Assembly (NCBI GenBank): GCA_004297805.1
Contig: SCTJ01000052.1
Location: 1 to 48,375 of the forward strand
DNA length: 48,375 nucleotides
DNA from: Patescibacteria group bacterium
GTDB taxonomy: Bacteria > Patescibacteriota > Minisyncoccia > Moranbacterales > SCTJ01
Direction: 5' to 3'
In this document: one piece after another, positions 1 to 48,375 of the stretch
How the letters are laid out: each line of letters opens with the position of its first letter
How positions within the stretch are numbered: position 1 is the first letter of the stretch
The notes under the pieces: generated by a model
Told to the model about the DNA's origin: nothing
The model's input: only the letters and a program-made list of their open reading frames with translations
Databases searched by the model: none
Translations under genes and position numbers: made by a program

Positions 1-32
1 CCCAAATTTTGCTCACTGCGATTTTTCATAAA

Positions 33-602
33 TCATTTCCCATCCTTAGTTATCAATATTTTCCTCAAGCTAGCTAGAGCGCGAGCATGACTACTCTTGA
101 CTGTATTGTATGGTTTTCCGAGAATGGCCGCAACTTCATTCAGAGACAGATCGTCCTGATAATGCATCAGCAAAATGGCCCGATAATGTTCTGAGATCTG
201 TTGCAGTTCTTTTTCTAGATTAGCTTTATCTCCTGCCAGAGCTAATAGCTCGTCGGACAACAAAGCCTCGTCACTGATCTGCTCCAGCTTGCTATAACCT
301 TCTGCGTCTAGAAAGTTAGAAAAAGGAATACTCTTTTTCTTTTTGAGATAATCAAAGGCGGTATTTTTAGCAATCGTAAACAGCCAGGTGCGAAACTTTT
401 TCGATTGATCGAAGCGTTTCAAATTTTTCCAAGCCTTCACAAAAGTCTCCTGCGTCAGATCATCCAGCGCTGATTGATCATGCACGATGTGATACAAAAA
501 GTTGTAAACCGATTTTAAATGTCGCTGTAAAAGCTCCGGGAACGCTGACTCGTCCCCCTCCAGATAGCGTTTGACTAGCTGTTTGTCAATTTCTTCATCC
601 AT
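33..602 (-). CDS. ECF-type RNA polymerase sigma-70 family factor
   Basis: 189 aa. Sigma region 2 (DLTQETFVKAWKNLKRF, RTWLFTIAKN) and region 4 HTH (LSLNEVAAILGKPYNTVKSSHARAL). Confidence 0.85.
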   Translation of the reverse strand: MDEEIDKQLVKRYLEGDESAFPELLQRHLKSVYNFLYHIVHDQSALDDLTQETFVKAWKNLKRFDQSKKFRTWLFTIAKNTAFDYLKKKKSIPFSNFLDAEGYSKLEQISDEALLSDELLALAGDKANLEKELQQISEHYRAILLMHYQDDLSLNEVAAILGKPYNTVKSSHARALASLRKILITKDGK

Positions 603-634
603 ACCCTTACTCTAGCAGCCTCACAGATCAAAAT

Positions 635-661
635 CAAACCCCGGGATTAATCCGGGGTTTG
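635..661 (-). terminator. Hairpin terminator downstream of rplU
   Basis: CAAACCCCGG-gattaat-CCGGGGTTTG, a perfect 10-bp stem about 28 nt after the rplU stop. On the minus strand it is followed by ATTTTGAT. Confidence 0.6.
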
Positions 662-688
662 ATTATTTAGAGTTCGATTGATTGTAAT

Positions 689-1000
689 CTAGGCAACTTT
701 GGTAATCTCAACGTGCGTCATTTGTTGCCGATGTCCAAATTTCAGTTTGTAGCGTTTTTTGGCGTTGTGTTTCATGCCCCAGACCTTTTTTTCCTTGCCT
801 TGCTTCACAATTTTGGCTTCAACCACCACCCCGCTCACCAGTGGAAAACCCACCTTTATCTTGTCGTCTTCACCTGACAACAGTACGTCGGCAAAGGTAA
901 CCGCATCGCCAACGGCCCCCTCAAGCTTGTCGATTTTGAGTTTCGTACCCGCCTCAGCAACGTATTGCTTGCCGCCCGTTCGAATCACTGCAAATGTCAT
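689..1000 (-). CDS. rplU: 50S ribosomal protein L21 (bL21)
   Basis: MTFAVIRTGGKQYVAEAG... is a typical bL21 N-terminus, and the size fits. ATG at 998-1000 is preferred over the upstream TTG at 1012. Confidence 0.9.
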   Translation of the reverse strand: MTFAVIRTGGKQYVAEAGTKLKIDKLEGAVGDAVTFADVLLSGEDDKIKVGFPLVSGVVVEAKIVKQGKEKKVWGMKHNAKKRYKLKFGHRQQMTHVEITKVA

Positions 1001-1080
1001 ATAAGTGTCCAAAAATTACCTGTTTACCCGTGCTGATTATCTTAGCAAAATGAGCGAATATGTCAACCAAGTCCTTTATA

Positions 1081-1122
1081 AAAAAGATAGAGCCCGGGAA
1101 GCGCACTGCGCCGCCCGGGCTC
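1081..1122 (-). terminator. Intrinsic terminator of the 1130-2107 gene
   Basis: GAGCCCGGG...CCCGGGCTC 9-bp GC stem. On the minus strand it is followed by TATCTTTTTTAT. Confidence 0.7.
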
Positions 1123-1129
1123 CTCTCAC

Positions 1130-2107
1130 CTATTTGGCCGCTGGAACTTCTCCGAGAAGGCGCATGAACGCCTCGACCATCTCCCTGGTCTTGGGATCGC
1201 CACTCTCCGCCAGCAACCCTTGTTTCCGCATTCTGAGAGCCTCCTCCTCCCGACGGAGCGTACCCAGTTGATCCTCAACTGGTTTGATAGCCTGAGCTAA
1301 CTTGGCCAGTTCGGCGTCGATAATGGCGATTTCTGTCTCGGCCTGTTTCATGCGGGCCGCCAGACGCAAGATCTCTTTAGCCCGCGCCAGCTGATCGGGC
1401 TGAACGGCCTCGCCCTGCTTGGCCACCATCTCGATTGCCTTCTGACTCAACGAGTAGACCCCGACCCCCTGACGGACGAAAAGTCCGCGCTCGGTCATGA
1501 CTCTGGCCAATTGGCCGATTGCCCGCGGCGTGATCGCCTCTCTGTCGGCCAGATTGTAGTCGATAACCAACTGGTGCAGGTCGTGCGAGGAAAACGCGCT
1601 GATTCCGTTGGACCTCAGCATCCCCTGGATGGCCTGGATAAGATACTCCAGGTAAACCGGATCGTCGATCATCTCGGAGACACCGAGACGCTTGCGCCCC
1701 GCTTCGAACATGGGAGGCTTCAGAGGCGGAACCACGGGAGGAGCCGGAGGCGGAGGCGGAACGACCAAGGCCGGAATCGGCTTGGCCAAGTCGACGCCCT
1801 TCTCCTTGGCTCTCAGCCTCTCAAAAGTCTCCCGAACATTGAGGCTGCCGGGAAGCATCACCCGAATCGCGAAGCACGAATCGTTCCCCGCGGTTTGCAC
1901 CGTGAAAACGATTGAGCGCGAGTCGAAACTCCTGACATACACCCCCTTCCGATGTGGACTGCCTTTGAGTTTCTCGGAGATGAAACCAGGAAACTCGCCA
2001 TCCAACTTGATGGACTCGAGACGTTGTTTCAATGCCGCCTCGAAGTCGACAACGGATAGCTCTTTGAAGTGCTTCCCGCCGCTACGAACATTGACTATGA
2101 CCGCCAT
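1130..2107 (-). CDS. Hypothetical protein (N-domain, poly-Pro linker, wHTH-like segment, C-terminal coiled coil)
   Basis: 325-aa ORF whose ATG is preceded by an AGGAGGG SD. Contains a PPPPPAPPVVPPLKPP linker and a heptad-like C-terminus (AETEIAIIDAELAKLAQAIKPVEDQLGTLRREEEALRMRK). No family recognised. Clearly more GC-rich than its neighbours. Confidence 0.7.
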   Translation of the reverse strand: MAVIVNVRSGGKHFKELSVVDFEAALKQRLESIKLDGEFPGFISEKLKGSPHRKGVYVRSFDSRSIVFTVQTAGNDSCFAIRVMLPGSLNVRETFERLRAKEKGVDLAKPIPALVVPPPPPAPPVVPPLKPPMFEAGRKRLGVSEMIDDPVYLEYLIQAIQGMLRSNGISAFSSHDLHQLVIDYNLADREAITPRAIGQLARVMTERGLFVRQGVGVYSLSQKAIEMVAKQGEAVQPDQLARAKEILRLAARMKQAETEIAIIDAELAKLAQAIKPVEDQLGTLRREEEALRMRKQGLLAESGDPKTREMVEAFMRLLGEVPAAK

Positions 2108-2241
2108 GGTGCCTATCCCTCCTTGTTCCTTGTGATTTTTTCAGGTACAAAACCGGCCGAATTGCCAGCCTATTATTGTACTCTATTTTTACTATTTTGT
2201 CAATAGTCGCCCCTCCCCGCTCCCGAGAAGACACAAGCAAC

Positions 2242-2264
2242 AAAAAGGGAGGCTATTTGCCTCC
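2242..2264 (-). terminator. Intrinsic terminator of the NUDIX gene
   Basis: Minus strand reads GGAGGC-aaata-GCCTCC followed by CTTTTTG. Confidence 0.6.
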
Positions 2265-2290
2265 GCCAAAATATTTAGCTCTCAAACTTG

Positions 2291-2758
2291 CTAAACGTTT
2301 CCAACTATTTCTAAATTCACCTTTCGCACCTCATTACCATTCTCATCGAACGAAAACTGGCCCTTAAACTTCTTGCCAGCCAAATAAAGCGGGTACCAAA
2401 ATGGGTCGTCCGGCCACATATCCCTGAAGGGCACATCCTTGATATCGAACCACTGCGGGATCAGCTTTTCAATTTCTTTGGGTTCACCGGAATATTTTTT
2501 GACATCGAAAGCGTGGACTTCGATCACATCCGGCTTGCCATAAAATTCAAACTGCATCAGCGCAAATTTCTCCATCGCCTCAATTTCCACGCCAATCTCC
2601 TCCCGCGTTTCCCGCTGGGCGCATTCCTCAATCGTTTCTCCGGCATCCAACTTGCCGCCAAATCCATTCCATCGCCCCTCGCCAAAGCCCTGTTTCTTCA
2701 GACCCAGCAACAATTTATCGCCCTCGCGAAACATGATAAGAGTTTGGATTATTTTCAT
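2291..2758 (-). CDS. NUDIX hydrolase (MutT/MTH1-like)
   Basis: Nudix box GGKLDAGETIEECAQRETREEIGVE (GX5EX7REUXEEXGU). 155 aa. Confidence 0.85.
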   Translation of the reverse strand: MKIIQTLIMFREGDKLLLGLKKQGFGEGRWNGFGGKLDAGETIEECAQRETREEIGVEIEAMEKFALMQFEFYGKPDVIEVHAFDVKKYSGEPKEIEKLIPQWFDIKDVPFRDMWPDDPFWYPLYLAGKKFKGQFSFDENGNEVRKVNLEIVGNV

Positions 2759-2780
2759 AAATCATTCTCCGCAGTGATAT

Positions 2781-3170
2781 TTAAGCTTCATCCAATATTT
2801 TAGAATGTCCGTCCGTGTTCCCATAGAAATCTTGATAATTAACGACCAGCTCCTCACCCACCCTTATATCCCGCAACGCCGTGGTTATATCGTCTCTCCT
2901 TTCGTCACAGTTTGGATTTAGTGAATGGTTAAAAAATCTGGCATCGTCAGAGCAAAGTAAGAACTTGCCGTATTTTTTATCAAGATGGGCATACTTGTAG
3001 ACTTGCTCTCTGGCAGGTTCGGAAAGTTGGTCAACTTCTTCTTTGGATAAGAGAAGGTCAAAGTTTGGCATGTATTTCCAAACCGTCATTCCTTTCGGAA
3101 TAAATTGATCCGCAAAGAGTCCAATTCCATCTATGGAACTTCTACCTATTTTTGTCTTAACCATCAACAT
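2781..3170 (-). CDS. SET domain-containing protein (putative protein-lysine methyltransferase)
   Basis: 129 aa with GIGLFADQFIPKG, FFNHSLNPNC (the NHSxxPN motif) and the RVGEELVVNY pseudoknot motif. Confidence 0.75.
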   Translation of the reverse strand: MLMVKTKIGRSSIDGIGLFADQFIPKGMTVWKYMPNFDLLLSKEEVDQLSEPAREQVYKYAHLDKKYGKFLLCSDDARFFNHSLNPNCDERRDDITTALRDIRVGEELVVNYQDFYGNTDGHSKILDEA

Positions 3171-3230
3171 ATGGTTTTTACTTCCCGCAACGCCCTATAA
3201 ATTCGCTTCGCTCACACGGGGGCAAGTCCA

Positions 3231-5870
3231 TTACTTCCCGCAGCACTTCTTATATTTCTTCCCGCTCCCGCAAGGGCACGGGTCATTGCGTCCGATTTCT
3301 TTGTCTTTGTTGACCAAGGGCTTGGTCACCACCGCCTCTTGAGATTCACCAGTCGCCTCCTTGATTCCCCCAAATTGTTCGACTTGATCGCTTGCACCTT
3401 TGAATTGCAGATTTTGATTCACTGCTGTTGATTGAGCGACGACTGGAGAAGTTGAAACTTTGAAAATCGAGTGCACCACGCTAGAGCGAATGTTCTCTAC
3501 TAAGTGTGAAAACATGCCAAAAGCTTCGCGCTTATATTCAACCAACGGATCACGCTGGCCATAACCGCGAAGGCCAATGCCCTGCCGCATATAATCAATT
3601 TCGTCCAAATGATTCATCCAAAAAGTATCAATGGTTTGCAATAGCAAAGAGCGTTCCACCTGACGCATCGCCTCTTCCCCAATTTCTTTTTCTTTGACGT
3701 TATAGGCCACCTTGGCCACCCCGATCAAATACTCCACCAATGCCCCCACTTTTTCAGCTTCATTTTTAGCTTTGTCATCGCGGATAATTTCCAATTGCTT
3801 GCGATCAGCTTCGCTCAAATGGAAAATGCCGCTCACATCCGCCATGATTGTGTCGAGCTGCCAGGATTCTTCCTCGTTCACACAATTCACTGATACCATG
3901 CGCTCCAACTCTTCTTGAACATCATGCAACACTTCGCGCTTGGTATCCTTGAGCGTCAAAATCTCTTTACGCTTTTTGTAGATCACTTCGCGCTGCTTGT
4001 TCATGACGTCGTCGTATTCCAACACATGTTTGCGCAAATCAAAGTTGTAACCTTCGATTTTCGATTGAGCACTTTCGATGGTACGGGATATCAACACATT
4101 TTGAATTGGCTGATCCTCCGGCAAACCCAACGAATCCATCATGCCTTTCATTTTGTCACCGCCAAAGCGCCGCATCAGTTCATCCTCGAGCGACACAAAA
4201 AATTGCGAGGCCCCTGGATCGCCCTGGCGACCAGCCCGTCCGCGCAACTGATTGTCAATGCGTCGCGCTTCGTGACGCTCTGTACCCAGGATGAACAATC
4301 CGCCTACTTCCCGCACGCCGTCACCCAGCTTAATGTCCGTTCCCCGGCCCGCCATGTTAGTGGCAATGGTCACCAAACCCTTTTGACCCGCCTGCGTGAT
4401 GATAGCCGCCTCCTGCTCGTGATGCTTGGCATTCAAAACTTGATGCTCAATGCCGTCCCGACTCAACAGCGCGCTCAAATATTCCGACTTTTCAATGGCA
4501 ATTGTGCCCACCAAAATCGGCTGGCCCATGGCATGCACTTCTTTGATTTTTTCCACAATCGCTTTGAATTTTCCTGCTTCAGTCTTGTAAATAACATCTG
4601 GCAGGTCCTTGCGCACCGTTGGCCGATTGGTTGGAATTTCCAAGGCATCGAGCTTGTAAACTTTGGAAAATTCTTCAGCACTGGTCGAAGCGGTTCCGGT
4701 CATGCCGGACAGTTTGTCATACATCCGGAAATAATTCTGGAAAGTAATGGTGGCCAAAGTACGCGACTCACGTTGCACTTCCACCCCTTCTTTGGCTTCA
4801 ATGGCCTGGTGCAGTCCCTCACTATAGCGCCGGCCCTGCATCAAGCGGCCAGTAAAATCATCCACAATAATGACTTCGCCCTCTTTAACCACATAATCGC
4901 GATCGAGCTTGAACAGTATCTGCGCTTTGAGCGACTGCTCCAAATGGTGAACATAGCTCACTTTCCCCGGATCATAGATATTCCCCATCCCCAAAATTTC
5001 TTCCACTCGCGCAATACCCTTGTCGGTCAAGGTCACCGCTTTCATTTTTTCGTCCACTTCATAGTCTTCCTGCTCTTTGAGTCGCGGAACGATACGCGCA
5101 AATTGCTGATAGAGCTTGGTCGATTCGGAGTCCGGAGCAGAAATAATGAGTGGCGTTCGTGCCTCATCAATCAAAATTGAATCGACTTCGTCGACGATGG
5201 CGAAATTGAGCGGCCGCTGTGTCATCTGCTCAAAACTCTGGACCATGTTGTCCCGTAGGTAATCAAATCCAAACTCATTATTGGTGCCATAAGTCACGTC
5301 GGCCGCATAGGCTTCGCGCCGCGTAATTGGCTTCAGGTTATCCATTTCAACCGTTACCTCATTGGTATCCATCACTTTGGCCTCATAGATGTAAGATGCG
5401 TCGTGGATTATGCAGGCCGTCGAAATTCCTAAAGCATAGAGGATGGATCCCATCCAGTTGCAATCACGCTTGGCCAAGTAGTCATTCACGGTCACCACGT
5501 GCACTCCCTTACCTTCAATTGCATTCAAATAAATGGCTAGAGTTGAGGTGAGGGTTTTGCCTTCCCCAGTTTTCATTTCCGCAATTTTACCTTGGTGCAA
5601 AACCACGCCACCGATAAGCTGGACATCATAGTGTCGTTCGCCAATCACTCGATCGGCGGCCTCGCGCACCACTGCAAAAGCCTCTGGCAGAATGTCATCC
5701 AGCGACTCTCCTTTTTTGATGCGCTCGCGAAATTCGACAGTCTTGGCCCGCAGCTCAGCGTCCGACAAGCGACGCATGTTTGCCTCCTGAGCATTGACCG
5801 CCTCGGCAATTGGTCTGAGTTTCCCAATCTCGCGTTCGTTCGAACCGAATATTTTCTTGAATATGGACAT
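3231..5870 (-). CDS. secA: Preprotein translocase ATPase SecA
   Basis: 879 aa. DEAD-like motor (MKTGEGKTL, IVDEVDSILIDEARTPLIIS, TNMAGRGTDIKLG) and a C-terminal zinc tail CPCGSGKKYKKCCG. Confidence 0.98.
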   Translation of the reverse strand: MSIFKKIFGSNEREIGKLRPIAEAVNAQEANMRRLSDAELRAKTVEFRERIKKGESLDDILPEAFAVVREAADRVIGERHYDVQLIGGVVLHQGKIAEMKTGEGKTLTSTLAIYLNAIEGKGVHVVTVNDYLAKRDCNWMGSILYALGISTACIIHDASYIYEAKVMDTNEVTVEMDNLKPITRREAYAADVTYGTNNEFGFDYLRDNMVQSFEQMTQRPLNFAIVDEVDSILIDEARTPLIISAPDSESTKLYQQFARIVPRLKEQEDYEVDEKMKAVTLTDKGIARVEEILGMGNIYDPGKVSYVHHLEQSLKAQILFKLDRDYVVKEGEVIIVDDFTGRLMQGRRYSEGLHQAIEAKEGVEVQRESRTLATITFQNYFRMYDKLSGMTGTASTSAEEFSKVYKLDALEIPTNRPTVRKDLPDVIYKTEAGKFKAIVEKIKEVHAMGQPILVGTIAIEKSEYLSALLSRDGIEHQVLNAKHHEQEAAIITQAGQKGLVTIATNMAGRGTDIKLGDGVREVGGLFILGTERHEARRIDNQLRGRAGRQGDPGASQFFVSLEDELMRRFGGDKMKGMMDSLGLPEDQPIQNVLISRTIESAQSKIEGYNFDLRKHVLEYDDVMNKQREVIYKKRKEILTLKDTKREVLHDVQEELERMVSVNCVNEEESWQLDTIMADVSGIFHLSEADRKQLEIIRDDKAKNEAEKVGALVEYLIGVAKVAYNVKEKEIGEEAMRQVERSLLLQTIDTFWMNHLDEIDYMRQGIGLRGYGQRDPLVEYKREAFGMFSHLVENIRSSVVHSIFKVSTSPVVAQSTAVNQNLQFKGASDQVEQFGGIKEATGESQEAVVTKPLVNKDKEIGRNDPCPCGSGKKYKKCCGK

Positions 5871-5898
5871 TGAAAAATCGTAAAATTAATACCCTCGC

Positions 5899-5907
5899 AT
5901 TCTAGCA
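5899..5907 (-). promoter_or_regulatory. Extended -10 promoter element for secA
   Basis: Minus strand reads TGCTAGAAT (TGnTAnnAT) about 29 nt upstream of the secA ATG. Confidence 0.5.
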
Positions 5908-5952
5908 AACAAACCCGGCCCAGTCAAAGCATCCAAACCCTTGTCAAAAACG

Positions 5953-5981
5953 AAAAAAGCCGCTATTTCAGCGGATTTTTT
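5953..5981. terminator. Possible bidirectional hairpin terminator
   Basis: AAAAAAG-CCGCT-atttc-AGCGG-ATTTTTT. The stem is short (5 bp) and flanked by A6 and T6. Confidence 0.45.
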
Positions 5982-6003
5982 CCAAAGACGTAGAGTGCAA
6001 AAG

Positions 6004-6108
6004 CTACATCATTCTCTGGATGATATACACGAAAGTGCCGGCCGTAACCGCCACCACCACCAAGATGCTGGTTCCGAGTCCCGTACTAACTGTTTGCTTC
6101 ATGTTCAT
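6004..6108 (-). CDS. Possible 34-aa single-pass membrane peptide
   Basis: MNMKQTVSTGLGTSILVVVAVTAGTFVYIIQRMM has one clear hydrophobic helix. It lies between the 6176 gene and the terminator. No homology support. Confidence 0.25.
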   Translation of the reverse strand: MNMKQTVSTGLGTSILVVVAVTAGTFVYIIQRMM

Positions 6109-6175
6109 GTTGTTTGTTTCACTTGTTATTGCTAACACTATATCACAAATATCGACCAGCGTATAGTGGATAACC

Positions 6176-7264
6176 TTATTTGGTGAATTTGAAGGTGGAA
6201 AGGACTTGGTTAAATTCTGGTAAAGATTTTTGTACTTCTTTTTTGCCATCATAGTTAACGTATTCATTCCCACCTTCCGGAATTGGCACTATATTAAACA
6301 AATAACCATTTCTTGCAATTGAAAAAAAGTAGCCCTCCCTAAAACAAGCGTCCCCGCCAAGAATATAGATTTCTTTTGACTGATATCCATCCACGCCGAC
6401 AGTAACACTCTTAAAAGAATTTTTCTCACAGGAGGTAGGCTCATCACCGGTACTGGCTATTTCATCCGTAAATCTTTGGTCATCCAACCCTAATCCCTTA
6501 TATATTTTTACATCGAAACCAGAGCTATTTTCTTCAAGGGTTCTAGATTTACGAAAAGCAACTGCTGATTCAAAGCGCATTCCGCAGCAGGGTGATTTTA
6601 TTTCTGGCGCCTCCCATCCCGCCGGATATATGAACTCAAATCCATATTTTTTGTTTCGATAAGTTTTCCAAGCAGACACATCATCCGCTTTTCCAAACTT
6701 TACCGGCAACTTGAATGACTCATCCAGCGCCCGATTATCGGATGGATTGTCTTTTTTGAAGAGCAGGTAGCCCTCCGAAGTGGTTGGCTGACTGAATTTC
6801 ACTTCTCCCCTGAAGTCTACGAATTCAGTGGTCATCCAGGTGTCCTCGGCAGATTTCGGAACAAATTGCGCTGGCGCTGATCCGATTAACTTCCCATTGC
6901 TATCATGCACTTCTACTGGGAAACTGCCTTCAAAAAACCAAGTTCCACGTGCCCGCCCAGTCACCACCACTGGACTAGAAATGGCTGCACCTATGCCAGG
7001 AGAGCTGACAATAAGTTTATCCGCTAAGCCTGTCGTCTTGGGACACTCGGCAAATTCGCAATTGGGACCAGTGCGTCCCACCGCTGACCCGTCCGAACAA
7101 ATCTTGGCATCTTCAGTGCAAGCCTTGGGTTGGGTTGGCAGCATGCTAAACGGAACAGTTTCGACATTGATCAATCTATTCTCCTGCCAAGCGATAACCG
7201 CTACCAACACTACCAGCGACAACAGGAGGACAGATCCGAGAGCAGTATTAACATGTTGTTTCAT
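6176..7264 (-). CDS. Membrane-anchored secreted protein with Gmad2-like Ig domain
   Basis: N-terminal TM (ALGSVLLLSLVVLVAVIAW). The segment ISSPVVVTGRARGTWFFEGSFPVEVHDSNGKLIGSAPAQF resembles the Gmad2 immunoglobulin-like domain. Confidence 0.55.
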   Translation of the reverse strand: MKQHVNTALGSVLLLSLVVLVAVIAWQENRLINVETVPFSMLPTQPKACTEDAKICSDGSAVGRTGPNCEFAECPKTTGLADKLIVSSPGIGAAISSPVVVTGRARGTWFFEGSFPVEVHDSNGKLIGSAPAQFVPKSAEDTWMTTEFVDFRGEVKFSQPTTSEGYLLFKKDNPSDNRALDESFKLPVKFGKADDVSAWKTYRNKKYGFEFIYPAGWEAPEIKSPCCGMRFESAVAFRKSRTLEENSSGFDVKIYKGLGLDDQRFTDEIASTGDEPTSCEKNSFKSVTVGVDGYQSKEIYILGGDACFREGYFFSIARNGYLFNIVPIPEGGNEYVNYDGKKEVQKSLPEFNQVLSTFKFTK

Positions 7265-7282
7265 AGTTTCGAGTTAAAGAAA

Positions 7283-7744
7283 TTAGAAAGATTTGCCATC
7301 TTCACAAAAACTCAAGCCATAATTCTTTCCAGCCAGCGATCGATTCACAACTTCGGGCACCGTCAACGTAACGTCCAGTTGACACATTTCGGCTTCACTC
7401 ACGTTGAGAATGCGCAGTAAATCTTGTTCGGCTAAAGTCCTAGCGCCATTGAGATTTAAAGAATCCCAAACGCGAATTTCAAATGAACCTTTGCCAATTG
7501 TATTGTAAAGGATTTCGAAGCGGGTAGCACGCTTCACATAGATACCCTCACGCAGCAAGAATTCACCGCTCTGTTGAGGATCGGCTACCGCGATCAATCC
7601 TCCATCTTTAGCTTCAAGCATCAATGACCGTTCCGGCCCCGCTACTGGAGCAATATTACTTTTCCATATCAAATAGCCAACTATTGGCAAAATGAAGACT
7701 GCTACCAGACCACCGATCACAATCGCTTTCTGTTGCATTCCCAT
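7283..7744 (-). CDS. Hypothetical membrane-anchored protein
   Basis: 153-aa ORF with an N-terminal TM (AIVIGGLVAVFILPIVGYLIW). No family recognised. Confidence 0.5.
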   Translation of the reverse strand: MGMQQKAIVIGGLVAVFILPIVGYLIWKSNIAPVAGPERSLMLEAKDGGLIAVADPQQSGEFLLREGIYVKRATRFEILYNTIGKGSFEIRVWDSLNLNGARTLAEQDLLRILNVSEAEMCQLDVTLTVPEVVNRSLAGKNYGLSFCEDGKSF

Positions 7745-7762
7745 ATGAACAAGTGTCTAAAT

Positions 7763-8200
7763 CTATTTCCCGGTCACCGTCACCGCCGGCTGCTTCGTGA
7801 TGCTGATATTAATATTGACCAGATTCGGATTGATGACATAGAGAATTAGCCAGGAAACCATAGCTACAATCAGACCCAGCAAGGCATCGGTAATGAGTTT
7901 TTTGGCCGTCCCTGCTTGGGAGGAATTGCCGGCCGCCGTCATATAGAAGAAGGCGCCGATGGTAATCATGATTAAAGCCGAGATGCCTACTGCCCACAAG
8001 CCAAACTTGTAGAGGTTAGTAACAAAGGTTGGGAAGTCGCTGGTCAGCGAAAAACCTGGGATGGGTTCCACTGGTTGATAGGAGAAAGTGCCCGTAGCGT
8101 CAGCGGCTTGGCAGGGTGTGGCCAGCTGAATTATCAGAAATAACCCCAGCATCGTTCCTCTCAGTAGCCACCGCGCTACCAATTTTTGTTTTTGAGTCAT
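7763..8200 (-). CDS. Membrane protein, TrbC/VirB2-like (T4SS-pilin-like) family candidate
   Basis: Signal peptide ending CQA, two C-terminal TM helices with a small polar loop (FYMTAAGNSSQAGTAKK), and a C-terminal YVINPNLV. The ATG at 8200 avoids overlap with hpf. Confidence 0.4.
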   Translation of the reverse strand: MTQKQKLVARWLLRGTMLGLFLIIQLATPCQAADATGTFSYQPVEPIPGFSLTSDFPTFVTNLYKFGLWAVGISALIMITIGAFFYMTAAGNSSQAGTAKKLITDALLGLIVAMVSWLILYVINPNLVNINISITKQPAVTVTGK

Positions 8201-8216
8201 CTTTTTGTTCGAACGA

Positions 8217-8585
8217 TTATTTACGAAATCTGGCACTTTTGTCGAGCACCATTTTTTTCTTGAGTGACATGCGACCTCGTTTTTTGAGCGTCCTTATTTT
8301 TTCCTTATCCTGCTTGACCTGCCGCTTGAGTTCATCCTCAACTGCGTCCACCGAGCCTTCGATGCTGATGGTTGTTTCCTCAGCTCGATAGAGTTTGTAG
8401 GGAGTTTTAACCATCACCTCCACTCGGAACTTTCCCTTCTTATCACGATCAATTTCGATTTCGATACGCATCACGTCATCCAAGAGTCGCCCGACCGTTC
8501 CCAAGCGCTTCCGGATATAGGCATCAGTTCGATCATCAATTTCCACTCCTCGAAACAAAAACCGAGTACTATTAGCTACTGTCAT
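8217..8585 (-). CDS. hpf: Ribosome hibernation promoting factor (HPF/RaiA, S30EA family)
   Basis: 122 aa. Pattern IEIDRDKKGKFRVEVMVKTPYKLYRAEETTISIEGSVDAVEDELKRQV is typical of the family. Confidence 0.8.
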   Translation of the reverse strand: MTVANSTRFLFRGVEIDDRTDAYIRKRLGTVGRLLDDVMRIEIEIDRDKKGKFRVEVMVKTPYKLYRAEETTISIEGSVDAVEDELKRQVKQDKEKIRTLKKRGRMSLKKKMVLDKSARFRK

Positions 8586-8622
8586 AGCTTTCTGTCTTTA
8601 AATTAATTAGCCTTTCGTGTAA

Positions 8623-9552
8623 CTAGAATCCGATGTACTCCACTTCGCGCTGTAATTGCACACCGAATCGATCGCGTACCTGCTGCTTCACAAAGCTTTC
8701 TAACATTATAACATCACTAGCCGTGGCTCCGCCAGTGTTGAGAATGAAGTCCCCGTGCGTTTCACTGATTATTGCTCCGCCCATCTTTTTTCCCTTTAAA
8801 CCGGCGTATTCAATGACCCATCCGGCTGGCAGCTTGTTGCCGCGCGCTTTTGTCTGTTTCTGATTTTCAAATTCCTGAATCAACTCTTGATTCTCAACAG
8901 TTGGATTCATGAAAAACGAGCCCGCACTTCCCATCCCGTGGGGATGAATTGAAACGCGCTTTTGAATAATCTCCCGGCTCTTCTGCTCCAACTCTTCTTG
9001 GCTGCCTAGCGTAAACTCAAACTTAACCGAAAGAATTATCAGCTTTTTATCGTGCTTGAAGTGGCTATCCCGATAACCAAAGGCGCAGTCACTAGCTGAA
9101 TAATCTTCAACTTTTTTCTCGGCAACATCATAGACTCTAACGCTTTTCACCGATTCTCCCGTGGTCCGACTGAAAGCGCCGGCATTGCCTCGCACTGCCC
9201 CACCCACTGTCCCCGGAATCCCCGCCGCCCATTCCACGCCGGCCAAGCCTTTTGCTCCAGTCTCGCGCACAAGCTTCGCCAAAGGCACCCCGGCACCGGC
9301 CTCAACAGAGAGTCCATCGATCAAAAATTCCGCATTACTAAGTTTAATCACCAATCCATTGAATCCCTGATCGCTCACCAACACATTGCTCCCGCCACCC
9401 ATGACAAAAAAATCTAGCCCCTGATTCTCTGCATATTTCAGGGCTTCTAGCAGCTCGGCCTCATTGCTAACCACCACAAAAAACTTGGCTGGACCGCCAA
9501 TGCGAAATGTCGTGAATTTGGACAAAGGAACATTTTCCTGAATATTCAGCAT
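8623..9552 (-). CDS. murB: UDP-N-acetylenolpyruvoylglucosamine reductase
   Basis: LSKFTTFRIGGPAKFF, FVMGGGSNVL and GIPGTVGGAVRGNAGA motifs. ATG at 9550-9552 was chosen because the ORF-track extension to 9690 overlaps the ATPase gene. Confidence 0.9.
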   Translation of the reverse strand: MLNIQENVPLSKFTTFRIGGPAKFFVVVSNEAELLEALKYAENQGLDFFVMGGGSNVLVSDQGFNGLVIKLSNAEFLIDGLSVEAGAGVPLAKLVRETGAKGLAGVEWAAGIPGTVGGAVRGNAGAFSRTTGESVKSVRVYDVAEKKVEDYSASDCAFGYRDSHFKHDKKLIILSVKFEFTLGSQEELEQKSREIIQKRVSIHPHGMGSAGSFFMNPTVENQELIQEFENQKQTKARGNKLPAGWVIEYAGLKGKKMGGAIISETHGDFILNTGGATASDVIMLESFVKQQVRDRFGVQLQREVEYIGF

Positions 9553-9631
9553 AATGAAAATTAATAAAACCTGCTTAATCTGTCTATACTGTATAATACC
9601 ACAACCCCTCGCCACATCTTTCCTGGTAGAT

Positions 9632-12364
9632 TTATCTCCCCTCACCTTTCCGCGCTTCTTCAAAAAAGTATACCGCCATAGTAGTCCCAATCACCATCAG
9701 CCAATCTGGCCATTGGATTGGCAACATACGCAAATAGTGCTGGCAAAAAGGTAGATACATGAAGGCCAATAGAATTAAGACGGAGATGATTATAGCGCCA
9801 ATAACATATTTGTTTTTGAAAAAGCCCAGCGTCGTCGGGGAATATTTATCGCTGCGCGATTGGAGCACATTAGCCATCTGCGTCATGGAAAGCACCGCAT
9901 AGGCAGCGGTAGTCGATCGAATATACAGTTCGCTATCCAGGCTGAGTGAAGTTCCAAATGTCCAGCCACCCCTAAGCATCGACCAGATGAAAGCCGCGGC
10001 CGCACCCGCTGCCATCAGCAAGCCGATGAAAATTATCCGCCAAAAACCTTGCACACTCATGATCCCATATTTGGCATTGGTCGACTTCTTTCGCGACTCG
10101 CCTGGCTCAGGTGGTTCAAAACTCAACGCGAACGATGGGAAAATATCCGTCCCCAAATCAATAGCCAAGATTTGTACCGCTGAAATCGGAGAAGGAATTT
10201 GTAATAGCACTCCCAGGATGACCGTGAACAATTCGCTAGCGTTAGAGGTAAAAACATAGTGCACAAATTTTCGCAGATTTTGATAAACTGTCCGCCCTTC
10301 CTGAATTCCTTTCACAATTGAGGCAAAGTTGTCATCCAACAGAATCATATCCGCCGCTTCCTTGGAAACATCGGTACCCATGATGCCCATGGCCACCCCA
10401 ATATCAGCCCGCTTAAGAGCAGGTGCATCATTCACCCCATCCCCGGTCATCGCAATTATTTGACGATTAGCTTTAAGGATAGAGGCGATCCTCAATTTCT
10501 GTTCCGGAGAAATCCGCGCAAAAATAACGTCCTTTGTTTTTATCCGCTGATAGACTTCGCGATCTTTCAGGCCGGCCAACAGACTGCCGTTAATCAATTC
10601 ATAAGTGCCTTCGCCCTCAATTAGTCCGACATTTTTTGCAATCGCCCGAGCCGTGATTTCATAGTCACCCGTAATCATGATTGGTTTGATGCCCAACCTT
10701 TTGCACTCACGAATAGCCTCAGCCACATCGTTACGCGGCGGATCAATCATGGCCATCATGCCCACCCACACCAATTCGCGCTCAGCTTCTTCCGGATAAT
10801 TTTGCGGAGAAACTCCTTCTAAATTACGGTAAGCGAACGCCAAAACACGCAAGGCTTCTGATGACATGGCATTGTATCTTTCCCGCTCGAGCTCCTTTTC
10901 CTTTGGAGTAAACTTCACCACTTTCCCACCACGCAACATCCATTTAGCACGCTCCAATAAAACATCTGGCGACCCCTTAACATAGGAAACTGTGGCCGCA
11001 TTTTTATAGACCACACTCATTCGCATGCGGTCAGAAGAAAATGGATTTTCAGTCAGCTTAGTTTCTCCCAGCTCAAAAAAATGATCCTGCTGATTATATT
11101 TTCTACCTGCTACTATAATTGCGCCTTCAGTTGGGTCACCGACGATCTTGTATCCTCCCTCTTCTCTCAATAAACTCGCCCCGTTGCATAAGGTTCCAAT
11201 CCTGAACAACAATTCCAGTTGGGGAATATGATTTTGATTCACAACCTTGCCCTGCTGGTAAAAACTTCCTTCCGGCGCATAGCCAACACCTCCAACCTCA
11301 AGCTCTTGTCCATTCACAATAACTTTGACCACAGTCAGCTCATTGCGCGTAATTGTCCCCGTTTTGTCAGTGCAAATAATCGACACCGATCCCAGTGTTT
11401 CGACGGCGTTGAGCTTTTTGGCCAGAACGTTATCCTTGAGCAAGCGCCGCATACCCAAGGAAAGCGCCACTGAAATAGCCGCCGGCAAGCCTTCTGGCAC
11501 GACTGAGACTGCCAAGGCTAGTGCAAACAAGAAATTCTGATACAGAGACAGGTGAAAGTATTGGCCGATAATCACCACTAGCGCTCCAATTGTGAACGCT
11601 AAGATAGTCACGTTTCTCCCCAAAATACGCATCTGCTGCTGCAGGGGGGTAGCCTCTTCTTTCACCTCGGCAGTTAAATTGGCGATCCTGCCCAACTCCG
11701 TTGCCATGCCTGTGGCAGTAACCACAAAATTGCCTTCACCCGTGGCCACAGTTTCACCGCCAAAAACCATATTATTGATATCAGCCAGGACAACGTTTTC
11801 CTCTTTTAGCGCCTTGGCCGTTTTCAACCTCGGCTTTGATTCGCCAGTGAAGATAAAGCTGTTGATTCTCAAATCATAGCTTTCCAGCAAATAACCATCG
11901 GCTGGGACACTATCGCCAGCTGACAATACCACCACATCCCCCGGAACGATCTCGGCCGCATCAATTTCCCGGCGTTCGCCACTGCGAATAACAATCGCCT
12001 GATCGGTCGTCAATCGTTTGATACTTTCCAATATTCTTTCGGAACGAAACTCCTGCAAAAATCCAACGGTAGCATTAATAAAAATAATGATTCCGATGAT
12101 AGTTGCGTCACGATACTCCTGAAAATAAGCAGCTAGGCCAGCTGCTATCAACAAGATCCACACTAGCGCATCATTAAATTGGCCCAGCAAAATGTGCAAT
12201 CCTTTCCAGCTACGCCTCTTGTCGATACGATTTGGCCCTACCTGCTTGAGACGCTTCCCGGCTTCATCGTTTGCAATCCCGTGCGACGTTGTCTGAAATT
12301 TTTCTAAAACCTCGTTTACCTCAAGGTTGTAAATTTTTTTTTCGCCAGTTTTTTTCATGCTCAA
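9632..12364 (-). CDS. Cation-translocating P-type ATPase (P2-type, Ca2+/Mg2+-like)
   Basis: 910 aa. TGES (FTGESKP), phosphorylation site ICTDKTGTIT, PEGLPA in TM4, hinge TGDGVNDAPALKRADIGVAMG. Confidence 0.92.
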   Translation of the reverse strand: MSMKKTGEKKIYNLEVNEVLEKFQTTSHGIANDEAGKRLKQVGPNRIDKRRSWKGLHILLGQFNDALVWILLIAAGLAAYFQEYRDATIIGIIIFINATVGFLQEFRSERILESIKRLTTDQAIVIRSGERREIDAAEIVPGDVVVLSAGDSVPADGYLLESYDLRINSFIFTGESKPRLKTAKALKEENVVLADINNMVFGGETVATGEGNFVVTATGMATELGRIANLTAEVKEEATPLQQQMRILGRNVTILAFTIGALVVIIGQYFHLSLYQNFLFALALAVSVVPEGLPAAISVALSLGMRRLLKDNVLAKKLNAVETLGSVSIICTDKTGTITRNELTVVKVIVNGQELEVGGVGYAPEGSFYQQGKVVNQNHIPQLELLFRIGTLCNGASLLREEGGYKIVGDPTEGAIIVAGRKYNQQDHFFELGETKLTENPFSSDRMRMSVVYKNAATVSYVKGSPDVLLERAKWMLRGGKVVKFTPKEKELERERYNAMSSEALRVLAFAYRNLEGVSPQNYPEEAERELVWVGMMAMIDPPRNDVAEAIRECKRLGIKPIMITGDYEITARAIAKNVGLIEGEGTYELINGSLLAGLKDREVYQRIKTKDVIFARISPEQKLRIASILKANRQIIAMTGDGVNDAPALKRADIGVAMGIMGTDVSKEAADMILLDDNFASIVKGIQEGRTVYQNLRKFVHYVFTSNASELFTVILGVLLQIPSPISAVQILAIDLGTDIFPSFALSFEPPEPGESRKKSTNAKYGIMSVQGFWRIIFIGLLMAAGAAAAFIWSMLRGGWTFGTSLSLDSELYIRSTTAAYAVLSMTQMANVLQSRSDKYSPTTLGFFKNKYVIGAIIISVLILLAFMYLPFCQHYLRMLPIQWPDWLMVIGTTMAVYFFEEARKGEGR

Positions 12365-12373
12365 CTCAACTGC

Positions 12374-13789
12374 TTATTTCGCCGCTAATTGCTTGGTTAC
12401 TTCCCATACATTTCCAGCACCCATCGAGATAACCATATCCTCAGGGCCGATTCTATCTCTCAAATATTCAACGGCTTCAGTTATCCCAACCAAATACTCC
12501 GCCCGTCCGTGGTTATAACGATTCACCAAATCGACTAATTCACTCGACGACACGCCGCCTTGCTGCTCACGCGCGCTTCCATAAATATCCAGAATCAGTA
12601 CCTGGTCAGCATCGTCAAAGCTTTGAGCAAACTCCCCTAGTAATGCCTTGGTGCGCGTAAAGGTGTGTGGATGAAAGATAACCGTCAGCTTTTTTCCGGG
12701 ATAGATCTCTCGCGCGCCCTTGAGCGTAGCCTTGATTTCTTCCGGATGGTGGGCATAATCGTCAATCAAGATGGCTCCATTTTTTTCACCCACAAATTCA
12801 AAGCGCCGCTTGGTGCCTCCGAATTTTTCCATTCCCCTCCGAACTTGGTCGAGATCCAATTTCAATTTGTGACAAACCGCAATGGACGCTGCCGCATTCA
12901 AGGCATTGTGCTGTCCAATCAATTGAGTCTTGAATTGTCCCAAATCTTCGCCCTTAAACGCAATTTGAAATGTTTGAAAATTACTCCTTGAACTTTCACT
13001 TGTGCTTTGTGAGGCAACTGGCAGATTGAAATTTGAAATTACCACGTCATTGTCCGGATGGAAGCCATAGCTGATTACTTCGCATCTGGCGGATTTGGCG
13101 ACGTCCAGCGTGTCAGTACTATCCCCCCAAACAACCAGGAATCCGTGTCGCGGAATACGCGCCACAAAATCCCGAAAGACTTGACGATAGACCTCAACCG
13201 TCGGAAAAAAATCTGGATGATCCCAATCTACACTCGTCAGCACTACCGCAAATGGATCATAGAAGCGCAGCTTGTTCTGATATTCATCGGCCTCAATCAC
13301 AAAATGCTGACCCTGACCTACCAGCGCACTGCCCTGCCAATCCAAAACCCGACTGCCCACAATCGCACTCGGCTCAGCCCCAGCGGCACTGAGGCACGTT
13401 GCTAGTAGGGCTGTAGTCGTAGTTTTACCATGCGTTCCGCAAACCGCCACGCCCAGCTTCTCCCGAAAGAGCATTCCGAGTACTTCAGGATAGCTGAACA
13501 ATTTTAGTCCACGATCAACGGCCAATTTTAGTTCGACATTATTCTCCGGAGTGTAGACCGTCGAATGGATAACCACCTCCGCGTCGAGCGGCAAATTCTC
13601 AACCGCAAACCCTTCAGCACAATGAATGCCTCGCTGATTCAGAATTTCATCTGTATAGAAGTGCTCAGCCGTATCCGATCCAGACACTGTAGCGCCACGT
13701 TGCTGAAGCATTTCCGCAATCGCCGTCATGCCAGCTCCCTTAATCCCGATGCAATAAACTTTTTTGAATTGAAAAGTGTCACTACTCAT
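12374..13789 (-). CDS. murC: UDP-N-acetylmuramate--L-alanine ligase
   Basis: GIKGAGMTAIAEML N-terminus, P-loop CGTHGKTTTT, and overall Mur ligase architecture. Confidence 0.92.
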   Translation of the reverse strand: MSSDTFQFKKVYCIGIKGAGMTAIAEMLQQRGATVSGSDTAEHFYTDEILNQRGIHCAEGFAVENLPLDAEVVIHSTVYTPENNVELKLAVDRGLKLFSYPEVLGMLFREKLGVAVCGTHGKTTTTALLATCLSAAGAEPSAIVGSRVLDWQGSALVGQGQHFVIEADEYQNKLRFYDPFAVVLTSVDWDHPDFFPTVEVYRQVFRDFVARIPRHGFLVVWGDSTDTLDVAKSARCEVISYGFHPDNDVVISNFNLPVASQSTSESSRSNFQTFQIAFKGEDLGQFKTQLIGQHNALNAAASIAVCHKLKLDLDQVRRGMEKFGGTKRRFEFVGEKNGAILIDDYAHHPEEIKATLKGAREIYPGKKLTVIFHPHTFTRTKALLGEFAQSFDDADQVLILDIYGSAREQQGGVSSSELVDLVNRYNHGRAEYLVGITEAVEYLRDRIGPEDMVISMGAGNVWEVTKQLAAK

Positions 13790-13839
13790 AAGTCTTATTG
13801 AGCCAATAGCTAAAACGAAAATGAACCAGGAAGATGCAA

Positions 13840-14946
13840 TTAATCCAGGCCCAGCTTGATCAAGGCATCGGCGATGTTTTCAGCCGCCTGTGGATGATAG
13901 AAGGATTTGATACGCACCCCCATGGCGTCATGCAGTTCTTGATCATTCAAAACCTTGAGAATGCCGTCTAGTAGCATGTGCTTGCTCAAATTTGACTCCT
14001 CCAAAACAATGGCGCCACCAATTTTGGCAATCTCATAGGCATTCATTCTTTGATGATTATTCGCCGAGTGCTCCAGTGGCACCAAAATCGCCGGTTTCCC
14101 ATTAGCCGCAATCTCAGCAATGGAATTGGCTCCGGCCCGACTCAACACCAAATCGGCCGCCGCATAGGCATCGCGCAGCATAGCCTCATCCAAAAATTTG
14201 ACTGGCACATAACCCTCTCGCCCAGCTTTGATACCTTGCTCGCCCGCTCTTTTTACTGACTCGTCATAATCCAGCTCTCCCGTTTGATGGATTACCTGTG
14301 CGTGCACCAGTAGCTCCGGTAAAATACTAATTACCGCCCGATTAAGGGTGCGGGCACCTTGACTGCCTCCAATCACGAATAGCACTGGCTTGGAAGGGCT
14401 GAAATTAAATCGCGGCAAGGCGGCGACCTTGTCGCCAATCAACTCTGGCCTCACTGGATTTCCCCAAACCGCCGTTTTAGAAACTTCGAAATAAACTTGC
14501 GCATGTGCATAACCCAGCACGATATCAGTAGAAAACTTTTCTAACAGCTGATTTGTTGATCCAGGCACGGCATCAGATTCATGAATCAAAACTGGAATTC
14601 GATAAAGCCAAGCGGCTAGTACTACCGGAAACGACACCGAGCTGCCCTTGGAAAATACCACGTCCGGCATATAGACAAGCAAGATCCACAATGACTGCAA
14701 AAAACCAATCGGCACTTTGAAAAAATCGACAAAATTTTGAATCGAAAAATAGCGCCGCCGTTTGCCACTCACAATAAACTTAGCGCGGATTCCCTCCTTG
14801 AGCATGGCCGAACGCTCGATCGGCGCGCCGGAACCGATATATAACATTTCAACCTCGCCTCCCAGCTTTTCCTTCAATTTTCGTGCGACGGCAATCAGAG
14901 GAAAAATATGTCCGCCAGTTCCTCCGCCAGTCAAGACTATCCGCAT
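13840..14946 (-). CDS. murG: Undecaprenyldiphospho-muramoylpentapeptide beta-N-acetylglucosaminyltransferase
   Basis: MRIVLTGGGTGGHIFPLIAVA, GGSQGA, and the C-terminal GT28 domain. Confidence 0.92.
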   Translation of the reverse strand: MRIVLTGGGTGGHIFPLIAVARKLKEKLGGEVEMLYIGSGAPIERSAMLKEGIRAKFIVSGKRRRYFSIQNFVDFFKVPIGFLQSLWILLVYMPDVVFSKGSSVSFPVVLAAWLYRIPVLIHESDAVPGSTNQLLEKFSTDIVLGYAHAQVYFEVSKTAVWGNPVRPELIGDKVAALPRFNFSPSKPVLFVIGGSQGARTLNRAVISILPELLVHAQVIHQTGELDYDESVKRAGEQGIKAGREGYVPVKFLDEAMLRDAYAAADLVLSRAGANSIAEIAANGKPAILVPLEHSANNHQRMNAYEIAKIGGAIVLEESNLSKHMLLDGILKVLNDQELHDAMGVRIKSFYHPQAAENIADALIKLGLD

Positions 14947-15012
14947 AGTATTTTTGAACCTTTTAATTTAGTAACTGATCGGGGTGGACCACTGCCATCG
15001 CGACCCAACTCG

Positions 15013-16128
15013 CTACTCTAGTTTAGCTTGTTTTGAGATATTTACCAAGACGCCCGAGGCCGTCAAAAGGAACACCAGCGACGTCCCACCATAGCTGATA
15101 AACGGCAGTGGCACCCCTGTTAACGGAATTATACCAGTAATGGCCCCGATATTCATGAAAGCCTGAAAAACAATCCAAGCCGTAATGCCCACGGCCAAAA
15201 ATTTTCCGAACTCGTCTGGGGCACGCCTGGCCACTCGAAATCCCCGCACAGCAATCAAAATGAACAAGGCCAAAACCAGACTAGCTCCAAAGAAACCCAG
15301 CTCTTCGCCCACAATTGCAAAAATTGAGTCTCCGACTGGCTCCGGCAAATAGTTGAATTTTTGCCGACTTTGTCCCAGTCCCACGCCTAATATCCCGCCA
15401 GACCCAATCGCAATGAGCGCCTGATTAATATGATAACCAATTCCTTGTGGATCAACCCCGGGATCCAAAAAGGTCAATAATCGATTCAAGCGATATGGTT
15501 CAAATTTGATCAACGCATAGAGCCCAACAATTCCCGCTCCCGCAATAGCTGCCAAGTGAGCTACTCTGGCTCCGGCTGCAAAAAAAATGGAAAAGGCGAT
15601 AAGGGTGATCACCCCCACCGTCCCCATGTCCGGCTGTTCGAGAATCAGAAATCCAATAATGGCCAGGACTCCCAGAAACGGTAGCAACCCTTCGATAAAA
15701 TCCCGAATATTCTTGCGACCCCGACTCTCCACCCAGGCCGCCAAGTAGATAATAATTGCCAGCTTAGCCATTTCCGATGGTTGAAAGGAAAATGATCCCA
15801 ATTGAATCCAACGGTTAGCCCCATAGGCTTTGAGCCCGATCCCCGGGAAAAACACCAGCGCTAGCAGCACCAGCGAGCCGAGAAAAAACGGCACCGCCCA
15901 ACGTTTCCAAACTTGATAAGGCGTCCGCTGCGCTAAATAAAAAAGCACTAGCCCAGGGCAAACTCCAAAAAGTAATTGCCGCTTAAAAAAATAATACTGC
16001 TGACCATCAAAGCGGGTCTGCGCATAAATGACGCCGGCGCCAAACACCATCACTAAGCCAATAGCAATCAATGAGAAAATGCCAAAGACCAAGACTCGAT
16101 CAGATTTTTGCGATTGTTCATTTTGCAT
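15013..16128 (-). CDS. ftsW: SEDS family peptidoglycan glycosyltransferase FtsW/RodA
   Basis: Polytopic membrane protein with SEDS motifs (QPSEMAKL, EQPDMGT, PEPVGDSIFA, PLPFISYGGTS). The ATG at 16128 avoids overlap with trmD. A GTG at 16185 is the alternative start. Confidence 0.88.
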   Translation of the reverse strand: MQNEQSQKSDRVLVFGIFSLIAIGLVMVFGAGVIYAQTRFDGQQYYFFKRQLLFGVCPGLVLFYLAQRTPYQVWKRWAVPFFLGSLVLLALVFFPGIGLKAYGANRWIQLGSFSFQPSEMAKLAIIIYLAAWVESRGRKNIRDFIEGLLPFLGVLAIIGFLILEQPDMGTVGVITLIAFSIFFAAGARVAHLAAIAGAGIVGLYALIKFEPYRLNRLLTFLDPGVDPQGIGYHINQALIAIGSGGILGVGLGQSRQKFNYLPEPVGDSIFAIVGEELGFFGASLVLALFILIAVRGFRVARRAPDEFGKFLAVGITAWIVFQAFMNIGAITGIIPLTGVPLPFISYGGTSLVFLLTASGVLVNISKQAKLE

Positions 16129-16154
16129 ACACCACTTTTGCACTCCCCAGGGAG

Positions 16155-16841
16155 TTATTCTGTTTTTGATTTTTGCTGTCGCCACTCCTCCACCTTTGCA
16201 TGATCACCGCTCAGGAGAACTTTCGGAACCTTCCACTTTTGATAGACCTCCGGCTTTGTGTACTGGGGATGTTCCAAAAATCCATATTCCCGATGCGATT
16301 CCCGCTGAAGACTCTCGGCGTTTTGCAACACTCCTGGAACCAGTCGTGCCACTGAGTCCACAATTGCCATCGTGGGAACTTCGCCACCGGTCAGCACAAA
16401 ATCACCGATGGAGAGTTCCTCATCCGCTACATATTTGGCCACTCGTTCATCCACTCCTTCATAACGCCCGGAGAGTAGCACCAAATGTTGGTAGCCACTG
16501 AGTCGTTTGACATCACGTTGCGTGTAGCGTTTACCTTTGGCTGACAACAGAATAACTCGCACCAAGCGCTGGGGTGATTTTTGTGATCCCCGAGTGATCT
16601 TTTTTTTGATTGCTGCCACGCATCGGTCGAAGGGTTCAACCTTCATCACCATGCCCGCTCCACCGCCATAGGGCGAGTCATCCACCTTGCGATGCTTGTC
16701 ACGCGACCAATCGCGCAGATCATAGGTACTGATGGCAATGTGTCCTGCCGCTTGGGCCCGCTTCAAAATTGAACTGGAAAAATAACTGGCAAAAATCTCG
16801 GGGAAGATAGTCACCAAATGAAAGTGGATTCGTAGAGACAT
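16155..16841 (-). CDS. trmD: tRNA (guanine37-N1)-methyltransferase
   Basis: VTIFPEIF, DDSPYGGGAGMVMK, LLSGRYEGVDERV and LTGGE motifs. Confidence 0.95.
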   Translation of the reverse strand: MSLRIHFHLVTIFPEIFASYFSSSILKRAQAAGHIAISTYDLRDWSRDKHRKVDDSPYGGGAGMVMKVEPFDRCVAAIKKKITRGSQKSPQRLVRVILLSAKGKRYTQRDVKRLSGYQHLVLLSGRYEGVDERVAKYVADEELSIGDFVLTGGEVPTMAIVDSVARLVPGVLQNAESLQRESHREYGFLEHPQYTKPEVYQKWKVPKVLLSGDHAKVEEWRQQKSKTE

Positions 16842-16867
16842 AGATTGTCGTTACTATTTGGGGAAGA

Positions 16868-18553
16868 TTACTTGCGCACTCGCTTGGTTTTCACATACCA
16901 CGCCTCGACACCCGAAAAACGAGCCGAACGCGTGTTCAATTTCTGAGTTGTGAAACCATGCACTGAATCATCCATTGGATACAAATAGTATGGGCTATAC
17001 AGGAAAGCGGCTGGAGCTTCATCGGCGAAAATTTTCTGTAATTCCTTGCTCTTTTCGATACGCGCATCGGGATTGGGCTCGGTTCGAATTTCCTCCAACA
17101 ATTGATCAGCGCGTTTGTTATTGAATAGGGCGAAATTGAATCCAGCATCTTCTCGCTGATTCGAATGCCAAAAGGAATAGGCATCCGGCGAAAATGAAAG
17201 CTCCTGGCCAACCAGCAGCGCGTCATAATCGCGCGGTCGAATGTGATTCTGTTGCAAATCTGAAACTGTCAACTTTTGCAGGTCGACAGCGACGCCGGCC
17301 TCCTTCCATTGCGCCTGTAGAATATCCGTCGTGCGCGACAGATCTGGCCAATCAACCGTGAACAAAGTAAAGTGTAATTCTGTTCCATTTTTTTCACGCA
17401 CCCCCTTTTCATCATTCATCTTCCACCCAGCTTCATCCAAAATCTTCTTCGCCCGTTCCACATCAAACAAATAGTGTTCTACGTCTGGATTATACTCTGG
17501 CATCTGAGATAAAAACGGTGAATAGGTCGGTGTTCCCTTGCCACGTAGCACGTCTTGGATAATTTGATCCCGATTAACTGCAAATGAGAGTGCTTGGCGC
17601 ACTTCTTTGCTGGCTAAGGGTACCGACGCCTTCTGATTGAAAAACACTGAATAATAGCGCGGGATCAGTAGCTCATGCAGAACTTTGTTTTTACTGGTCA
17701 GGGCATCAAGTTTTTCCAGCGGCAAGTTACCAATGCCTTTAACCTCACGCTTGTTATACGCGGCCACCAGCGCATCTTCGTCCAAATAGAAGTTAAAAAC
17801 GATCCGCGAAATGTATGGCTCGCCGTTGTGATATTTTGGAAAAGATGCCAGCTCAATCGAAGACGTTTCTCCACTGGCATTTTTTTGCGCTTTGGCAAAA
17901 GCAAATGGACCAGCCCCAATTGGCTTGGAATTGCCGTCCGCAAACAAAAATCTTTCCGGCGTCACTCCTTCCCACAGGTGACTTGGCAAAAGGCCTAGCG
18001 TGAGCACACCCGGGAATTGCGCATAGGAATCGCTCAACTGAAAAGTCACAGTTCTGTCATCCAACACTTTGGTTTCCACTACCCGCTGCCAGCTTTGCCT
18101 GAGTGGACTTTTGAAAGTTGGATTCTGTAGCACATCCACGGTAAACTTCACGTCGTTAGCTGTAACTCTTTCGCCATCATGCCAAAACAAATTGTCACGC
18201 AAAAATACCGTGTAAGTCTTTTGATCCTCCGAAACTTCATAGCGTTCCGCTAGGTCTGGCACCGGCAAGCCCGCCGCATCATATTTGAACAGTCCGGCAT
18301 AAATCAGTTGCACCAAATCGGCGTCTGATTCATTGGTCTGCGAAAGCAAGGGATTGATATACATCGGCTGCCCAATCACCCCTTCTGCATATTCGCCGCC
18401 CCTTTTGGCCACTTCCACCGTTGATTGGATATACAAAAATCTCACCCACACTGCCAGCGAAGCCAACAGCGCCGCCAGACACAGTGAAACAAACACTTTT
18501 TCCTTGAAAGTGAGCGCTTTGCCAACCCGTGACCAATTCCCGGGAGAGAGCAA
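16868..18553 (-). CDS. ABC transporter substrate-binding protein, family 5 (peptide/nickel type)
   Basis: 561 aa with an N-terminal TM anchor and family-5 SBP-like architecture (YTVFLRDNLFWHDGERVTANDVKFT). No cognate permease is adjacent. Confidence 0.8.
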   Translation of the reverse strand: MLSPGNWSRVGKALTFKEKVFVSLCLAALLASLAVWVRFLYIQSTVEVAKRGGEYAEGVIGQPMYINPLLSQTNESDADLVQLIYAGLFKYDAAGLPVPDLAERYEVSEDQKTYTVFLRDNLFWHDGERVTANDVKFTVDVLQNPTFKSPLRQSWQRVVETKVLDDRTVTFQLSDSYAQFPGVLTLGLLPSHLWEGVTPERFLFADGNSKPIGAGPFAFAKAQKNASGETSSIELASFPKYHNGEPYISRIVFNFYLDEDALVAAYNKREVKGIGNLPLEKLDALTSKNKVLHELLIPRYYSVFFNQKASVPLASKEVRQALSFAVNRDQIIQDVLRGKGTPTYSPFLSQMPEYNPDVEHYLFDVERAKKILDEAGWKMNDEKGVREKNGTELHFTLFTVDWPDLSRTTDILQAQWKEAGVAVDLQKLTVSDLQQNHIRPRDYDALLVGQELSFSPDAYSFWHSNQREDAGFNFALFNNKRADQLLEEIRTEPNPDARIEKSKELQKIFADEAPAAFLYSPYYLYPMDDSVHGFTTQKLNTRSARFSGVEAWYVKTKRVRK

Positions 18554-18594
18554 TTTGATTGTTTCTAAAATACGAATATATTTGAGAAAAATGA

Positions 18595-18819
18595 TTATCC
18601 CCGACTGGCCAGGATGAAGCTAGCAACGGCCAGACAGAGAAATACAACGGAAAGAGCAATCGAAAAATAGAACAGGAATTTCTCTAACCCCCGCTTAGTG
18701 TAATATCCACCGAAATCTCCTCCAAAAGTCGACCCTAGCCCCGCTCCGCGGTTTTGCATCAGAATCGAAATGATCAAAAGCACCGACACTAGCACCTGAA
18801 TTGAATTGATGGTCTGCAT
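18595..18819 (-). CDS. secG: Preprotein translocase subunit SecG
   Basis: VLLIISILMQNRGAGLGSTFGG plus a second TM helix. ATG at 18817-18819 (MQTINS...). Confidence 0.8.
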   Translation of the reverse strand: MQTINSIQVLVSVLLIISILMQNRGAGLGSTFGGDFGGYYTKRGLEKFLFYFSIALSVVFLCLAVASFILASRG

Positions 18820-18911
18820 GAAAATAGGCTGAATTACTAATTGAAAACTTAGCGTATCGTACCAATTTTGGGGCGAAAAGTCAAACGCTGGAAACAAGCG
18901 TAAATGCAGAT

Positions 18912-19652
18912 TTAGGCAACAACCCAGCGGATGTTTGGGTGATGGCGGGCGCCCCTTTTGATTGCATTATGCCGGCCAATTCTAAACATTCCGTCTTCCT
19001 GACCAACCATGGGGATGCGTCCGTCAGAATAACGAGAGCCGTAACAAAGCGTTAAACTCCGGGCGTCTAAGTATTCTCCTGTATTAGCAAAATAAAAAAT
19101 ACCCAGCAACATTCGCTCCTCGAGAGTGATGCCGTGGGTTTTGTCCTCGCTCGAGGATCGCCCGCCATCCAAACCCCCGTCGGTTGTCTCTATTTTTTCG
19201 CTGACCCAAATAGCGTAGCTACCTGAAGTCGCCGAACGATCAGATTGGGTAATATTATTAAGGCTGTCCTCTGTCCATTTTGTTGTGGAAAAAAGTTCGA
19301 CACACTTTTCGAAAACTCGCTGGGGCGTCATGCTTTCGGCTACCACAATAAGAAATGTGAATTCTTCTTTTTGTTCAGGTGTGCGTCGAGGAATGCGGAT
19401 CTGAGATTCGTTAATCGGAATTTTGAAAAGCTCCCAATATATTTTTGACCAATTCGCCAACTGTTCTCGTGTTTCTGGATCCATCAGTCTTTCGCGCAGT
19501 GAATTAGCACGCTGAATAATTTCCGCTTGCAGCCCATCGACTTCGGCGAATTGCTTACTGACTTCTACTTTTTTTAAGGCCGCGTCAAATTCCCGCTTGG
19601 CTCTTTGCAGTTCATTCAGATCTTGCACTAATTCGCGACAATTGGGTTGCAT
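18912..19652 (-). CDS. Hypothetical protein, paralog A of a two-member family (partner at 27590-28555)
   Basis: Shares the start MQP(N/D)C, an N-terminal coiled coil and C-terminal blocks with paralog B. The ATG lies 8 nt after an extended -10, so the start is apparently leaderless. Confidence 0.7.
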   Translation of the reverse strand: MQPNCRELVQDLNELQRAKREFDAALKKVEVSKQFAEVDGLQAEIIQRANSLRERLMDPETREQLANWSKIYWELFKIPINESQIRIPRRTPEQKEEFTFLIVVAESMTPQRVFEKCVELFSTTKWTEDSLNNITQSDRSATSGSYAIWVSEKIETTDGGLDGGRSSSEDKTHGITLEERMLLGIFYFANTGEYLDARSLTLCYGSRYSDGRIPMVGQEDGMFRIGRHNAIKRGARHHPNIRWVVA

Positions 19653-19660
19653 ATGCAAGT

Positions 19661-19669
19661 AGTATAGCA
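19661..19669 (-). promoter_or_regulatory. Extended -10 element (P2) for paralog A
   Basis: Minus strand reads TGCTATACT, then ACTTGCAT, then ATG. Confidence 0.55.
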
Positions 19670-19943
19670 CATCAAAAGCCTGTCATAAAAACCGTCCGTA
19701 CCTGCCCGAAACGCTCCGCGTATCGGAGCGGGCGGGCGACCGAGACGCTTGAAAATTAAGCGTAACGAGCGTAAAGAAACTGCGACTAGCGAAGCGTTTT
19801 AGCAGTTTTAGCGAGTGCAGCGTGAATTTTCCGTCGAATGGAGTCAGGATCGGCGTTTTCTTTCTATCCACTTTCTTTGACGCCAAAGAAAGTGGATGAA
19901 TACACTACGCAGTATTTTAAGTATATACACATGTATATACATT

Positions 19944-19952
19944 AGTATAGCA
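19944..19952 (-). promoter_or_regulatory. Extended -10 element (P1) at the start of module A
   Basis: Minus strand reads TGCTATACT 6 nt after the amrA stop codon. Confidence 0.4.
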
Positions 19953-19958
19953 TTTTTA

Positions 19959-20573
19959 TCAGCGGTGTTTTTCCACTGTGAATTCAAAAAGTGAAATTGG
20001 GTCTTGCTCCGGATCGATGCCGCCTTTTTCAGCCGCAATGGCAATTTGCTGCTCCGTCGTATCCACGCCTTCCAGGTCCGGCAGCAATAGCCCCCGTCGT
20101 CGGCCGGACTGCACAATAATCCCATGCTGCCGCACGTCATGTGCTGCCAAATCCTGGACAGATACTGGCTCACTCAACACACTCACTTCGCAAGTAATAT
20201 TCTTCAGTTCAGCTGCCTCAATTGGGTCAAAACGATAATCCTCAGAACAGGCTGAAACGGCATTCTGGATTATTTCCTCGGCCAGGTTATCGCAAGTTGG
20301 CAGAAAGGTACCAACACATCCCCGTAAAACTCGCTCCTGCTCGCCACGGGGCAGGCCCCTCAAACCCGCATGCTCGCCACGGGGTAGGCCCCTCAAACCC
20401 GCATGCTCGTCACGGGGCAGGCCCCGCGATTCACCATGGCTATAGATCGTCACAAAAACGCCCGCCCGACGGGAATAGAAATCAGGCGGAAGATCTTTCG
20501 GAGCTTCAACGACCTTATTTTCGATAATATATTTTTCGATTGTCCGCTTGGCCAAAGCTACGTATGGATCCAT
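19959..20573 (-). CDS. amrA: AMMECR1 domain protein (AmmeMemoRadiSam system protein A) with internal tandem-repeat insertion
   Basis: GVFVTIY...LRGCVGTF...DYRFDPI...EVSVLSEP...GIIVQSGRRRGLLLP motifs. An insertion of about 30 aa sits between the first two motifs. Confidence 0.85.
   Translation of the reverse strand: MDPYVALAKRTIEKYIIENKVVEAPKDLPPDFYSRRAGVFVTIYSHGESRGLPRDEHAGLRGLPRGEHAGLRGLPRGEQERVLRGCVGTFLPTCDNLAEEIIQNAVSACSEDYRFDPIEAAELKNITCEVSVLSEPVSVQDLAAHDVRQHGIIVQSGRRRGLLLPDLEGVDTTEQQIAIAAEKGGIDPEQDPISLFEFTVEKHR
20340..20425. repeat. 33-bp in-frame tandem repeat, about 2.6 copies
   Basis: The unit CTCGCCACGGGG(C/T)AGGCCCCTCAAACCCGCATG occupies 20340-20372 and 20373-20405, with a partial third copy. 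It encodes GLRGLPRGEHA repeats. Confidence 0.95.
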
Positions 20574-20682
20574 AAGACAAAAAATCTAAATACCAAATGC
20601 TAATCTCTAAATAATATCCGATTGTTTTAATATTTCATTCATTAGGTCGTTGGGATTTGTTTAGAAATTATAAATTATAAAT

Positions 20683-21477
20683 TTACAGCATCCGAGCAGT
20701 GAGATATCCCACTCCAAAAGGACCCTCATAGCTCAGTTTCTGAAACTTGTAGGGCCGGCCCTTGATCATGCCCAGCATCATCACAAACGATCGCAGTCCG
20801 CACTCTCCTGCCTCATCGATGAATTTGGTTTTAAGTTCAGTCAGACCCTGAATGTCATTATGTTCCAATAGCCGAATGAGAGTGTGATCAAATTCTTCTC
20901 CCTGCTCAGAATAGCCCGCGGGAGCATCGGGTGTTAGTCGATGTGACAAATCACCGCTCGCCACAATCGCCACATCCCCAGACTGACTGTTAAGTAAATT
21001 GCCCACCACCTCTCCGAAATCATAGTGCATCTTGAGACTGAGAAAAGAGAACGACAAGTGCACCAAACGCGGATGAATATTTTTCGTCAGGAAATGCAAC
21101 GGTACCATCGCCCCGTGATCCAGCTCAGCCTCAAACGTGTGCACGGGCATCTCATTGTTCATTTCGGCCGCATAGAGAATACCTTCCACAATTTCTGAAG
21201 CATTGTGAAACTCAAGCTGCTCATCCAATCCAAAGCGGGCCAGGCTCCCGTGAATGTTCCTGGATTCGTTCACGCCGAATGAGTATCCATCAATCGGCGC
21301 ATGCGGCGAGATGACCACCAGCGTGTGCGGATTAGCATGTTCAACTTCCGCTCGCAATTGCTCCATGGCCTGCACAGTTTTTTTGACCAACAAAATATCT
21401 TCCGGACTCCCAATGCCTGGCACAATGATTGGCGGATGCGGTGTGATAGCAGCAAAATTAATCATATGTTTTTTCAA
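20683..21477 (-). CDS. LigB/Memo-superfamily protein (class III extradiol dioxygenase subunit B-like), AmmeMemoRadiSam partner B position
   Basis: AAITPHPPIIVPGIG, VVISPHAP, ELDHGAMVPLHF and ASGDLSHRL match the LigB-type metal-ligand pattern. The gene sits between amrS and amrA. Confidence 0.7.
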   Translation of the reverse strand: MKKHMINFAAITPHPPIIVPGIGSPEDILLVKKTVQAMEQLRAEVEHANPHTLVVISPHAPIDGYSFGVNESRNIHGSLARFGLDEQLEFHNASEIVEGILYAAEMNNEMPVHTFEAELDHGAMVPLHFLTKNIHPRLVHLSFSFLSLKMHYDFGEVVGNLLNSQSGDVAIVASGDLSHRLTPDAPAGYSEQGEEFDHTLIRLLEHNDIQGLTELKTKFIDEAGECGLRSFVMMLGMIKGRPYKFQKLSYEGPFGVGYLTARML

Positions 21478-21498
21478 TTAGACTTAACGAGATTAAAG

Positions 21499-22536
21499 TT
21501 ATGCAAAAACACCGGCAATGCGACAACCACAATTGGCGCAGCACCCGCTCCGATCATATCTGGTCACCTGATAGCCAACGCGTTCGATTACAACCTCCCC
21601 GCATTGCGGACAATAGGTACTCTCCAGGTCTGGCCGCTGCACATTGCCGGCATAGACATATTGCAGCCCGGCGCGCTTCCCCGCTTGATGCACCCGTTCA
21701 ACCAATTCCGTCGGCGTATCCGGCAAATCTTTGAGTTTCCAGGAAATGCAGCCGGAAAAGGCACTCACATGCCAGGGCACCCCTGTCCCCAGCTTTTCTT
21801 TGATGAAAGTAGCAATCTGTTCCAACATGCCCAGTTGGTCAGAAAGCGTGGGAATCACCAGCGTGGTCACCTCTAGCCAAATTCCTCGCTGCACCAACTG
21901 CTGACAATTCTCCAAAACCCGCGTCACCTTGCCACCACATTGCTGACGATAAAACTTGTCTTCGAACGATTTGATGTCAATATTGATCGCATCCAAAAAT
22001 GGGACGATTAATTCAATTGTTTCTGGAGACATGAAGCCGTTGGACACCCACACATTCCTCAGTCCTTTTTGTTTGGCCAGCTTCATGGTATCCAACATAT
22101 ATTCCAGCGAGATGGTCGGCTCGTTGTAGGTATAGGCAATACTTGGGCACTCATGCGCCAGCGCCTCTTCCACAATCTCCTCTGGTGATAATGGATAGCC
22201 CCACTCGACTCCTGCGTATTCCTTGGCTTGACCCTTCCAACCGAACATCTGAGAGATGTCGTGATTTTGACAATTCCCACAACAGAAGTTGCAACCCACG
22301 GTGCCAAAGGAATAAACTGTCGACCCAGGCAAGAAATGAAAGAGTGGTTTCTTCTCAATCGGATCCACATGCGCGGCTGCCGCCTTGCCATAGGTCAGGA
22401 GGAACAGTTTGCCACCCACATTTTGACGCACGCCACAGACCCCCACCTGGTCGGGCTTGATTTGGCAATAATGCGCGCACGTCAAACACTGGACATTTTT
22501 CGCACCGAGCTGCTTGTAGTTGATACATTCTTGCAT
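21499..22536 (-). CDS. amrS: AmmeMemoRadiSam system radical SAM enzyme
   Basis: N-terminal Cys cluster CLTCAHYCQI...GVCGVR, DPIEKKPLFHFLPGS, radical SAM site GCNFCCGNCQN, and a C-terminal CPQCG...CCANCGC. Confidence 0.85.
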   Translation of the reverse strand: MQECINYKQLGAKNVQCLTCAHYCQIKPDQVGVCGVRQNVGGKLFLLTYGKAAAAHVDPIEKKPLFHFLPGSTVYSFGTVGCNFCCGNCQNHDISQMFGWKGQAKEYAGVEWGYPLSPEEIVEEALAHECPSIAYTYNEPTISLEYMLDTMKLAKQKGLRNVWVSNGFMSPETIELIVPFLDAINIDIKSFEDKFYRQQCGGKVTRVLENCQQLVQRGIWLEVTTLVIPTLSDQLGMLEQIATFIKEKLGTGVPWHVSAFSGCISWKLKDLPDTPTELVERVHQAGKRAGLQYVYAGNVQRPDLESTYCPQCGEVVIERVGYQVTRYDRSGCCANCGCRIAGVFA

Positions 22537-22572
22537 ACCCAGTATTACAAATAGCCTCAGGTTATTATTCGC

Positions 22573-23559
22573 CTAGCGTTTACCCTGGTTAAAAATCTGA
22601 CGGATCACATCATCCACGTCAATTTCATTGATCAGGATGTCGTCCACCGGCAAATTGGAAGACAAAATACTAGCTGCTGCGCTCTTGGCCTGTTCCCGCA
22701 ATACCTTGATGACACACCGATGAGGATTATATTCGACCAGCTCACCAAAAGATTCGACTTCCGTTCGCTGTGTCCCCCTATCATTAAAAGTCACTACCAG
22801 CGTTTTGTGCGTGGCATAACGATTGACCAATTCTTTGAAATCGCCATCGTAGATTATTTTGCCCAGATTGATGATAATCACTCGCTGACACAGCTGACTG
22901 ATATCTTCCATGTAGTGCGACGTGAGGATGATGGTTGTCTTGCTCTTGGCGTTATACTTCTTGATGAAATCGCGAATATTTTTTTGCGCCACCACATCCA
23001 ACCCAATGGTCGGCTCGTCCAGGAACAACACCCGCGGACTGTGCAGTAGGGCGGCCACCAATTCGCATTTCATGCGCTGCCCCAACGAAAGCTTGCGCAC
23101 TGGCACATCCAGAATATTTTTGATATCCAGCAAAGTAGTCATCTCTTCTAGTCTTTCGGCAAAATCCTGATCTGAGACCTCATAAATTTCTTTGTTCAAA
23201 ATAAAACTTTCCATGGCTGGCAGTTCCCACCATAACTGATTTTTCTGACCCATCACCAGGGCAAATTGCTTTTGATATTCCTTTTGCCGTTTGTAGGGAT
23301 CAAAGCCCAAAACCCTAACCGCTCCACTCGTGGGATAGAGAATACCGGACAAAACCTTGAGGGTGGTTGTTTTGCCAGCCCCATTGGGACCCAAAAATCC
23401 CACAATCTCCCCTTCCTCGATGGAGAAACTGACGTCCTTCACTGCTTCGGCCAAAAGTTTTTCGCGCCAAAAGATACTCTTGATGGTCATCCACAATCCG
23501 GGAGCCTTTTTGTAATACTCGTAGGCCTTAGATAGATTTTTAACTTCAATGATTGGCAT
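22573..23559 (-). CDS. ABC transporter ATP-binding protein
   Basis: Walker A GPNGAGKTT, signature LSLGQRMK, Walker B LFLDEPTIGLD. Confidence 0.92.
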   Translation of the reverse strand: MPIIEVKNLSKAYEYYKKAPGLWMTIKSIFWREKLLAEAVKDVSFSIEEGEIVGFLGPNGAGKTTTLKVLSGILYPTSGAVRVLGFDPYKRQKEYQKQFALVMGQKNQLWWELPAMESFILNKEIYEVSDQDFAERLEEMTTLLDIKNILDVPVRKLSLGQRMKCELVAALLHSPRVLFLDEPTIGLDVVAQKNIRDFIKKYNAKSKTTIILTSHYMEDISQLCQRVIIINLGKIIYDGDFKELVNRYATHKTLVVTFNDRGTQRTEVESFGELVEYNPHRCVIKVLREQAKSAAASILSSNLPVDDILINEIDVDDVIRQIFNQGKR

Positions 23560-23571
23560 AATTTCTCGGTG

Positions 23572-24369
23572 TTAAATTCCTACTCCCTCGTATTTTCTGA
23601 GTCCTCGCGTCCACATTAGTTTGGTCAAAAAATACATGACTACAATCCAAGCTAGCTCAAAAACCAATGCCCAAGCCCCCTGCCCAACACTAAGCTTCCC
23701 CAAATACAGCTGGGTGGGCACATAGAAAACATACATGAAAGGAAGGGCCTTGCAAATAGCCAAGGCCAAGGGCGGCAAGAAAACCAGCGGGAAATACACA
23801 CCAGAAAAGAATTTGATAAACACTCCCAGTGAATAATCAATGCCGACAATGCGCTGCGTCCAAAAAGCAATCATGCCGATCATCACTGCGAAATATATTT
23901 TCAGCACCAGTCCCGCCCCAACCATCCCCAACAGCAGCAAGGCTCGAACCGGATCCAAATTGAAAATTAGCTGATCCCGAAAAAACAAGATTACCAAGAG
24001 CATCATACCAATTGACGAAACCAACGCCACGCTCATGCGGCCAAGGGAAAAAGAAAAAATATATTTCAAGTAGCTAATGGGCTTGACCAGGAATTCCGAA
24101 ACCTTGCCCTCAAAAATGTTATGCTCCACGATATTTTCCAATCCATAGTTTTCCGTCAAAAAAACAAAGAGCCAGCCAAAGACCACATAGGAAATCATTT
24201 CGTTTCGTGCATAGCCCTGCACCACATCCACCTTCTGGAAAATCACCGTCCAAACGATTATCTGCACCACAATCTCCAGCAAGTTACCCACGCGATAACT
24301 GAGCAAATTCAAACGGAAAGCCAATTGCCGCTGCAGTTCATTTTTCACTACTGTGTAATATTTCTTCAT
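23572..24369 (-). CDS. ABC-2 family transporter permease
   Basis: 265-aa polytopic membrane protein. It is paralogous to the upstream gene and adjacent to the ATPase. Confidence 0.7.
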   Translation of the reverse strand: MKKYYTVVKNELQRQLAFRLNLLSYRVGNLLEIVVQIIVWTVIFQKVDVVQGYARNEMISYVVFGWLFVFLTENYGLENIVEHNIFEGKVSEFLVKPISYLKYIFSFSLGRMSVALVSSIGMMLLVILFFRDQLIFNLDPVRALLLLGMVGAGLVLKIYFAVMIGMIAFWTQRIVGIDYSLGVFIKFFSGVYFPLVFLPPLALAICKALPFMYVFYVPTQLYLGKLSVGQGAWALVFELAWIVVMYFLTKLMWTRGLRKYEGVGI

Positions 24370-24375
24370 AGAATT

Positions 24376-25173
24376 TCAGATGCCAACACTTTCATATTTT
24401 TTGAGTCCGACTTTCCAAACAACTTTGATCAGCAGATAGAGAATGACCAGCCAGAGCAGCATCACCCCCAAGCCCTGTACACCTTGCCACAGATCAATTT
24501 TCCCAATCAGCAACTGCATAGGAACAAAAAAGATGTAGACAAACGGAAACCAAAAACTTACCGCTACAAAGCCAGCCGGTAAAAGGTCCATGGGGAAATA
24601 AGCGCCTGATAGCAGCTTCACAATCACGTTTGAAAGATAGGAAACGCCGGAAACTTCGGTGGTCCACATCCCAACCACCCCGATGAGTACTGACAGAAAA
24701 AACTTGATGAAGTAACTGAGCACCAGAAAGGCCACTAGCAGCAACACCGTTCCCACGCTCAGAGACACTGTCAACTTGTCATGCAAGAAAATTATCCAGA
24801 CAACAGCTTGCAAAACAATCACGCTGCAAGCAATCACGACTCTCCCGATTGAATCAGCCGTGATATATCTCAAATAACTGATGGGTTTAACAATAAAGTT
24901 AGACAACTTACCCGACTGGATATCTTTGTAAATCAAGTTTTCGTATCCGTAACTGGTTGTCAGAAAGCGAAAGATCCAGCCAAAAACCAAATAGGACATC
25001 ATTTCCGCTGAAGTATAGCCCTTCACTATATCGGTCGATTGAAAGATCGCCGACCACAGCACCAACTGGGCCAGGAGCTCAAGGAAGTTGCCACCCGTGA
25101 AGGAAATGATGAAGAAACGGTGAACCAGCTGCCGTTGAATTTCATTACTGATGATCACCCAGTATTTCTTCAT
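24376..25173 (-). CDS. ABC-2 family transporter permease
   Basis: 265 aa. Same N-terminal pattern (MKKYW..I.NE.QRQL..R) as 23572-24369. Confidence 0.7.
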   Translation of the reverse strand: MKKYWVIISNEIQRQLVHRFFIISFTGGNFLELLAQLVLWSAIFQSTDIVKGYTSAEMMSYLVFGWIFRFLTTSYGYENLIYKDIQSGKLSNFIVKPISYLRYITADSIGRVVIACSVIVLQAVVWIIFLHDKLTVSLSVGTVLLLVAFLVLSYFIKFFLSVLIGVVGMWTTEVSGVSYLSNVIVKLLSGAYFPMDLLPAGFVAVSFWFPFVYIFFVPMQLLIGKIDLWQGVQGLGVMLLWLVILYLLIKVVWKVGLKKYESVGI

Positions 25174-25199
25174 ATCTCACCGCGTATAATTCAACTGGA

Positions 25200-26594
25200 T
25201 TAACGCAATCCTTCGCGCACGATCTGCGCTAGATCCTCAATCTTCACCCGCTGTTGCGTCATCGTGTCTCGATCGCGGAGCGTCACCGCTTCGTCCTGTA
25301 GAGTATCGAAGTCGACGGTTACACAATAGGGTGTGCCGATTTCATCCTGGCGGCGATAGCGCTTGCCAATATTCCCATTGTCGTCAAACTCACACATAAA
25401 GTCAGCTTTCAAAGCATCGTAAATTTCCCGCGCCTTGGCCACCAATTCCGGCTTGTTTTTGAGCAGCGGGAAAACAGCCAATTTGATTGGTGCTAAATGT
25501 TTGGCAAGCTTGAGTACAATCCTCTTGGCGTCACCTTCGCCTTCTTCGACATAGGCTGAATCGATAAACATCAGCACCAAGCGATTGAGTCCCACCGATG
25601 TTTCCATAATGTGCGGAATGAATCGCTCGCCTGATTTCTCATCAAAATAATCCAAAGTGACACCCGAAAATTTGGAGTGTTGCGACAAATCGTAGTTCCC
25701 CCGCGCGTGGATACCCTCGACTTCTTTGAATCCACCCAACGATTGAAAATCATAAGTGACATCATAGGCGTCCGAAGCATAAAACACCAACTTCTCATGC
25801 TTGTACCATTTGATTTTGTTTTCGGGAATGCCATTGTCCAGGTACCACTGCCAACGCACTGCTTTCCACATTTCATATTTTTCTTTCATCATATCCGGAT
25901 GCAGAAAGTATTGCATTTCCATTTGCTCAAACTCGCGGGTGCGAAAGATAAACTGCCGCGCCACAATTTCGTTGCGGAAAGCTTTGCCCACCTGCGCGAT
26001 CCCAAAAGGCAATTTCTTGTGGAGTGAGTCGAGTGTATTCTTGTATTCGAGATATATTCCACCGCAGGTTTCCGGCCTGAGGTATACCACATTTTCTTCT
26101 TTCAGCTCATCCGTCGGCGAACCAATGTTCGATTTCACCATCAAGGAAAATATCTTGGCATCAGTCAGGTCGGTCGATCCGCAATTGGCACATTTCAACT
26201 TTTTCTCTGCCCGCAATTTATCAAAATGCACTTTCAGTTCTTCCAGCGTCGCCTTGTCGGCATCAATCCCAAATTCTTCCAAAATATGATCCGCCCGAAA
26301 ACGGGATTTGCATTTGCGACAATCGACTTGCGGATCGTTGAATCCCCCCACGTGACCCGAAGCCACCCAAGTTTTGGGATGCATGAAAATGGCACTGTCC
26401 AAGCCCACCACGTCATCCCGGAGCTGCACCATCGATTTCCACCAGGAGTTCTTGACGTTTTCCTTGAGCAGGGTGCCGTAGTGTCCATAGTCATAGATCG
26501 CCGCTAGTCCCCCATAAATTTCTGAAGATGGGTAGACAAATCCCCGCCGCTTGCAAAGCGATACGATTTTTTCCATTGCGTTTTCGATAGCCAT
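25200..26594 (-). CDS. glyQS: Glycine--tRNA ligase (dimeric GlyQS type)
   Basis: SEIYGGLAAIYDYGHYG, class II motif 2 FRNEIVARQFIFRTREFEQMEMQYF, and a C-terminal anticodon-binding domain. ATG at 26592-26594. The ORF-track extension to 26741 runs through the T-box leader. Confidence 0.93.
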   Translation of the reverse strand: MAIENAMEKIVSLCKRRGFVYPSSEIYGGLAAIYDYGHYGTLLKENVKNSWWKSMVQLRDDVVGLDSAIFMHPKTWVASGHVGGFNDPQVDCRKCKSRFRADHILEEFGIDADKATLEELKVHFDKLRAEKKLKCANCGSTDLTDAKIFSLMVKSNIGSPTDELKEENVVYLRPETCGGIYLEYKNTLDSLHKKLPFGIAQVGKAFRNEIVARQFIFRTREFEQMEMQYFLHPDMMKEKYEMWKAVRWQWYLDNGIPENKIKWYKHEKLVFYASDAYDVTYDFQSLGGFKEVEGIHARGNYDLSQHSKFSGVTLDYFDEKSGERFIPHIMETSVGLNRLVLMFIDSAYVEEGEGDAKRIVLKLAKHLAPIKLAVFPLLKNKPELVAKAREIYDALKADFMCEFDDNGNIGKRYRRQDEIGTPYCVTVDFDTLQDEAVTLRDRDTMTQQRVKIEDLAQIVREGLR

Positions 26595-26793
26595 ATCTTT
26601 TAAAAAAATATAATTAACCAAGAAAAAAAGCCCGTCCTGAACATCACAAACATGATGCTCGGGACGGGCTTCACAAAAGACCCGCGGTTCCACCCGACTT
26701 GTCCGACACTTCGCCGGACCACCTTCATTCTGGACTGACATCCATTACCTTTCAGGAAGGAGCCACCCCTCCATTACCGTCAGCTATCTGAAT
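26595..26793 (-). promoter_or_regulatory. T-box riboswitch leader controlling glyQS
   Basis: Minus strand carries the T-box sequence AAGTCGGGTGGAACCGCGGG (core 26681-26695). This is followed by the terminator AAGCCCGTCC...GGACGGGCTTTTTTT (26623-26669), about 30 nt before the ATG. Confidence 0.85.
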
Positions 26794-26799
26794 AACAAA

Positions 26800-26827
26800 A
26801 CTATACCAGAAACCATCAATTCGTCAA
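26800..26827 (-). promoter_or_regulatory. Sigma-70-like promoter of the glyQS T-box leader
   Basis: Minus strand reads TTGACG, a 16-nt spacer, then TGGTATAGT. Confidence 0.6.
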
Positions 26828-26828
26828 A

Positions 26829-27491
26829 CTAGTACGAAGGCAAAACACCCTCTGGAATAGTCACATCTTGAGGAATCTGATCCCTGTATTTGCTCATGGA
26901 TTCGAACACTTTCTTCATTTCCGCGCAGGCGTCGGTAAACTTCACATCGGACGGAACTGAGAAATCAATGTCTGAAGTTGACTCGCAGCTAATGTTATTC
27001 TGACTATCCACAAAGTCTTCCGGGGCTTCATAGTTAACCTGATCGCTCTGGGCCTGAGGCACGCTCTTGGCCAGATCTTCCATGCAAGCAATATTCATCT
27101 TGGATCCCTGCTTAGTCTTGGATGACCAGGAATAGACTACCTCGCCATCAGACACTGAGTTGAACGTTTCGCCATTAGCCGCGAAAGAAGAACGGAACTT
27201 TTTACCCTGAACATAATAAACTGACTCCGTACCCGCCCCTTGACCATCGGTAATTTTGTAGGAGCACTTCAATTTCTGGCCGCCCGTGATAGCGTCTTTG
27301 ATTTCTTGGGCCTTGGTAAACAGGGATGATCCGGATTGGCTTTCCTTTCCTGTGGTCTGTTTTGAGGACGCATCTCCTGGCACCGAAGGAGCCAACGATT
27401 TTTTCCCCATCAACAGGAACCCGACAATCAAGAGGAACGCCACGACCACCACGGCCACAACAACTAAGTTACGCTTGGACATAAGTTTCAT
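26829..27491 (-). CDS. Hypothetical secreted/membrane-anchored protein
   Basis: 220 aa with an N-terminal TM (VVVAVVVVAFLLIVGFLLM) and four Cys in the ectodomain. No family recognised. Confidence 0.6.
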   Translation of the reverse strand: MKLMSKRNLVVVAVVVVAFLLIVGFLLMGKKSLAPSVPGDASSKQTTGKESQSGSSLFTKAQEIKDAITGGQKLKCSYKITDGQGAGTESVYYVQGKKFRSSFAANGETFNSVSDGEVVYSWSSKTKQGSKMNIACMEDLAKSVPQAQSDQVNYEAPEDFVDSQNNISCESTSDIDFSVPSDVKFTDACAEMKKVFESMSKYRDQIPQDVTIPEGVLPSY

Positions 27492-27589
27492 CTTCCGCTT
27501 GGAAGGTTATAATTAGTTACTTAACTTTAATGATATTTTACTCTTTGGCCGACGTCCACGCAAGTCTGTAGCAGCCGGACCGCCACGGG

Positions 27590-28555
27590 TTATAAACTAC
27601 GGGAGAATGACACGCCCATACTGCCACTGATATTGCCAGGCCGCCACCGATACACGAACGCGCCGCTATAATCGAAAGGGCCAATACCTATCAAGCCACC
27701 GCCTGAGTCACAACGCCTGGTCCACGCATAAGTATTCTTCAGCAAATGCTCTTGGTTGGTGAGGAAATAGAGAGTAATGTCATAAAGTACCTCAGCTGGG
27801 GTTTGGCGAGTCAGTTGATTGATTTGGAGAGCAGAGAGTTCTCGAGCATATTTTTGCCAGTTGGGACCGTCGAGAACTTCATTCAGTTTTGCATTATTCT
27901 TGAAGATAAGTTCAGGGTTGGCAGTAAGATAGGCTTCGAGTTCTCGAATAGCCATTTGATATCGTAGAGGGACAGGTCGATTCTGGAAAACTTGAGTTTG
28001 TATATATTTAACGAGCACTTGCGTTTGGCGGAGATAATTTCGGTTGGTGGAGCCAGGAATAGCTTCCTTTGAGACTAGTGCCCAGCGTGACTCGATGGGG
28101 TCATTCTCCCAGAAGGCTTTGTTATAAGATTCATTGGCAGTTATTTTTCTCATCCCATCCTTAGTAAATCTGTCTTGCAGCGCATCACGCACGCCCTTCA
28201 TAGTGAGGGGGTTTCCGGCTTTATTTTTCCCAATCCGCAGAACCAGGAATTGTCCCAATTCCTTGGCGCGTTTCAGTTCTTCCCTCTTGAAAGGAATGGG
28301 TGGGATTTTATCGGGCAGATAACCGTAAGCTTTTTCGACGGCCTTGGGACCCAAGCAATCTTGGCCAAGGATAGCTTCGGCCTCCTCGGGAGAAACGTGG
28401 AATTGTTCGCGGAGAACCTCTAATTTAGCGGCGAGTTCCTTTTCGATAACCTTAGCTTCATCGAAATTGCCCACATCTACTGCCACATTAAAATCAGCCT
28501 TGAGCTTTTGGATTTGGGAAAGATTATCGGATATTTGCTGGCAATCGGGTTGCAT
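27590..28555 (-). CDS. Hypothetical protein, paralog B (partner at 18912-19652)
   Basis: Starts MQPDC... 8 nt after TGCTATGCT. Shares the N-terminal coiled coil and the C-terminal blocks (LYF.T..E.L, C..GG, G..F..R) with paralog A. Confidence 0.7.
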   Translation of the reverse strand: MQPDCQQISDNLSQIQKLKADFNVAVDVGNFDEAKVIEKELAAKLEVLREQFHVSPEEAEAILGQDCLGPKAVEKAYGYLPDKIPPIPFKREELKRAKELGQFLVLRIGKNKAGNPLTMKGVRDALQDRFTKDGMRKITANESYNKAFWENDPIESRWALVSKEAIPGSTNRNYLRQTQVLVKYIQTQVFQNRPVPLRYQMAIRELEAYLTANPELIFKNNAKLNEVLDGPNWQKYARELSALQINQLTRQTPAEVLYDITLYFLTNQEHLLKNTYAWTRRCDSGGGLIGIGPFDYSGAFVYRWRPGNISGSMGVSFSRSL

Positions 28556-28852
28556 ATACGAATAGCATAGCACATTAACAGCCTGTCATAAAAACCGTCC
28601 GTACGAAGTGCGTAGGCCAATTCCAGCGGACGAGCGTTAAAAAAAGTTTAGACTTGTCATCCTGAACTTGATTCAGGATCTAGATTCCGGCTCGGAGTCC
28701 AGAATGACAATTGTTGAGGCGCTTTCCCTGCCTGCCGGCAGGCAGGTTTCTGTCCACTTTCTTTGGCGCCAAAGAAAGTGGACAAATAAAACCCGCTACA
28801 TTTTAAGTATATACACATGTATATACACGTGTATATACATTAGTATAGCATT
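28556..28852. repeat. Composite intergenic module, copy B
   Basis: Contains the same 24-nt block (28581-28604) and a perfect 32-nt palindrome GTCCACTTTCTTTGGCGCCAAAGAAAGTGGAC (28752-28783). It also has a perfect 20-nt palindrome CCTGCCTGCCGGCAGGCAGG (28727-28746), three GTATATAC cores (28807-28838), and TGCTATACT on the minus strand (28842-28850). Confidence 0.9.
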
Positions 28853-29380
28853 TTACGCTCCGTAATTGGCAATCATTTCGCTTGGCCGCACCCACCAGTC
28901 CATCTGCGTGCGTTTTTGGCCTTCTTTGAAATAACCGGGCAAGACGCTGCCCCGCCAAGGTCCAACATAGATGCTGAAATGCAAATGCGGCGCTTCCCAC
29001 CAACCATTTTCGGGCGTATTGGACTTTCCGATCGTGCCAATCACCTCGCCCAGCTCCACCGACTCGCCTTTTTGTTTGCGCATTTCTCCCAAGTGGCCAT
29101 AGAGCGAAAAAAATGGCGTACTTGTTTTTGGATTCTTGTGCGCGATAATCATGACGTTGCCCCAATTGGGTTTCTTCTCACTACCCGGATGCAGCGCGGC
29201 ATAAACGACGCGGCCCCGACCAATCGACAAAATCGGCGTGTCCGGCGCAAGCACCATGTCTTCACCCAAGTGAATTCCCCAGTGCGTCTTGCCGTGCACC
29301 ACTGCTTCACCAAAAGAAAGACTATTGGCTTGATAACCAGCCACCGGATAATCAAGTTTTTTGGTCAAAAGATAACCCAT
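28853..29380 (-). CDS. M23 family metallopeptidase
   Basis: HxxxD motif (GIHLGEDM) and HxH motif (PHLHFSIY). 175 aa with no obvious signal peptide. Confidence 0.8.
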   Translation of the reverse strand: MGYLLTKKLDYPVAGYQANSLSFGEAVVHGKTHWGIHLGEDMVLAPDTPILSIGRGRVVYAALHPGSEKKPNWGNVMIIAHKNPKTSTPFFSLYGHLGEMRKQKGESVELGEVIGTIGKSNTPENGWWEAPHLHFSIYVGPWRGSVLPGYFKEGQKRTQMDWWVRPSEMIANYGA

Positions 29381-29397
29381 AAACTGACTCTCTCAGC

Positions 29398-29844
29398 TTA
29401 GATAAGTTTGAGTGCATCGGCCACTGCCACGATGCCCACCATCTGGCCGTTTGCATTCACGACTGGAGCCGTGTTGAAGCCTCGCTCTCGAAACAAATTC
29501 AAAAAGTCTTGCACATCCGCGTCTTCACTGATTGTCACACAGGGAGAAGACATGACACTTTCAGCCAAAGCATTGTGCACGGCCTCGACTGTCTCAGCAC
29601 GGTCACTCAACTCATGCAATTTACCCGAACGCACAAAATCCACCACCGTCGGCAAATAGACCAGCGCTGGGGAGTTTTTGGAAAAAAAGTCAGACTCCGT
29701 AATGATGCCAACCAACTGGCGCTCAGCATTCAGGACTGGCACCGCGTGAATCCGATTGCTGGTCAAAAGCTTAGCCACATCCGTAATGAGCGTGTCTTCA
29801 TTGACCGTAATGACCTCTTTGGTCATGATTTCTGATACTTTCAT
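29398..29844 (-). CDS. CBS domain pair protein
   Basis: Two CBS repeats (MTKEVITV...HAVPVLN...LVGIITESD and VMSSPCVTI...NTAPVVNANGQMVGIVAVAD). Confidence 0.85.
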   Translation of the reverse strand: MKVSEIMTKEVITVNEDTLITDVAKLLTSNRIHAVPVLNAERQLVGIITESDFFSKNSPALVYLPTVVDFVRSGKLHELSDRAETVEAVHNALAESVMSSPCVTISEDADVQDFLNLFRERGFNTAPVVNANGQMVGIVAVADALKLI

Positions 29845-29926
29845 ACTTTTTGAAGCTAATGATAATCCACCCCCCTTCCCTCTTTGTCTTTAAGTATACA
29901 ACTACCCTAAATTATCGCCAACTACC

Positions 29927-29958
29927 AAAAACCGCCCCCGATGTTCATCGGGGACGGC
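29927..29958 (-). terminator. Intrinsic terminator of the 29977-30396 gene
   Basis: Minus strand reads CCGTCCCCGAT-gaaca-ATCGGGGGCGG followed by TTTTTGG. Confidence 0.7.
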
Positions 29959-29976
29959 TTGGGCCAGACTCCAGTT

Positions 29977-30396
29977 TTATCGCCAACGCGGATGTGGCGG
30001 ATAAAAAGGATGGCGTGCTCTCGGTGGAAAAGGCAAGTCCAAATCTTTGCGAATCTCATTAGCTTGGACGTACTTGGCGTCATTAGCCAAAGCGTGCATC
30101 TCACAGAACTCATCAAAGTTTCCACTGTTGATATCTTCGGTGATCGGCCGATCGCCGACACGCGCTTTCCAAGCATCATAGTCGCAATTCTCCCAAATAG
30201 CCTCCCGGCGCTCGTGCTGACGAACAGCGTAAGGGTGAACTATTGGTCGGGGAGCTCTCGGTGGAGCAACCCAAACTGTTTTGGGAGGTTTTGGTGGCGC
30301 CACAACCCAAAACGCGTCGGCTGTTTGTACATTCGCAAAGAGGAACAGCGACAACACCCCTAGCGAACCCGTGATAATGGCAAGACTTTTCTGCAT
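29977..30396 (-). CDS. Hypothetical secreted Pro-rich protein
   Basis: Signal peptide MQKSLAIITGSLGVLSLFLFANVQTADA. Pro-rich N- and C-terminal segments. Confidence 0.6.
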   Translation of the reverse strand: MQKSLAIITGSLGVLSLFLFANVQTADAFWVVAPPKPPKTVWVAPPRAPRPIVHPYAVRQHERREAIWENCDYDAWKARVGDRPITEDINSGNFDEFCEMHALANDAKYVQANEIRKDLDLPFPPRARHPFYPPHPRWR

Positions 30397-30464
30397 AAGT
30401 TTTCTGGCTTTAGATTAATTAGGCTTGCTTCTGCCTAATAATACGGCCTGGCTGATTATTGTTT

Positions 30465-31253
30465 TCACTTGCCAATTGGCAGTCCCCTCCCGCGCATCAT
30501 GGGACGCATAGGCATCGGCCCGCCCGGACCCATTGGGCGTTCAAAACGCTCATTCCAGGGACGAATTTCGTTAGCTTGGAATTGAAACTCACCGGTTTTT
30601 TCACCGATAATTTTCACTTGTTTGCCCACGATCGTTTCCAAGATCAGCCGCGGGGCCTTGAAATCCTTGCCAGGAACCACCACCCACTCGCCACCCTGAA
30701 AATCGCGCACGGTCAGGGTTCTGGCATTTTTGTCCAAAGAAGTGACCACGCCACCCAAGAGTCCACTTTCCGGATGCAACCACATTTCCTCGCGCATCAA
30801 CATCGCCTGGCCATAGCCTGGAATCATCCCCGGCATCCGGTTGCCAACAAATTTGTCTGCCTTAGCAAAGAAAGAAATAATGCCCACCACCACGACCGTT
30901 CCCAACACAATGAAGAACGCGCTTTGGCCGCTGTAGCGATAACCATAGCGCGTGCTGCGAAACAAAAGATAAGCCAGAGCGACAGAGATAGTCAACAGAA
31001 TAACCCAGATCGGCGGCAGAATCAAAAAAATCAATTTCAAAATACCCAGCCCAGCCCTTGGTCGAATATCCCAATCAGCATCGGCTAGGCTATTGTAGAG
31101 AAACAGCAAAAACAGAGCACCAATGATACCGCTCACCACAAAGAGAATCCACTTGAACACATTCTCCAAGGCAAATTCCCACTTGGGCTTGGGCACCACA
31201 TGCTCTGTTTTTATTTGCTCCATAGCCTTGTTGATCGAATTGTTGTATTCCAT
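30465..31253 (-). CDS. Membrane protein downstream of ECF sigma (possible anti-sigma/partner)
   Basis: 262 aa with about 4 TM helices and a C-terminal soluble domain. Starts 10 nt after the sigma gene stop. The function is inferred from position only. Confidence 0.45.
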   Translation of the reverse strand: MEYNNSINKAMEQIKTEHVVPKPKWEFALENVFKWILFVVSGIIGALFLLFLYNSLADADWDIRPRAGLGILKLIFLILPPIWVILLTISVALAYLLFRSTRYGYRYSGQSAFFIVLGTVVVVGIISFFAKADKFVGNRMPGMIPGYGQAMLMREEMWLHPESGLLGGVVTSLDKNARTLTVRDFQGGEWVVVPGKDFKAPRLILETIVGKQVKIIGEKTGEFQFQANEIRPWNERFERPMGPGGPMPMRPMMRGRGLPIGK

Positions 31254-31262
31254 AAATTTAAT

Positions 31263-31844
31263 TTACAGCGGTTGATTATTTTGCATGCGCTCCACCAGCA
31301 TTTTCCGGCCCCGATCAATGAGCGTGGCCACACTCCCCTTGGGCTTTTTCAGAATATCCATAATTTCCTCGTAGCTTTTATCTTCGATGAACCTGAGTAT
31401 TAATACTTCCCGATACTTGATGGGCAACTCGTTCATGACGGCGGAAACTTTTTCAGCCAGATCTTTGGCAGCAATCTCGTCGGCCACATTAACTGAGGAA
31501 GGCAGCAACTTCACATAGTCGACTACCTCGATGCTCACCTGTTTCGGACGGACGTTAATCTTGCGCAAATGATCCACCGCCGCATTATGGGCGATTCGAT
31601 AAGCCCAACTGGAAAATTTCATGCCCGAGTCATAGTCATTGAGATTGCGATACATCTTGACGAAAGTTTCCTGTAAGATATCTTCTGCATCCTCCACTGG
31701 CAACTGAGTGATTCTGCGCACAAAGCGAAGCAATGGATCTTGGTAGCGCTCCATCAAAAACCGGTAGTGCTCGGGGTTAGCCCTTGCCATCTCCACCAGT
31801 TCGCCATCATTCTTCACCTCTATTTCCGCCCTTGTGAGCATCAT
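31263..31844 (-). CDS. ECF-type RNA polymerase sigma-70 family factor
   Basis: Region 2 (DAEDILQETFVKMYRNL, SSWAYRIAHN) and region 4 (KSYEEIMDILKKPKGSVATLIDRGRKML). Confidence 0.85.
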   Translation of the reverse strand: MMLTRAEIEVKNDGELVEMARANPEHYRFLMERYQDPLLRFVRRITQLPVEDAEDILQETFVKMYRNLNDYDSGMKFSSWAYRIAHNAAVDHLRKINVRPKQVSIEVVDYVKLLPSSVNVADEIAAKDLAEKVSAVMNELPIKYREVLILRFIEDKSYEEIMDILKKPKGSVATLIDRGRKMLVERMQNNQPL

Positions 31845-31899
31845 CGAGAGTATAATTCGTTACTAAACTAATACGCATTCCTTGGACTTTGTTTTCAAA

Positions 31900-31908
31900 G
31901 GTATAGCA
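31900..31908 (-). promoter_or_regulatory. Extended -10 element upstream of the sigma gene
   Basis: Minus strand reads TGCTATACC about 55 nt upstream of the ATG. Confidence 0.4.
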
Positions 31909-31970
31909 CATTTGGCCCTACAAAAACAAGGACTTTGACCCATTACTCTCGGAAAGTTAGTTGCAACTTT

Positions 31971-32918
31971 TCAACCCAGAAAAAGCGTCGCGATCAAGGG
32001 GATATACAGCAGGGCAAAAACGGTGCTGAAGAGCACGGCCAGGGCAGCTTTTTCCGGCTGCACTTTCAAGAGCGTCGCGTAAGAAACGGTGTTGGCTGCT
32101 AGGGGCACAATGGCCATGAGGATCATAATTCGCTGCAGCTCAGCGCCATATAAATGGAAGTAATTATTGTCCACTGCCATCAACAGCAGCAAGACCAACG
32201 GCCAGACGATAAACTTAGCCAGGAAAGTCACGGCGATGAATTTAGCGTCCCACATGGCCCGCGAAAAACCCGCAATCCCCAAACCAATAATCATCATGCC
32301 CAAAACTGTATAGGCCAATTGAAAACCATAGGTTACATTTTCATAGACCATGCCGAATTTCATTCCGACGGCATTGAAAATCACTGCCAAGAAGAAAGCA
32401 TAAATGGCCGGCAGCTTGAGCAAGCGCAAAAAGCTTTCCCGGCGGGAGTGATTACCCCGCGCTACAATATAGAACCCCAGGGAGTTTTCATACAAAATCA
32501 TCCCCAACAAAATCAACACCGCTAGCGGCAGATAGGCATCCCCAAAGATCGCCAGTGCCACTGGCAAGCCGAAATAACCCGAGTTGCCCGTGCCGGCCGT
32601 GAAGCCGACAATATTCCGCGTCGAATCCTGCCAAATAAATTTGGAAAGAAAAAGAAAGGTCAGCGAAATCAAACAGCCCACCGCAAAAAATAAAATGGGC
32701 AACGACAAATTGCTGGCCACTAAATCCGCCCGCATCACGCCCTTGAAAACCACCACCGGCGCAATAACATAAATTAGCAACGGTGCAATAGCCTCTTTTT
32801 GCAGCTTCGTAAATTTTCCCACCAAAAAACCCAGGACAATCAAAAGATACAGCGGGGCGATTTTGGACAGCAAAATAAAAAATACACTCATGGAATCAGT
32901 GGGCAAGTTATTTATCAA
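31971..32918 (-). CDS. AEC (auxin efflux carrier-like) family transporter
   Basis: 315 aa, about 10 TM, two-lobed membrane transport protein pattern. Confidence 0.7.
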   Translation of the reverse strand: MINNLPTDSMSVFFILLSKIAPLYLLIVLGFLVGKFTKLQKEAIAPLLIYVIAPVVVFKGVMRADLVASNLSLPILFFAVGCLISLTFLFLSKFIWQDSTRNIVGFTAGTGNSGYFGLPVALAIFGDAYLPLAVLILLGMILYENSLGFYIVARGNHSRRESFLRLLKLPAIYAFFLAVIFNAVGMKFGMVYENVTYGFQLAYTVLGMMIIGLGIAGFSRAMWDAKFIAVTFLAKFIVWPLVLLLLMAVDNNYFHLYGAELQRIMILMAIVPLAANTVSYATLLKVQPEKAALAVLFSTVFALLYIPLIATLFLG

Positions 32919-33453
32919 TTTCTTCTATCGCCGCAAGATACCATAGCTGAGCAATCTCTCTAGCTCGCTGCGAAACAAACCGGGAGAAATAATAATCCAT
33001 ATTCTTCCTGATTTCCTCTTTCGGCATTCCGTTAGCCTTCCGCCTTCGTACTCCCCGCAACGCTTTGTCTTCAAAAAATGAAAGCGCGTCAGCATCGCAC
33101 AAAACATTCTGGTCCTCATCGCCGCCCTCTTCGTGATGCTCAATCAAACTTTTCACGCGCGCAATCAATTCAGCGCCCGCATCCTCGGCCAGCAAAAACT
33201 TTTCGATCTCCTCCGCACTCAGTGCTTGGTGTTTTTGGAGAGCTTCTGGATCACTGGAGCCCTTCTTCCAATCACCATAAATCGCCCGCTCAATGTCATG
33301 CGCCACGCCCGCAATAAGCAGCGCTTCGTCAGCCTCCTGTTTTAACTGCAAAATCCAATAAACCGTTCGCTGAGCATGCCGAATATCATTGGGGTTGTTC
33401 ACTTTTTCCCAAGTCTCGAGTACAAACTTTTCCGCTTTTGGATATAAATCCAT
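32908..33453 (-). CDS. HD domain-containing protein
   Basis: H...HD metal motif (IRHAQRT ... LIAGVAHDIERA). 181 aa. Confidence 0.6.
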   Translation of the reverse strand: MDLYPKAEKFVLETWEKVNNPNDIRHAQRTVYWILQLKQEADEALLIAGVAHDIERAIYGDWKKGSSDPEALQKHQALSAEEIEKFLLAEDAGAELIARVKSLIEHHEEGGDEDQNVLCDADALSFFEDKALRGVRRRKANGMPKEEIRKNMDYYFSRFVSQRAREIAQLWYLAAIEEIDK

Positions 33454-33484
33454 AAAAATAAAAGTCTATCAATGGCTCTATTTT

Positions 33485-33916
33485 TTATCTTATCCTACCT
33501 AGATCTCCTGCTAAAACCACCGGCTGCATCATCCTAATTTCGTCGGTATAAGGCATCTGGGGAATAGCATTGAACAAAAAGATTGGCTTGCCAAGCACGT
33601 GAGCAAAGCCCATTTCCAGAAAAACCGCGCCACCAACATAGCCTTCGACATCTTTCTTTTTCAAATTCAGCACTAGCACGGCATCGGCTGCTTGGATTTT
33701 GCCAAAATAATATTTCAGCGAATCTTGCCTGATTCCCCGTTCGGCAATCTCGCCACTGGCTTTTTCTTTCATAATCTGTTCATGTGTCGCCTCGCCTCGG
33801 TAAATTTTCTCTGCCGTTTGTGGCAAAGTGACCGCATGACCCAATTTGACCAACTGATCAGCCACGTCTTTAATTTCGTTGATGAAATCGAGACTGGCAC
33901 AAATGGCAATTTTCAT
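33485..33916 (-). CDS. Nucleoside 2-deoxyribosyltransferase-like protein
   Basis: 143 aa. MKIAICASL..., ADAVLVLN and GGAVFLEMGFAHVLGKPIF resemble the NDT-like flavodoxin fold family. Confidence 0.4.
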   Translation of the reverse strand: MKIAICASLDFINEIKDVADQLVKLGHAVTLPQTAEKIYRGEATHEQIMKEKASGEIAERGIRQDSLKYYFGKIQAADAVLVLNLKKKDVEGYVGGAVFLEMGFAHVLGKPIFLFNAIPQMPYTDEIRMMQPVVLAGDLGRIR

Positions 33917-33925
33917 AGTCTTTGA

Positions 33926-34261
33926 TTAAAACAATTTTCCGCCAATTTCTGGTCCGACTTTGTCAGGAGAAATTAAAATACATTGACCTTCTTTATCCGG
34001 AACGCCCAAGGTCAAGGATTCTGAAACAAACTGACCAATTTGCCTCGGCGGGAAATTAACCACGCCCAAAACCAACTTGCCAATCAGTTCTTCCTTGCCG
34101 TACAAGCCTACGATCTGCACCGATGATTTTTTGATTCCAATCTCTGAACCAAAATCAATGGTCAATTTGTAAGCCGGTTTTTTGGCTTCCGGAAAATCTT
34201 CCACCTCAATCACTTTCCCCACGCGAATATCTAGTTTTTGAAAATCTTCGATTGTAGCCAT
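33926..34261 (-). CDS. tRNA-binding protein (CsaA/Trbp111-like OB fold)
   Basis: LDIRVGKVIEVEDFPEAKKPAYKLTIDFG...VVNFPPRQIG. Confidence 0.8.
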   Translation of the reverse strand: MATIEDFQKLDIRVGKVIEVEDFPEAKKPAYKLTIDFGSEIGIKKSSVQIVGLYGKEELIGKLVLGVVNFPPRQIGQFVSESLTLGVPDKEGQCILISPDKVGPEIGGKLF

Positions 34262-34285
34262 ATTTTCGTCGGCATTTTACTAAAA

Positions 34286-35059
34286 TTAAACTATTTCAAA
34301 CTCTGAATAAATCGGAAAGTGGTCCGTCAATACATCAGCAAAAACTTCCGACTTCAGATGTTTCAACCCCTGATAAACGATATGGTCGTATTTTTTGCCC
34401 TTGGGAGTCGTCGGTGAATCTAAGAGAACCTCCTCAACGCCGTTGCCGATAAGATTTGGTAAAAACAATTTTACGCTGGAATCGTCGTAATTAAGATCTC
34501 CCTGATACAAATACGGACCCCTTTCCGGTTTTATTTTTTTCGCCATATCTTCCCGGAGGGGCAAGGTAAGTTCAGTCAGCGGTTCCATTTTGAATCTTCG
34601 ATACGGAAAAGAGTGGCTAGTCCTCACACTCAAAACAATTCCGTCGTTTAATTTCACTAGGCAGCTGGTTATGCCCTTGTCATGCGACACCCAGTGTTCG
34701 CCCCTGGGACCAGTTGTTTCAAATTTGGGATTATGAAAAAGAGTGAAGGAATGATTTTCAAGCGGAAAGCGGGAGATGATGCATTGGCTCAACCCCTGAC
34801 CGTCTTCAAGATGGGATTGATCATAAACATCGTTCACAAAATATTTTAATCCCACCTTGTTAGCTATAATTTCCGCCTGACTAGTGGTCGCATTCGTATG
34901 GCCTTCTTGGATAGTAATGATGTCCGGATTGTATTTAGCCAAAACTTCCACGATAGCCTCCAAGTTGTCATTGCAATAGACGAGCGGATCTAGCGGGTTA
35001 TCTTCCGGCTGGCGAATCTTCCCGCCGCCGATATTCCATTGTATGGTCGAGATTTTCAT
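34286..35059 (-). CDS. Endonuclease/exonuclease/phosphatase (EEP) family protein
   Basis: PDIITIQEGH near the N-terminus and a C-terminal LTDHFPIYSEF (catalytic D-H). Confidence 0.7.
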   Translation of the reverse strand: MKISTIQWNIGGGKIRQPEDNPLDPLVYCNDNLEAIVEVLAKYNPDIITIQEGHTNATTSQAEIIANKVGLKYFVNDVYDQSHLEDGQGLSQCIISRFPLENHSFTLFHNPKFETTGPRGEHWVSHDKGITSCLVKLNDGIVLSVRTSHSFPYRRFKMEPLTELTLPLREDMAKKIKPERGPYLYQGDLNYDDSSVKLFLPNLIGNGVEEVLLDSPTTPKGKKYDHIVYQGLKHLKSEVFADVLTDHFPIYSEFEIV

Positions 35060-35068
35060 GTGCTCAAT

Positions 35069-35650
35069 TCATAAATAATTTTTTAACTTCTCGATGAATC
35101 TGTGCATATGCGTATCGAGCGCTTCAATCGGCCGGGAGAGGATTTCGTCGAAGCCCAACCAATGATAGCCCGCGAATTCTCTTTTGAATTCATCCGTTTC
35201 ATCGTTTATTTTTATCTCAGAATCTCCCTCAAAGACATACCACAGATCAACATCCAAGTGCCCCGCCGTTAGTCCCACTGTTTCCATAATCGTAACAAAA
35301 AAAGGGACTTCGACGTTAGCGAAAAGAGGCTTCGCTTCAATGCCCAATTCTTCCGCTAGTTCTCGTTTGGCCGTTTCGAACGGTAATTCATCCTTGTTGA
35401 CATGTCCGCCGCCGGGTAGCAGCTTCAAGGCTTTCCGATGATCCAAGAGCAAAACTTTTTTCTTTTTCCTATCGACCAGCACTGAGTAGCTGACCAGGTG
35501 CTGAGACGGAGTCGCCGGTTTTTCAATCCGAAAAATCTCCACCCCGCTCGCGATCCATTCCAGAACTGCTTGAATATGTTCCCGTTCCTTTTGATCAAGT
35601 GGCTTGACCTGCCCTACCAAATCTGAAATTTCGGCCTTTATTTCTGCCAT
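35069..35650 (-). CDS. NUDIX hydrolase
   Basis: Nudix box GGGHVNKDELPFETAKRELAEELGIE. ATG at 35648-35650. Confidence 0.8.
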   Translation of the reverse strand: MAEIKAEISDLVGQVKPLDQKEREHIQAVLEWIASGVEIFRIEKPATPSQHLVSYSVLVDRKKKKVLLLDHRKALKLLPGGGHVNKDELPFETAKRELAEELGIEAKPLFANVEVPFFVTIMETVGLTAGHLDVDLWYVFEGDSEIKINDETDEFKREFAGYHWLGFDEILSRPIEALDTHMHRFIEKLKNYL

Positions 35651-35654
35651 ACGC

Positions 35655-36197
35655 TTATCGTACCAAAAATTCTGATCTTTTAATAGCCATTTCCACCGTG
35701 CCACTCAAGACCCATTCGCCCTGATGAAATATGGTCCTGTCATTTGGCAATAGAGCTGTCCGGTGAAAACCAGCTCTTTCATAGAGTCTGATAGCACCCG
35801 CATGGAACTCACTCGTGGAAAGCACCACCTTCTCAACTCCCAACTGATTGAAAGCATAATCCAACGTTAGCTGCGTCGCTTCGGTTCCGATGCCTTGGCC
35901 CCAATAGTTTTTGTCCAAGATGAATATGCCGAACTCACATTCTTCTTTGTCTTTGAAATCTGAGAGCGAGGTATAACCAATAAATTTATCCATCTGGTCA
36001 TAGATACCGAAAATAATACCGTCTTCCAGTTCGGAGATAAATTTTTTGAGTTCCGAAACATCTTTGAGCGCCATGCCACGCTTCACCCAACTGATATATT
36101 TCATTAATTCCAAATCACGGAACCACTCTAAAAGCAGCGGATAATTTTCCTCCGTTAACCCCTCCTGCAGATAAACTTTCTCGCCTGTTAATTTCAT
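35655..36197 (-). CDS. GNAT family N-acetyltransferase
   Basis: Acetyl-CoA motif A YWGQGIGTEATQLTLDYAF. ATG at 36195-36197. Confidence 0.8.
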   Translation of the reverse strand: MKLTGEKVYLQEGLTEENYPLLLEWFRDLELMKYISWVKRGMALKDVSELKKFISELEDGIIFGIYDQMDKFIGYTSLSDFKDKEECEFGIFILDKNYWGQGIGTEATQLTLDYAFNQLGVEKVVLSTSEFHAGAIRLYERAGFHRTALLPNDRTIFHQGEWVLSGTVEMAIKRSEFLVR

Positions 36198-36256
36198 ACC
36201 TTCATAATAGCAAGAAAAAAGGCGCTGCACCAAAGTTATGAAAAAGCAGCCCAAGG

Positions 36257-36688
36257 TTAGCGGAACTTAGAGAATTGTTTAACTCTCGAGGCAATGCAGA
36301 TGGAAATTACTGGGACAAGAACCATCTGCAAAACCGGGGCCAAACCAACTTTGAAAAAAGGCATCACTGGCATCAAGCTGTTATATGACCACCGACCGGT
36401 CGCAAGAGCATATTTTTCCACCGCCACACCCAAAATAAATCCGGCAAGCATAATCATAGCCATTCTTTTCCAGCCTAATCTTTCTTCCGCCAGGACTTTC
36501 CTAAAAACAAAGCTGTCTAGCATCAAAATCAAACTGACCAGAATAACATCTCCAAGACTCGCACGGATATGTACCTCCACTAAGCCTGCTACGCCAACAA
36601 AGTGCGGCGCATACAGCCACGCCTGACTGATTTCCCAGAGGAAGTTCAGGATAAAAGCAATCGATAGTATCTTGGCCGCGTGGCGCAT
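36257..36688 (-). CDS. Hypothetical integral membrane protein
   Basis: 143 aa, about 4 TM helices. No family recognised. Confidence 0.5.
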   Translation of the reverse strand: MRHAAKILSIAFILNFLWEISQAWLYAPHFVGVAGLVEVHIRASLGDVILVSLILMLDSFVFRKVLAEERLGWKRMAMIMLAGFILGVAVEKYALATGRWSYNSLMPVMPFFKVGLAPVLQMVLVPVISICIASRVKQFSKFR

Positions 36689-36703
36689 ATTTTTGTCGTT
36701 CTG

Positions 36704-37321
36704 CTATTTCCCAAAAAGATCACTCACAATCGGTGTTAGTCGTTCTTCAATCACGGCATAACCGGCATCGTTGGGATGGATGGGATCAGACATATATTTG
36801 GGTTTTCCAAACACATCCCGGAGAATATCCGGAACGTACACTGCACCCGCCCTCTTGGCCACGGCCTCAAAATCAGCGTCTCGTCCGCCCCCAATCAGGC
36901 CGCTCCGCACACCCACCAACGCCACTACTGCCCCGTTGCTTTGAAAATAAGTTACGATTTTTTCGAGATTCTGAAATGTTTCGGTTTGCGGAATTTTCCT
37001 CAGCACATCATTGCCGCCGAGAATAATGATTACCACTCCTGGGTCTTCATTGGCGGCCACCGCCATGCGTTCCAAGCCATCACGAGTCGTGTCGCCGCTC
37101 TTCCCATAGTTCAGCACTGTTTTGCCAAGCTGCGCCGCGAGTCGACTACTCAAATCATTCCCGGCCGTCGCTCCCACCCCCTCCGCCAAACTGTCACCAA
37201 AAATCAGAATGGTTCCATTTTTAGGCGGAACATTTTTAATTTCCGGAGCTTTTCTGAAAATAAAGAATCCGGCCATCCCCAATAAAACCACTGCTACAAT
37301 TATAATCAACGTCCTTTTCAT
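36704..37321 (-). CDS. SGNH/GDSL hydrolase family protein
   Basis: Block I IFGDSLAEG, block III ILGGND, block V DPIHPN. N-terminal TM/signal. Confidence 0.85.
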   Translation of the reverse strand: MKRTLIIIVAVVLLGMAGFFIFRKAPEIKNVPPKNGTILIFGDSLAEGVGATAGNDLSSRLAAQLGKTVLNYGKSGDTTRDGLERMAVAANEDPGVVIIILGGNDVLRKIPQTETFQNLEKIVTYFQSNGAVVALVGVRSGLIGGGRDADFEAVAKRAGAVYVPDILRDVFGKPKYMSDPIHPNDAGYAVIEERLTPIVSDLFGK

Positions 37322-37335
37322 GAGATTATTCTAAC

Positions 37336-37385
37336 ACAAAAACAGCCTGCCTGCCGGTAGGCAGGGGTTTGGACCCTGTTTTTGT
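37336..37385 (-). terminator. Compound hairpin terminator of the 37459-38208 gene
   Basis: Outer 10-bp stem ACAAAAACAG/CTGTTTTTGT encloses CCTGCC...GGCAGG. The T-run is part of the stem. A second CCTGCC-atc-GGCAGG hairpin lies at 37391-37405. Confidence 0.6.
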
Positions 37386-37458
37386 ATTTGCCTGCCATCG
37401 GCAGGGAAATGTGTTGGCGTCGTCCCACCTGAAGTGGATTGATACCGAGTACTAAGTC

Positions 37459-38208
37459 TTATTGCGCGGGAACAGGTGCTGGAGATTCTGGGGTAGTAGT
37501 TGTGTCAGTAGCCTCTGGCGCCTCAGCAATTGCCTCTTCCACCTCAGTCGCCAAGTCTTCCTCAGCTTGCTCATCTATCGGGGTTGAGTCATAACCGCTC
37601 AAAAATTTGGAGACCCAACCAAAAAGGCTGAAGCTGCTTTCATTGGTGGTGATGACTGTTTTGATTCTCTCCCGCTCTTGCATTAGCGTTGCCAGTTCCG
37701 CTTCAATCAACGCTTGATTTTCCGGGGTCTGGACTTGCGTCAAGGACTTGGTGAGCTTACGAATGTCATTTTCGTTATGCACCAAACTGCTGCGCAATTG
37801 TCCAAGGTTCTTGTAGTCAGTACCGATCAGAAAAGTTTTCACCTTTCCTCGTCCTTCTACTTCAGCGATAGCCTCGGTAGTTTCCTCCTCGTTTTGATCC
37901 TGTTCTGCGGCCACCTCGTCAATTTGTTCACTCACTTCAGTGTTGCCCGCCGTCTCCTCATCATCCGCTACTTCCTTCAAATTTTTTGCCACTTCGTTTG
38001 ATTTCTCCTTGTGCAACTGAGAATTAGTGGTGCCTTTGGATTTATCCGCCTTTTCAAAATTTTTGAGACTGGCCGTATTGGACTTGCCATTGTCCCCTGA
38101 TTTATCCTTGCCATTGTCGCCTTTAGCCACCGCCACTAATGACGCGAAGCCTAGCGAAAGTGCCAGTGCCATCACGAAAAGATATGAAAACCGTGCTTTT
38201 TGCTGCAT
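37459..38208 (-). CDS. Hypothetical secreted acidic coiled-coil protein
   Basis: Signal peptide, Lys/Asp/Glu-rich low-complexity region, central helical segment, acidic Thr/Pro tail. Confidence 0.6.
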   Translation of the reverse strand: MQQKARFSYLFVMALALSLGFASLVAVAKGDNGKDKSGDNGKSNTASLKNFEKADKSKGTTNSQLHKEKSNEVAKNLKEVADDEETAGNTEVSEQIDEVAAEQDQNEEETTEAIAEVEGRGKVKTFLIGTDYKNLGQLRSSLVHNENDIRKLTKSLTQVQTPENQALIEAELATLMQERERIKTVITTNESSFSLFGWVSKFLSGYDSTPIDEQAEEDLATEVEEAIAEAPEATDTTTTPESPAPVPAQ

Positions 38209-38239
38209 ATTGTTTCTGTTAGCTTATTAACCTAATCTG

Positions 38240-38248
38240 ATTATAGCA
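38240..38248 (-). promoter_or_regulatory. Extended -10 element
   Basis: Minus strand reads TGCTATAAT (perfect TGnTATAAT) about 32 nt upstream of the ATG at 38208. Confidence 0.55.
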
Positions 38249-38350
38249 AAATTGCCGTCCATCTGCAATCACCGTCAATTTAGACGCACAAACGCGAAAA
38301 GAGCAGTTGATTCTTCTCGGGGAGGCAATCCCTCCATAGCTTCTGCCATG

Positions 38351-38386
38351 AAAACGACTCATCGGGGAAACCCGATGAGTCGTTTT
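38351..38386. terminator. Strong bidirectional terminator
   Basis: AAAACGACTCATCGGG-gaaa-CCCGATGAGTCGTTTT, a perfect 16-bp stem with a GAAA loop. Confidence 0.85.
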
Positions 38387-38410
38387 AGCATATGCTAGGC
38401 CGAAACGATA

Positions 38411-38668
38411 TTATTCTGCCACACAATATAATGCTATGTACCCAGCGTTGTTTTCTGGATTAGTACCTTTCCGCTGTGAGATGTAGAAACCATTGCTATT
38501 GGGAGCCAGGATTCCATTTGGACCGTGCTGCGCATAGGAAGCTCGAGCCTGACCAAAGCAAGCGTTTGAGTTGGCATTTTCACTCACAACTGGCGAAGCG
38601 GCTAGGGCCGTCAAGGAAAAGGCCACCATTCCCGCAGTAGCCAATGCTGTTGTTATAATTTTTTTCAT
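38411..38668 (-). CDS. Small secreted two-Cys peptide, family member A
   Basis: The signal peptide MKKIITTALATAGMVAFSLTALAA is nearly identical to that of 47212-47487. The mature part is about 61 aa, Gly/Asn-rich, with 2 Cys. Confidence 0.7.
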   Translation of the reverse strand: MKKIITTALATAGMVAFSLTALAASPVVSENANSNACFGQARASYAQHGPNGILAPNSNGFYISQRKGTNPENNAGYIALYCVAE

Positions 38669-38741
38669 AATTTTGAAGATTAATTGCATTAATTACAATT
38701 TGGCATGTCGACCTCATACCGTTTCAGATTTTGATGCTTCC

Positions 38742-38747
38742 ATTATA
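38742..38747 (-). promoter_or_regulatory. -10 hexamer TATAAT for small peptide A
   Basis: Minus strand reads GGTGTATAATGG. The same context occurs at 47557-47562 upstream of peptide B. Confidence 0.5.
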
Positions 38748-38944
38748 CACCTTTGAGTTTGGCGGGCCAATGCGAGAAAATACCCCTGCCTACCGGCCCG
38801 CTTAGCCGAATTGAGACGAGCAGGCAGAATTTAGGACATTTCTCACCAATCGATTTTGTTTGGAATTATTCTCGGTGAAATATAAAGTTGTGGTTGTTGT
38901 ACTACACATTATCAACCACTACAACCAATCATGTCGGCTAGCTT

Positions 38945-39112
38945 ATGACAATATCCAAGAAACAACGTGTAACCTTATTTCTCAATCCGAGCCTTTTGAA
39001 ACATGCTAAAGCTCAAGCCATAGTCGAGGAAGTCAGCCTAACCACACTGGTGGAAAAGGCTTTATCCAAATATTTACCCAAGGAAACCATACTCAAAAAA
39101 ACGGAGATCTAA
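38945..39112 (+). CDS. Ribbon-helix-helix (CopG/antitoxin-like) small protein, 55 aa
   Basis: Not in the ORF track because it is under 60 aa. My translation is MTISKKQRVTLFLNPSLLKHAKAQAIVEEVSLTTLVEKALSKYLPKETILKKTEI, which has a beta-strand then two-helix RHH pattern. Confidence 0.5.
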   Translation: MTISKKQRVTLFLNPSLLKHAKAQAIVEEVSLTTLVEKALSKYLPKETILKKTEI

Positions 39113-39183
39113 ATTTATTTTTTAATTGTTAAGCATGGCCTAGAAAGTCTCCCTCTTTAATTCAAAAGTTAAACTACAATCGT

Positions 39184-39546
39184 ATGGATGCATACACGTC
39201 TCCAAGCACAAAACCGCTCTATCGGGGAACACAAATCGTTTGGTACCTCTTGGGACTAGTCGAGATCCTCTTGGCTTTCCGTTTCGTCCTGAGACTCTTG
39301 GGAGCCAACCCAGAAGCCGGCTTTACTAGCTTCGTTTACGGTGTTACCTACATCTTCGCCGCTCCATTCCTCAGCGTCTTCCAAACCACCAAAGTTTTGG
39401 TTGGTAGCTATTTTGAGTGGACCACACTTTTGGCAATGCTTGTCTATTGGGTAATCGCTTTCGGCATCGTTAGACTGCTCCTTATTGGCAAGACCGTTTC
39501 CACTCCGGAAGCTGCGGTCAAACTGGACGAACAGGAAAAGCAATAA
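39184..39546 (+). CDS. YggT-like membrane protein
   Basis: 120 aa. LLGLVEILLAFRFVLRLLGANP plus two further TM helices. Confidence 0.5.
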   Translation: MDAYTSPSTKPLYRGTQIVWYLLGLVEILLAFRFVLRLLGANPEAGFTSFVYGVTYIFAAPFLSVFQTTKVLVGSYFEWTTLLAMLVYWVIAFGIVRLLLIGKTVSTPEAAVKLDEQEKQ

Positions 39547-39572
39547 TCTATCTAATTAATTAAGTTAAATAT

Positions 39573-39812
39573 ATGGGCATTGTTTTGTGGATTGTCTTCG
39601 GGGCAATCGTGGGTCTAGTAGCCTCATTGGTCATGGGGAATAAAGATGGATTGGTGGTAGACATCATCATCGGCATAGTTGGAGCAGTGTTAGGAGGTTG
39701 GCTGATGAGCTTTTTTGGAAAGGTCGGAGTCACCGGATTCAATTTATACAGCTTTCTGGTGGCCCTGCTCGGAGCAGTGGTATTGATTGCCATTGTAAGA
39801 GCGGTTCGCTAA
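39573..39812 (+). CDS. GlsB/YeaQ/YmgE family stress-response membrane protein
   Basis: 79 aa. Gly-zipper TM pattern IVFGAIVGLVASLVMG...IIIGIVGAVLGGWL. Confidence 0.8.
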   Translation: MGIVLWIVFGAIVGLVASLVMGNKDGLVVDIIIGIVGAVLGGWLMSFFGKVGVTGFNLYSFLVALLGAVVLIAIVRAVR

Positions 39813-39837
39813 AGACAACCACGGAATTGGAACAAGG

Positions 39838-39862
39838 TACCCAGCTATGTCTGGGTATTTTT
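39838..39862 (+). terminator. Intrinsic terminator of the plus-strand block
   Basis: TACCCAG-ctatgt-CTGGGTA followed by TTTTTATTT. Confidence 0.75.
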
Positions 39863-39872
39863 ATTTGACCAA

Positions 39873-39895
39873 CGCAAAAACGCCATTTCTGGCGT
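39873..39895 (-). terminator. Intrinsic terminator of the caspase-like gene
   Basis: Minus strand reads ACGCCA-gaaa-TGGCGT followed by TTTTGCGTT. Confidence 0.65.
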
Positions 39896-39927
39896 CCTTG
39901 CTATATTATTTCAAAGTTTGGCTTTGC

Positions 39928-40971
39928 CTAATGTCCAAGCAACAAATCGTTGGTGAATTTATCGCTCAAGACAGGTGCTTGTTTGGTTTTAATGATTGGA
40001 TAGGTGTAACTAAATGCTTCTTCTGCAGTTACCTGACTATCGACTTGGGATAGTAAGTTAATACTATCGGCTTGCATATTAGTCATTCCGCTAACTACAA
40101 AGTAGTGACTGAAAAGTCCTTCGCTGTAAGTATATCCGGAAGTCGAGGTTCCTCCGCCTCCTAAAGTATATGTCCACGAGCTTTGATTCTCTACGCTGGA
40201 CATGGCAATAACACGATTTACTCCGGCAATATCATTCATGCCGCCTGCCAGACACATATCAAAAACAAAAGCCTCTCGATATACAGACAAGCTATCAGCC
40301 CATGCCTTCAAGTCATCATCCCAAATAAACTGACCATCATAAGTATAAATAGCCTCGTCTACTTTTTCACCATCCACTATTCCGTAATAATTTCCTGAAA
40401 CACCGTGTCCGCTGTAAAAGAAAACCACTTCATCATCGCCATCCAATTTTGACTGCAAACTGTTCATTGCATCTACAATACTGGCTTTGGTAGCATCGCT
40501 ATCACGAAGAATGGTGATATTGGCAGGATTATATCCATATTGGTTAACCAGAGCATCTTTCATATGGATGCTGTCATAGTCCTGGCAATAATATCTTGGG
40601 TCAGTAGTTGGAAACACTGACACATCAGCCTCATCGGTTTCGGCTACTAACGGACAAAGGTCATTCGCTGTGCCGTTATAGTTGGCTAGCCCAACTACTA
40701 TTGCATACCTTTCCCCTGTGGTTGGAATCGGTTCGCCCACTATCCCCGTAGCCAGTGGCTGGAACACTCTACTTCTGGCTCCACTTCCCATTTTGCCTTT
40801 GGCTAGTTCATCCAGAGATTTCCGCTCCTCGTCAGAAATCAATTGTTTTTTATGAACTTTAATGTCCGTGGACTTGGCATTGTTTTTTTCTTCCTGCTGG
40901 GCATTAACGTTTATTCCCAACAAGATGAAAAATAAAAATAATGTTACTGACACTGCTATGATTTTTTTCAT
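39928..40971 (-). CDS. Secreted clan CD (caspase/legumain-like) cysteine peptidase
   Basis: Signal peptide. YAIVVGLANY, His-Gly dyad FFYSGHG and catalytic Cys context AFVFDMCLAGG, in caspase-fold order. Confidence 0.65.
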   Translation of the reverse strand: MKKIIAVSVTLFLFFILLGINVNAQQEEKNNAKSTDIKVHKKQLISDEERKSLDELAKGKMGSGARSRVFQPLATGIVGEPIPTTGERYAIVVGLANYNGTANDLCPLVAETDEADVSVFPTTDPRYYCQDYDSIHMKDALVNQYGYNPANITILRDSDATKASIVDAMNSLQSKLDGDDEVVFFYSGHGVSGNYYGIVDGEKVDEAIYTYDGQFIWDDDLKAWADSLSVYREAFVFDMCLAGGMNDIAGVNRVIAMSSVENQSSWTYTLGGGGTSTSGYTYSEGLFSHYFVVSGMTNMQADSINLLSQVDSQVTAEEAFSYTYPIIKTKQAPVLSDKFTNDLLLGH

Positions 40972-41002
40972 TGTTTTTTCATGTTAGTTATTTACTGCCG
41001 AA

Positions 41003-41011
41003 AGTATAGCA
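41003..41011 (-). promoter_or_regulatory. Extended -10 element for the caspase-like gene
   Basis: Minus strand reads TGCTATACT about 32 nt upstream of the ATG at 40971. Confidence 0.5.
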
Positions 41012-41109
41012 CTTTTTCATCCAATTAGACAGGCAGCCTGTCGAGGGCGGATCTGAGTAGACCAACGCAAAAACCCCGCCGGGAGCGAGAGCGAAAAACT
41101 TGCATATCA

Positions 41110-41164
41110 CAACATTCTCACATTCTTGCCTGCCCGCCTTGGGAGGGAGAATGTGAGAATGTTG
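41110..41164. repeat. Perfect 17-bp inverted repeat with 21-nt loop
   Basis: CAACATTCTCACATTCT ... AGAATGTGAGAATGTTG. It is embedded in a module related to 42715-42820 and 43492-43576. Confidence 0.9.
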
Positions 41165-41211
41165 GGACGTTTCCGTATTCAAGAGAACGTACCCAAAATT
41201 AAAATGGATAA

Positions 41212-42072
41212 TTACCAAACGGCTATGCCAGCCAGGCCCATCACTATCAAGCCGACGGAGATATATTGTTGAACGGAAAGTCTTTCTTTGTAGGCAAGGT
41301 TTGCATAAATCATCGCCACCAATGGATTGGCCATATAGAGCATAATCACAATGCTAACCGCCGTTGATTTGATTCCATAATTATAGGCTAGCGTCGCGAT
41401 AAAACTGAAGATTGCCATTGAGATTATATATTTTCCAAAACCACCTGGCAGGGCGAATGTTTCTTTCGCCTGCCACATCTGCACGGCACACATGAGCAAC
41501 ATGACAACTTCAACAATGAAGGATGTCATAATCGGTCCGACCAGCGAAACGGGGAATTTAAACAGGAAGAAAGTTACCCCCCACCCGATGCACGCAGCCA
41601 AGGCAAATGGCACGCCACTGGTCAACTTGGTAAGCTGAGAATTTTTCAGATCTCTGAAATTGAGCGAAATCAAAATAACACCAGCGACGACCGATAGCCC
41701 ACTCGTCCATTGCCAGGCGTTTAATCTCTCTCCGAGAAAAATGACGGCTAGCAAAGTCGTGATCAGCGCCGAAGAATTGGCAATAGGTGTGATTACTCCG
41801 ACTTTGCCATAATGCATCCCCTTATAGAAAAGCATCATTGGGAAATAGGCGAAGATTGCCACGGCCACAGCTACTAATATTCCTCGCAGCGTAACACCCT
41901 CGGGAAAAACAAAAACAAGCAAAATAAACAGTAACGAGGTAGCTCCCACGCCACGATAAAACATGGTCTTCAGCGCGCCTATTTTTTGGGCCGGAACTCG
42001 GGACAAGGCACTGTTCATGCCAAATCCAATCATCGCCAACAAACCAAAAATAACCCCCTGTGAAATTTCCAT
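41212..42072 (-). CDS. EamA/DMT family transporter
   Basis: 286 aa, 10 TM in two EamA-like halves. Confidence 0.8.
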   Translation of the reverse strand: MEISQGVIFGLLAMIGFGMNSALSRVPAQKIGALKTMFYRGVGATSLLFILLVFVFPEGVTLRGILVAVAVAIFAYFPMMLFYKGMHYGKVGVITPIANSSALITTLLAVIFLGERLNAWQWTSGLSVVAGVILISLNFRDLKNSQLTKLTSGVPFALAACIGWGVTFFLFKFPVSLVGPIMTSFIVEVVMLLMCAVQMWQAKETFALPGGFGKYIISMAIFSFIATLAYNYGIKSTAVSIVIMLYMANPLVAMIYANLAYKERLSVQQYISVGLIVMGLAGIAVW

Positions 42073-42711
42073 TTAGTCGTTACGAATATTGTTTAATTTC
42101 TTCCTAGCAATAATCCTGATCCAGTGGGTGTCTTTTCTGCCCCCATCATCCTTGCGTAAACTCGAATATAACACCTCATAGCCCTCATTCTTCAGTATTT
42201 TTTCGAGCTCACCTTCTGAAAAATAGACAAACCATCTTTTCTCTTCGGAAAGTTTATCTTTTTTGTAGGAGGTTCCCTTACCCTTTTTGACCTGAATGAA
42301 AATAACACCTCCCGGCCTCAAAACTTTGTGAATATTTCTGAGAACGTTTGGGATATCCTTTTTTGAAATATGCAACAATACCGCCGAAGCCCAAACCCCA
42401 TCGAAAGAGTTAACAGGAAGCTTCAGCTGAAGCAAATCCATCTTTTTGAACCTCGCTTCTGGAACATTCTTTCTAGCTTGTCTCAAAAAGGTATCGACCA
42501 AATCAATACCTGTAACTCTGAATCCTTTTCCGGCAAACCTTTTGCTGTCTCTGCCACCCGCGCAACCAATATCCAATACCGACCCCTTCCTTGGCAGCAA
42601 TTTAGCAAAATCCAAAAATTCGCTAGGCATTAGACCCTCAATTACCTTTAGATAGGCGCTTCCCATCCTTGAATACGCTTTGATTGTATTGGCATGTTTG
42701 TCGCCTTCCAT
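42073..42711 (-). CDS. Class I SAM-dependent methyltransferase
   Basis: Motif I VLDIGCAGGRDS, motif post-I GIDL, and SFDGVWASAVLLH. Its stop abuts the EamA start. Confidence 0.85.
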   Translation of the reverse strand: MEGDKHANTIKAYSRMGSAYLKVIEGLMPSEFLDFAKLLPRKGSVLDIGCAGGRDSKRFAGKGFRVTGIDLVDTFLRQARKNVPEARFKKMDLLQLKLPVNSFDGVWASAVLLHISKKDIPNVLRNIHKVLRPGGVIFIQVKKGKGTSYKKDKLSEEKRWFVYFSEGELEKILKNEGYEVLYSSLRKDDGGRKDTHWIRIIARKKLNNIRND

Positions 42712-42714
42712 ACT

Positions 42715-42820
42715 CCCATCATATCAAAAAACCCCTGCCGGAGCGAGGGTGGAAGAATTACGTAATTTTTATCCACCTCAGGTGGAAATTACGTAATTGT
42801 TTACGTAGATATGAACGTAG
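42715..42820. repeat. Promoter-module repeat, copy b
   Basis: CCCATCATATCAAAAAACCCCTGCCGGAGCGAGGGTGGaAGAaTTACGTAATT...TTTACGTAGATATGAACGTAG. It matches 43492-43566 with 2 mismatches plus a 31-nt internal duplication. The minus strand reads TGATATGAT at 42718-42726. Confidence 0.9.
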
Positions 42821-42858
42821 CAAGATGCTTCATAAAAAGTTTCGACAAATCGTATTTT

Positions 42859-43458
42859 TTATTTATTCAAAATCAATTTATTCCAATTTGGTCTTGGCAA
42901 AACAGCTTTTGACCCTGCCTTGCACATCGGACAATCAGACTCAGGATATAGATTTCCTTTTTCAGCTATTGCCGATACAATCTCTAAGTCTAATAATGTT
43001 TTGGCTCCAGAGAAATTACCAATTGTGAATATCGGCGATTGAACTTTTGCACCTAATCCATCCAGGATTTTAATCGTTTTTTTGATGCTCCCGCCAGAAT
43101 AGATATCATCACCTACTACAGTAACCACGTCCCCCTTTCTGATATCGAAATCACATGTTTCGGTTTTTGTATCCGCATATCCAAATTTAGCACCAATCTG
43201 TCTTGCCAGCGCATATGCGATAGCTAGACCAAATGGCGGATATGAAATTACCCAATCTGGTTGTATATTTCTCAACCCAAGTTCCTTGGAAAAAATGTTC
43301 TTTACTATATTCTCAATCAAAGGAACATCTGAAACCACATAATCAGTATTCAAATATAAATCTGAATGCATCCCACTTTCTGATGTCTGAACATGGAACT
43401 TGGAATGATCGTACTTCCATATCGCCTTATCATTTATCATTTCAGGAATGGTTTTCAT
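42859..43458 (-). CDS. Phosphoribosyltransferase family protein
   Basis: PRPP-binding loop VVTVVGDDIYSGGSIKKT. 199 aa with a C-terminal CPMC. Confidence 0.75.
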   Translation of the reverse strand: MKTIPEMINDKAIWKYDHSKFHVQTSESGMHSDLYLNTDYVVSDVPLIENIVKNIFSKELGLRNIQPDWVISYPPFGLAIAYALARQIGAKFGYADTKTETCDFDIRKGDVVTVVGDDIYSGGSIKKTIKILDGLGAKVQSPIFTIGNFSGAKTLLDLEIVSAIAEKGNLYPESDCPMCKAGSKAVLPRPNWNKLILNK

Positions 43459-43491
43459 AAATTGTTAGGTTAAACATTACGCCGTCATAAG

Positions 43492-43576
43492 CCCATCATA
43501 TCAAAAAACCCCTGCCGGAGCGAGGGTGGGAGAGTTACGTAATTATTTACGTAGATATGAACGTAGTCCGGAACGT
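43492..43576. repeat. Promoter-module repeat, copy c, with 12-nt phased ACGT cores
   Basis: Same sequence as copy b. ACGT cores lie at 43537, 43549, 43561 and 43573. The minus strand reads TGATATGAT at 43495-43503. Confidence 0.9.
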
Positions 43577-43640
43577 ACCTAAAAATCGCAGGGCGATGTT
43601 AGCTCTTGGGGCAATAAAGTCCAGTCTAATTACCCACTGG

Positions 43641-43668
43641 TTGCCCACTCTTGCTTTTGTGCTATAAT
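43641..43668 (+). promoter_or_regulatory. Sigma-70-like promoter of the PD-(D/E)xK gene
   Basis: TTGCCC, a 16-nt spacer ending in TGC, then TATAAT. The extended -10 reads TGCTATAAT at 43660-43668. Confidence 0.6.
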
Positions 43669-43690
43669 TTCAATAGAAGTAAAAATACAA

Positions 43691-44380
43691 ATGTATATGA
43701 CTGAAAAAACCTTTGTAAACAAATTGGAGAGCATTTTGGTTAAAGAAGGTTACTTCTCAAAGAGAGAAATTGGTGTGGGATACGGCATAGCCGATTTAGT
43801 TATAGTGAAGCAAAATTCTTTCAATATAGACAATTGTAAAAAAAGGAGGGGCTACGGTCAATTTTCCAAACTACTAAGTGAGGAATATTTTAAGGTACTT
43901 GAACAATTGCCCGATTTTGAAAAAAAAGTGAGCAAGGTTGATTTAAATTTTTTGATTGAGAAAACCAGCTTATCAAAAAATTATCTCAAATACACTATCC
44001 TAAAAGACCTGCAAAAAAAACGCTTCATAAAAGTGACCAGCGAAGGAACTTATTTTAAGGTTAACGGATGGGTGCCAATCGTTAAGGAGGTAATTGCGAT
44101 TGAGGCAAAACTGAAAGACTGGAAAAGAGGATTTATTCAAGCGAATCGGTATAAAGCGTTTGCGGATAAGGCTTATTTGGCAATCCCTAAAGAAGCGGAG
44201 CATCTGGTTAATAAGGAATTGCTTAAAAAACACGGTATTGGCCTCATAGTGCTTGATACAGCATCAAACATGAAAAAAATTACTTTACCCGCAAAAAAAG
44301 AAAAGCCTCTCAACTTGTGTAAGAGGAATTTCGCGATAGAACACTTTTGGTGCAATAAATACTTAAAACAAGTTGCCTGA
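43691..44380 (+). CDS. PD-(D/E)xK nuclease-fold protein with inserted wHTH-like segment
   Basis: GIADLVIV (D) and VIAIEAKLKDW (ExK) followed by QANRY. The roughly 100-aa insert looks like a winged helix. Confidence 0.55.
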   Translation: MYMTEKTFVNKLESILVKEGYFSKREIGVGYGIADLVIVKQNSFNIDNCKKRRGYGQFSKLLSEEYFKVLEQLPDFEKKVSKVDLNFLIEKTSLSKNYLKYTILKDLQKKRFIKVTSEGTYFKVNGWVPIVKEVIAIEAKLKDWKRGFIQANRYKAFADKAYLAIPKEAEHLVNKELLKKHGIGLIVLDTASNMKKITLPAKKEKPLNLCKRNFAIEHFWCNKYLKQVA

Positions 44381-44827
44381 GCTTATCTTGGAGAAGCTAT
44401 CCAAAAACTTAGACGGTTCGACAACCCTAATATCTTCAAACTTCTTCACTTCCAGAACAGCCTTGTCGCCTGTTATGATTATTTTCGCCCCGCATGATTT
44501 GGCTATCTTAAAATAACAATCGTCGTCGGGGTCTTTTTTTACCACGTTCACATTTTCAAGAATCCCTTTCGTATCCATGATATTAACAATCGCTTTGTAA
44601 TCCAAAATTATTTTTTCTGGCGTAAATATCTGTTTTTTCCAATATTTTGAAAATTTTGGCATCATGACTTTTTCACAAAACTCATCGTAAGTTTCCTTGC
44701 TACCATACATAACAACCTTCTTCGCCAGTGCCAAGTTTAATATTTGCCTCGTTCTTGATTGGGAATGACTCAGCATTCCAGATAGCAATAAGTTTGCGTC
44801 AGGTACAATTTTTATCATCGTCTTCAT
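44363..44827 (-). CDS. PIN domain nuclease (PIN_3 / TIGR00305-like toxin family)
   Basis: IVPDANLLLSGML, YDEF, KKDPDDDCYFKIAKSCGAKIIITGDKAVL give the acidic quartet pattern. Its ATG overlaps the upstream stop as ATGA. Confidence 0.8.
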   Translation of the reverse strand: MKTMIKIVPDANLLLSGMLSHSQSRTRQILNLALAKKVVMYGSKETYDEFCEKVMMPKFSKYWKKQIFTPEKIILDYKAIVNIMDTKGILENVNVVKKDPDDDCYFKIAKSCGAKIIITGDKAVLEVKKFEDIRVVEPSKFLDSFSKISSGNLF

Positions 44828-45999
44828 TTTTCTAAATCTTGAAGTAGCTTGTCCAATTCATCGTCATCCTTTTCATAGCTCCAATTTTTCGCCAATTGCA
44901 ATACGTTCAACCAACGTTTGAGATGAATGGTTTTCAGGTCAATTGCGAATTTCCTATTGTAAGTCTCAGCCAGTTTAATAGCCTTCGTAAGTTTTTCTTC
45001 CATCAGTGCTATTTTTTGCGGTCTATCAAGTTTACTGAGCGCATCCATAATTTCCATTTTACGGTGAACGAAATGCTGTTTTTTAGCTTGCTCACCTACT
45101 GGAAACGAACCCTGACAGGCAGCACAACTACACTTATAACCTATCTTTTTTACTATTTCATCATTAACCTTGTCGAAAACCTCTGGGATATACGTTTTTT
45201 TAACCTTGTTTGACCATCCCTGAGGGCTTTTCTCTAAATTTTTAACTACCAACGACTCTCCATCGCCTAATCCGCTAGAAAAACCAGTCAACCCTATTGA
45301 ACTAATAATCTCTCCGAAGGGCCCAATTCGCTGAATGATGACGTTTTTTCCTTCGGAAAGCTGAAACGACATGTATGCCAGCCCGCCCAGCGTATCTTCT
45401 GTAGCATTCTTGCAGTCCAGTTCATCAAATGATATGAAGTATCCTCCTATCTTGTCAGAAAAATCATCCCTGTAGCGGTCTACAATATAATTAACTATGC
45501 TTGGCCTGCACAAAACGTTATTCCCAATCTGTATTTTCACAAAGATAGGCTTATCAATACCTTTTTCTTCAACATATCTTATTGTTTCAGCAATCATGGA
45601 AATATTAATTCCGAATTTAATATCATCCGTATCCATTGCGAAGAAATACGGAGCTATTATGATATCAGCTCCCATCTTAACCTGATTGTCCACTGCTGGA
45701 ATGATTACGTTTTCTCTTCTGAAACTAGAATCACTGTATATTTTTTCAGGTTGAACATCAGCCGGATATGATAGCTTCTTGAAATTTTCCTTTCCCTTCG
45801 CCTCATTAAACAGCATGCAGTGCGTTGACGGGTCAACAATAAATACGCCTGCTGACTCTTTGACTTTTTTTGCAGCCTTCGGCCTCCATATAACATGAGA
45901 GGCATCCATCAAAACTGCTGGAAAAGAAAAACCAGCCTCAAAAATTTTTTGGTCTTGAAGTTTAGGAATAAATATTGGTTCTTTCTCAAATATAGCCAT
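44824..45999 (-). CDS. Hypothetical enzyme with TGT/DpdA-like CxCxxC...H zinc motif
   Basis: 391 aa from the ATG at 45997-45999. CSCAAC is encoded at 45115-45132, followed by HFVH 14-17 residues later. The motif sits in the C-terminal quarter, as in tRNA-guanine transglycosylase superfamily proteins. Alternating strand/helix pattern upstream. Confidence 0.4.
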   Translation of the reverse strand: MAIFEKEPIFIPKLQDQKIFEAGFSFPAVLMDASHVIWRPKAAKKVKESAGVFIVDPSTHCMLFNEAKGKENFKKLSYPADVQPEKIYSDSSFRRENVIIPAVDNQVKMGADIIIAPYFFAMDTDDIKFGINISMIAETIRYVEEKGIDKPIFVKIQIGNNVLCRPSIVNYIVDRYRDDFSDKIGGYFISFDELDCKNATEDTLGGLAYMSFQLSEGKNVIIQRIGPFGEIISSIGLTGFSSGLGDGESLVVKNLEKSPQGWSNKVKKTYIPEVFDKVNDEIVKKIGYKCSCAACQGSFPVGEQAKKQHFVHRKMEIMDALSKLDRPQKIALMEEKLTKAIKLAETYNRKFAIDLKTIHLKRWLNVLQLAKNWSYEKDDDELDKLLQDLEK

Positions 46000-46106
46000 T
46001 TTTTTATTTGGGTTTCTATTATATGGGAAAAAATAAGTCAACAAGTATATTGAGTCTATCACTAATGATAGTTGCTGTAAATGGAGCGGAGCGGAGTAAA
46101 CCACGC

Positions 46107-46560
46107 AAAAAACGCCCTTGTGAGGCGTCCCTGCGTATGCTCAAGCAAAAGTAATAAGTATCACAACCTATTGCGATTCCCCAATCCCTTGCGAGATTAG
46201 GGCCGTTAGCCCTCGCTAACGGAGTCCTTAAGAGTCTATCCGTACCCTTGTACAAAAGGTACTAGCAGTATTCGCACTGCTGGACTAGCTGTTGCCTACC
46301 GAAGTAGGTTCGACCAGCGGATAACTACCAATGCTCTCCATTATGCCCTATGAGGGGCGTAACTTCTACTAGAGTGCATTTCTCGGTAGCTATCAATTTC
46401 TCCCTAGAAAGGAGGTGATTCGTGGGAAGAATCAGAGAAATGCTTTTGTAAAAGTCCGAGTAGTGTCATTTTACTCCCTAGAAATACTGCAAAGGTGGGA
46501 GTTATAGACAAAATAAAGAGGCAGATTGCTCCACCTCTAGTTAGAACCGTGTCCCTTAGA
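46107..46560 (-). ncRNA. Candidate structured RNA of unknown class (about 450 nt)
   Basis: ORF-poor and GC-richer than the flanks. The minus-strand orientation gives CCTAC-UUCG-GUAGG, a 10-bp stem capped by GCAA, and CCGTTAGC-gagg-GCTAACGG. It also gives a 9-bp long-range pair GCATTTCTC/GAGAAATGC and a terminal hairpin plus T6 (46107-46128). Confidence 0.45.
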
Positions 46561-46728
46561 TTACCCTATCTTTGAAGCCAATGCTTTGGCACTCTCAGCA
46601 AGAGCGTTATACTCAGCCTTGTATTCTGCTGGGATTTCTCCCTTCTGAAAACCGAAACAAACTCCACCTTCAAGCATTACGCTTATGCCCAGACACTCCT
46701 TGTTTTTGTGCTCTTCAGTTATTTTCAC
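46561..46728 (-). CDS. Small hypothetical protein (55 aa from GTG)
   Basis: GTG at 46726-46728 lies 6 nt after AAGGAG. Sequence KITEEHKNKECLGISVMLEGGVCFGFQKGE... No family recognised. Confidence 0.4.
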   Translation of the reverse strand: MKITEEHKNKECLGISVMLEGGVCFGFQKGEIPAEYKAEYNALAESAKALASKIG

Positions 46729-46758
46729 GACTCGCTCCTTTCCTTTTGACAACCGTTT

Positions 46759-47043
46759 TTATAGAAAGCCCCCTGCTCTTGCAATTCCAACCAGACCCAC
46801 AAGAATCCAGAAAGTGTTTAGCAGAGAGTAAGCCTTATCCTGTTTCAGGATTGAACACCAAGACAACAGCACTGCGTCAGTTGTGTTGAATATCCACACA
46901 AACATAAACGGACTATGTGGACCTAACCAGCTCACCAGCGAAAAACTGAATATCCGCATAGTGACTCCTACCATTTCCAGAATTTTGATGTGCTTGAGGA
47001 TAAACGCATTTGATGCCTTTACAATATGCCTGATTCTGCTCAT
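46759..47043 (-). CDS. Small 3-TM membrane protein
   Basis: 94 aa. ATG preceded by AAGGGGGAATA SD. Three hydrophobic helices. Confidence 0.55.
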   Translation of the reverse strand: MSRIRHIVKASNAFILKHIKILEMVGVTMRIFSFSLVSWLGPHSPFMFVWIFNTTDAVLLSWCSILKQDKAYSLLNTFWILVGLVGIARAGGFL

Positions 47044-47149
47044 TATTCCCCCTTGGTTGATTTCTGTTGAAAGTGCTGACTGATATAAAATTAGCTTATA
47101 AACTCAGAAATGACAAGTTAAGTTATTCGTGGAATCAGAGTTTAATCAC

Positions 47150-47174
47150 AAAAAGCACCCTGATATGGGTGCTT
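47150..47174 (-). terminator. Intrinsic terminator of small peptide B gene
   Basis: Minus strand reads AAGCACCC-atatca-GGGTGCTT followed by TTTGTG. Confidence 0.7.
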
Positions 47175-47211
47175 CCTGACTAACATCGAACAAGTTTATT
47201 ATTTGTTCAAA

Positions 47212-47487
47212 TTAATTGCTTTGTCTGTTTCCACAAACACCGCTATTATTCAATCCTGTCTGATAGCCGTTAGCTCCTCCAGCCATATTCAAATCTTTTC
47301 CTAAGTATCCAAACGCTCCTGAAGCTGCACCTGAGCCACATTGCGCTCCAACTTCTGTTGCTTGCTGACGACCAAGATTATCCAAATATCGGTCAATTCC
47401 AGGAGTAGAGTTTCCAGCTGCAAAAGCAGTCAGAGAGAATGCCATAACCCCCATAGTAGCCAACGTTGCTGTTATGATTTTTTTCAT
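47212..47487 (-). CDS. Small secreted two-Cys peptide, family member B
   Basis: Signal peptide MKKIITATLATMGVMAFSLTAFAA. The mature part is about 67 aa, Gly-rich, with 2 Cys. Promoter and 5-prime UTR are conserved with member A. Confidence 0.7.
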   Translation of the reverse strand: MKKIITATLATMGVMAFSLTAFAAGNSTPGIDRYLDNLGRQQATEVGAQCGSGAASGAFGYLGKDLNMAGGANGYQTGLNNSGVCGNRQSN

Positions 47488-47594
47488 AGTTTTTTTGAAG
47501 ATTAAATAATTATTTTGGTATGTCGACCTCACACCATTTCAGATTCCAATACCTCTATTATACACCTTCTCAATCAAAGCCACGAACCCATCTG

Positions 47595-47603
47595 TGCTAT
47601 AAT
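47595..47603 (+). promoter_or_regulatory. Perfect extended -10 (TGCTATAAT) on plus strand
   Basis: It has no downstream plus-strand CDS. It is back to back with the peptide B promoter. Confidence 0.55.
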
Positions 47604-47609
47604 ATATCT

Positions 47610-47792
47610 GGAATAGTGAGAGTTGGTGTTTTTCAGTCTTTGACTGGAAACAGTGCTGTGTAATAAGTCCGCCATCCGCCTTGTGCGGTGGATTTGTCCG
47701 AAAGGACGAAAGGTGCGGTTAAAAGCGTCATTGGTTTACGGATGCACCAAGAGTGCTATTCCAACAAAGGACTTCCCTCGTGGGAGTTTTTT
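47610..47792 (+). ncRNA. Candidate sRNA (about 180 nt) between promoter and terminator
   Basis: The predicted 5-prime GGAATAG..TTGGTG pairs with the 3-prime CACCAA..CTATTCC. Internal hairpins include GTCC-GAAA-GGAC. The RNA ends with CTTCCC-tcgt-GGGAG plus T6 (47772-47792). Confidence 0.4.
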
Positions 47793-47806
47793 GTTTTATC
47801 TCAGGT

Positions 47807-48373
47807 CTATCCGAAATAATTTTCCACCGCAAATTCAAACTGTTTCAAAAACAGCTCCTTAAAATACGAGATATTGTTTTGCTCGTAAAACAACAGCATC
47901 GCCTTTTTGTATTCGCCTTCGTCCATACTGCGGTAAGAAAGAGGGCAGGAATCAAAAGATTGCAAAATGGCATTACCACCCAATCGACTGGTTCTTTTAT
48001 TGCCATCTACGAATGGTTGAATATAAGCAATGAGTAGCATTAAAATAATAGATTTTTCAAAAACATCATTAGTTTCGTTTACCAGTTTGCAAGTTTTTTC
48101 TAAGGCTTCTTTTATTTGAAACTCATTGTCCAATGGCTTGTAGTTTGTGCCAGTTATTCCAACAAGCGTTTTTCTCAAGTTTTTTGTCACGTTCAAACCA
48201 TCCACCAGCAAGGAATGGATATTTTCTATCTTGGCAACGGATATAGATTGAAATTCATTTTTATTGCTACCAATATATTCCAATGTTTTCTTATGGTTGA
48301 GAATCATAGTCGCCTCTTCCTTGGTATGCCCTGATGCTTCTTGTTGGTTTTTAATCAATTGCTCTGTCTCCAA
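47807..48373 (-). CDS. Fic/Doc family protein, 5-prime partial at window edge, non-canonical motif
   Basis: The motif IQPFVDGNKRTSR (47984-48019) corresponds to HxFx(D/E)GN(G/K)R with Gln in place of the catalytic His. The ORF runs off the window. Confidence 0.65.
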   Translation of the reverse strand: METEQLIKNQQEASGHTKEEATMILNHKKTLEYIGSNKNEFQSISVAKIENIHSLLVDGLNVTKNLRKTLVGITGTNYKPLDNEFQIKEALEKTCKLVNETNDVFEKSIILMLLIAYIQPFVDGNKRTSRLGGNAILQSFDSCPLSYRSMDEGEYKKAMLLFYEQNNISYFKELFLKQFEFAVENYFG

Positions 48374-48375
48374 AA

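Follow-up and report, generated by a model that had tools for sequence, protein, structure and literature searches.

A candidate stand-alone RNA with a predicted triple-helix-sealed 3′ end in Patescibacteria and other bacteria

Introduction

Triple helices comparable to the one proposed here have so far been described mainly in eukaryotic and viral RNAs. In the ENEs of MALAT1, MENβ, KSHV PAN RNA and plant and fungal transposons, a run of U·A-U triples broken by C+·G-C buries a 3′ purine strand, as is predicted here, and two U-rich strands on opposite sides of a stem's internal loop clamp a tail that lies far away. The SAM-II and preQ1-II riboswitches and the telomerase RNA pseudoknot share the topology of our model, in which stem 1 is followed by a U-rich loop 1 that lies in the deep groove of stem 2. 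These pseudoknots hold 3–6 triples and have a ligand or protein as binding partner; the riboswitches among them are found in 5′ leaders. As bacterial cases, a 2026 review of RNA triple helices gives only riboswitches and a group II intron, and a 2020 structural paper puts solved natural triplexes at no more than six consecutive triples.

Here we analyse two intergenic spacers in a 48,375-nt stretch of DNA (the window; positions 1–48,375 of contig SCTJ01000052.1, assembly GCA_004297805.1) from a Patescibacteria group bacterium. With a probability of roughly 0.6, each spacer contains a stand-alone structured RNA gene of ~200 nt on the plus strand, whose 3′ end would be sealed by a triple helix with a protective role.

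Results

A sequence-only reading had described the spacers at 19653–19958 (copy A) and 28556–28852 (copy B) as a series of shared blocks, all of which are present in both, in the same order and at the positions given. On the minus strand, the stop codon of the AMMECR1 gene (amrA; 19959–19961) is followed 6 nt on by the extended −10 box TGCTATACT (19944–19952; promoter P1) and then by GTATATAC cores, two in copy A (19921–19928 and 19933–19940) and three in copy B (28807–28838). These cores are perfect 8-bp palindromes with a period of 12 bp, and five were observed against 0.12 expected (0 of 100 shuffles). A 30-nt palindrome (19867–19896 and 28753–28782) and a 24-nt block (19678–19701 and 28581–28604, identical between the copies) each have an expectation of zero. 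When the spacers are aligned to one another, two near-identical flanking blocks (D1 and D2, with which a repeat search agrees) enclose a middle that barely aligns.

The palindrome was recovered in 113 fetched loci, 56 from genomes and 57 from metagenomes, carried by Patescibacteria, Gastranaerophilales, Ignavibacteriota, Bacteroidota, Leptospirales, Lysobacteraceae and Burkholderiaceae. Caballeronia sp. NK8, Burkholderia sp. THE68 and Lysobacteraceae NML08-0793 are cultured carriers. The strand UUUCUUUC flanks the palindrome on one side in all but a few loci. The search for further copies thus yielded more than 100 in other genomes, so the lack of such copies, which the sequence-only reading had named as its refutation, does not apply. 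They point to an orphan RNA family spanning Patescibacteria, Gastranaerophilales and probably others.

This RNA family is absent from Rfam, unannotated and without a conserved neighbouring gene. Rfam 15 at gathering threshold gave zero matches in the whole window, a permissive search of 19600–20000 (E up to 10) gave chance-level matches only, and 20 related loci gave tRNAs only. RF02421 (Bp1_684) has no match in the window, and raiA, OLE, ROOL, GOLLD and HEARO gave no sequence or model match. The one SAM-II match found in the window reaches 19.5 bits, where the gathering threshold is 44, and lies in the spacer but outside the module; given this score and the lack of a consistent downstream gene, a SAM-II or preQ1-II riboswitch was rejected. 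A CRISPR repeat was set aside for its single copy per site, and a TnpB/IscB guide RNA because no nuclease gene lies nearby and the 3′ flank is conserved among copies, which is not guide-like. An attC site, a retron, 6S RNA and Y RNA were likewise considered and rejected.

The predicted features of the two RNAs are as follows.

19689–19897, plus strand: candidate ncRNA of copy A (rod domain and 3′ triplex pseudoknot); covariance model R1, 122 bits, full model length
19692–19697, plus strand: 5′ strand of helix P1, CCGUCC, inside the 24-nt block; pairs with GGA(U)CGG at 19847–19853
19701–19736, plus strand: inserted, lineage-specific GC-rich hairpin (CGCTCCG/CGGAGCG), missing from most family members
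19741–19846, plus strand: rod domain; helices 2–7 covary
19847–19853, plus strand: 3′ strand of helix P1, GGAUCGG, assigned by pairing and covariation
19852–19856, plus strand: 5′ strand of S1 in copy A, GGCGU; pairs with ACGCC at 19880–19884 (hairpin loop and one further nt)
19857–19865, plus strand: putative pyrimidine third strand L1, UUUCUUUCU, a parallel copy of the purine strand AAAGAAAG; run lengths co-vary
19866–19897, plus strand: S2 hairpin of copy A, AUCCACUUUCUUUG-ACGC-CAAAGAAAGUGGAU; the palindrome is 19867–19896
28592–28783, plus strand: candidate ncRNA of copy B, diverged and of another subtype; R1, 55 bits, E = 1.5e-12
28718–28722, plus strand: 5′ strand of S1 in copy B, GGCGC; pairs with loop GCGCC at 28766–28770
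28723–28751, plus strand: putative third strand of copy B, UUUC, hairpin CCUGCCUGCCGGCAGGCAGG (28727–28746) and UUUCU; the insert site recurs elsewhere
28752–28783, plus strand: S2 hairpin (palindrome) of copy B, by palindrome match

The model R1 recovers both copies at full length on the plus strand, and gives only low-scoring, palindrome-sized matches on the minus strand. Copy B, which was left out of the R1 seed alignment, has a body closer to those of L010, L015 and L043 than to copy A. It may be decaying, since it is without a recognisable 3′ strand of helix P1 and scores far below other members. The independently transcribed RNA of ~250 nt that the sequence-only reading had considered is borne out as a discrete covarying structure of 192–209 nt that fills the proposed interval, but probably not on the minus strand to which it had been assigned.

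Further members were analysed for covariation, and the helices covary well above shuffles. Among 43 distinct full-length members, in an alignment fitted to the structure beforehand, 84.9% of cells pair, whereas shuffles give 67.0% (0/500). The respective covariation scores are 0.457 and 0.154, slid controls reach 38–47%, and 50 of 54 pairs have changes on both sides. RNAalifold on raw MAFFT alignments recovered the palindrome alone, and the structure was hand-seeded and then refined with a covariance model. An automatic search for partners of helix P1 was too unspecific.

Pairing and covariation show the rod as a long irregular hairpin; helix P1 closes it by joining the 5′ end to the segment immediately ahead of the 3′ module. 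Helix P1 (helix 1) appears as CCGCAC/GUGCGG, CCGCCC/GGGCGG, CCGUCC/GGACGG and UCAGCC/GGCUGA, and long-range helices of the rod include GACG..GAAAAUU/AAUUUUC..CGUC and AAACUGC/GCAGUUU. A conserved internal loop, GAGCGU/AGCGAG (19767–19772 and 19810–19815), contains tandem G·A pairs that become G-C and A-U in L066 and L074, and the rod ends in the tip GCGAAGC (19789–19795). The middle region, which had been read as a variable GC-rich hairpin, does contain one, and L046 carries a similar insert in the same place as 19701–19736; the region is, however, no mere filler, as it holds conserved helices of the family.

The same evidence shows the palindrome as the stem S2 (12–14 bp) of an H-type pseudoknot directly after the rod. 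A segment of 3–5 nt pairs and covaries with the S2 hairpin loop to give S1 (helix 8), seen as GAGCG/CGCUC, GGUCU/AGACC, GUCG/CGAC and CUGG/CCAG. S1 cannot form in about six loci, owing to an inverted hairpin loop. Just upstream of S2, L1 (UUUCUUUC) is a parallel, or mirror, copy of the S2 purine strand, with a linker to S2 of only 2–3 nt. Hairpin inserts at the L1 position of copy B also occur in L084, L078, L082 and the second copy of L057, and an A-rich tail follows S2 in 88 distinct loci.

The third strand tracks changes in the stem over 12–16 positions each in at least eight unrelated sequences. The purine strand AAAG-AAAAG of L102 is accompanied by an L1 of UUUC-UUUUC, GAAG-AAAAG in the second copies of L020, L090 and L110 by UUC-UUUUG, and AAAAG-AAAAA in the second copy of L057 by UUUUUC...UUUUUU. 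Full-length mirror copies of 12–16 nt are found in eight unrelated caps (L016, L018, L026, L029, L044, L072, L098 and L112), each with an S1 of its own. Such joint change of third strand and stem is the signature of a U·A-U/C+·G-C triple helix. We therefore infer that L1 occupies the S2 major groove in about eight consecutive U·A-U and C+·G-C triples, which would bury the 3′-terminal purine strand of the RNA in a triple helix.

These comparisons bear on a purely regulatory reading of the DNA, in which a terminator of the upstream gene and operators or promoters would co-regulate two paralogs and the palindrome would be a protein-binding site. The flanking features concerned are listed below.

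19650–19691, minus strand: divergent gene promoter region of copy A; TGCTATACT at 19661–19669, ATG at 19650–19652
19898–19958, no strand: genome-specific 3′ flank of copy A; A/U-rich spacer, two GTATATAC cores (19921–19940) and TGCTATACT (19944–19952, minus)
28553–28591, minus strand: divergent gene promoter region of copy B; TGCTATGCT at 28564–28572, ATG at 28553–28555
28784–28852, no strand: 3′ flank of copy B; three GTATATAC cores (28807–28838) and TGCTATACT (28842–28850, minus)

The flanking blocks are more conserved between the loci than is the RNA body or the coding sequence. The two copies share an identical 3′ flank core, TATTTTAAGTATATACACATGTATATACA, and in each of them TTAGTATAGCATTTT comes after the final GTATATAC core, copy B having one core more. 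The 8-bp palindromes recurring every 12 bp, and the similar promoter-plus-repeat modules at 42709–42820 and 43486–43578 in the window, also suit regulation. Binding sites, however, do not give compensatory changes in at least five helices and a pseudoknot, the palindrome and body adjoin unrelated genes in many phyla, and homologues of the divergent gene of copy A (gene A) occur elsewhere without the element. There are also no intrinsic terminator-like sites in 19400–20100, and S2 is followed by an A-rich rather than a U-rich stretch, on which grounds a plain terminator-plus-promoter was rejected. In L053, L046 and L015, terminator-like hairpins occur some tens of nt further downstream, and the GC hairpin CCUGCCUGCCGGCAGGCAGG with its U tract in copy B is terminator-like on the plus strand only. 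Regulation alone is therefore very improbable as an account of the spacers, and is largely refuted for the palindrome and middle region; a shared operator or insulator cassette, as had been suggested, may apply to the genome-specific flanks but leaves those two parts unexplained.

The RNA does not include the extended −10 boxes, the GTATATAC palindromes or the leaderless start, all of which are peculiar to this genome. The 3′ flank block, which folds as an AU hairpin in copy A, is missing from other genomes' copies of the RNA, and the 24-nt block is genome-specific, as a 21-mer from it had no exact match in the metagenome collection. Promoter P2 (TGCTATACT in copy A, TGCTATGCT in copy B) lies 8 nt before ATGCAACCC, and its pairing with a near-leaderless ATG is credible as the generic layout of this genome, TGnTAnnnT ~6–8 nt before ATG, which recurs at many genes (for example 36212, 35665, 37336, 43503, 42726 and 617). 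Promoter P1 has the TGnTAnnnT box with no ATG after it. Back to back with the P2 box of copy A, the plus-strand hexamer TAGTAT (19663–19668) overlaps TGCTATACT; the 19661–19669 box is probably the promoter of the divergent gene, and TAGTAT may be a plus-strand promoter. No strong plus-strand promoter match was found in the window.

The RNA most likely reads on the plus strand (19689–19897 and 28592–28783), antisense to the flanking genes and opposite to the direction first assigned to it. Only on this strand is the third strand pyrimidine-rich and placed in the pseudoknot loop that crosses the deep groove, and only here do tandem G·A loops appear. Unpaired positions are 41% A and 13% C, compared with 35% U, 27% C and 9% G on the other strand, and GCGNAGC mini-hairpins number 19 against 3. 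In Caballeronia and Burkholderia, the Rfam sRNA candidate Bp1_684 is on this strand too. Raw minimum free energies favour plus in 23 of 27 cases (p = 5.5e-6), mostly a composition effect, since z-scores with composition controlled favour it in only 16 of 27 (mean −3.85 versus −3.48, p = 0.06).

Against the plus strand, the minus strand of the window has in P1 a textbook promoter that precedes the palindrome, and it closes with a T tract. A minus-strand RNA would run from promoter P1 (19944–19952) past the operator-like GTATATAC cores and the hairpin to GGACGGUUUUU (~19690), with the purine stretch AGAAAGAAA as pseudoknot loop 3 in the hairpin minor groove. Promoter P1 fits the genome's consensus TGnTAnnnT, and a T tract comes after the last helix in the two window copies as well as in L053, L015, L079 and L082. 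The fold is good as well (−73.3 kcal/mol, z = −3.83, beside −80.7 kcal/mol, z = −4.14, for the plus strand of copy A), and G·U versus A·C counts on the model alignment (78 versus 62, not significant) do not discriminate the strands. In L006 a tRNA gene on the opposite strand stops 10 nt short of the palindrome, upstream of a minus-type transcript, which it suits, and rumen MAGs have TATAAT-like hexamers 12–20 nt upstream of the hairpin on that strand.

Most loci, however, have no T tract after the last helix (GGGCGGAAUAAG, AUGCGGAAAAUC and similar), and promoter P1 and the GTATATAC cores are missing from every other genome's copies. The proposed GGTTTTT terminator is the complement of the A-rich stretch that precedes the 5′ helix of the plus-strand RNA, and promoter P1 and the cores, once taken as the RNA's promoter and operator, both sit downstream of its 3′ end. 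On the minus strand, unpaired positions would be U/C-rich and G-poor, conserved loops would become U·C/C·U mismatches and GCGNAGC would read GCUNCGC. A minor-groove loop, moreover, needs no base-by-base register, so that run-length covariation over 12–16 nt is left unexplained. We know of no description of a natural all-RNA purine-motif triplex. Two reviews do not describe one either. We consider a minus-strand RNA unlikely.

The genes next to the RNA offer little constancy.

18912–19652, minus strand: divergent gene A, 246 aa, not part of the RNA
27590–28555, minus strand: divergent gene B, 321 aa, sharing its N-terminal ~60 aa with gene A

The region common to the two is restricted to these ~60 N-terminal residues, at 30% identity. 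Gene A probably encodes a target-type protein of a diversity-generating retroelement (DGR), and its homologues adjoin bAvd and RVT_1 in L116 and L118; no DGR template repeat for gene A or gene B was found in the window. Gene A homologues in five other contigs do not have the RNA beside them, which makes the adjacency a local one. An all-against-all BLAST of the ORFs up to ~3 kb away from 58 loci revealed no conserved neighbour protein, and divergent RNA–RNA pairs are common among the loci. On the coding strand, promoter P1 does precede the ATG by ~290 nt, with both paralogues arranged alike, as would suit a long, riboswitch-like 5′ leader of the minus-strand genes in which promoter P2 is a second, internal promoter. 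Elsewhere, however, the element is not upstream of a consistent gene and is often convergent with its neighbours; the RNA–RNA pairs and the strand arguments above count against a leader too, and we find it highly implausible.

Pyrimidine-motif triplexes are classical for DNA. A REP/MITE-like single-stranded DNA element, with a folded strand (including an intramolecular H-DNA-type triplex) that an HUH-type transposase or recombinase acting in trans would recognise, would explain the multiplication in some genomes: at least 12 loci in RUG14399, often at contig ends, and 3–18 places per replicon in Caballeronia/Burkholderia. Rumen MAGs carry the RNA pair in a repeat unit of at least ~0.7 kb bounded by CACCAAAATATATATTTTGGTG-type palindromes, and the inversions of the hairpin loop are what DNA palindromes would give. 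Against this, no transposase or other conserved gene lies within 3 kb, Patescibacteria carry only 1–4 diverged paralogues per contig (2–4 copies for the window and other members of the group), and the palindrome is absent from viral contigs and has no meaningful match in phage records. These paralogues have compensatory changes along the 130-nt rod that are seen throughout the family, together with GNA-type tips and tandem G·A loops, as is typical of functional RNAs, and we regard a mobile DNA element as improbable.

Discussion

Our best guess, by analogy, is that the plus-strand RNA is stable and acts in trans, with a cap at its 3′ end that keeps exonucleases out. Promoter P2 and its ATG would serve the divergent gene, and the symmetric −10 may also fire toward the RNA. 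The primary transcript would run past S2 into the A/U-rich flank, here toward the AU-rich GTATATAC hairpin, and its 3′ end would be trimmed back to the triplex, which would block 3′-to-5′ exonucleases in a manner resembling the ENE/A-tract helices of MALAT1 and PAN RNA. The rod, with its conserved non-canonical loops, may be a protein-binding or other trans-acting platform, and promoter P1 with the GTATATAC cores would be a genome-specific 3′ flank common to the two loci.

We give even odds to a broader proposal, in which several bacterial phyla use a modular, encoded 3′ cap, a mirror-repeat helix of 8–16 triples locked by S1, that finishes and stabilises at least two unrelated small-RNA families. 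The two loci of the window would then be ordinary members of the commoner family. Such a cap would be the prokaryotic equivalent of the ENE/MALAT1 strategy, and few natural RNA triple helices would be as long. Should the prediction hold, bacterial RNA biology would gain a long triple helix that is programmable by sequence, together with a new explanation of how small RNAs in bacteria shield their 3′ ends. The three-strand covariation supplies ready designs for compensatory mutants. For annotation, many "empty" spacers of 200–450 bp in candidate phyla radiation (CPR) genomes would be RNA genes.

Among orphan RNAs, raiA, OLE, ROOL, GOLLD and HEARO are likewise widespread, covarying and stand-alone, sometimes in multiple copies; the RNA described here is much smaller and has a distinctive triplex module. 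Bp1_684 (RF02421, Bp1_Cand684, a SIPHT prediction) matches only in Caballeronia and Burkholderia (49.5 bits in L121, 38.8 in L120), where its model starts at AGAAAAGUGACC in the 3′ arm of the same hairpin, on the same strand. This 113-position model covers the sequence downstream of the hairpin, overlapping the module by ~10 nt and leaving out the pseudoknot and rod, and Bp1_684 is a computational candidate without a described structure of that kind.

"Paperclip" triplexes, which are intramolecular and of the pyrimidine motif, and H-DNA also use pyrimidine mirror repeats, and in them too the third strand runs parallel to the purine one. They are either designed oligonucleotides or genomic DNA structures that depend on supercoiling, whereas the mirror repeat here lies inside a covarying RNA-type fold. 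Unlike SAM-II, preQ1-II and telomerase RNA, the module is predicted to hold 8–16 consecutive triples, has no loop 3 and would form the 3′ end of a stand-alone RNA.

The ENEs offer the closest functional parallel in the proposed protection from 3′ exonucleases, and MALAT1 in particular shares a genomically encoded A/G-rich tract as Watson–Crick and Hoogsteen acceptor. As in ENEs, the third strand would run parallel in the U·A-U/C+·G-C register, judging by co-varying mirror matches of 8–16 nt. Unlike in ENEs, no U-rich internal loop lies on opposite sides of a stem; the Hoogsteen and Watson–Crick pyrimidine strands would instead be adjacent mirror repeats (L1, then the 5′ arm of S2), the purine strand would be the 3′ arm of the same hairpin, and S1 would lock an H-type pseudoknot. 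The setting is bacterial, with no poly(A), and here the triplex is predicted from sequence and the stabilisation by analogy.

Two spacers of one design

On the minus strand, the copy A spacer (19653-19958) runs from TGCTATACT through two GTATATAC cores, the 30-nt palindrome, a GC-rich stretch and the block GTACGGACGGTTTTTATGACAGGC to a second TGCTATACT, with ATGCAACCC 8 nt further on. The copy B spacer (28556-28852) repeats this order with three GTATATAC cores. The genes beside them are:

19959-20573, minus strand, AMMECR1 gene (Pfam PF01871), ending 6 nt before TGCTATACT
28853-29380, M23-peptidase gene, preceding the copy B spacer, which lies 3′ of it

The GTATATAC cores match five times against 0.12 expected, and the chance expectation is 0 for the palindrome and for the 24-mer. 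Two near-identical blocks flank a middle that scarcely aligns. The order of elements, their excess over chance and the near-identity of the flanks together confirm the composite module of the sequence-only reading, all of whose elements are present.

TGnTAnnnT stands about 6 nt before the ATG at many window genes, so promoter P2 with its near-leaderless start, recorded in that reading, is the ordinary promoter type here; it serves genes A (18912-19652) and B (27590-28555). Promoter P1 had been taken as the start of the RNA. Instead P1 and the GTATATAC cores lie 3′ of it, 5-40 nt past the convergent upstream gene's stop codon, and are absent from all copies in other genomes; their role may be that of an antisense promoter, of an operator or of an AU-rich terminator hairpin common to both loci. 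A repeated intergenic module (42709-42820, 43486-43578) has the same design as the GTATATAC/P2 flanks: TTACGTAA-type repeats recur every 12 nt, together with a GC hairpin and its T tract, the sequence TGATATGAT and an ATG that is again leaderless. A third pair, 74-84% identical (38597-38753 and 47416-47568), covers the start of a gene plus the DNA upstream of it. Within the AMMECR1 gene, three tandem 33-nt repeats (20338-20436) repeat the peptide GLPRGEHAGLR.

Neither of the proteins downstream of the spacers has a Pfam domain, and their similarity is confined to an N-terminal module of ~60 residues (MQP.C..., 30% identity; 19473-19652 and 28376-28555, minus strand). Genes A and B also share the promoter and first 14 coding nt, and homologues of protein A elsewhere mostly align to its C-terminal 60-80% only, which suggests a swapped or converted 5′ cassette. 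Protein A has 63 homologues; those with a source name all come from Patescibacteria/CPR or unclassified bacteria. A homologue adjoins bAvd and a reverse transcriptase in two contigs (L116, 2501-5040; L118, 2501-5230), which makes this family a probable variable target protein of a diversity-generating retroelement; no template repeat for gene A was found in the window.

A widespread pseudoknotted RNA

Further copies in other genomes, a point the sequence-only reading had raised, were found by scanning with CACTTTCTTTGNNNNCAAAGAAAGTG: 56 loci among one genome per species and 57 in a metagenome collection, with 0 matches in viral contigs. The carriers include Patescibacteria (Moranbacteria, Parcubacteria, Saccharibacteria), Gastranaerophilales-type rumen and gut MAGs, Ignavibacteriota, Bacteroidota, Leptospirales, Lysobacteraceae and others. 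Rumen and gut MAGs carry the palindrome in many copies, frequently at contig ends.

In all but a few loci, TTTCTTTC(T) lies on one flank of this 12-14 bp hairpin (S2), and the 3-5 nt before it complement the hairpin loop (S1): GGCGU/ACGCC in copy A, GGCGC/GCGCC in copy B, and GAGCG/CGCUC, GGUCU/AGACC, GUCG/CGAC, CUGG/CCAG and GGUG/CAUC elsewhere. This covariation identifies an H-type pseudoknot in the order S1 5′ strand, L1, S2 5′ strand, S1 3′ strand (the hairpin loop), S2 3′ strand. At seven loci (L022, L026, L037, L054, L067, L095, L107) the 4-nt loop of a perfect palindrome is inverted relative to paralogues and S1 pairing is lost, as if a DNA palindrome had undergone template-switch inversion.

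Loci were compared by hand and then with a covariance model, R1. Helix P1 joins the 5′ end (CCGYNC, within the 24-nt block) to the segment immediately 5′ of S1. It encloses a rod of two short helices, a long helix GCAAAUUC/GAAUUUGC with extensions, an internal loop GAGCGU/AGCGAG with tandem G·A pairs, in place of which L066 and L074 have G-C and A-U, and a helix AAAACUCC/GGAGUUUU with a variable tip, frequently GCGAAGC. In the window, R1 has only two full-length matches, and minus-strand matches are limited to the palindrome:

19689-19897, plus strand, copy A, full length, 122 bits
28592-28783, plus strand, copy B, full length, 55 bits, E = 1.5e-12, outside the seed

Among 43 distinct full-length members, in an alignment that had been fitted to R1, 84.9% of cells pair against 67.0% in shuffles (0/500), the covariation score is 0.457 against 0.154 (0/500), and both partners vary in 50 of 54 pairs; sliding partners by 1-3 columns leaves 38-47% paired. 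The structured RNA family and its pseudoknot are well supported. A discrete RNA had been proposed for the spacer, and a structured RNA does fill its middle, probably on the plus rather than the minus strand; the blocks are not a generic terminator plus promoter.

The copies belong to different subtypes, A resembling L053, L065 and L095, and B, which has no clear 3′ strand of helix P1, resembling L010, L015 and L043. The near-identity of their flanks therefore belongs to this genome and not to the RNA family, and reflects shared regulation or gene conversion.

A predicted triple helix

In H-type pseudoknots it is loop 1 that runs across the deep groove of stem 2. On the plus strand, L1 (UUUCUUUC) and the S2 purine strand (AAAGAAAG) share one 5′-to-3′ pattern, which puts them in register for parallel U·A-U and C+·G-C triples. 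Since canonical L1 and S2 are nearly symmetric, asymmetric variants are decisive. L102 combines purine AAAG-AAAAG and Watson-Crick strand CUUUUC-UUUG with L1 UUUC-UUUUC. Partner copies show GAAG-AAAAG with UUC-UUUUG (L020, L090, L110), AAAG-AAAAG with UUUC-UUUUG (L082) and AAAAG-AAAAA with UUUUUC...UUUUUU (L057). L1 reads as a mirror repeat, not a direct repeat, of the Watson-Crick pyrimidine strand, and alternative Watson-Crick pairing cannot account for it. Hairpin insertions in L1 always follow its first C (copy B, L078, L082, L084, second copy of L057) and leave both third-strand halves intact. The inserted hairpin of copy B (CCTGCCTGCCGGCAGGCAGG, 28727-28746) is nearly identical to a terminator-like hairpin at 37346-37365, behind which come a promoter and leaderless ATG (~37300-37365, minus strand).

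In a second RNA type of rumen MAGs, AAAGAGAAGAAGAAAA and L1 UUUCUCUUCUUCUUUU agree at 16/16 positions. Across all the DNA fetched, a generic scan turned up seven further unrelated purine runs of 12-17 nt (L016, L026, L029, L044/L070, L072, L098, L112), each with a full or nearly full parallel pyrimidine copy upstream (15-16 nt), an A-rich tail and a 3-bp S1 of its own that covaries. This three-strand covariation strongly suggests a triple helix as the best reading of L1. The second small RNA of rumen and gut MAGs (L018, L040, L052, L069, L091 and the scan loci) is unrelated; it has the same kind of cap at its end, with other, longer triplex sequences (12-16 predicted triples).

Strand of transcription

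We put transcription from the plus strand at a probability of roughly 0.8. Triplex chemistry and groove geometry suit a pyrimidine L1 on this strand; unpaired positions there are rich in A and poor in C (A 852, U 499, G 479, C 267), whereas read from the minus strand they would be U/C-rich and G-poor. GCGNAGC mini-hairpins number 19 on the plus-type strand against 3 on the other, the tandem G·A loop occurs on the plus strand only, as does copy B's combination of a GC hairpin with a U tract behind it, and wobble pairs in helices P1, P2 and S1 of individual loci fit it. The Rfam candidate Bp1_684 (Caballeronia, Burkholderia) begins within the S2 3′ arm on the plus-type strand. The raw MFE advantage of the plus strand (23/27) is mostly composition, as z-scores differ only at p = 0.06, and G·U against A·C counts on the model alignment (78 vs 62) do not tell the strands apart. 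The minus strand has the consensus promoter in the window (P1), the plus strand having no strong one; the mirror face of P2, where TAGTAT (A) or TAGCAT (B) overlaps TATACT back to back, may act as a plus-strand promoter. At L006 a tRNA gene on the opposite strand ends 10 nt from the hairpin (tRNA 6481-6553, RNA 6564-6744), convergent in the plus-type orientation and co-directional in the other.

Genomic context and 3′ end

No conserved protein family was found within 3 kb of the RNA. The RNA genes are often arranged head to head, in divergent pairs of different subtypes (L020, L057, L082, L090, L110, L076, L008, L049) whose 5′ ends are 7-50 nt apart; in the window the partner is a protein gene. 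In RUG14326-type rumen contigs, RNA pairs lie inside repeat units of ~0.7 kb or more with CACCAAAATATATATTTTGGTG-type palindromes at the borders.

Past S2, 88 distinct loci continue with A-rich sequence (A 45%, T 29%). No more than tens of nucleotides further on come perfect palindromes, either terminator-like or AT-rich; examples are those of L053, L046 and L015, the CACCAAAATATATATTTTGGTG type of rumen MAGs and the two or three GTATATAC of the window. Tail and palindromes suggest that the transcript would read through to a downstream terminator and then be trimmed back to the triplex. By analogy, we infer that the cap protects the 3′ end.

Comparison with known systems

A BLAST search places the triplex-pseudoknot module at 3-18 sites per replicon (chromid) in cultured Burkholderiaceae of the genera Caballeronia and Burkholderia, for example:

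77958-77984, Burkholderia sp. THE68 p1 (L120)
Caballeronia sp. NK8 pNK81 (L121)

Bp1_684 overlaps it by ~10 nt only and in Burkholderiaceae only. A 2026 review of RNA triple helices lists only riboswitches and a group II intron as bacterial cases, and a full-text literature search found no description of this element. The module would act as the ENE/A-tract triple helices do in MALAT1 and PAN RNA, and its topology resembles the SAM-II, preQ1-II and telomerase RNA triplex pseudoknots, but it has none of their defining features (internal-loop clamp, 5′-leader position, model match). The spacers hold considerably more than a terminator-plus-promoter cassette: an RNA with probable plus-strand transcription, whose cellular role we infer. 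Triple-helix 3′ caps and pseudoknot triplexes are known; what is new is an orphan RNA family that carries a variant of them.

Follow-up and report, generated by a model that had tools for sequence, protein, structure and literature searches.

The window in this study is the whole stretch of DNA that was analysed, 48,375 nt from contig SCTJ01000052.1. Positions 28556-28852 of the window separate two genes on the minus strand and make up copy B of a sequence whose relative, copy A, lies 8.9 kb away; a class II aminoacyl-tRNA synthetase gene (ProRS-like) and other genes intervene. The features of both places are as follows.

28853-29380, minus strand: upstream gene, an M23 peptidase (Pfam PF01551, E 5e-16), with its stop codon at 28853-28855
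28790-28852, minus strand: GTATATAC array element, a separate dispersed family
28752-28783, minus strand: HP1, a perfect 32-nt palindrome and the first domain of the ~175-nt HP1 element
28747-28751, minus strand: AGAAA, first half of the purine linker ("third strand"), which is split by the P20 insertion
28727-28746, no strand assigned: P20, a perfect 20-nt GC palindrome (CCTGCCTGCCGGCAGGCAGG), inserted exactly between AGAAA and GAAAG
28722-28726, minus strand: GAAAG, second half of the split linker, from the 17-copy alignment
28655-28709, no strand assigned: REPIN-like double hairpin, TGTCATTCTGGA...TCCGGAATCT / AGATCCTGAA...TTCAGGATGACA, in place of the rod 5' arm
28595-28654, minus strand: remnant of the rod 3' arm (TTTTTTTAACGCTCGTCCGCTGGAATTGG...) with the terminus GTACGGACGG, aligned to the family
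28556-28594, minus strand: proximal promoter, whose extended -10 is TGTGCTATGCT, and a T-run (TTTTTAT); only copy A has the same block
27590-28555, minus strand: downstream gene, 321 aa, of the MQPxC...KLKADFD paralogous family, without a Pfam domain
19921-19955, minus strand: array element of copy A, two GTATATAC cores with the flank TGCTATACTAATG
19692-19897, minus strand: copy A, a full-length HP1 element with HP1 at 19866-19897, an intact linker and a complete rod

Between the two genes, at 28556-28852, at least four separate repeat families are combined into an intergenic mosaic in a Moranbacteria-like 1.4-Mb Patescibacteria genome; we have high confidence in this picture of dispersed families combined with a structured element. 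A sequence-only reading of the region had listed the perfect 32-nt palindrome (28752-28783), the perfect 20-nt palindrome 5 nt from it (28727-28746), a ATCCTGAA/TTCAGGAT hairpin, a CGTCCG...CGGACG stem followed by GTTTTTAT on the minus strand, and three phased cores. All of these were located again: the hairpin arms are at 28659-28666 and 28672-28679, the CGTCCG...CGGACG stem is at about 28596-28633, and the three GTATATAC cores are at 28807, 28819 and 28831 in an exact 12-nt phase. Folding of 28556-28852 gave z values of -5.7 and -5.9 for the two strands. With up to 3 mismatches allowed, the 32-nt palindrome and its copy A relative account for 2 matches where 100 shuffles gave 0.00, so the palindrome is not explained by chance. 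It had been stated that the two palindromes differ only in the central bases, GCGC versus ACGC. One central base does differ (GGCGCC versus GACGCC), but the difference is not only central: the outermost pair differs as well (G...C versus A...T), a compensatory change that had been overlooked.

The segment at 28556-28594 had been counted as part of the repeat. The downstream ATG is at 28555-28553, and the segment is therefore the proximal promoter of the downstream gene instead. The extended -10 stands ~10 nt before this ATG, so that the gene would have a very short leader or none. A 23-nt pattern at the junction of element and promoter (ACGGACGGTTTTTATGACAGGCT) was found genome-wide at the copy A and copy B loci only. 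The MQPxC...KLKADFD family has ~10 paralogues in the genome, no Pfam match was found for the 321-aa member, and the proteins downstream of A and B share only 30% identity over 66 aa. A 53-aa ORF at 28657-28818 was rejected as a gene; its copy A counterpart has just 22 codons, and the "protein cluster" across elements is spurious. Conservation between variants was not found for the ORFs that cross the HP1 element, and no tRNA or tmRNA was detected in the window.

The sequence-only reading knew two copies, A and B; every sub-block is in fact independently repeated across the genome. On the minus strand, the array next to the peptidase gene runs from AATGCTATACTAATG through three GTATATAC cores (28831-28838, 28819-28826 and 28807-28814) to TTAAAAT, and its last core plus T was scored as a -10 (TATACT) on that strand. 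The genome holds ~19 array loci, mostly 14-80 nt past the stop of a co-oriented gene and in 6 cases upstream of MQPxC-family genes. A two-core GTATATAC motif is multi-copy in other CPR MAGs too. P20 is an independent mini-hairpin with 10 sites in the genome. It is inserted at the identical site of the element in copies on contigs C9, C37 and C142, stands alone at C28:4137, C168:702, C207:4706 and position 37346 of the window, and has 22- to 29-nt matches of 93-100% identity in other genomes of the order. The 55-nt insert at 28655-28709 houses the ATCCTGAA/TTCAGGAT hairpin as one half of its double hairpin. In this genome the REPIN-like hairpin has this one copy and one divergent relative (C205:120, 5 of 26 positions different). 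Elsewhere in the order it occurs in many copies, in which a ~27-nt unit is paired in inverted orientation across a spacer that is either short or long, and gut-type elements carry it in their apical part too.

The HP1 element is an oriented unit of ~175 nt composed of a 14-bp pyrimidine/purine hairpin (HP1), a mirror purine tract and a ~130-nt rod, which is an imperfect hairpin with conserved internal loops. HP1 itself has a 9-bp inner stem (CTTTCTTTG/CAAAGAAAG), a covarying 5-bp outer stem and a variable 4-nt loop. Its exact core was found at 18 sites in the genome, compared with 0 for a reversed control pattern. Seventeen copies are full, with the common ends GTCCAC... and ...GTACGGACGG and lengths of 170-236 nt when optional inserts are included. 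The linker of intact copies reads AGAAAGAAAG, and near-identical copies inside a genome reach 96-100%.

Copy A is intact and copy B is a decayed relic, since P20 interrupts its third strand and other sequence stands in place of half of its rod. The covariance model assigned 98 bits to copy A over model positions 1-176; copy B scored in HP1 alone, with 49 bits. Copy A carries a 36-nt GC hairpin near its 3' end and folds with z values of -4.0 and -4.4. The rod of copy A is complete; in copy B its 5' arm has given way to the double hairpin. What remains of the 3' arm in copy B (28595-28654) includes the CGTCCG...CGGACG stem and is similar to a subfamily of other Moranbacteria MAGs. HP1 and the array are shared by A and B, as is the promoter of their paralogous downstream genes. 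The resemblance of A and B is a result of the paralogous upstream regions of two genes from a ~10-member family, and of an element of an order-wide family that lies between.

The fold of the element is conserved beyond this genome. RNAalifold recovered HP1 and the rod from 9 sequences, with 25 of the 46 pairs compensatory; a plain MAFFT alignment of 16 diverse copies returned HP1 alone, and a more colinear seed was required. Among 65 sequences, 93.5% of the cells were paired versus 68.7% in shuffles (0/500 shuffles attained the observed value), and changes on both sides were seen in 40 of 46 pairs overall and in 10 of the 14 HP1 pairs, in an alignment that had been fitted to the model, so that the counts are biased towards the modelled structure. 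When the partners were slid against each other as a control, paired cells were at most 51.6%. The rod contributes 32 covarying pairs, and the HP1 outer stem appears as GTCCAC/GTGGAC, GTCTAT/ATAGAC, TTTCGC/GCGAAA and others. Selection for base pairing in the palindrome arms, as proposed from the sequence of the two copies, is borne out by the 65 copies from ~45 genomes, in which the outer 5 pairs change on both sides and the loop varies. The arms were also checked for free variation without compensation; the opposite was seen, with 97.9% of HP1 cells paired. The fold is maintained by many compensatory changes, which argues that the element acts as a folded single strand and not as a duplex DNA operator. 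The palindrome had been interpreted as a hairpin or cruciform, or else as a dimeric protein site. With covarying arms and a variable loop, a single-strand hairpin is the best reading, and the simple dimeric site is not supported: the covarying outer stem, the mirror-image third strand and the 130-nt rod would be left unexplained by a simple dimeric DNA-binding site.

Where does such an element reside? The 11 copies located between tandem genes all point the same way as the genes around them. For the ORF upstream, the call is on the same strand in 15 of 16 cases, and 14 of these calls are real genes 5-133 nt away; the upstream call on contig C17 and the opposite-strand call on C142 both seem spurious. 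The sites are 3' ends of genes, of tRNAs and, in one Firmicute, of 5S rRNA, with HP1 adjoining the stop codon; at four archaeal loci HP1 begins at the stop codon. In genome G093 a tRNA is followed by the element, and convergent tail-to-tail pairs of elements occur in G008, G093, G314 and G318. The neighbours, identified by eye, are housekeeping genes such as EF-P, UvrA, ClpP and MurE.

Full-length matches to covariance model R1 were obtained in 94 of 319 genomes of the order (29%), representing 36 of 106 genera, and in a phylum-wide sample 15 of 401 genomes matched. The exact HP1-plus-linker pattern was found at 51 loci, including Iainarchaeia MAGs, low-GC gut MAGs of 1.6-2.2 Mb and Ruminiclostridium. 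Spo0A was not found in the 1.6-2.2-Mb gut-type MAGs. HP1-type copies are also present in DPANN archaea, and in one archaeon such a copy is the 93-nt intron of tRNA-Gly(CCC), with the element in sense orientation. Rfam 15 gave nothing at the gathering score in the window and nothing at E<=1 in five loci with diverse copies, and a full-text literature search found no published description of the HP1 element.

In 10 of 10 asymmetric variants, indels included, the purine linker mirrors the HP1 purine arm better than it fits a direct copy, and it matches the expected sequence at 93% overall. In some lineages the inner tract shifts its length and register, and all three strands change together. Read on the antisense strand, the linker matches the purine arm in parallel and, at the sequence level, could form Hoogsteen U.A-U and C+.G-C triples. 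Of 57 sequences, 55 have an outer stem of 4-5 bp and all 57 have a connector of 0-1 nt, dimensions that are compatible with a deep-groove crossing. In wobble cases, which come from a few lineages only, the linker tracks the complement of the 5' arm, that is, the antisense purine arm, in 7 of 8. A switch in which the 5' arm pairs with the linker by Watson-Crick pairing was ruled out, the linker being the mirror of the 3' arm (10/10 asymmetric variants). Pairing of the HP1 loop with the bases past the linker, at four or more contiguous pairs, was seen in 23 of 64 sequences; the 2000 shuffle trials averaged 8.9 and never exceeded 17. These loop/post-linker pairs comprise 12 covarying classes; the pseudoknot stem was not found in the gut-type and archaeal copies.

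Covariation of base pairs and of the mirror is strand-symmetric, and a strand call from G.U-type cells in the modelled helices, 55 versus 50, had no bias. Folding energies of the rod favour the antisense strand in 59 of 64 sequences, by 6.2 kcal/mol on average, and in 17 of 17 copies of this genome, a difference that comes from GA-rich internal loops. The case for the antisense strand is built on triplex chemistry, pseudoknot topology, the 7/8 wobble cases and the folding energies. On that strand the rod is invariably followed by UUUCUUUCU. In the sense direction, purines come after HP1 and a T-run of at least 4 comes after the rod in 36 of 64 copies, and such T-runs would fit a plain sense-strand terminator as well. 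The strand is certain only for the archaeal tRNA intron, and there the element is sense-oriented.

A search for a mobilising enzyme found none. Mobilisation of the RAYT/IS200 kind was rejected because Y1_Tnp (PF01797) does not track the element: it was not found at threshold in this genome or in G009, G028 and G168, all of which are carriers, and is present in many element-free genomes, with only a weak fragment on contig C208 in this genome. A TnpB omega-RNA was likewise rejected, PF07282 not being found in CPR genomes with the full element. It occurs in 4 of 33 genomes tested, two of which have HP1 sites (a gut-type MAG and an archaeon). No match that would point to a vector was seen in IMG/VR viral contigs, GenBank phages or PLSDB plasmids. 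No abutting target-site duplication was found in 12 of 17 copies, and the other five have merely 1-3 nt in common; flank similarity is weakly above shuffles (longest common substring 4.35 versus 3.89, p about 0.03). No empty site was recovered: metagenomic orthologues of the M23 peptidase (51-61% identical) have neither the synteny nor the element, which makes the empty-site comparison uninformative. The rod arms pair with each other, but the rod excludes HP1 and the linker, and the true ends of the element (GTCCAC... and ...GGACGG) therefore do not form inverted repeats. In the manner of BOX- and ERIC-type repeats, the element has at least 17 copies, is intergenic and non-coding, folds with z values of -4.0 to -5.9, and an associated transposase was not found.

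The best overall explanation, to which we give a probability of roughly 0.68, is a mosaic with an HP1 element, of which copy B is a relic and whose RNA would be an antisense triple-helix pseudoknot. The HP1 element most likely belongs with repeats of the BOX/ERIC/Correia kind, spreading horizontally but not autonomous. It most likely acts as an RNA from the strand that is antisense to the adjacent gene, for the present copy the plus strand of the window. In this RNA the linker would be a U/C tract lying in the major groove of HP1 as 8-10 U.A-U/C+.G-C triples, and pairing of the HP1 loop with the bases just 5' of the linker would anchor this third strand. In this way the 3' end of the rod would carry an H-type triple-helix pseudoknot, a knot that might shield the 3' end of the RNA and mark or insulate the gene boundary. 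We regard the chance of such a pseudoknot, predicted from sequence covariation, as even, and RNA as somewhat more probable than single-stranded DNA. A bolder version is tentative, and the odds are against it: the HP1 element may be a self-propagating RNA gene of Patescibacteria, DPANN archaea and some gut bacteria, with an antisense transcript that would end in the 8-10-triple pseudoknot as a counterpart of MALAT1/ENE and with a GA-rich rod that would recruit a protein.

The antisense RNA has to be weighed against several other explanations. The element may be a module of the sense-strand 3' UTR, co-transcribed with the upstream gene, in which HP1 and the rod stabilise the 3' end, the rod and the T-run form an intrinsic, possibly bidirectional terminator, and the linker is the U-tract of the antisense direction without any triplex. 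The location directly past stop codons, the co-orientation with the upstream gene, the T-run of at least 4 after the 3' end in 36/64 copies and the A-rich tract before the rod with T-rich sequence after it, the classic layout of a bidirectional terminator, are all consistent with this, and the archaeal intron shows that sense transcripts exist. A U-tract, however, requires no exact sequence, yet the linker is a base-for-base mirror (10/10). The covariation of the HP1 loop with post-linker bases, the missing T-run in about half of the copies and the poorer folding of the rod on the sense strand (59/64 sequences) also speak against it, and we consider it unlikely. Folded single strands are what is recognised in IS200/IS605 ends, REP/RAYT and integron attC sites. 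By analogy, the hairpin, an intramolecular triplex and the rod could be the single-stranded DNA substrate of a structure-specific recombinase or nickase, with the orientation bias reflecting the direction of replication. Copies that are 96-100% identical within a genome, a patchy occurrence over genera and two domains, nested insertions, the weakly elevated flank repeats (4.35 versus 3.89, p about 0.03), the commonness of Y1 HUH genes in the order and the ability of DNA to form pyrimidine-motif triplexes as well would suit such a substrate. Four carriers (this genome, G009, G028 and G168) nevertheless lack Y1_Tnp at threshold, TnpB is missing from almost all positive genomes, the viral, phage and plasmid collections gave no matches, and the ends are not attC-type core sites. 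From replication geometry and the co-oriented genes, moreover, the better-folding strand would be the leading-strand template, which is less exposed in single-stranded form. We judge the DNA substrate improbable.

Two further explanations treat the region as double-stranded DNA or as a local regulatory unit. HP1 could be a 9-4-9 inverted-repeat operator or a cruciform/H-DNA site, bound by a dimer or acting as a non-B barrier at gene ends. Across phyla, the inner 9 bp (CTTTCTTTG/CAAAGAAAG) hardly vary, and the formation of a cruciform and of H-DNA calls for a palindrome combined with a polypurine mirror repeat. The outer stem covaries rather than being conserved, which a duplex-binding protein does not need; the inner tract changes in length and register with three strands jointly in some lineages; and the 130-nt rod with its 32 covarying pairs is given no role. 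A duplex site is accordingly very unlikely. The sequence-only reading had favoured one composite, two-copy regulatory module specific to the A and B loci, with the ECF partners or the RHH protein as candidate regulators. Both copies do precede paralogous genes, and both have the private proximal promoter block. All other blocks are dispersed genome-wide and order-wide in other combinations and orders, and the element of copy B is internally disrupted. The copy census contradicts this module, and we give it almost no weight.

The long "empty" spacers of these ultra-small genomes consist of a small set of reusable hairpin modules, and a resemblance between two copies within one window can mislead. 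The HP1 element is a large undescribed family of ~175 nt with 46 supported pairs, sporadic across the phylum and in archaea. If the three-way covariation is that of a real triplex, prokaryotes would have a first long RNA triple helix of the ENE type, situated on a mobile element that crosses the boundary between bacteria and archaea among episymbionts. It would also raise questions of RNA stability and gene-boundary control in organisms not yet growable alone.

Several known systems resemble the HP1 element in part. BOX elements of Streptococcus pneumoniae are modular boxA-boxB-boxC intergenic repeats, transcribed with their neighbours and without a transposase of their own. The HP1 element is likewise multi-copy, intergenic, hairpin-rich and modular, with optional sub-module inserts. 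It has no sequence relation to BOX, however; it keeps a fixed plan of hairpin, mirror tract and rod by compensation across the order and beyond, is strictly oriented to the upstream gene and has a predicted triplex. In ERIC/IRU and the Correia elements (NEMIS) of Neisseria, imperfect palindromes of 100-170 nt fold as long RNA hairpins in 3' UTRs and intergenic regions; they are conserved across genera and affect mRNA stability and termination. Terminal inverted repeats and TA target duplications make these elements MITE-like, and they occur in both orientations. The HP1 element differs from them in the absence of an abutting duplication, in its extra asymmetric HP1/third-strand domain and in its one-sided orientation. 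The likeness to REP/REPIN sequences lies in the inserts: in the 55-nt insert of copy B a ~27-nt hairpin unit is doubled in inverted orientation, and P20 is like a GC-rich REP hairpin. The HP1 element itself is far larger (170-236 nt), has a fixed polarity and is not a doublet, and no RAYT flanked by these repeats was seen. With integron attC sites it shares the position directly after stop codons, the co-orientation with genes, the folded single strand and a structure conserved over sequence. In contrast to attC sites, it is without R''/R' core sites (RYYYAAC...GTTRRRY), is dispersed among housekeeping genes and not arranged in cassette arrays, and has the extra HP1 domain.

For the predicted triplex, the closest parallels are triple-helix RNAs (ENE/MALAT1, telomerase RNA, SAM-II and preQ1-II), in which a U-rich strand lies in the major groove of a U/A-rich helix with runs of U.A-U and C+.G-C, as is predicted here. 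Telomerase RNA, SAM-II and preQ1-II also resemble the putative knot in their H-type pseudoknot topology, with loop 1 in the deep groove. The prokaryotic triplexes listed in a review (PMC13541005) are those of riboswitches and group II introns only. The HP1 triplex, in contrast to that of ENE/MALAT1, is predicted from three-way covariation only and on a multi-copy bacterial and archaeal element, and its A-rich strand would be the 3' arm of a closed hairpin instead of a separate tail clamped by an internal loop. In both ENE/MALAT1 and the predicted HP1 structure, the position at the 3' end of the RNA suggests protection against exonucleases.

The spacer under study, copy B, and its relative, copy A, lie in the same window, where the minus strand carries nearly every gene. 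The relevant features are as follows, with coordinates on the plus strand.

28853-29380, minus strand: M23 peptidase gene (Pfam PF01551), on one side of the copy B spacer
28556-28852: copy B
28727-28746: P20, a 20-nt GC palindrome in copy B
28655-28709: 55-nt double hairpin in copy B
28555 (start ATG), minus strand: 321-aa gene without Pfam domains, on the other side of the copy B spacer
19692-19897: copy A, a full-length HP1 element

The genome is a 1.40-Mb assembly of 250 contigs (97.5% complete, 48% G+C), of which the window is C225. The class II aminoacyl-tRNA synthetase (ProRS-like) gene of the window has its best relatives in Moranbacteria and Parcubacteria MAGs, which places the genome in the Patescibacteria (CPR). 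The palindromes that the sequence-only reading reported in copy B are all present where it placed them. The 32-nt palindrome, HP1, and its copy A relative gave 2 matches at up to 3 mismatches versus 0.00 in shuffles, and folding of 28595-28783 gave z = -5.7 on the plus strand and -5.9 on the minus strand. The arms of HP1 are kept between the two copies as claimed, but the proposed difference of four central bases reduces to one central base and the outermost pair. The latter is G-C versus A-T between the copies, a compensatory change. The hairpin reading is supported by the very test proposed with it, whether the arms vary without compensation.

The larger claim, that A and B form a two-copy composite regulatory module, did not survive the whole-genome census, in which each block turned out to be an independent dispersed family. 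The first ~40 bases of 28556-28852 are the proximal promoter of the 321-aa gene. A private promoter block is ~90% identical between A and B and occurs at only these two loci in the genome; the proteins encoded downstream share only 30% identity across 66 residues. Because the blocks are dispersed independently and the downstream genes are paralogous, A resembles B through two contributions added together, upstream regions that are paralogous and repeats that are dispersed. What had been taken for a composite regulatory module is in fact dispersed repeats assembled as a mosaic, with copy B as a decayed member.

One such block is the GTATATAC array, ahead of which stands a fourth, degenerate unit (TGCTATACTAATG). 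The genome-wide census found the array at ~19 loci, usually 14-80 nt past the stop of a co-oriented gene. Six arrays, both window copies included, are upstream of members of the MQPxC...KLKADFD paralogous family. The two-core array motif is also multi-copy in several other CPR MAGs, and the last core plus T was scored as a -10 box in a pattern scan. The family itself has ~10 paralogues starting with MQPxC or MPFNC, with a ...KLKADFD coiled coil and without a Pfam domain (window 18912-19652 and 27590-28555; contigs C17, C37, C59, C101, C152 and C158). Their gene starts look leaderless, with a -10 box 7-10 nt ahead of the ATG, and an HP1 element lies directly upstream of three of them (A, B and the one on C37). 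Elsewhere in the window, three tandem 33-nt repeats (TGCTCGCCACGGGGCAGGCCCCTCAAACCCGCA; 20338-20436) within an AMMECR1-domain gene code for a recurring ...GLPRGEHAGLR... segment.

The 19 HP1 sites of the genome were aligned in the orientation in which AGAAAGAAAG comes after HP1. A common 3' terminus, ...CGGTCGTACGGACGG, was found in 17 copies of 170-236 nt, which places HP1 at the 5' end of a ~175-nt element made up of the HP1 hairpin, a purine linker and a rod-like imperfect hairpin. The central hairpin is of three types with compensating stems (AAAATTC/GAATTTT, AAAAGTT/AACTTTT and AAACTGC/GCAGTTT). In copy B, P20 splits the linker and the 55-nt double hairpin stands in for the 5' arm of the rod; only the 3' arm is left, resembling a subfamily of other Moranbacteria MAGs. 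A covariance model built on nine colinear copies matched copy A along its entire length of 176 positions, with 98 bits, and copy B in HP1 only, with 49 bits. RNAalifold on the nine-copy seed gave HP1 plus one long rod, with 25 of the 46 pairs compensatory. Across 65 model-aligned copies, 93.5% of cells were standard pairs, as compared with 68.7% in shuffles (0 of 500 reached the observed value) and at most 51.6% in slid-partner controls, and 40 of the 46 pairs changed on both sides; these counts are inflated somewhat by an alignment fitted to the model, with a large margin over both controls. The fold of the HP1 element is under selection. Three stretches of the element are unpaired yet conserved: the linker, CTCGCTAAAA and TTAACGCTC.

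By BLAST, relatives of these copies turned up outside the family but within the order, and the covariance model found full-length matches in 94 of 319 genomes and 36 of 106 genera of the order, as well as matches in 15 of 401 genomes of a phylum-wide sample. The exact pattern CTTTCTTTG-N4-CAAAGAAAG-N6-RAAAGAAA occurred at 51 loci among species representatives, where its reversed control had 0 matches. The hosts include Patescibacteria, six low-GC gut/rumen MAGs of 1.6-2.2 Mb, whose copies the model recognised at full length, four DPANN (Iainarchaeia-type) MAGs and Ruminiclostridium cellobioparum. At the archaeal loci the stop codon is the start of HP1. In the archaeal MAG DATDTD01, the 93-nt intron of a tRNA-Gly(CCC) (L127:346-509), at the canonical anticodon-loop position, is an HP1-type element consisting of a hairpin, GAAAGAAAC, a small hairpin and GTTCGTTTCACTCAC. 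In R. cellobioparum the motif is ~40 nt downstream of what we take, by eye, to be a 5S rRNA gene, in DNA that is read as spurious ORFs; in this cultured Firmicute the hairpin is HP1-like and its linker nearly a mirror (CAAGGCTTTCTTTGTCTGCAAAGAAAGCTKCA CAAAAGAAAT; L132, L158, L114 and L136). The element had no match in Rfam, nor in viral contigs, phages or plasmids, and is apparently an undescribed, large structured family.

What, then, is the role of the linker? It is the mirror image of the purine arm of the hairpin (CAAAGAAAG...GAAAGAAAC), and a lineage that changed the arm changed the linker in a mirrored way. The tract variants have A-runs of 4+4, 4+3, 3+4, 5+3, 2+5 and 2+4. In all 10 asymmetric sequences the mirror fits the linker better than a direct copy does, so that the linker is neither a direct repeat nor another Watson-Crick partner for the arm. 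A mirror-image third tract is what a triple helix requires. In 57 distinct sequences, 93% of linker positions match the expectation, the outer stem has 4-5 bp in 55 and the connector 0-1 nt in all 57; a stem of this length crossed by 0-1 nt fits deep-groove geometry, as judged from established pseudoknot stereochemistry. The HP1 loop is complementary to 4-6 post-linker bases in 23 of 64 copies (mean 8.9 and maximum 17 in shuffles), in 12 covarying classes such as GCAG/CTGC, GCGG/CCGC, GTCG/CGAC and GCACA/TGTGC. On the strand antisense to the neighbouring genes (plus in the window) the order is rod, loop-pairing bases, U/C tract, outer stem, then pyrimidine arm, loop and purine arm. In the predicted H-type pseudoknot, loop 1 would occupy the deep groove in parallel orientation to the purine strand, and 8-10 U.A-U/C+.G-C triples could form there. 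The comparative evidence for this putative triple-helix pseudoknot is good.

The antisense strand is favoured on three grounds. To our knowledge, long purine-motif triplexes in RNA are poorly documented. At U.G/C.A positions inside the tract, the linker follows the antisense-strand purine-arm base in 7 of 8 copies. For 59 of 64 copies, and for all 17 from the window's genome, the rod is stabler when read on the antisense strand, owing to GA-rich internal loops that give tandem G.A pairs there. Two observations count against this preference: the modelled helices have as many G.U-type cells on one strand as on the other, and the archaeal tRNA intron, the one case whose transcript orientation is known for certain, is sense.

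Of 16 ORF calls upstream of elements in the window's genome, 15 share the strand of the element, and 14 of these 15 are real genes 5-133 nt from the element; the C17 call looked spurious, as did the opposite-strand C142 call. All 11 elements between tandem genes are co-oriented with them. The upstream genes, recognised by eye from translations, are ordinary housekeeping genes (FtsX, EF-P, UvrA, ClpP, MurE and dihydrouridine synthase). Among 64 copies from ~45 genomes, 41 have the end of a co-oriented ORF no more than 100 nt away and 36 have a T-run past their 3' end. In other genomes, a tRNA-Arg precedes one element, and two elements stand tail to tail where genes converge. These pairs are 18-30 nt apart, apparently one element per convergent gene (G008:C21:5972-6337; G093:C2:129844-130219; G314:C49:11478-11880; G318:C31:270-660). 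In the Patescibacteria MAG JBAYHI01 (L157:5113-5800), HP1 is 13 nt past an M23 peptidase stop, and an unrelated GC-rich stretch of ~700 nt follows the hairpin and linker in place of the rod.

As to function and mode of spread, we infer a spreading, non-autonomous element from near-identical copies within the genome (96-100%), its patchy occurrence from genus to genus and its presence in two domains, together with nested inserts and the case in which a tRNA anticodon loop is the insertion site. No mobilising enzyme was found: Y1 transposases are common in the order yet do not track the element, and TnpB is absent. Abutting target duplications are absent at the elements, with flank similarity only weakly elevated. 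Synteny is lost in the metagenome contigs that carry M23 orthologues, and they showed no empty site. A RAYT/IS200-like HUH protein of 202 aa (HFHLLIET...GHVFQDRFY) adjoins the M23 peptidase orthologue on a related metagenome contig (Ga0268281_1000349, L163:3677-4285); in the window's genome, a gene of this type is represented by no more than a weak fragment where a contig begins (C208:71-223).

The element takes optional inserts: four copies have P20, which separates AGAAA from GAAAG, three have a 30-nt hairpin, and three, copy A among them, have a 36-nt GC hairpin. P20 plus TTTCTGT on the plus strand had a terminator-like score in a pattern scan. P20 is also free-standing, once within a duplicated 3' fragment of tRNA-Leu. 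There (C28:4040-4260, minus), tRNA-Leu(CAA) is followed by the fragment with P20 exactly inside the T-arm (TTCGATTC[P20]TCTCC), an arrangement that resembles the scar of a recombination or integration event in which the mini-palindrome took part. At C135:12600-12780 (minus), a tRNA 5' fragment (GCCACTCTAGCTCAATGGTAGAG) runs into a short GC palindrome (CCCGCCTTGGCGGG), and an intact tRNA-Thr lies immediately downstream. Hairpins of the similar form CCCGCC-N2-4-GGCGGG were seen at 11 sites, and HP1 elements of other genomes contain them too. Two loci, L095 (G100:C6, around 316248) and L104, have two or three HP1-like hairpins in tandem ahead of one rod, which shows that the element can have more than one hairpin domain.

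The 55-nt insert of copy B consists of a ~27-nt hairpin unit, TGTCATYCYGRAC-TTGA-TYCRGRATCT, in two inverted copies; its hairpin also occurs in the apical region of gut-type HP1 elements. Other genomes of the order contain the unit in abundance, the spacers being short or long, and its doublets are arranged in a manner similar to REPINs.

Follow-up and report, generated by a model that had tools for sequence, protein, structure and literature searches.

A divergent TGT-like zinc protein, a PIN nuclease and a putative Mrr-like endonuclease as a candidate three-gene conflict cassette in Patescibacteria

Three genes at positions 43,691 to 45,999 of the window (the whole 48,375-nucleotide stretch of Patescibacteria contig SCTJ01000052.1 that was analysed) form a recurrent 2.3 kb unit, encoding a divergent relative of tRNA-guanine transglycosylase (TGT; protein A), a PIN nuclease (gene B) and a putative Mrr-like endonuclease (gene C). 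We consider it somewhat more probable than the contrary that this unit is a self-contained cassette, mobile by horizontal transfer, that serves in biological conflict, for defence or addiction; the defence role is proposed from genomic context and domain logic. Our narrower and more tentative reading (probability about 0.3) is that the cassette represents a new immune family, in which a base-flipping, TGT-derived protein without guanine exchange would read or excise a base in invading DNA or RNA (possibly a phage-modified one, e.g. a 7-deazaguanine) and thereby license both the Mrr-like nuclease and an exchangeable output, PIN or kinase. The features of the locus are as follows:

44824 to 45999, reverse strand: gene A, from the ATG at 45999 to the TGA at 44826-44824, 391 aa (open reading frame and translation)
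44363 to 44827, reverse strand: gene B, 154 aa, PIN_3 nuclease
43691 to 44380, forward strand: gene C, 229 aa, putative Mrr-like PD-(D/E)xK endonuclease with a winged-helix insert at residues ~60-125
44824 to 44827, reverse strand: ATGA overlap of the gene A stop with the PIN start, read from the sequence
44363 to 44380, both strands: convergent overlap of the 3' ends of B and C, 18 bp (from the open reading frame coordinates)
43641 to 43668, forward strand: promoter-like site upstream of C, TTGCCC-16-TGnTATAAT, 10/12 matches (consensus scan only)
44306 to 44326, reverse strand: terminator-like hairpin and T-run downstream of B, inside C on the opposite strand (consensus scan only)
45073 to 45132, reverse strand: predicted zinc site of A, C290-x-C292-x-x-C295 plus H309 (Cys at 45115-45132, H309 at 45073-45075)
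45823 to 45834, reverse strand: 'DPxT' motif of A, D56-P57-S58-T59, at the C-terminal end of β3

The coupling of the 391-aa reading frame to a PIN_3-type gene through ATGA, reported in a first-pass annotation of this DNA, was verified in the sequence, and gene B is predicted to be co-translated with gene A through this overlap. The same 4-nt A-PIN overlap is present in loci L001, L004, L009, L010, L016 and L017; counted over distinct loci, the two genes overlap by 4 nt in seven, and are separated by 2 nt in two and by 38 nt in one. Gene B scored well above the cut-offs of Pfam PIN_3 (PF13470; 46.1 bits, cut-off 27, E 9.8e-12) and TIGR00305 (56.6 bits, cut-off 29.15, E 2.8e-15), and the acidic residues of the PIN active site (D10, E49, D99, D102 and D121) do not vary among the module's 18 distinct PIN proteins. 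The convergent arrangement of B and C was seen again in other loci with an overlap of 0-37 bp, and the promoter-like site upstream of C, predicted by consensus scan, makes a transcript of its own probable for this gene. Homologues of gene C begin with 'MTEK', so that its true start may be 43697. Gene A can also be read as a GTG-initiated frame of 426 aa; its homologues begin at the ATG instead. A non-coding RNA component was considered and rejected, the upstream structured RNA being unconserved in other loci and lacking any Rfam or tRNA match.

In each of the 25 loci of sufficient length, mainly from Patescibacteria, genes A, B and C were found together and identically arranged; these loci reduce to 18 non-redundant ones at 31-84% identity. 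The two-gene pairing first proposed for this locus was therefore right in part: A and the PIN gene are coupled, the PIN active site is intact and each of the loci examined has both genes (25/25), but the third gene, C (43691-44380), which is always present, had been missed. A and B were also recovered in three loci chosen via C alone, and the identity matrices of the three proteins correlate with each other (Mantel r 0.84, 0.84 and 0.70; p≤5e-4). No conserved flanking gene beyond A, B and C was detected in the 18 core loci or in 12 loci of a sister clade, in which the PIN position is taken by a Ser/Thr kinase of the Hanks type, joined to A at its N-terminal end. Directly after the kinase-A fusion comes a C homologue, with no PIN gene, in 12 of 12 metagenome loci of sufficient length and in L036-38. 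Since this clade exchanges the PIN for a fused kinase and keeps C, gene C rather than the PIN is the invariant partner, and A plus C constitute the invariant core; the kinase and PIN clades may not share a mechanism. Beside one remote A-like gene lie a mini-C, an ASCH gene and a PIN of another family (PF01850), and another remote A-like locus (L041) is without C. A 229-aa reading frame upstream of A in L009 was rejected as a gene C candidate, not being a C homologue.

AlphaFold2 modelling of protein A (pLDDT 82.9, pTM 0.82) gave a (β/α)8 barrel at residues ~9-280, followed by the zinc motif and a C-terminal helical bundle at 303-390, and the short hydrophobic strings earlier quoted as TIM-barrel strands are present and correspond to β-strands of this barrel. 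In a Foldseek search of the PDB, the best six matches of the model were all bacterial TGT (E 9e-7 to 7e-6; TMq 0.45-0.52 over about 400 aligned columns), with generic TIM barrels at E≥2e-4 and TMq 0.3-0.38; the DpdA structure 7ui4, present among the searched structures, was absent from the best 50 matches (the bacterial Tgt entries 3unt, 4q8m and 2nso are from Zymomonas mobilis). An hhalign comparison of the A family with a profile of six TGT sequences gave E 4.5e-6 with a probability of 87% in local and 44% in global mode; shuffled and reversed controls were negative (P≥0.33), the alignment was collinear at 11-13% identity, and the match to the single E. coli Tgt sequence was weak (E 0.02-0.2). 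Bacterial TGT was the best structural match over the full length, in line with the fold that had been suggested for A from its letters. No usable match for A or for C was found in Pfam (PF01702 included for A), NCBIfam, PHROGs, PADLOC or PDB sequences, and the Pfam TGT model touched 1 of 60 distant relatives of A (E 2e-4, below threshold). A broad search yielded about 600 cluster representatives for A. Matches to DUF4857, MTHFR and primase in the family searches of A and C were discarded as weak noise; a search for phage DpdA proteins using E. coli Tgt as query returned bacterial-type Tgt only, and a BFVD fold search returned uncharacterised phage proteins only. By its modelled fold and predicted zinc site, A is a divergent TIM-barrel member of the TGT superfamily. 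Both Tgt (PF01702) and A possess an N-terminal 'P-x-F-x-P' strand, an Asp at the end of β3, a 'Q...G-x-D' helix-strand and the CxCxxC...H zinc site, whereas A departs from Tgt in its base-recognition position (Asp to Tyr/Phe), its nucleophile position (Asp to Ser/Gly), a shorter zinc loop and a Trp-bearing helical bundle, and its gene lies in mobile islands that also carry nucleases, not among queA/yajC-type housekeeping neighbours.

The C-S-C-A-A-C and H-F-V-H motifs, which the first-pass annotation had placed at 45115-45132 and 14-17 residues after C295, are residues 290-295 (45132-45115) and 309-312 of A, exactly as described. Their interpretation as a TGT-type zinc site also held up, and the motif did not arise by chance: conservation among 137 homologues from three clades is 95% for C290, 83% for C292, 93% for C295 and 98% for H309, and in the profile alignment these ligands match the E. 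coli Tgt 'CDCYTC...H' column for column, the loop of A being about 12 residues shorter. As H312 varies among the homologues, H309 is the likely fourth ligand.

Three active-site Asp residues are invariant in TGT and DpdA (D95, D130 and D256 in DpdA), and the nucleophile and base-recognition Asp are essential for exchange (PMC10164549). In the hhalign register, D56 of the DPxT motif aligns with the general acid/base Asp (E. coli D89, Z. mobilis D102, DpdA D95), the motif being conserved in the 137 homologues across all three clades (D 88%, P 97%, T 88%; Asn at position 56 in 8%). The base-recognition Asp (Z. mobilis D156, DpdA D130) aligns in the profile alignment with Y118 of 'A-P-Y-F', a position occupied by Tyr in 78% and Phe in 12% of homologues across all clades, and the nucleophile Asp at the end of β8 (Z. 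mobilis D280, DpdA D256) aligns with S241/S242 of 'G-F-S-S-G-L', where homologues of all three clades have Ser or Gly. No clade has a conserved acidic residue at 241-243, the nearest being E/D248 (79%). On these assignments, which derive from a remote profile alignment (87% local, 44% global) combined with strand topology, A retains one of the three invariant catalytic Asp, D56. The proposal of a DpdA-like base exchange did not survive this check of the catalytic equivalents and, judged from its sequence, A is not a canonical Tgt or DpdA. The positions conserved across the three clades (the zinc ligands, DPxT, Q106, P117-[YF]118, [ST]G, E/D248 and Y270) map to the barrel strands at their C-terminal ends, the usual place of a TIM-barrel active site, and conserved Trp residues occur in the C-terminal helical bundle. 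With such a conserved polar pocket, A could equally be a real enzyme with a new substrate, possibly a protein as for Cap10.

Gene C had no strong PDB neighbour and none of its family members exceeded a Pfam threshold; Mrr_cat was detected below threshold in 14 of 64 members (best E 7.8e-4) and winged-helix families in 10-23 of the 64. Its putative catalytic residues (E26, D35, E138-x-K140 and Q150) are invariant in the 64 homologues, the AlphaFold2 model is of high confidence (pLDDT 93.4), and Foldseek matched it only weakly, to nucleases of the XisH/BsaWI type and to wHTH domains. At least 249 clusters of homologues were found. We regard gene C as a putative Mrr-like PD-(D/E)xK endonuclease with a winged helix inserted in the nuclease domain. 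It resembles the Mrr-type (type IV) restriction endonucleases in its putative D...ExK core, its recurrent sub-threshold Mrr_cat matches and its winged helix, but in Mrr the winged helix is N-terminal to the nuclease domain rather than within it, and gene C, unlike Mrr, is always paired with a TGT-like protein.

The cassettes are located in low-GC islands alongside recombinases and restriction-modification (R-M) genes. The genes flanking them include six tyrosine integrases, five serine recombinases, four type I R-M S subunits, methylases and BanI, Fic and caspase-like genes occur nearby, and in the window the GC content of the cassette is 0.38 against 0.45-0.51 for the remainder. The distribution is patchy, covering Patescibacteria, Ignavibacteriales, Omnitrophota and Paludibacteraceae. 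No homologue of A turned up in a pattern scan of IMG/VR, hence no sign of a phage-borne cassette, and none of the three components matched a PADLOC-DB 2.0 model at E≤1. A PRTase or methyltransferase was rejected as a member of the system, neither being conserved beside the cassette elsewhere; the neighbouring PRTase, once read as a hint of nucleobase traffic, recurs next to no other copy. Neither the cassette nor the A-PIN combination is represented in Pfam, NCBIfam, PHROGs or PADLOC, and no description was found in the literature searched, so that the pairing does appear to be undescribed, although coverage of the literature was incomplete and its absence there is not proven.

In the reading that we prefer, A would have kept the zinc subdomain and one catalytic Asp while the active site was otherwise rebuilt; it would still bind nucleic acid and flip a base into the barrel pocket, and would probably be a reader or a non-canonical glycosylase or modifier rather than a guanine/7-deazaguanine exchanger. 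Protein A may then control or direct the two nucleases, C with DNA as its substrate and the PIN with RNA or DNA, so that they attack nucleic acid that is invading or non-self, with the PIN as a swappable effector or output module. A base-exchange R-M system, in which A would be a DpdA-like writer on host DNA, C would cut unmarked DNA and the PIN would be accessory, appears doubtful to us. The TGT fold of A with its zinc subdomain and general acid/base Asp, the invariable pairing of A and C in the manner of M and R genes, the resemblance of C to Mrr-type restriction nucleases and the R-M genes that often surround the cassette all suit such a system, and a TGT-superfamily protein in a conflict context with adjoining nuclease genes recalls Dpd. 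However, all three clades have Ser/Gly and Tyr/Phe in place of the nucleophile and base-recognition Asp essential for exchange (PMC10164549), so that of the three invariant Asp of DpdA one is left, and 7ui4 falls outside the best 50 fold matches. Unlike Dpd clusters, moreover, the cassette lacks DpdB (a ParB-like ATPase), DpdC (DUF328), helicase-type restriction genes and preQ0 genes: none of these flanks the 18 non-redundant loci, and DpdB, DpdC and preQ0-synthesis genes are likewise absent from the 12 kinase-clade loci. A fused protein kinase also fits a methylase-like role poorly. QTRT2 is a non-catalytic TGT paralogue in which catalytic Asp residues have been lost, and VapC-type PINs are known tRNases. 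We think it rather unlikely that the cassette is a tRNA-targeting toxin, with A as a QTRT2-like, non-exchanging, tRNA-binding subunit by which an anticodon or D-loop is offered to the PIN RNase and translation is stopped upon infection, and C as a separate DNA-level arm or a regulator. It would account for the closest structural relative of A being a tRNA enzyme and not DpdA (Foldseek), for the loss of two catalytic Asp as in non-catalytic TGT paralogues, for the A-PIN translational coupling, for the recurrence of two different PIN families beside A-like genes, for the ASCH (PUA-like, RNA-binding) gene in the remote operon and for the retained zinc subdomain, which stabilises nucleic-acid binding in TGTs (Cap10 preprint, 10.1101/2025.04.06.647259). 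The A and C pair nonetheless persists where the PIN is absent, so the PIN cannot be the essential output; a strongly conserved polar barrel pocket would be needless in a passive adaptor, and the cassette and its immediate surroundings contain no tRNA gene or tRNA-like RNA.

An ordinary type II toxin-antitoxin, comprising a PIN toxin and an unusually large antitoxin A with C as an unrelated neighbour, is distinctly unlikely. Gene B meets the models of the PIN_3/TIGR00305 proteins, which are annotated as toxins of such systems, with its acidic active site kept, and the ATGA overlap with an upstream partner is of the kind found in toxin-antitoxin operons; but that partner is a 391-aa barrel with an enzyme-like conserved pocket and no detectable DNA-binding antitoxin domain, not a small antitoxin, and the third, nuclease gene is obligatory, C being present in 25/25 loci, co-evolving with A and B and remaining with A when the PIN is absent. 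Least probable, in our estimation, is that A binds or transfers a nucleobase-type adduct on the PIN, on C or on the fused kinase and so regulates its partner, as Cap10 might suggest. Cap10 of type IV CBASS belongs to the TGT family and has been remodelled so that it holds the N-terminus of a CD-NTase in deazaguanylated form (10.1101/2025.04.06.647259), which offers a precedent for such a barrel serving in an immune operon instead of in tRNA modification, and the kinase fusion and PIN coupling of A suggest control at the protein level. Yet the two proteins are reversed: Cap10 keeps all three Asp equivalents and is without a zinc site (10.1101/2025.04.06.647259), whereas A has the zinc site and has lost two Asp. 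Furthermore, no CD-NTase, QueC-like (Cap9) or Cap11 neighbour was found among the genes flanking A, and A has no PADLOC Cap10 match.

To date, the TGT fold in immunity comprises DNA writers (DpdA) and holders of a nucleobase-protein adduct (Cap10). The cassette would be a third re-use of this fold, in which the zinc and nucleic-acid-binding part is kept and the exchange chemistry discarded, and here the fold would be firmly tied to a kinase or to two nucleases; if our narrower reading is true, the fold of a queuosine enzyme would have been turned from a writer into an immunity sensor or glycosylase. As A and C belong to no Pfam family, two new protein families are defined. The cassette is compact and offers clear mutational targets, which makes it easily testable, and it is concentrated in the Patescibacteria, a group whose defence repertoire is poorly known.

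The first-pass annotation had described a TGT/DpdA-like protein (A) with a CxCxxC motif, paired with a PIN nuclease (B), and its coordinates for A, the motif, the ATGA overlap and the PIN gene were all correct when ORFs and translations were checked. In the overlap, the gene A stop shares nucleotides with the gene B ATG. The features discussed here are:

45999 (ATG) to 44826–44824 (TGA), minus strand: gene A, 391 aa
45132–45115, minus strand: C-S-C-A-A-C of A, residues 290–295
Residues 309–312 of A, minus strand: H-F-V-H
44363–44827, minus strand: gene B, 154 aa
43691–44380, plus strand: gene C, overlapping the PIN gene by 18 bp
42862–43458, minus strand: PRTase resembling orotate phosphoribosyltransferase (62 bits vs an NCBIfam cut-off of 150)
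39931–40971, minus strand: caspase-like Peptidase_C14 gene (5.5e-13)
47810–48373, minus strand, running off the window end: Fic/DOC-family gene (PF02661, 1.9e-13)

The source contig belongs to a Patescibacteria MAG in which A is annotated ‘hypothetical protein EPO05_03225’. The PIN_3 type originally given to B was upheld by Pfam (46.1 bits vs a cut-off of 27) and TIGR00305 (56.6 bits vs 29). Its nuclease motif is intact, 18 distinct PIN sequences from the module sharing D10, N12, R27, E49, D99, D102 and D121 without exception, and the prediction for B is an active nuclease.

Direct searches of Pfam, NCBIfam, PHROGs, PADLOC and PDB sequences returned no usable match for A. The AlphaFold2 model, built on 14 homologues, was confident (pLDDT 82.9, pTM 0.82) and exhibited alternating strands and helices over residues 9–280, followed by a helical bundle. 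The top six PDB matches of this model (Foldseek) were bacterial tRNA-guanine transglycosylase (TGT; E 9e-7 to 7e-6, TMq 0.45–0.52, approximately 400 aligned columns), with generic TIM barrels ranking below them (E at least 2e-4, TMq 0.3–0.38). An exhaustive profile search identified 602 cluster representatives homologous to A at E≤1e-3 (69 of these at E≤1e-30), and 137 full-length representatives were aligned. Comparison of this family profile with a six-sequence bacterial Tgt profile (hhalign) gave E 4.5e-6 and 87% probability over 180 columns (306 at low stringency), against P of at least 0.33 for reversed and column-shuffled controls; Pfam TGT was touched by one of 60 distant members, at 2e-4. 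The two profiles were collinear: ‘PIFIPK’ of A aligned with ‘TPCFMPVGT’ of Tgt, ‘IVD56PST’ with ‘ILTD89SGG’, ‘Q106...GADIII’ with ‘Q...GSDIVM’, and C290, C292, C295 and H309 with the zinc ligands of Tgt. Conservation of these four residues of A among the 137 homologues was 95%, 83%, 93% and 98%, respectively. We place A, as first suggested, in the TGT superfamily, as a divergent member, and regard its Cys motif as not incidental.

According to the DpdA structure paper, TGT and DpdA share three invariant active-site Asp residues acting as general acid/base, base-recognition residue and nucleophile, and mutation of the acid/base or nucleophile Asp abolishes exchange (PMC10164549). When these positions were assigned in A by remote profile alignment and strand order, only the general acid/base survived in the family, as D56 (88% Asp and 8% Asn among the 137 homologues). 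The base-recognition Asp aligned with Y118, part of an invariant ‘A-P-[YF]’ motif, and the nucleophile, at the end of β8, with S241/S242 of ‘G-F-S-S-G-L’; none of the three clades possesses a conserved acid at residues 241–243, the nearest being E/D248 (79%). The DpdA/Tgt-type exchange initially envisaged was not sustained by this comparison, and A is, by alignment, not a canonical exchange enzyme. The pocket is nevertheless polar and strongly conserved across the three clades (DPxT, Q106, P117-[YF]118, [ST]242-G243, E/D248, Y/F270 and W363), which makes a purely scaffolding role for A unlikely. Cap10, the TGT-family protein of type IV CBASS, shows the mirror-image pattern, since it keeps all three Asp equivalents but no longer has the zinc site that normally aids nucleic-acid binding (10.1101/2025.04.06.647259), whereas A keeps the zinc site without two of the Asp. 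The DpdA structure 7ui4 was in the Foldseek library, yet lay outside the top 50 fold matches of A.

Neighbourhoods of A homologues all showed one layout of A, then PIN_3, then a convergent gene of approximately 228 aa (C) that usually overlaps the 3′ end of the PIN gene. The proposed TGT–PIN pair is thus real but incomplete, gene C having been missed. A, B and C strictly co-occur and co-evolve: HMM searches of all fetched loci found them together in 25 of 25 loci long enough to judge (18 non-redundant, with pairwise identities of 31–84%), the only two loci without a member both stop at a contig edge, and the identity matrices correlate (Mantel r 0.84, 0.84 and 0.70; p≤5e-4). Three loci found through C homologues alone also carried A and PIN, and no further conserved ORF was found in the flanks examined.

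Protein C had no Pfam or PDB-sequence match, and its model was very confident (pLDDT 93.4). Invariant residues in 64 homologues (E26; D35 within ‘G-x-A-D-L-V’; E138-A-K140 within ‘I-E-A-K’; Q150, R153 and Y154) form what reads as an intact, classical PD-(D/E)xK signature, split by an insert of helix-helix-helix-strand-strand order (residues ~60–125). Foldseek matches were weak (XisH- and BsaWI-type nuclease folds, many winged helices), and sub-threshold Pfam matches comprised Mrr_cat (14/64), HTH_46 (23/64), Rrf2 (18/64) and TrmB (16/64). We read C as a putative Mrr-like endonuclease into which a winged helix has been inserted. Among the closest structural matches to this insert (window 43870–44065) are Z-alpha domains of ZBP1/DLM-1 (TMt as high as 0.83 across ~60 residues), which may reflect generic winged-helix similarity only.

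In approximately 23 of the 137 A representatives (665–715 aa), a Hanks-type Ser/Thr kinase (PF00069, E ~1e-50) is fused N-terminally to the A domain; the fusion sequence read from this clade (loci L036–L038 and L043–L055) has HRDLKPxN and DFG motifs. A C homologue lies directly downstream, co-directional and abutting (C-HMM E 1e-16 to 1e-34), in L036–L038 and in 12 of 12 metagenome loci of sufficient length, and no PIN was found in any of these. The operon of a remote A-like protein (P0119, 434 aa; L039 1682–4250) includes genes for a C core of 132 aa that lacks the winged helix (E 3e-21), for a PIN from another family (PF01850) and for an ASCH (PUA-like) protein, the last reminiscent of the PUA domain in archaeal ArcTGT. 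Because the kinase clade keeps C without PIN, and this operon pairs an A-like protein and C core with a different PIN, A and C are the invariant pair, and the position taken by PIN or kinase is exchangeable. Another remote A member adjoins a GIY-YIG-type nuclease, with C absent.

The cassettes lie in an island context: the commonest flanks of the 18 core loci were tyrosine integrases (6) and large serine recombinases (5), with type I R-M specificity subunits at four, and DNA methylases and a BanI-type enzyme also present. GC content in the cassette region (42000–46000) is ~0.38 vs 0.45–0.51 elsewhere in the window, which fits recent horizontal acquisition. The Fic/DOC and caspase-like genes flanking this region are of types common in conflict islands. 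The PRTase, which ends in a C-P-M-C motif, and an adjacent methyltransferase were rejected as partners, neither being conserved at other loci. Named hosts were mostly Patescibacteria (Microgenomatus, Paceibacterota), with single records from Ignavibacteriales, Omnitrophota and Paludibacteraceae; a pattern scan of IMG/VR found no A homologue. In the Ignavibacteriales locus (L004 2108–4800) the cassette adjoins a Bil-type (ubiquitin-like conjugation) defence operon encoding BilD_N/ThiF, JAB and BilB-like proteins.

Upstream of gene A, a gap of 560 bp is GC-richer and dense in perfect hairpins (46095–46560, minus strand). It folds much better than shuffled sequence (MFE −162.8 vs −129.6 ± 6.2 kcal/mol, z = −5.35) and is ended by a terminator (hairpin and T6, ~46100–46131). 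It matched no Rfam family at E≤1, tRNA or tmRNA, did not accompany the cassette at other loci, and is a candidate unclassified structured RNA.

Our preferred reading, at a probability of about 0.55, is that the cassette would be a conflict module of defence or addiction type, in which TGT-derived A would bind nucleic acid and flip a base into its re-tooled pocket, as a reader or a non-canonical glycosylase or modifier, and would direct or gate the Mrr-like nuclease C and, with it, the PIN or kinase output. Base-exchange restriction-modification, in which A writes and C restricts, would suit the nuclease signature of C and the R-M neighbours, but asks for exchange chemistry from a protein aligned with one catalytic Asp, and we consider it unlikely. 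A PIN toxin acting on tRNA, for which A would serve as a QTRT2-like adaptor, compatible with a TGT fold short of two Asp and set against a kinase clade devoid of PIN, is likewise rather doubtful. The ATGA coupling of A and B is what a plain PIN toxin-antitoxin pair would offer, but with C constant and PIN replaceable this explanation is improbable; action of A on a protein, in the manner of Cap10, is very improbable given the retained zinc site, though both proteins share the TGT family.

PADLOC models did not match the cassette components, neither A nor C has a Pfam family, source annotations of the proteins read only ‘hypothetical’ or ‘serine/threonine-protein kinase’, and full-text literature searches found no description of the cassette, the nearest being DpdA, Cap10 and a BREX-related system with a canonical TGT. 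TGT-fold proteins are already known in immunity, and the cassette would be a further variant among them.

Follow-up and report, generated by a model that had tools for sequence, protein, structure and literature searches.

The window analyzed here, that is, the whole stretch of 48,375 nt, raises the question of what lies between the terminator of an unrelated small-gene operon and the promoter region of a three-gene module encoding a TGT-like protein (391 aa), a PIN protein, and a 229-aa protein. Positions 46104-46560 contain no credible ORF, fold much better on the minus strand than on the plus strand, and match no Rfam family. The original prediction interpreted this region as a candidate RNA of about 450 nt that might be a dedicated component or a cis-regulator of the TGT-like/PIN genes.

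The ORF-free region and its minus-strand fold

The minus strand of 46100-46565 has a minimum free energy of -160.9 kcal/mol, compared to -130.5 +/- 6.3 kcal/mol for dinucleotide shuffles (z -4.8, with none of 100 shuffles as good), whereas the plus strand of the same region reaches z -2.8. About 6-7 G-U pairs within the helices are possible on the minus strand only. This asymmetry, together with the covariation described below, upholds the reading of the region as a structured RNA of the minus strand, and all eight hairpins and helices originally listed are present in the sequence where they had been placed. The absence of ORFs also holds: the longest ORF inside the hairpin-rich region is at most 35 aa, and a 78-aa ORF with a TTG start (46019-46255), which overlaps the 3' end of the element, has no homologue among 5.8 billion proteins. 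We consider this ORF spurious; its protein search, aimed at miscalled ORFs over homologous RNAs, returned nothing. The proposed GC enrichment is real with respect to the surrounding island (0.48-0.51 across 46075-46374 versus 0.27-0.44) and is modest overall, because the same value is close to the contig mean of 0.46.

Scanning the entire window with the Rfam covariance models produced no match at the gathering score, in line with the initial impression that no known RNA signature fits. At E values up to 10, only chance-level matches appeared, and the sole weak one, to RNAI (E 0.13), covers the terminator hairpin alone; the T-box, riboswitch, and group I/II intron families were among those without a match. 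ARAGORN detected no tmRNA in the window. Inspection by eye also led us to reject RNase P, tmRNA, a group I intron core, a tRNA-like element, and a CRISPR repeat as candidates, with no model match and with R/S-like motifs in the wrong order. A type III toxin-antitoxin RNA (ToxI-like, with tandem repeats of ~36 nt) was likewise discarded, given a single direct repeat of 11-14 nt, 74 nt apart, and no array.

The upstream boundary of the RNA could be located through synteny of the 94-aa membrane-protein gene: likeness to the window ends at 46510, and no RNA is found there. Indeed, 46510-46557 is 83% identical to the sequence immediately 3' of the 94-aa gene in another locus (L019), where the gene has the same terminator right behind it. 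Thus, of the predicted ~450 nt, the conserved element 46419-46104 stands, and 46560-46510 falls outside the RNA.

Homologues behind 16S rRNA genes

A metagenome scan with one 22-nt pattern identified nine loci homologous to 46419-46104, with 62-87% identity (alignment A1). Blastn aligned 46419-46100 of the window to all nine, and a profile nhmmer search gave E 4e-90. The sample comprises 10 sequences (9 distinct), every one found via that single 22-mer. In 8 out of the 9 homologues, the 3' end of 16S rRNA (...GGAUGGAUCACCUCCUUUCU) abuts the element by alignment, with Rfam placing SSU rRNA directly 5' of it in six loci, and the end of the element in these eight loci is an intrinsic terminator. 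The trailers measure about 310-355 nt, and there is no LSU rRNA (23S) gene in the 3-8 kb downstream of the four longest loci (L030, L031, L032, and L035). The 16S gene directly upstream, combined with the lack of a nearby 23S gene, identifies the element as the 3' trailer of an unlinked 16S operon. Unlinked rRNA genes have been reported to be common in Patescibacteria (bioRxiv 10.1101/705046). The ninth homologue, L027, is preceded by a tRNA-synthetase gene rather than 16S, and the window copy does not directly follow a 16S gene either. With 16S reduced to its last 14 nt and no SSU match anywhere on the contig, the window copy is homologous to trailers and yet is no gene's own trailer. Hence, although Rfam returned no housekeeping RNA, the outcome that the original prediction had set against itself, a 16S-operon spacer carrying a 16S end amounts to much the same in spirit. 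We consider it likely that the minus strand of 46419-46104 carries a now detached copy of the 3' trailer that belongs to the unlinked 16S rRNA operon in this Patescibacteria clade. The features of the element and its flanks are as follows.

46104-46419, minus strand: conserved element of 316 nt, likely orphan copy of a 16S rRNA 3' trailer (3' external transcribed spacer); homologous to nine loci
46406-46419, minus strand: last 14 nt of mature 16S rRNA, AUCACCUCCUUUCU, with the anti-Shine-Dalgarno (anti-SD) CCUCC; identical to the 16S 3' ends in L028-L035
46400-46414, minus strand: hairpin CUCCUU/AGGGAG of the anti-SD with an SD-like sequence at the trailer start (helix 1); invariant in 10/10 sequences
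46320-46394, minus strand: long composite stem (helices 2-4), GAUAGCUACC/GGUAGUUAUC, AAUGCACUCU/GGAGAGCAUU, and an apical variable hairpin; compensatory changes in 14/29 pairs
46288-46318, minus strand: GCUG/CAGC stem around the hairpin CCUAC-UUCG-GUAGG (helices 5-6); double changes in 6/7 hairpin pairs
46242-46281, minus strand: variable hairpins AGCAGU-GCGAAU-ACUGCU and GUACCUUU-UGUAC-AAGGGUAC (helices 7-8); compensatory changes in 3/4 and 5/8 pairs
46223-46240, minus strand: GAUAGACUCU and AGGACU, leader-pairing segments in 16S-linked homologues; from cofolding in L030 and L031
46203-46222, minus strand: hairpin CCGUUAGC-GAGG-GCUAACGG (helix 10); covariation in 4/8 pairs
46153-46203, minus strand: 51-nt invariant block, hairpin CCCUAAUCUC-GCAA-GGGAUUGGGG plus AAUCGCAAUAGGUUGUGAU (outer leader-pairing segment); identical in 10/10 sequences, with 22 of the 51 nt being the search pattern, so that identity there is by construction
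46104-46135, minus strand: intrinsic terminator, stem CGCAGGGACGCC/GGCGUUUUUUGCG plus U6 run (helix 13); conserved in 10/10 sequences
46420-46470, minus strand: linker that joins the orphan-specific motif to the remnant of the 16S end, with the window-only hairpin UGAUUC/GAAUCA; aligns weakly to L027
46471-46503, minus strand: 33-nt orphan-specific motif AACUCCCACCUUUGCAGUAUUUCUAGGGAGUAA; 27/33 nt identical to L027 10491-10523
46517-46538, minus strand: intrinsic terminator of the upstream 94-aa/55-aa operon, outside the RNA; from a terminator scan

RNAalifold predicted 107 pairs, 34 of which show compensatory changes. Across the 99 tested pairs, 98.1% of cells are paired, and the 34 pairs with double changes compare with 13.8 +/- 2.2 in shuffles (0/500 reach 34) and with 3-9 in slid-alignment controls; covariation, proposed at the outset as a check, thus backs the structure. 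The pairing of the CCUAC-UUCG-GUAGG stem is kept between lineages despite wholly different sequence, and in L027 the stem of helix 10 has been remodelled with all pairs preserved. Helix 13 displays one compensatory pair and six one-sided changes, and helix 1, being invariant in all 10 sequences, lies beyond covariation testing. The terminal hairpin with its U6 run, correctly taken to mark the end of the RNA, is the intrinsic terminator; in L030, similar terminators occur at other sites too. Some of the proposed structures had to be revised. The possible pseudoknot UAGCUACC/GGUAGUUA turned out to be an ordinary nested helix within the composite stem, three of its pairs covarying. The UGAUUC/GAAUCA hairpin and the 9-bp helix GCAUUUCUC/GAGAAAUGC are present and confined to the window copy, the latter competing with the conserved, covarying helix AAUGCACUCU/GGAGAGCAUU.

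In the two loci with a complete 16S gene, L030 and L031, the trailer is complementary to the 16S leader. Cofolding gave -114.5 kcal/mol for L030, versus -86.5 +/- 4.9 with a shuffled leader, and -128.6 versus -95.0 +/- 5.2 for L031, an advantage of 5-6 standard deviations. The register common to both joins the leader UUGCGAUU-AGUCCU-[hairpin]-AGAGUCUAU with the trailer AUAGACUCU-AGGACU-[two hairpins]-AAUCGCAA, amounting to about 26-42 predicted pairs broken by hairpins. In Escherichia coli, the leader-trailer helix is an RNase III substrate and is required for 30S biogenesis (PMC10250234). By its predicted pairing, the 3' part of the trailer would be one strand of such a classic processing helix. 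Every leader-pairing segment of the trailer strand is intact in the window and L027; the 48-kb window contains no complementary or leader-like sequence that could provide the leader strand.

In the relatives, the element would be transcribed as the tail of the 16S precursor, beginning straight after the mature 3' end. The SD-like AGGGAG would pair with the anti-SD tail, presumably masking it, and would be followed by several hairpins that vary by lineage and are predicted always to be paired. The 3' part would then supply the trailer strand of the helix bracketing 16S, and the transcript would stop at the intrinsic terminator of the operon.

The adjacent three-gene module

The position of the element immediately upstream of the TGT-like/PIN operon, on the same strand, with a terminator hairpin ~105 nt before the start codon that could in principle act as an attenuator, is what suggested a dedicated RNA component or a large cis-regulatory leader. 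Comparative data speak strongly against it. Homologues of the module exist at 41-76% protein identity, and nine homologous module loci lack the RNA; in one of them, the upstream gap is just 125 nt, and likeness of the module loci to the window ends at 46002. These nine loci (L001-L009) are the contexts of three module homologues (76, 47, and 48% identity), and in them the three genes are kept with no RNA-like sequence upstream. Conversely, the module is missing downstream of all nine RNA homologues, although it had been anticipated that they might always flank it, and the genes downstream of them differ from those in the window. Furthermore, a promoter-like site (46081-46053) lies between the terminator of the element and the TGT-like gene. 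A role of the RNA in the operon is therefore highly improbable. The module is mobile and has no specific relation to the RNA element, so it should be studied as a protein-only system; the "TGT-like" label for its 391-aa product is reasonable at the fold level.

Several observations concern the neighborhood itself. In one module locus (L001), integrases accompany the three genes, and the flanking DNA in the window has low G+C and carries Fic and toxin-like genes. No att-type direct repeats were found around the three-gene module or in L035. A decayed pseudogene of the DUF6602 gene that occupies the same relative position in L001 was considered, and tblastn found nothing. Repeats around the PRTase gene, considered as attC sites, look instead like a duplicated promoter/operator region, and PRTase synteny across GTDB genomes recovered no RNA, just PRTase homologues from DPANN archaea as well as other phyla. 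Searching for exact copies of the 63-, 55-, and 94-aa products yielded no record. The RNA matched neither phage DNA in a dedicated search nor viral contigs scanned with 21-25-mers.

Two detached copies and their proposed origin

The orphan status of the window copy follows from the 14 nt of 16S that precede it, AUCACCUCCUUUCU, the only 16S sequence in the window, and from a contig lacking both a 16S gene and a leader; the sequence breaks off 1.9 kb upstream of the element, and a 16S gene may lie farther away. L027, from an independent JGI assembly, is a second orphan copy with the same junction and the same 33-nt motif, and its 10 kb upstream hold a tRNA-synthetase gene, a PLP decarboxylase gene, and a tRNA, with no 16S. 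In local alignment of the window and L027, the motif scores 41, compared to 14.7 +/- 2.2 for shuffles (0/1000 as high). It is absent from the 16S-linked loci and, judging from its sequence, resembles a second, diverged version of the junction at which the 16S end meets the trailer start. Likeness between the two orphan loci ends about 85 nt upstream of the element.

Both orphan copies look constrained at the sequence level, unlike a dead relic. On the window branch, 2 of the 13 polarised changes fall in the 204 columns invariant among linked copies, where 8.9 were expected (P about 1e-4). Noncanonical pairs are as few (3/91) in the window copy as in its linked sister L035, and all six changes in paired columns of L027 preserve pairing. 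The trailer bodies, however, are 87% identical between the window and L035, 88% between L027 and L028, and only 64% between the window and L027, so that each orphan is nearer to a 16S-linked copy than to the other orphan. Constraint together with the common upstream motif fits an old maintained paralogue, gene conversion, or recurrent insertion better than a one-off deletion.

These features invite the suggestion that the orphan has become an independent, working RNA gene that arose from the 16S trailer. It would have its own promoter in the 85-nt upstream segment and would act in trans, for instance by pairing with a 16S leader, by sequestering RNase III or some other processing factor through titration, or by means of the anti-SD that it keeps sequestered. 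Consistent with it, two independently assembled orphans share the junction and a significant motif, terminators bracket the unit in both, the changes on the window branch avoid conserved columns, pairing persists through every paired-column change in L027, and the leader-pairing segments are whole. Nevertheless, just two orphan copies are known, and their polyphyletic trailer bodies could, without any function, stem from gene conversion by a linked copy or from separate origins in the recent past. The upstream segment, moreover, shows no significant similarity to the 110 nt before the element in five linked loci and aligns weakly to the complete 16S leaders of L030 and L031. That it carries the 16S promoter was rejected, the string in common with these leaders being ~10 nt (CTTTGCAGT.AT) and not significant, as was derivation from the 16S last exon or a group I intron 3' end, for which alignment scores were at shuffle level; for the linker 46420-46470, neither the 16S last exon nor intron ends gave a significant match. 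A consensus sigma-70 scan found no promoter for the window copy, which says little, because it found none upstream of the real 16S in L030 and one chance-level match in L031. We regard a working gene as possible, though unlikely. More doubtful still is the broader proposal that orphan 16S trailers in a Patescibacteria clade constitute a maintained class of stand-alone, spacer-derived RNAs (~400 nt, anti-SD tail plus trailer strand) that would influence, in trans, the maturation of 16S precursors or the enzymes that process them.

Site-specific integration of islands happens at tRNA and tmRNA genes, and the orphan could be a displaced att-side fragment left by an island that integrated into the 3' end of the 16S operon, in which case an intact 16S would lie past the contig end, upstream of the low-GC island (Fic, 106-aa, 94-aa, and 55-aa genes). 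The element begins 14 nt before the 16S 3' end, the diverged second copy of the junction lies ~70 nt upstream (46503-46471), and the low-G+C flanks with Fic and toxin-like genes, as well as the integrases with the module in L001, accord with such an origin. In L035, the closest relative (87%), an SMC/AAA ATPase and a phage integrase come after the trailer, and islands appear to accumulate in these genomes at the 3' flank of the 16S operon. Against this stand the lack of an integrase and of a full-length direct repeat of the junction in the window, the lack of 16S in the 10 kb upstream of L027, and the likeness of the orphan loci stopping ~85 nt upstream, unlike the arm of a common element. An att-side fragment is rather improbable on this balance.

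An assembly artefact, in which a trailer repeated between strains or loci joined the wrong flanks, is a slim prospect. A 100% identical Logan contig of the same run (L018) breaks off at 46182, in or next to the 51-nt block, its other end falls at a known repeat (43500), and the window trailer is a mosaic, mostly L035-like with an L028-like terminator. Yet the diagnostic junction 46420/46419, where non-16S sequence is joined to AUCACCUCC, is located over 200 nt 5' of the invariant block and recurs in the independent assembly of L027, and the window resembles L035 to either side of the block, as far as 46035. What could be doubted is at most the placement of the orphan beside the three-gene module; that the orphan exists is not in question.

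We therefore favor a detached trailer, most likely left behind or copied when the 3' end of a 16S operon was rearranged or received an insertion; in L035, the same site also adjoins an island with an integrase. Its fold and terminator are intact, and if transcribed, it would give a stable RNA of ~320-400 nt that would be unable to act in cis on a 16S precursor. A long, covariation-backed trailer of unlinked 16S operons in a Patescibacteria clade, combining a leader-trailer strand, an anti-SD-pairing hairpin, and the operon terminator, is absent from Rfam; a covariance model of it would improve genome annotation and prevent "unknown RNA" flags. The two orphans have intact structures and an upstream motif in common, and if expressed, they would represent a rare example of an rRNA spacer that became an RNA in its own right. 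A trans-acting class, if real, would mean that organisms with reduced genomes use an rRNA processing signal that is split or assisted in trans.

Among known systems, the large noncoding and housekeeping RNAs (OLE, GOLLD, ROOL, HEARO, raiA, RNase P, tmRNA, SRP, and 6S) resemble the element in size, many hairpins, GNRA and UUCG loops, and a terminator; in contrast to them, it has no covariance-model match up to E 10, and its homologues are part of 16S precursors. The partial 3' copies of tRNA and tmRNA genes at island borders are likewise short 3' pieces of a stable RNA beside low-GC, defence- and toxin-rich DNA, with a diverged junction copy near, whereas the window lacks an integrase, a full direct repeat, and an intact target, and L027 is not island-like. 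The unlinked operons of Patescibacteria, Deinococcus-Thermus, Rickettsiales, and Helicobacter share the order of 16S followed by a terminator with no near 23S; the report on them describes gene order rather than conserved trailer structure or orphan trailers (bioRxiv 10.1101/705046). A further relevant system is the pre-16S leader-trailer of E. coli (PMC10250234), to which the homologues correspond in abutting the mature 16S 3' end, in the leader complementarity of the 3' part, and in being conserved and structured. Unlike in E. coli rrn operons, the window copy comes without a 16S gene or leader, and the trailer of the homologues, rather than leading to tRNAs and 23S, ends in a terminator, because the operon is unlinked, and covers a long stretch of about 310-355 nt that includes an additional multi-hairpin domain.

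The RNA-bearing interval and its neighbours

As a chromosomal contig from a Patescibacteria MAG, the window encodes SecA, MurC, MurG, FtsW, a class II aminoacyl-tRNA synthetase and, as NCBI EPO05_03225, a 391-aa protein; G+C is lower over its last 5 kb. All hairpins listed in the original prediction of a large RNA were found on the minus strand at 46560-46104, where the fold reaches -160.9 kcal/mol (z -4.8, against z -2.8 for the plus strand, with dinucleotide shuffles as control). There is no ORF longer than 35 aa inside the RNA region, and no homologue was found for a 78-aa ORF overlapping the RNA 3' end. Rfam yielded nothing at gathering score across the whole window and chance-level matches alone at E up to 10, and ARAGORN found neither tRNA nor tmRNA; the element is in no Rfam family. 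A structured RNA occupies the predicted interval, except for the first 50 nt, which include the terminator of the upstream operon; in L019, a locus with a relative of the operon's 94-aa gene, this terminator comes directly after that gene.

Features flanking the RNA
46538-46517, intrinsic terminator (9-bp hairpin and U-run), ends the upstream operon (94-aa CBU_0592-like membrane protein and 55-aa ORF)
44824-45999, minus strand, 391-aa protein
44363-44827, minus strand, PIN_3 protein
43691-44380, plus strand, convergent protein of ~229 aa

The last three genes form a conserved module, and the RNA had been proposed as a subunit or regulator of it. That proposal fails on the contexts of the module in other bacteria: in nine out of nine loci, reached via three homologues (76, 47 and 48% protein identity) and including one with an upstream gap of just 125 nt, sequence similar to the RNA is absent upstream of the module, and the nearest relatives match the window over 43655-46002, up to the start codon. 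Which genes stand upstream varies (DUF6602, DUF4325 or a Bil-type ubiquitin-like system), and variation of this kind is characteristic of a mobile module in defence islands. On the opposite side, similarity to L019 ends at 46510. The stretch 46003-46510 is thus distinct from the modules on either side of it, each of which has relatives elsewhere.

The module itself is rare, with 14 relatives among 5.8 billion proteins, and in other phyla adjoins defence-type genes (Bil system, DUF6602, DUF4325, integrases). For the 391-aa protein, Pfam, NCBIfam and PDB gave no match at sequence level; the AlphaFold model (pLDDT 82.9) is nearest to bacterial tRNA-guanine transglycosylase (Foldseek E ~1e-6, TM ~0.5), and the protein carries a conserved CxCxxC...H motif. 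The last 5 kb look still more like a defence island because of a Fic/DOC protein (47807-48373, minus strand) that is truncated where the contig stops and hits the SoFic and PDC-S04 defence models. Non-coding 47595-47797, which separates the Fic gene from a 106-aa secreted-protein gene, is 84-89% identical to L019 3244-3514, a locus otherwise having only the 94-aa gene in common with the window; it folds weakly better than shuffles (z -1.8) and could be a conserved regulatory region or small RNA.

The 94-aa membrane protein (PF26604; 46759-47043, minus strand) has 1812 relatives, many of them 70-93% identical over unrelated phyla (Fibrobacteria, Bacteroidota, Anaerolineales, Pseudomonadota), which is more conservation than is usual in so small a membrane protein. 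Between this gene and its terminator lies the 55-aa ORF (46561-46728, minus strand), which has a good ribosome-binding site, no family match and no exact copy in the records. It is absent from L019 and L020, which encode the closest 94-aa relative (93% protein identity) and have the terminator directly after that gene; the ORF is either an insertion or a lineage-specific gene. Further along, direct repeats (42709-42820 and 43486-43578; 62 nt at 92% and 32 nt at 97% identity) lie on both sides of a PRTase-like gene (42859-43458); they contain TTACGTAA palindromes, a hairpin with T6 and a -10-like box, and look like a duplicated promoter/operator region. Homologues of the gene, 66-71% identical, are found in DPANN archaea and in several phyla of bacteria, which suggests horizontal mobility.

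A 16S rRNA trailer with a conserved fold

A Logan contig from the window's own sequencing run (L018), 100% identical to 46182-43500, stops inside the RNA beside an invariant block, and its other end, 43500, falls at the repeat that flanks the PRTase gene; both breaks fit repeats within the sample. Because the break at 46182 suggested such a repeat, metagenomes were scanned with the adjacent 22-mer CCCTAATCTCGCAAGGGATTGG, giving nine loci (L027-L035), a sample biased, through the use of one exact 22-mer, to lineages keeping that hairpin. All nine align to 46419-46100 (blastn) and are 62-87% identical to the window over an alignment of ten sequences, nine of them distinct. In four of them (L029, L031, L032 and L034) the element is preceded by ...GCCCGUCACACC...AAGUCGUAACAAGGCAUCCGUAGCGGAAGCUGUGGAUGGAUCACCUCCUUUCU, the 16S rRNA 3' end, and in four others (L028, L030, L033 and L035) by at least the last 33-45 nt of 16S, both by alignment; Rfam places SSU rRNA directly upstream in six loci. 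Four loci (L030, L031, L032 and L035) extend 3-8 kb past the element, and none of these has LSU rRNA there; each element terminates in a hairpin and U6. Collectively, the adjoining 16S end, the lack of downstream LSU rRNA and the terminator identify the element as the 3' trailer of an unlinked 16S operon, a homology that we regard as secure. Unlinked 16S operons are reported to be common in Patescibacteria (bioRxiv 10.1101/705046).

In L030 (3256-3639) and L035 (205-552), both by Rfam, and in L028, by alignment, a group I intron is located ~45 nt ahead of the 16S 3' end; that of L035 encodes a LAGLIDADG protein. The trailer's terminator module (...ACACCUUAAAUGGUGUUUUUUGCG; window 46087-46116) recurs behind unrelated genes of L030 (8487-8524 and 10708-10762), and appears to represent a terminator family shared in these genomes.

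RNAalifold on the ten sequences gives 107 pairs, 34 with compensatory changes. Over the 99 pairs of 13 helices that remain once two short unsupported helices are left out, standard pairs fill 98.1% of cells, against 89.8 +/- 0.6 in shuffles, and 34 pairs change on both sides, against 13.8 +/- 2.2 (0/500 shuffles reach 34); with partners slid by 1-3 columns, 3-9 pairs do so. Covariation supports the predicted hairpins CCUAC-UUCG-GUAGG and CCGUUAGC-GAGG-GCUAACGG and the region of AGCAGU...ACUGCU, and the terminator hairpin is conserved, with one compensatory pair and six one-sided changes. The proposed pseudoknot UAGCUACC/GGUAGUUA is a supported helix, but a nested one. UGAUUC/GAAUCA and the 9-bp helix GCAUUUCUC/GAGAAAUGC can form, but in the window alone, and the latter conflicts with a covarying helix. 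The GNRA hairpin CCCUAAUCUC/GGGAUUGGGG is invariant, hence beyond covariation, and contains the search pattern, so that 22 nt are identical by construction; the invariance of the 51-nt block at 46203-46153 is likewise partly due to the search.

Orphan copies

By homology the element is a pre-16S trailer, a class defined by its position, and in the window no 16S gene is attached. The window retains AUCACCUCCUUUCU (46419-46406) and the entire trailer; the adjoining 46420-46505 is not 16S, and the contig has no SSU match or leader-strand-like sequence anywhere. The same arrangement occurs in L027, from an independent JGI assembly, where a tRNA-synthetase gene, its terminator and ~95 nt are followed by AAUCACCUCCUUUCU and the trailer, with no 16S gene within 10 kb upstream. 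That the assembler joined the wrong flanks at the invariant block is very improbable, given that the diagnostic junction lies >200 nt upstream of the block and recurs in L027; for these reasons such an error would touch only the adjacency to the three-gene module.

Both orphans share a 33-nt motif, AACU(C/U)CCA..UU.G.AGUAUUUCUAGGGAGUAA (window 46503-46471; alignment score 41 against 14.7 +/- 2.2 shuffled, 0/1000 as high), which resembles a diverged duplicate of the junction where 16S ends and the trailer starts. In its trailer body, each orphan is closer to a 16S-linked copy than to the other orphan.

Trailer identity
Window and L035 (16S-linked), 87%
L027 and L028 (16S-linked), 88%
Window and L027, 64%

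Judged by its substitutions, the window copy does not look decayed: non-canonical pairs number 3 of 91, as many as in L035, and of 13 window-branch changes only 2 hit any of the 204 columns that do not vary among linked copies, against 8.9 expected (P ~1e-4). In L027, eight otherwise invariant positions have changed, six of them in pairs, and pairing is kept in all six. This intactness could reflect a recent event, gene conversion from a linked copy or continuing selection. A maintained stand-alone RNA acting in trans is a rival reading that we consider unlikely; promoter scans are uninformative for these organisms.

We favour a detached operon tail: a 16S operon would have been rearranged, or have received an insertion, at its 3' end. 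In L035 the trailer and the following 70 nt are as in the window and lead into genes for an SMC/AAA ATPase and a phage integrase; in the window the three-gene module follows; the 3' flank of the 16S operon appears to accumulate foreign DNA. Site-specific integration into the 16S end, leaving an att-type fragment, would accommodate the integrase gene and the repeated junction, yet it seems to us rather improbable, and detachment remains our preferred origin. What is new here is that an unlinked 16S operon can have a long trailer backed by covariation, of which the window carries an orphan copy; the orphans are of modest importance unless expressed and functional.

Pairing of leader and trailer in linked operons

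In the first helix of the element, which is invariant, AGGGAG just past the mature 16S end pairs with the anti-SD tail CUCCUU and would thereby mask the anti-SD in the precursor. For L030 and L031, the two loci that provide complete 16S genes with leaders, we cofolded the trailer's 3' part with the 160-200 nt that precede 16S.

Cofolding of leader and trailer
L030, -114.5 kcal/mol; shuffled leader -86.5 +/- 4.9
L031, -128.6 kcal/mol; shuffled leader -95.0 +/- 5.2

Both adopt a common architecture in which the leader UUGCGAUU-AGUCCU-[hairpin]-AGAGUCUAU pairs with the trailer AUAGACUCU-AGGACU-[two hairpins]-AAUCGCAA. This pairing corresponds to the helix that brackets 16S in bacterial rRNA operons, and in E. 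coli the leader-trailer helix is essential for active 30S subunits (PMC10250234).
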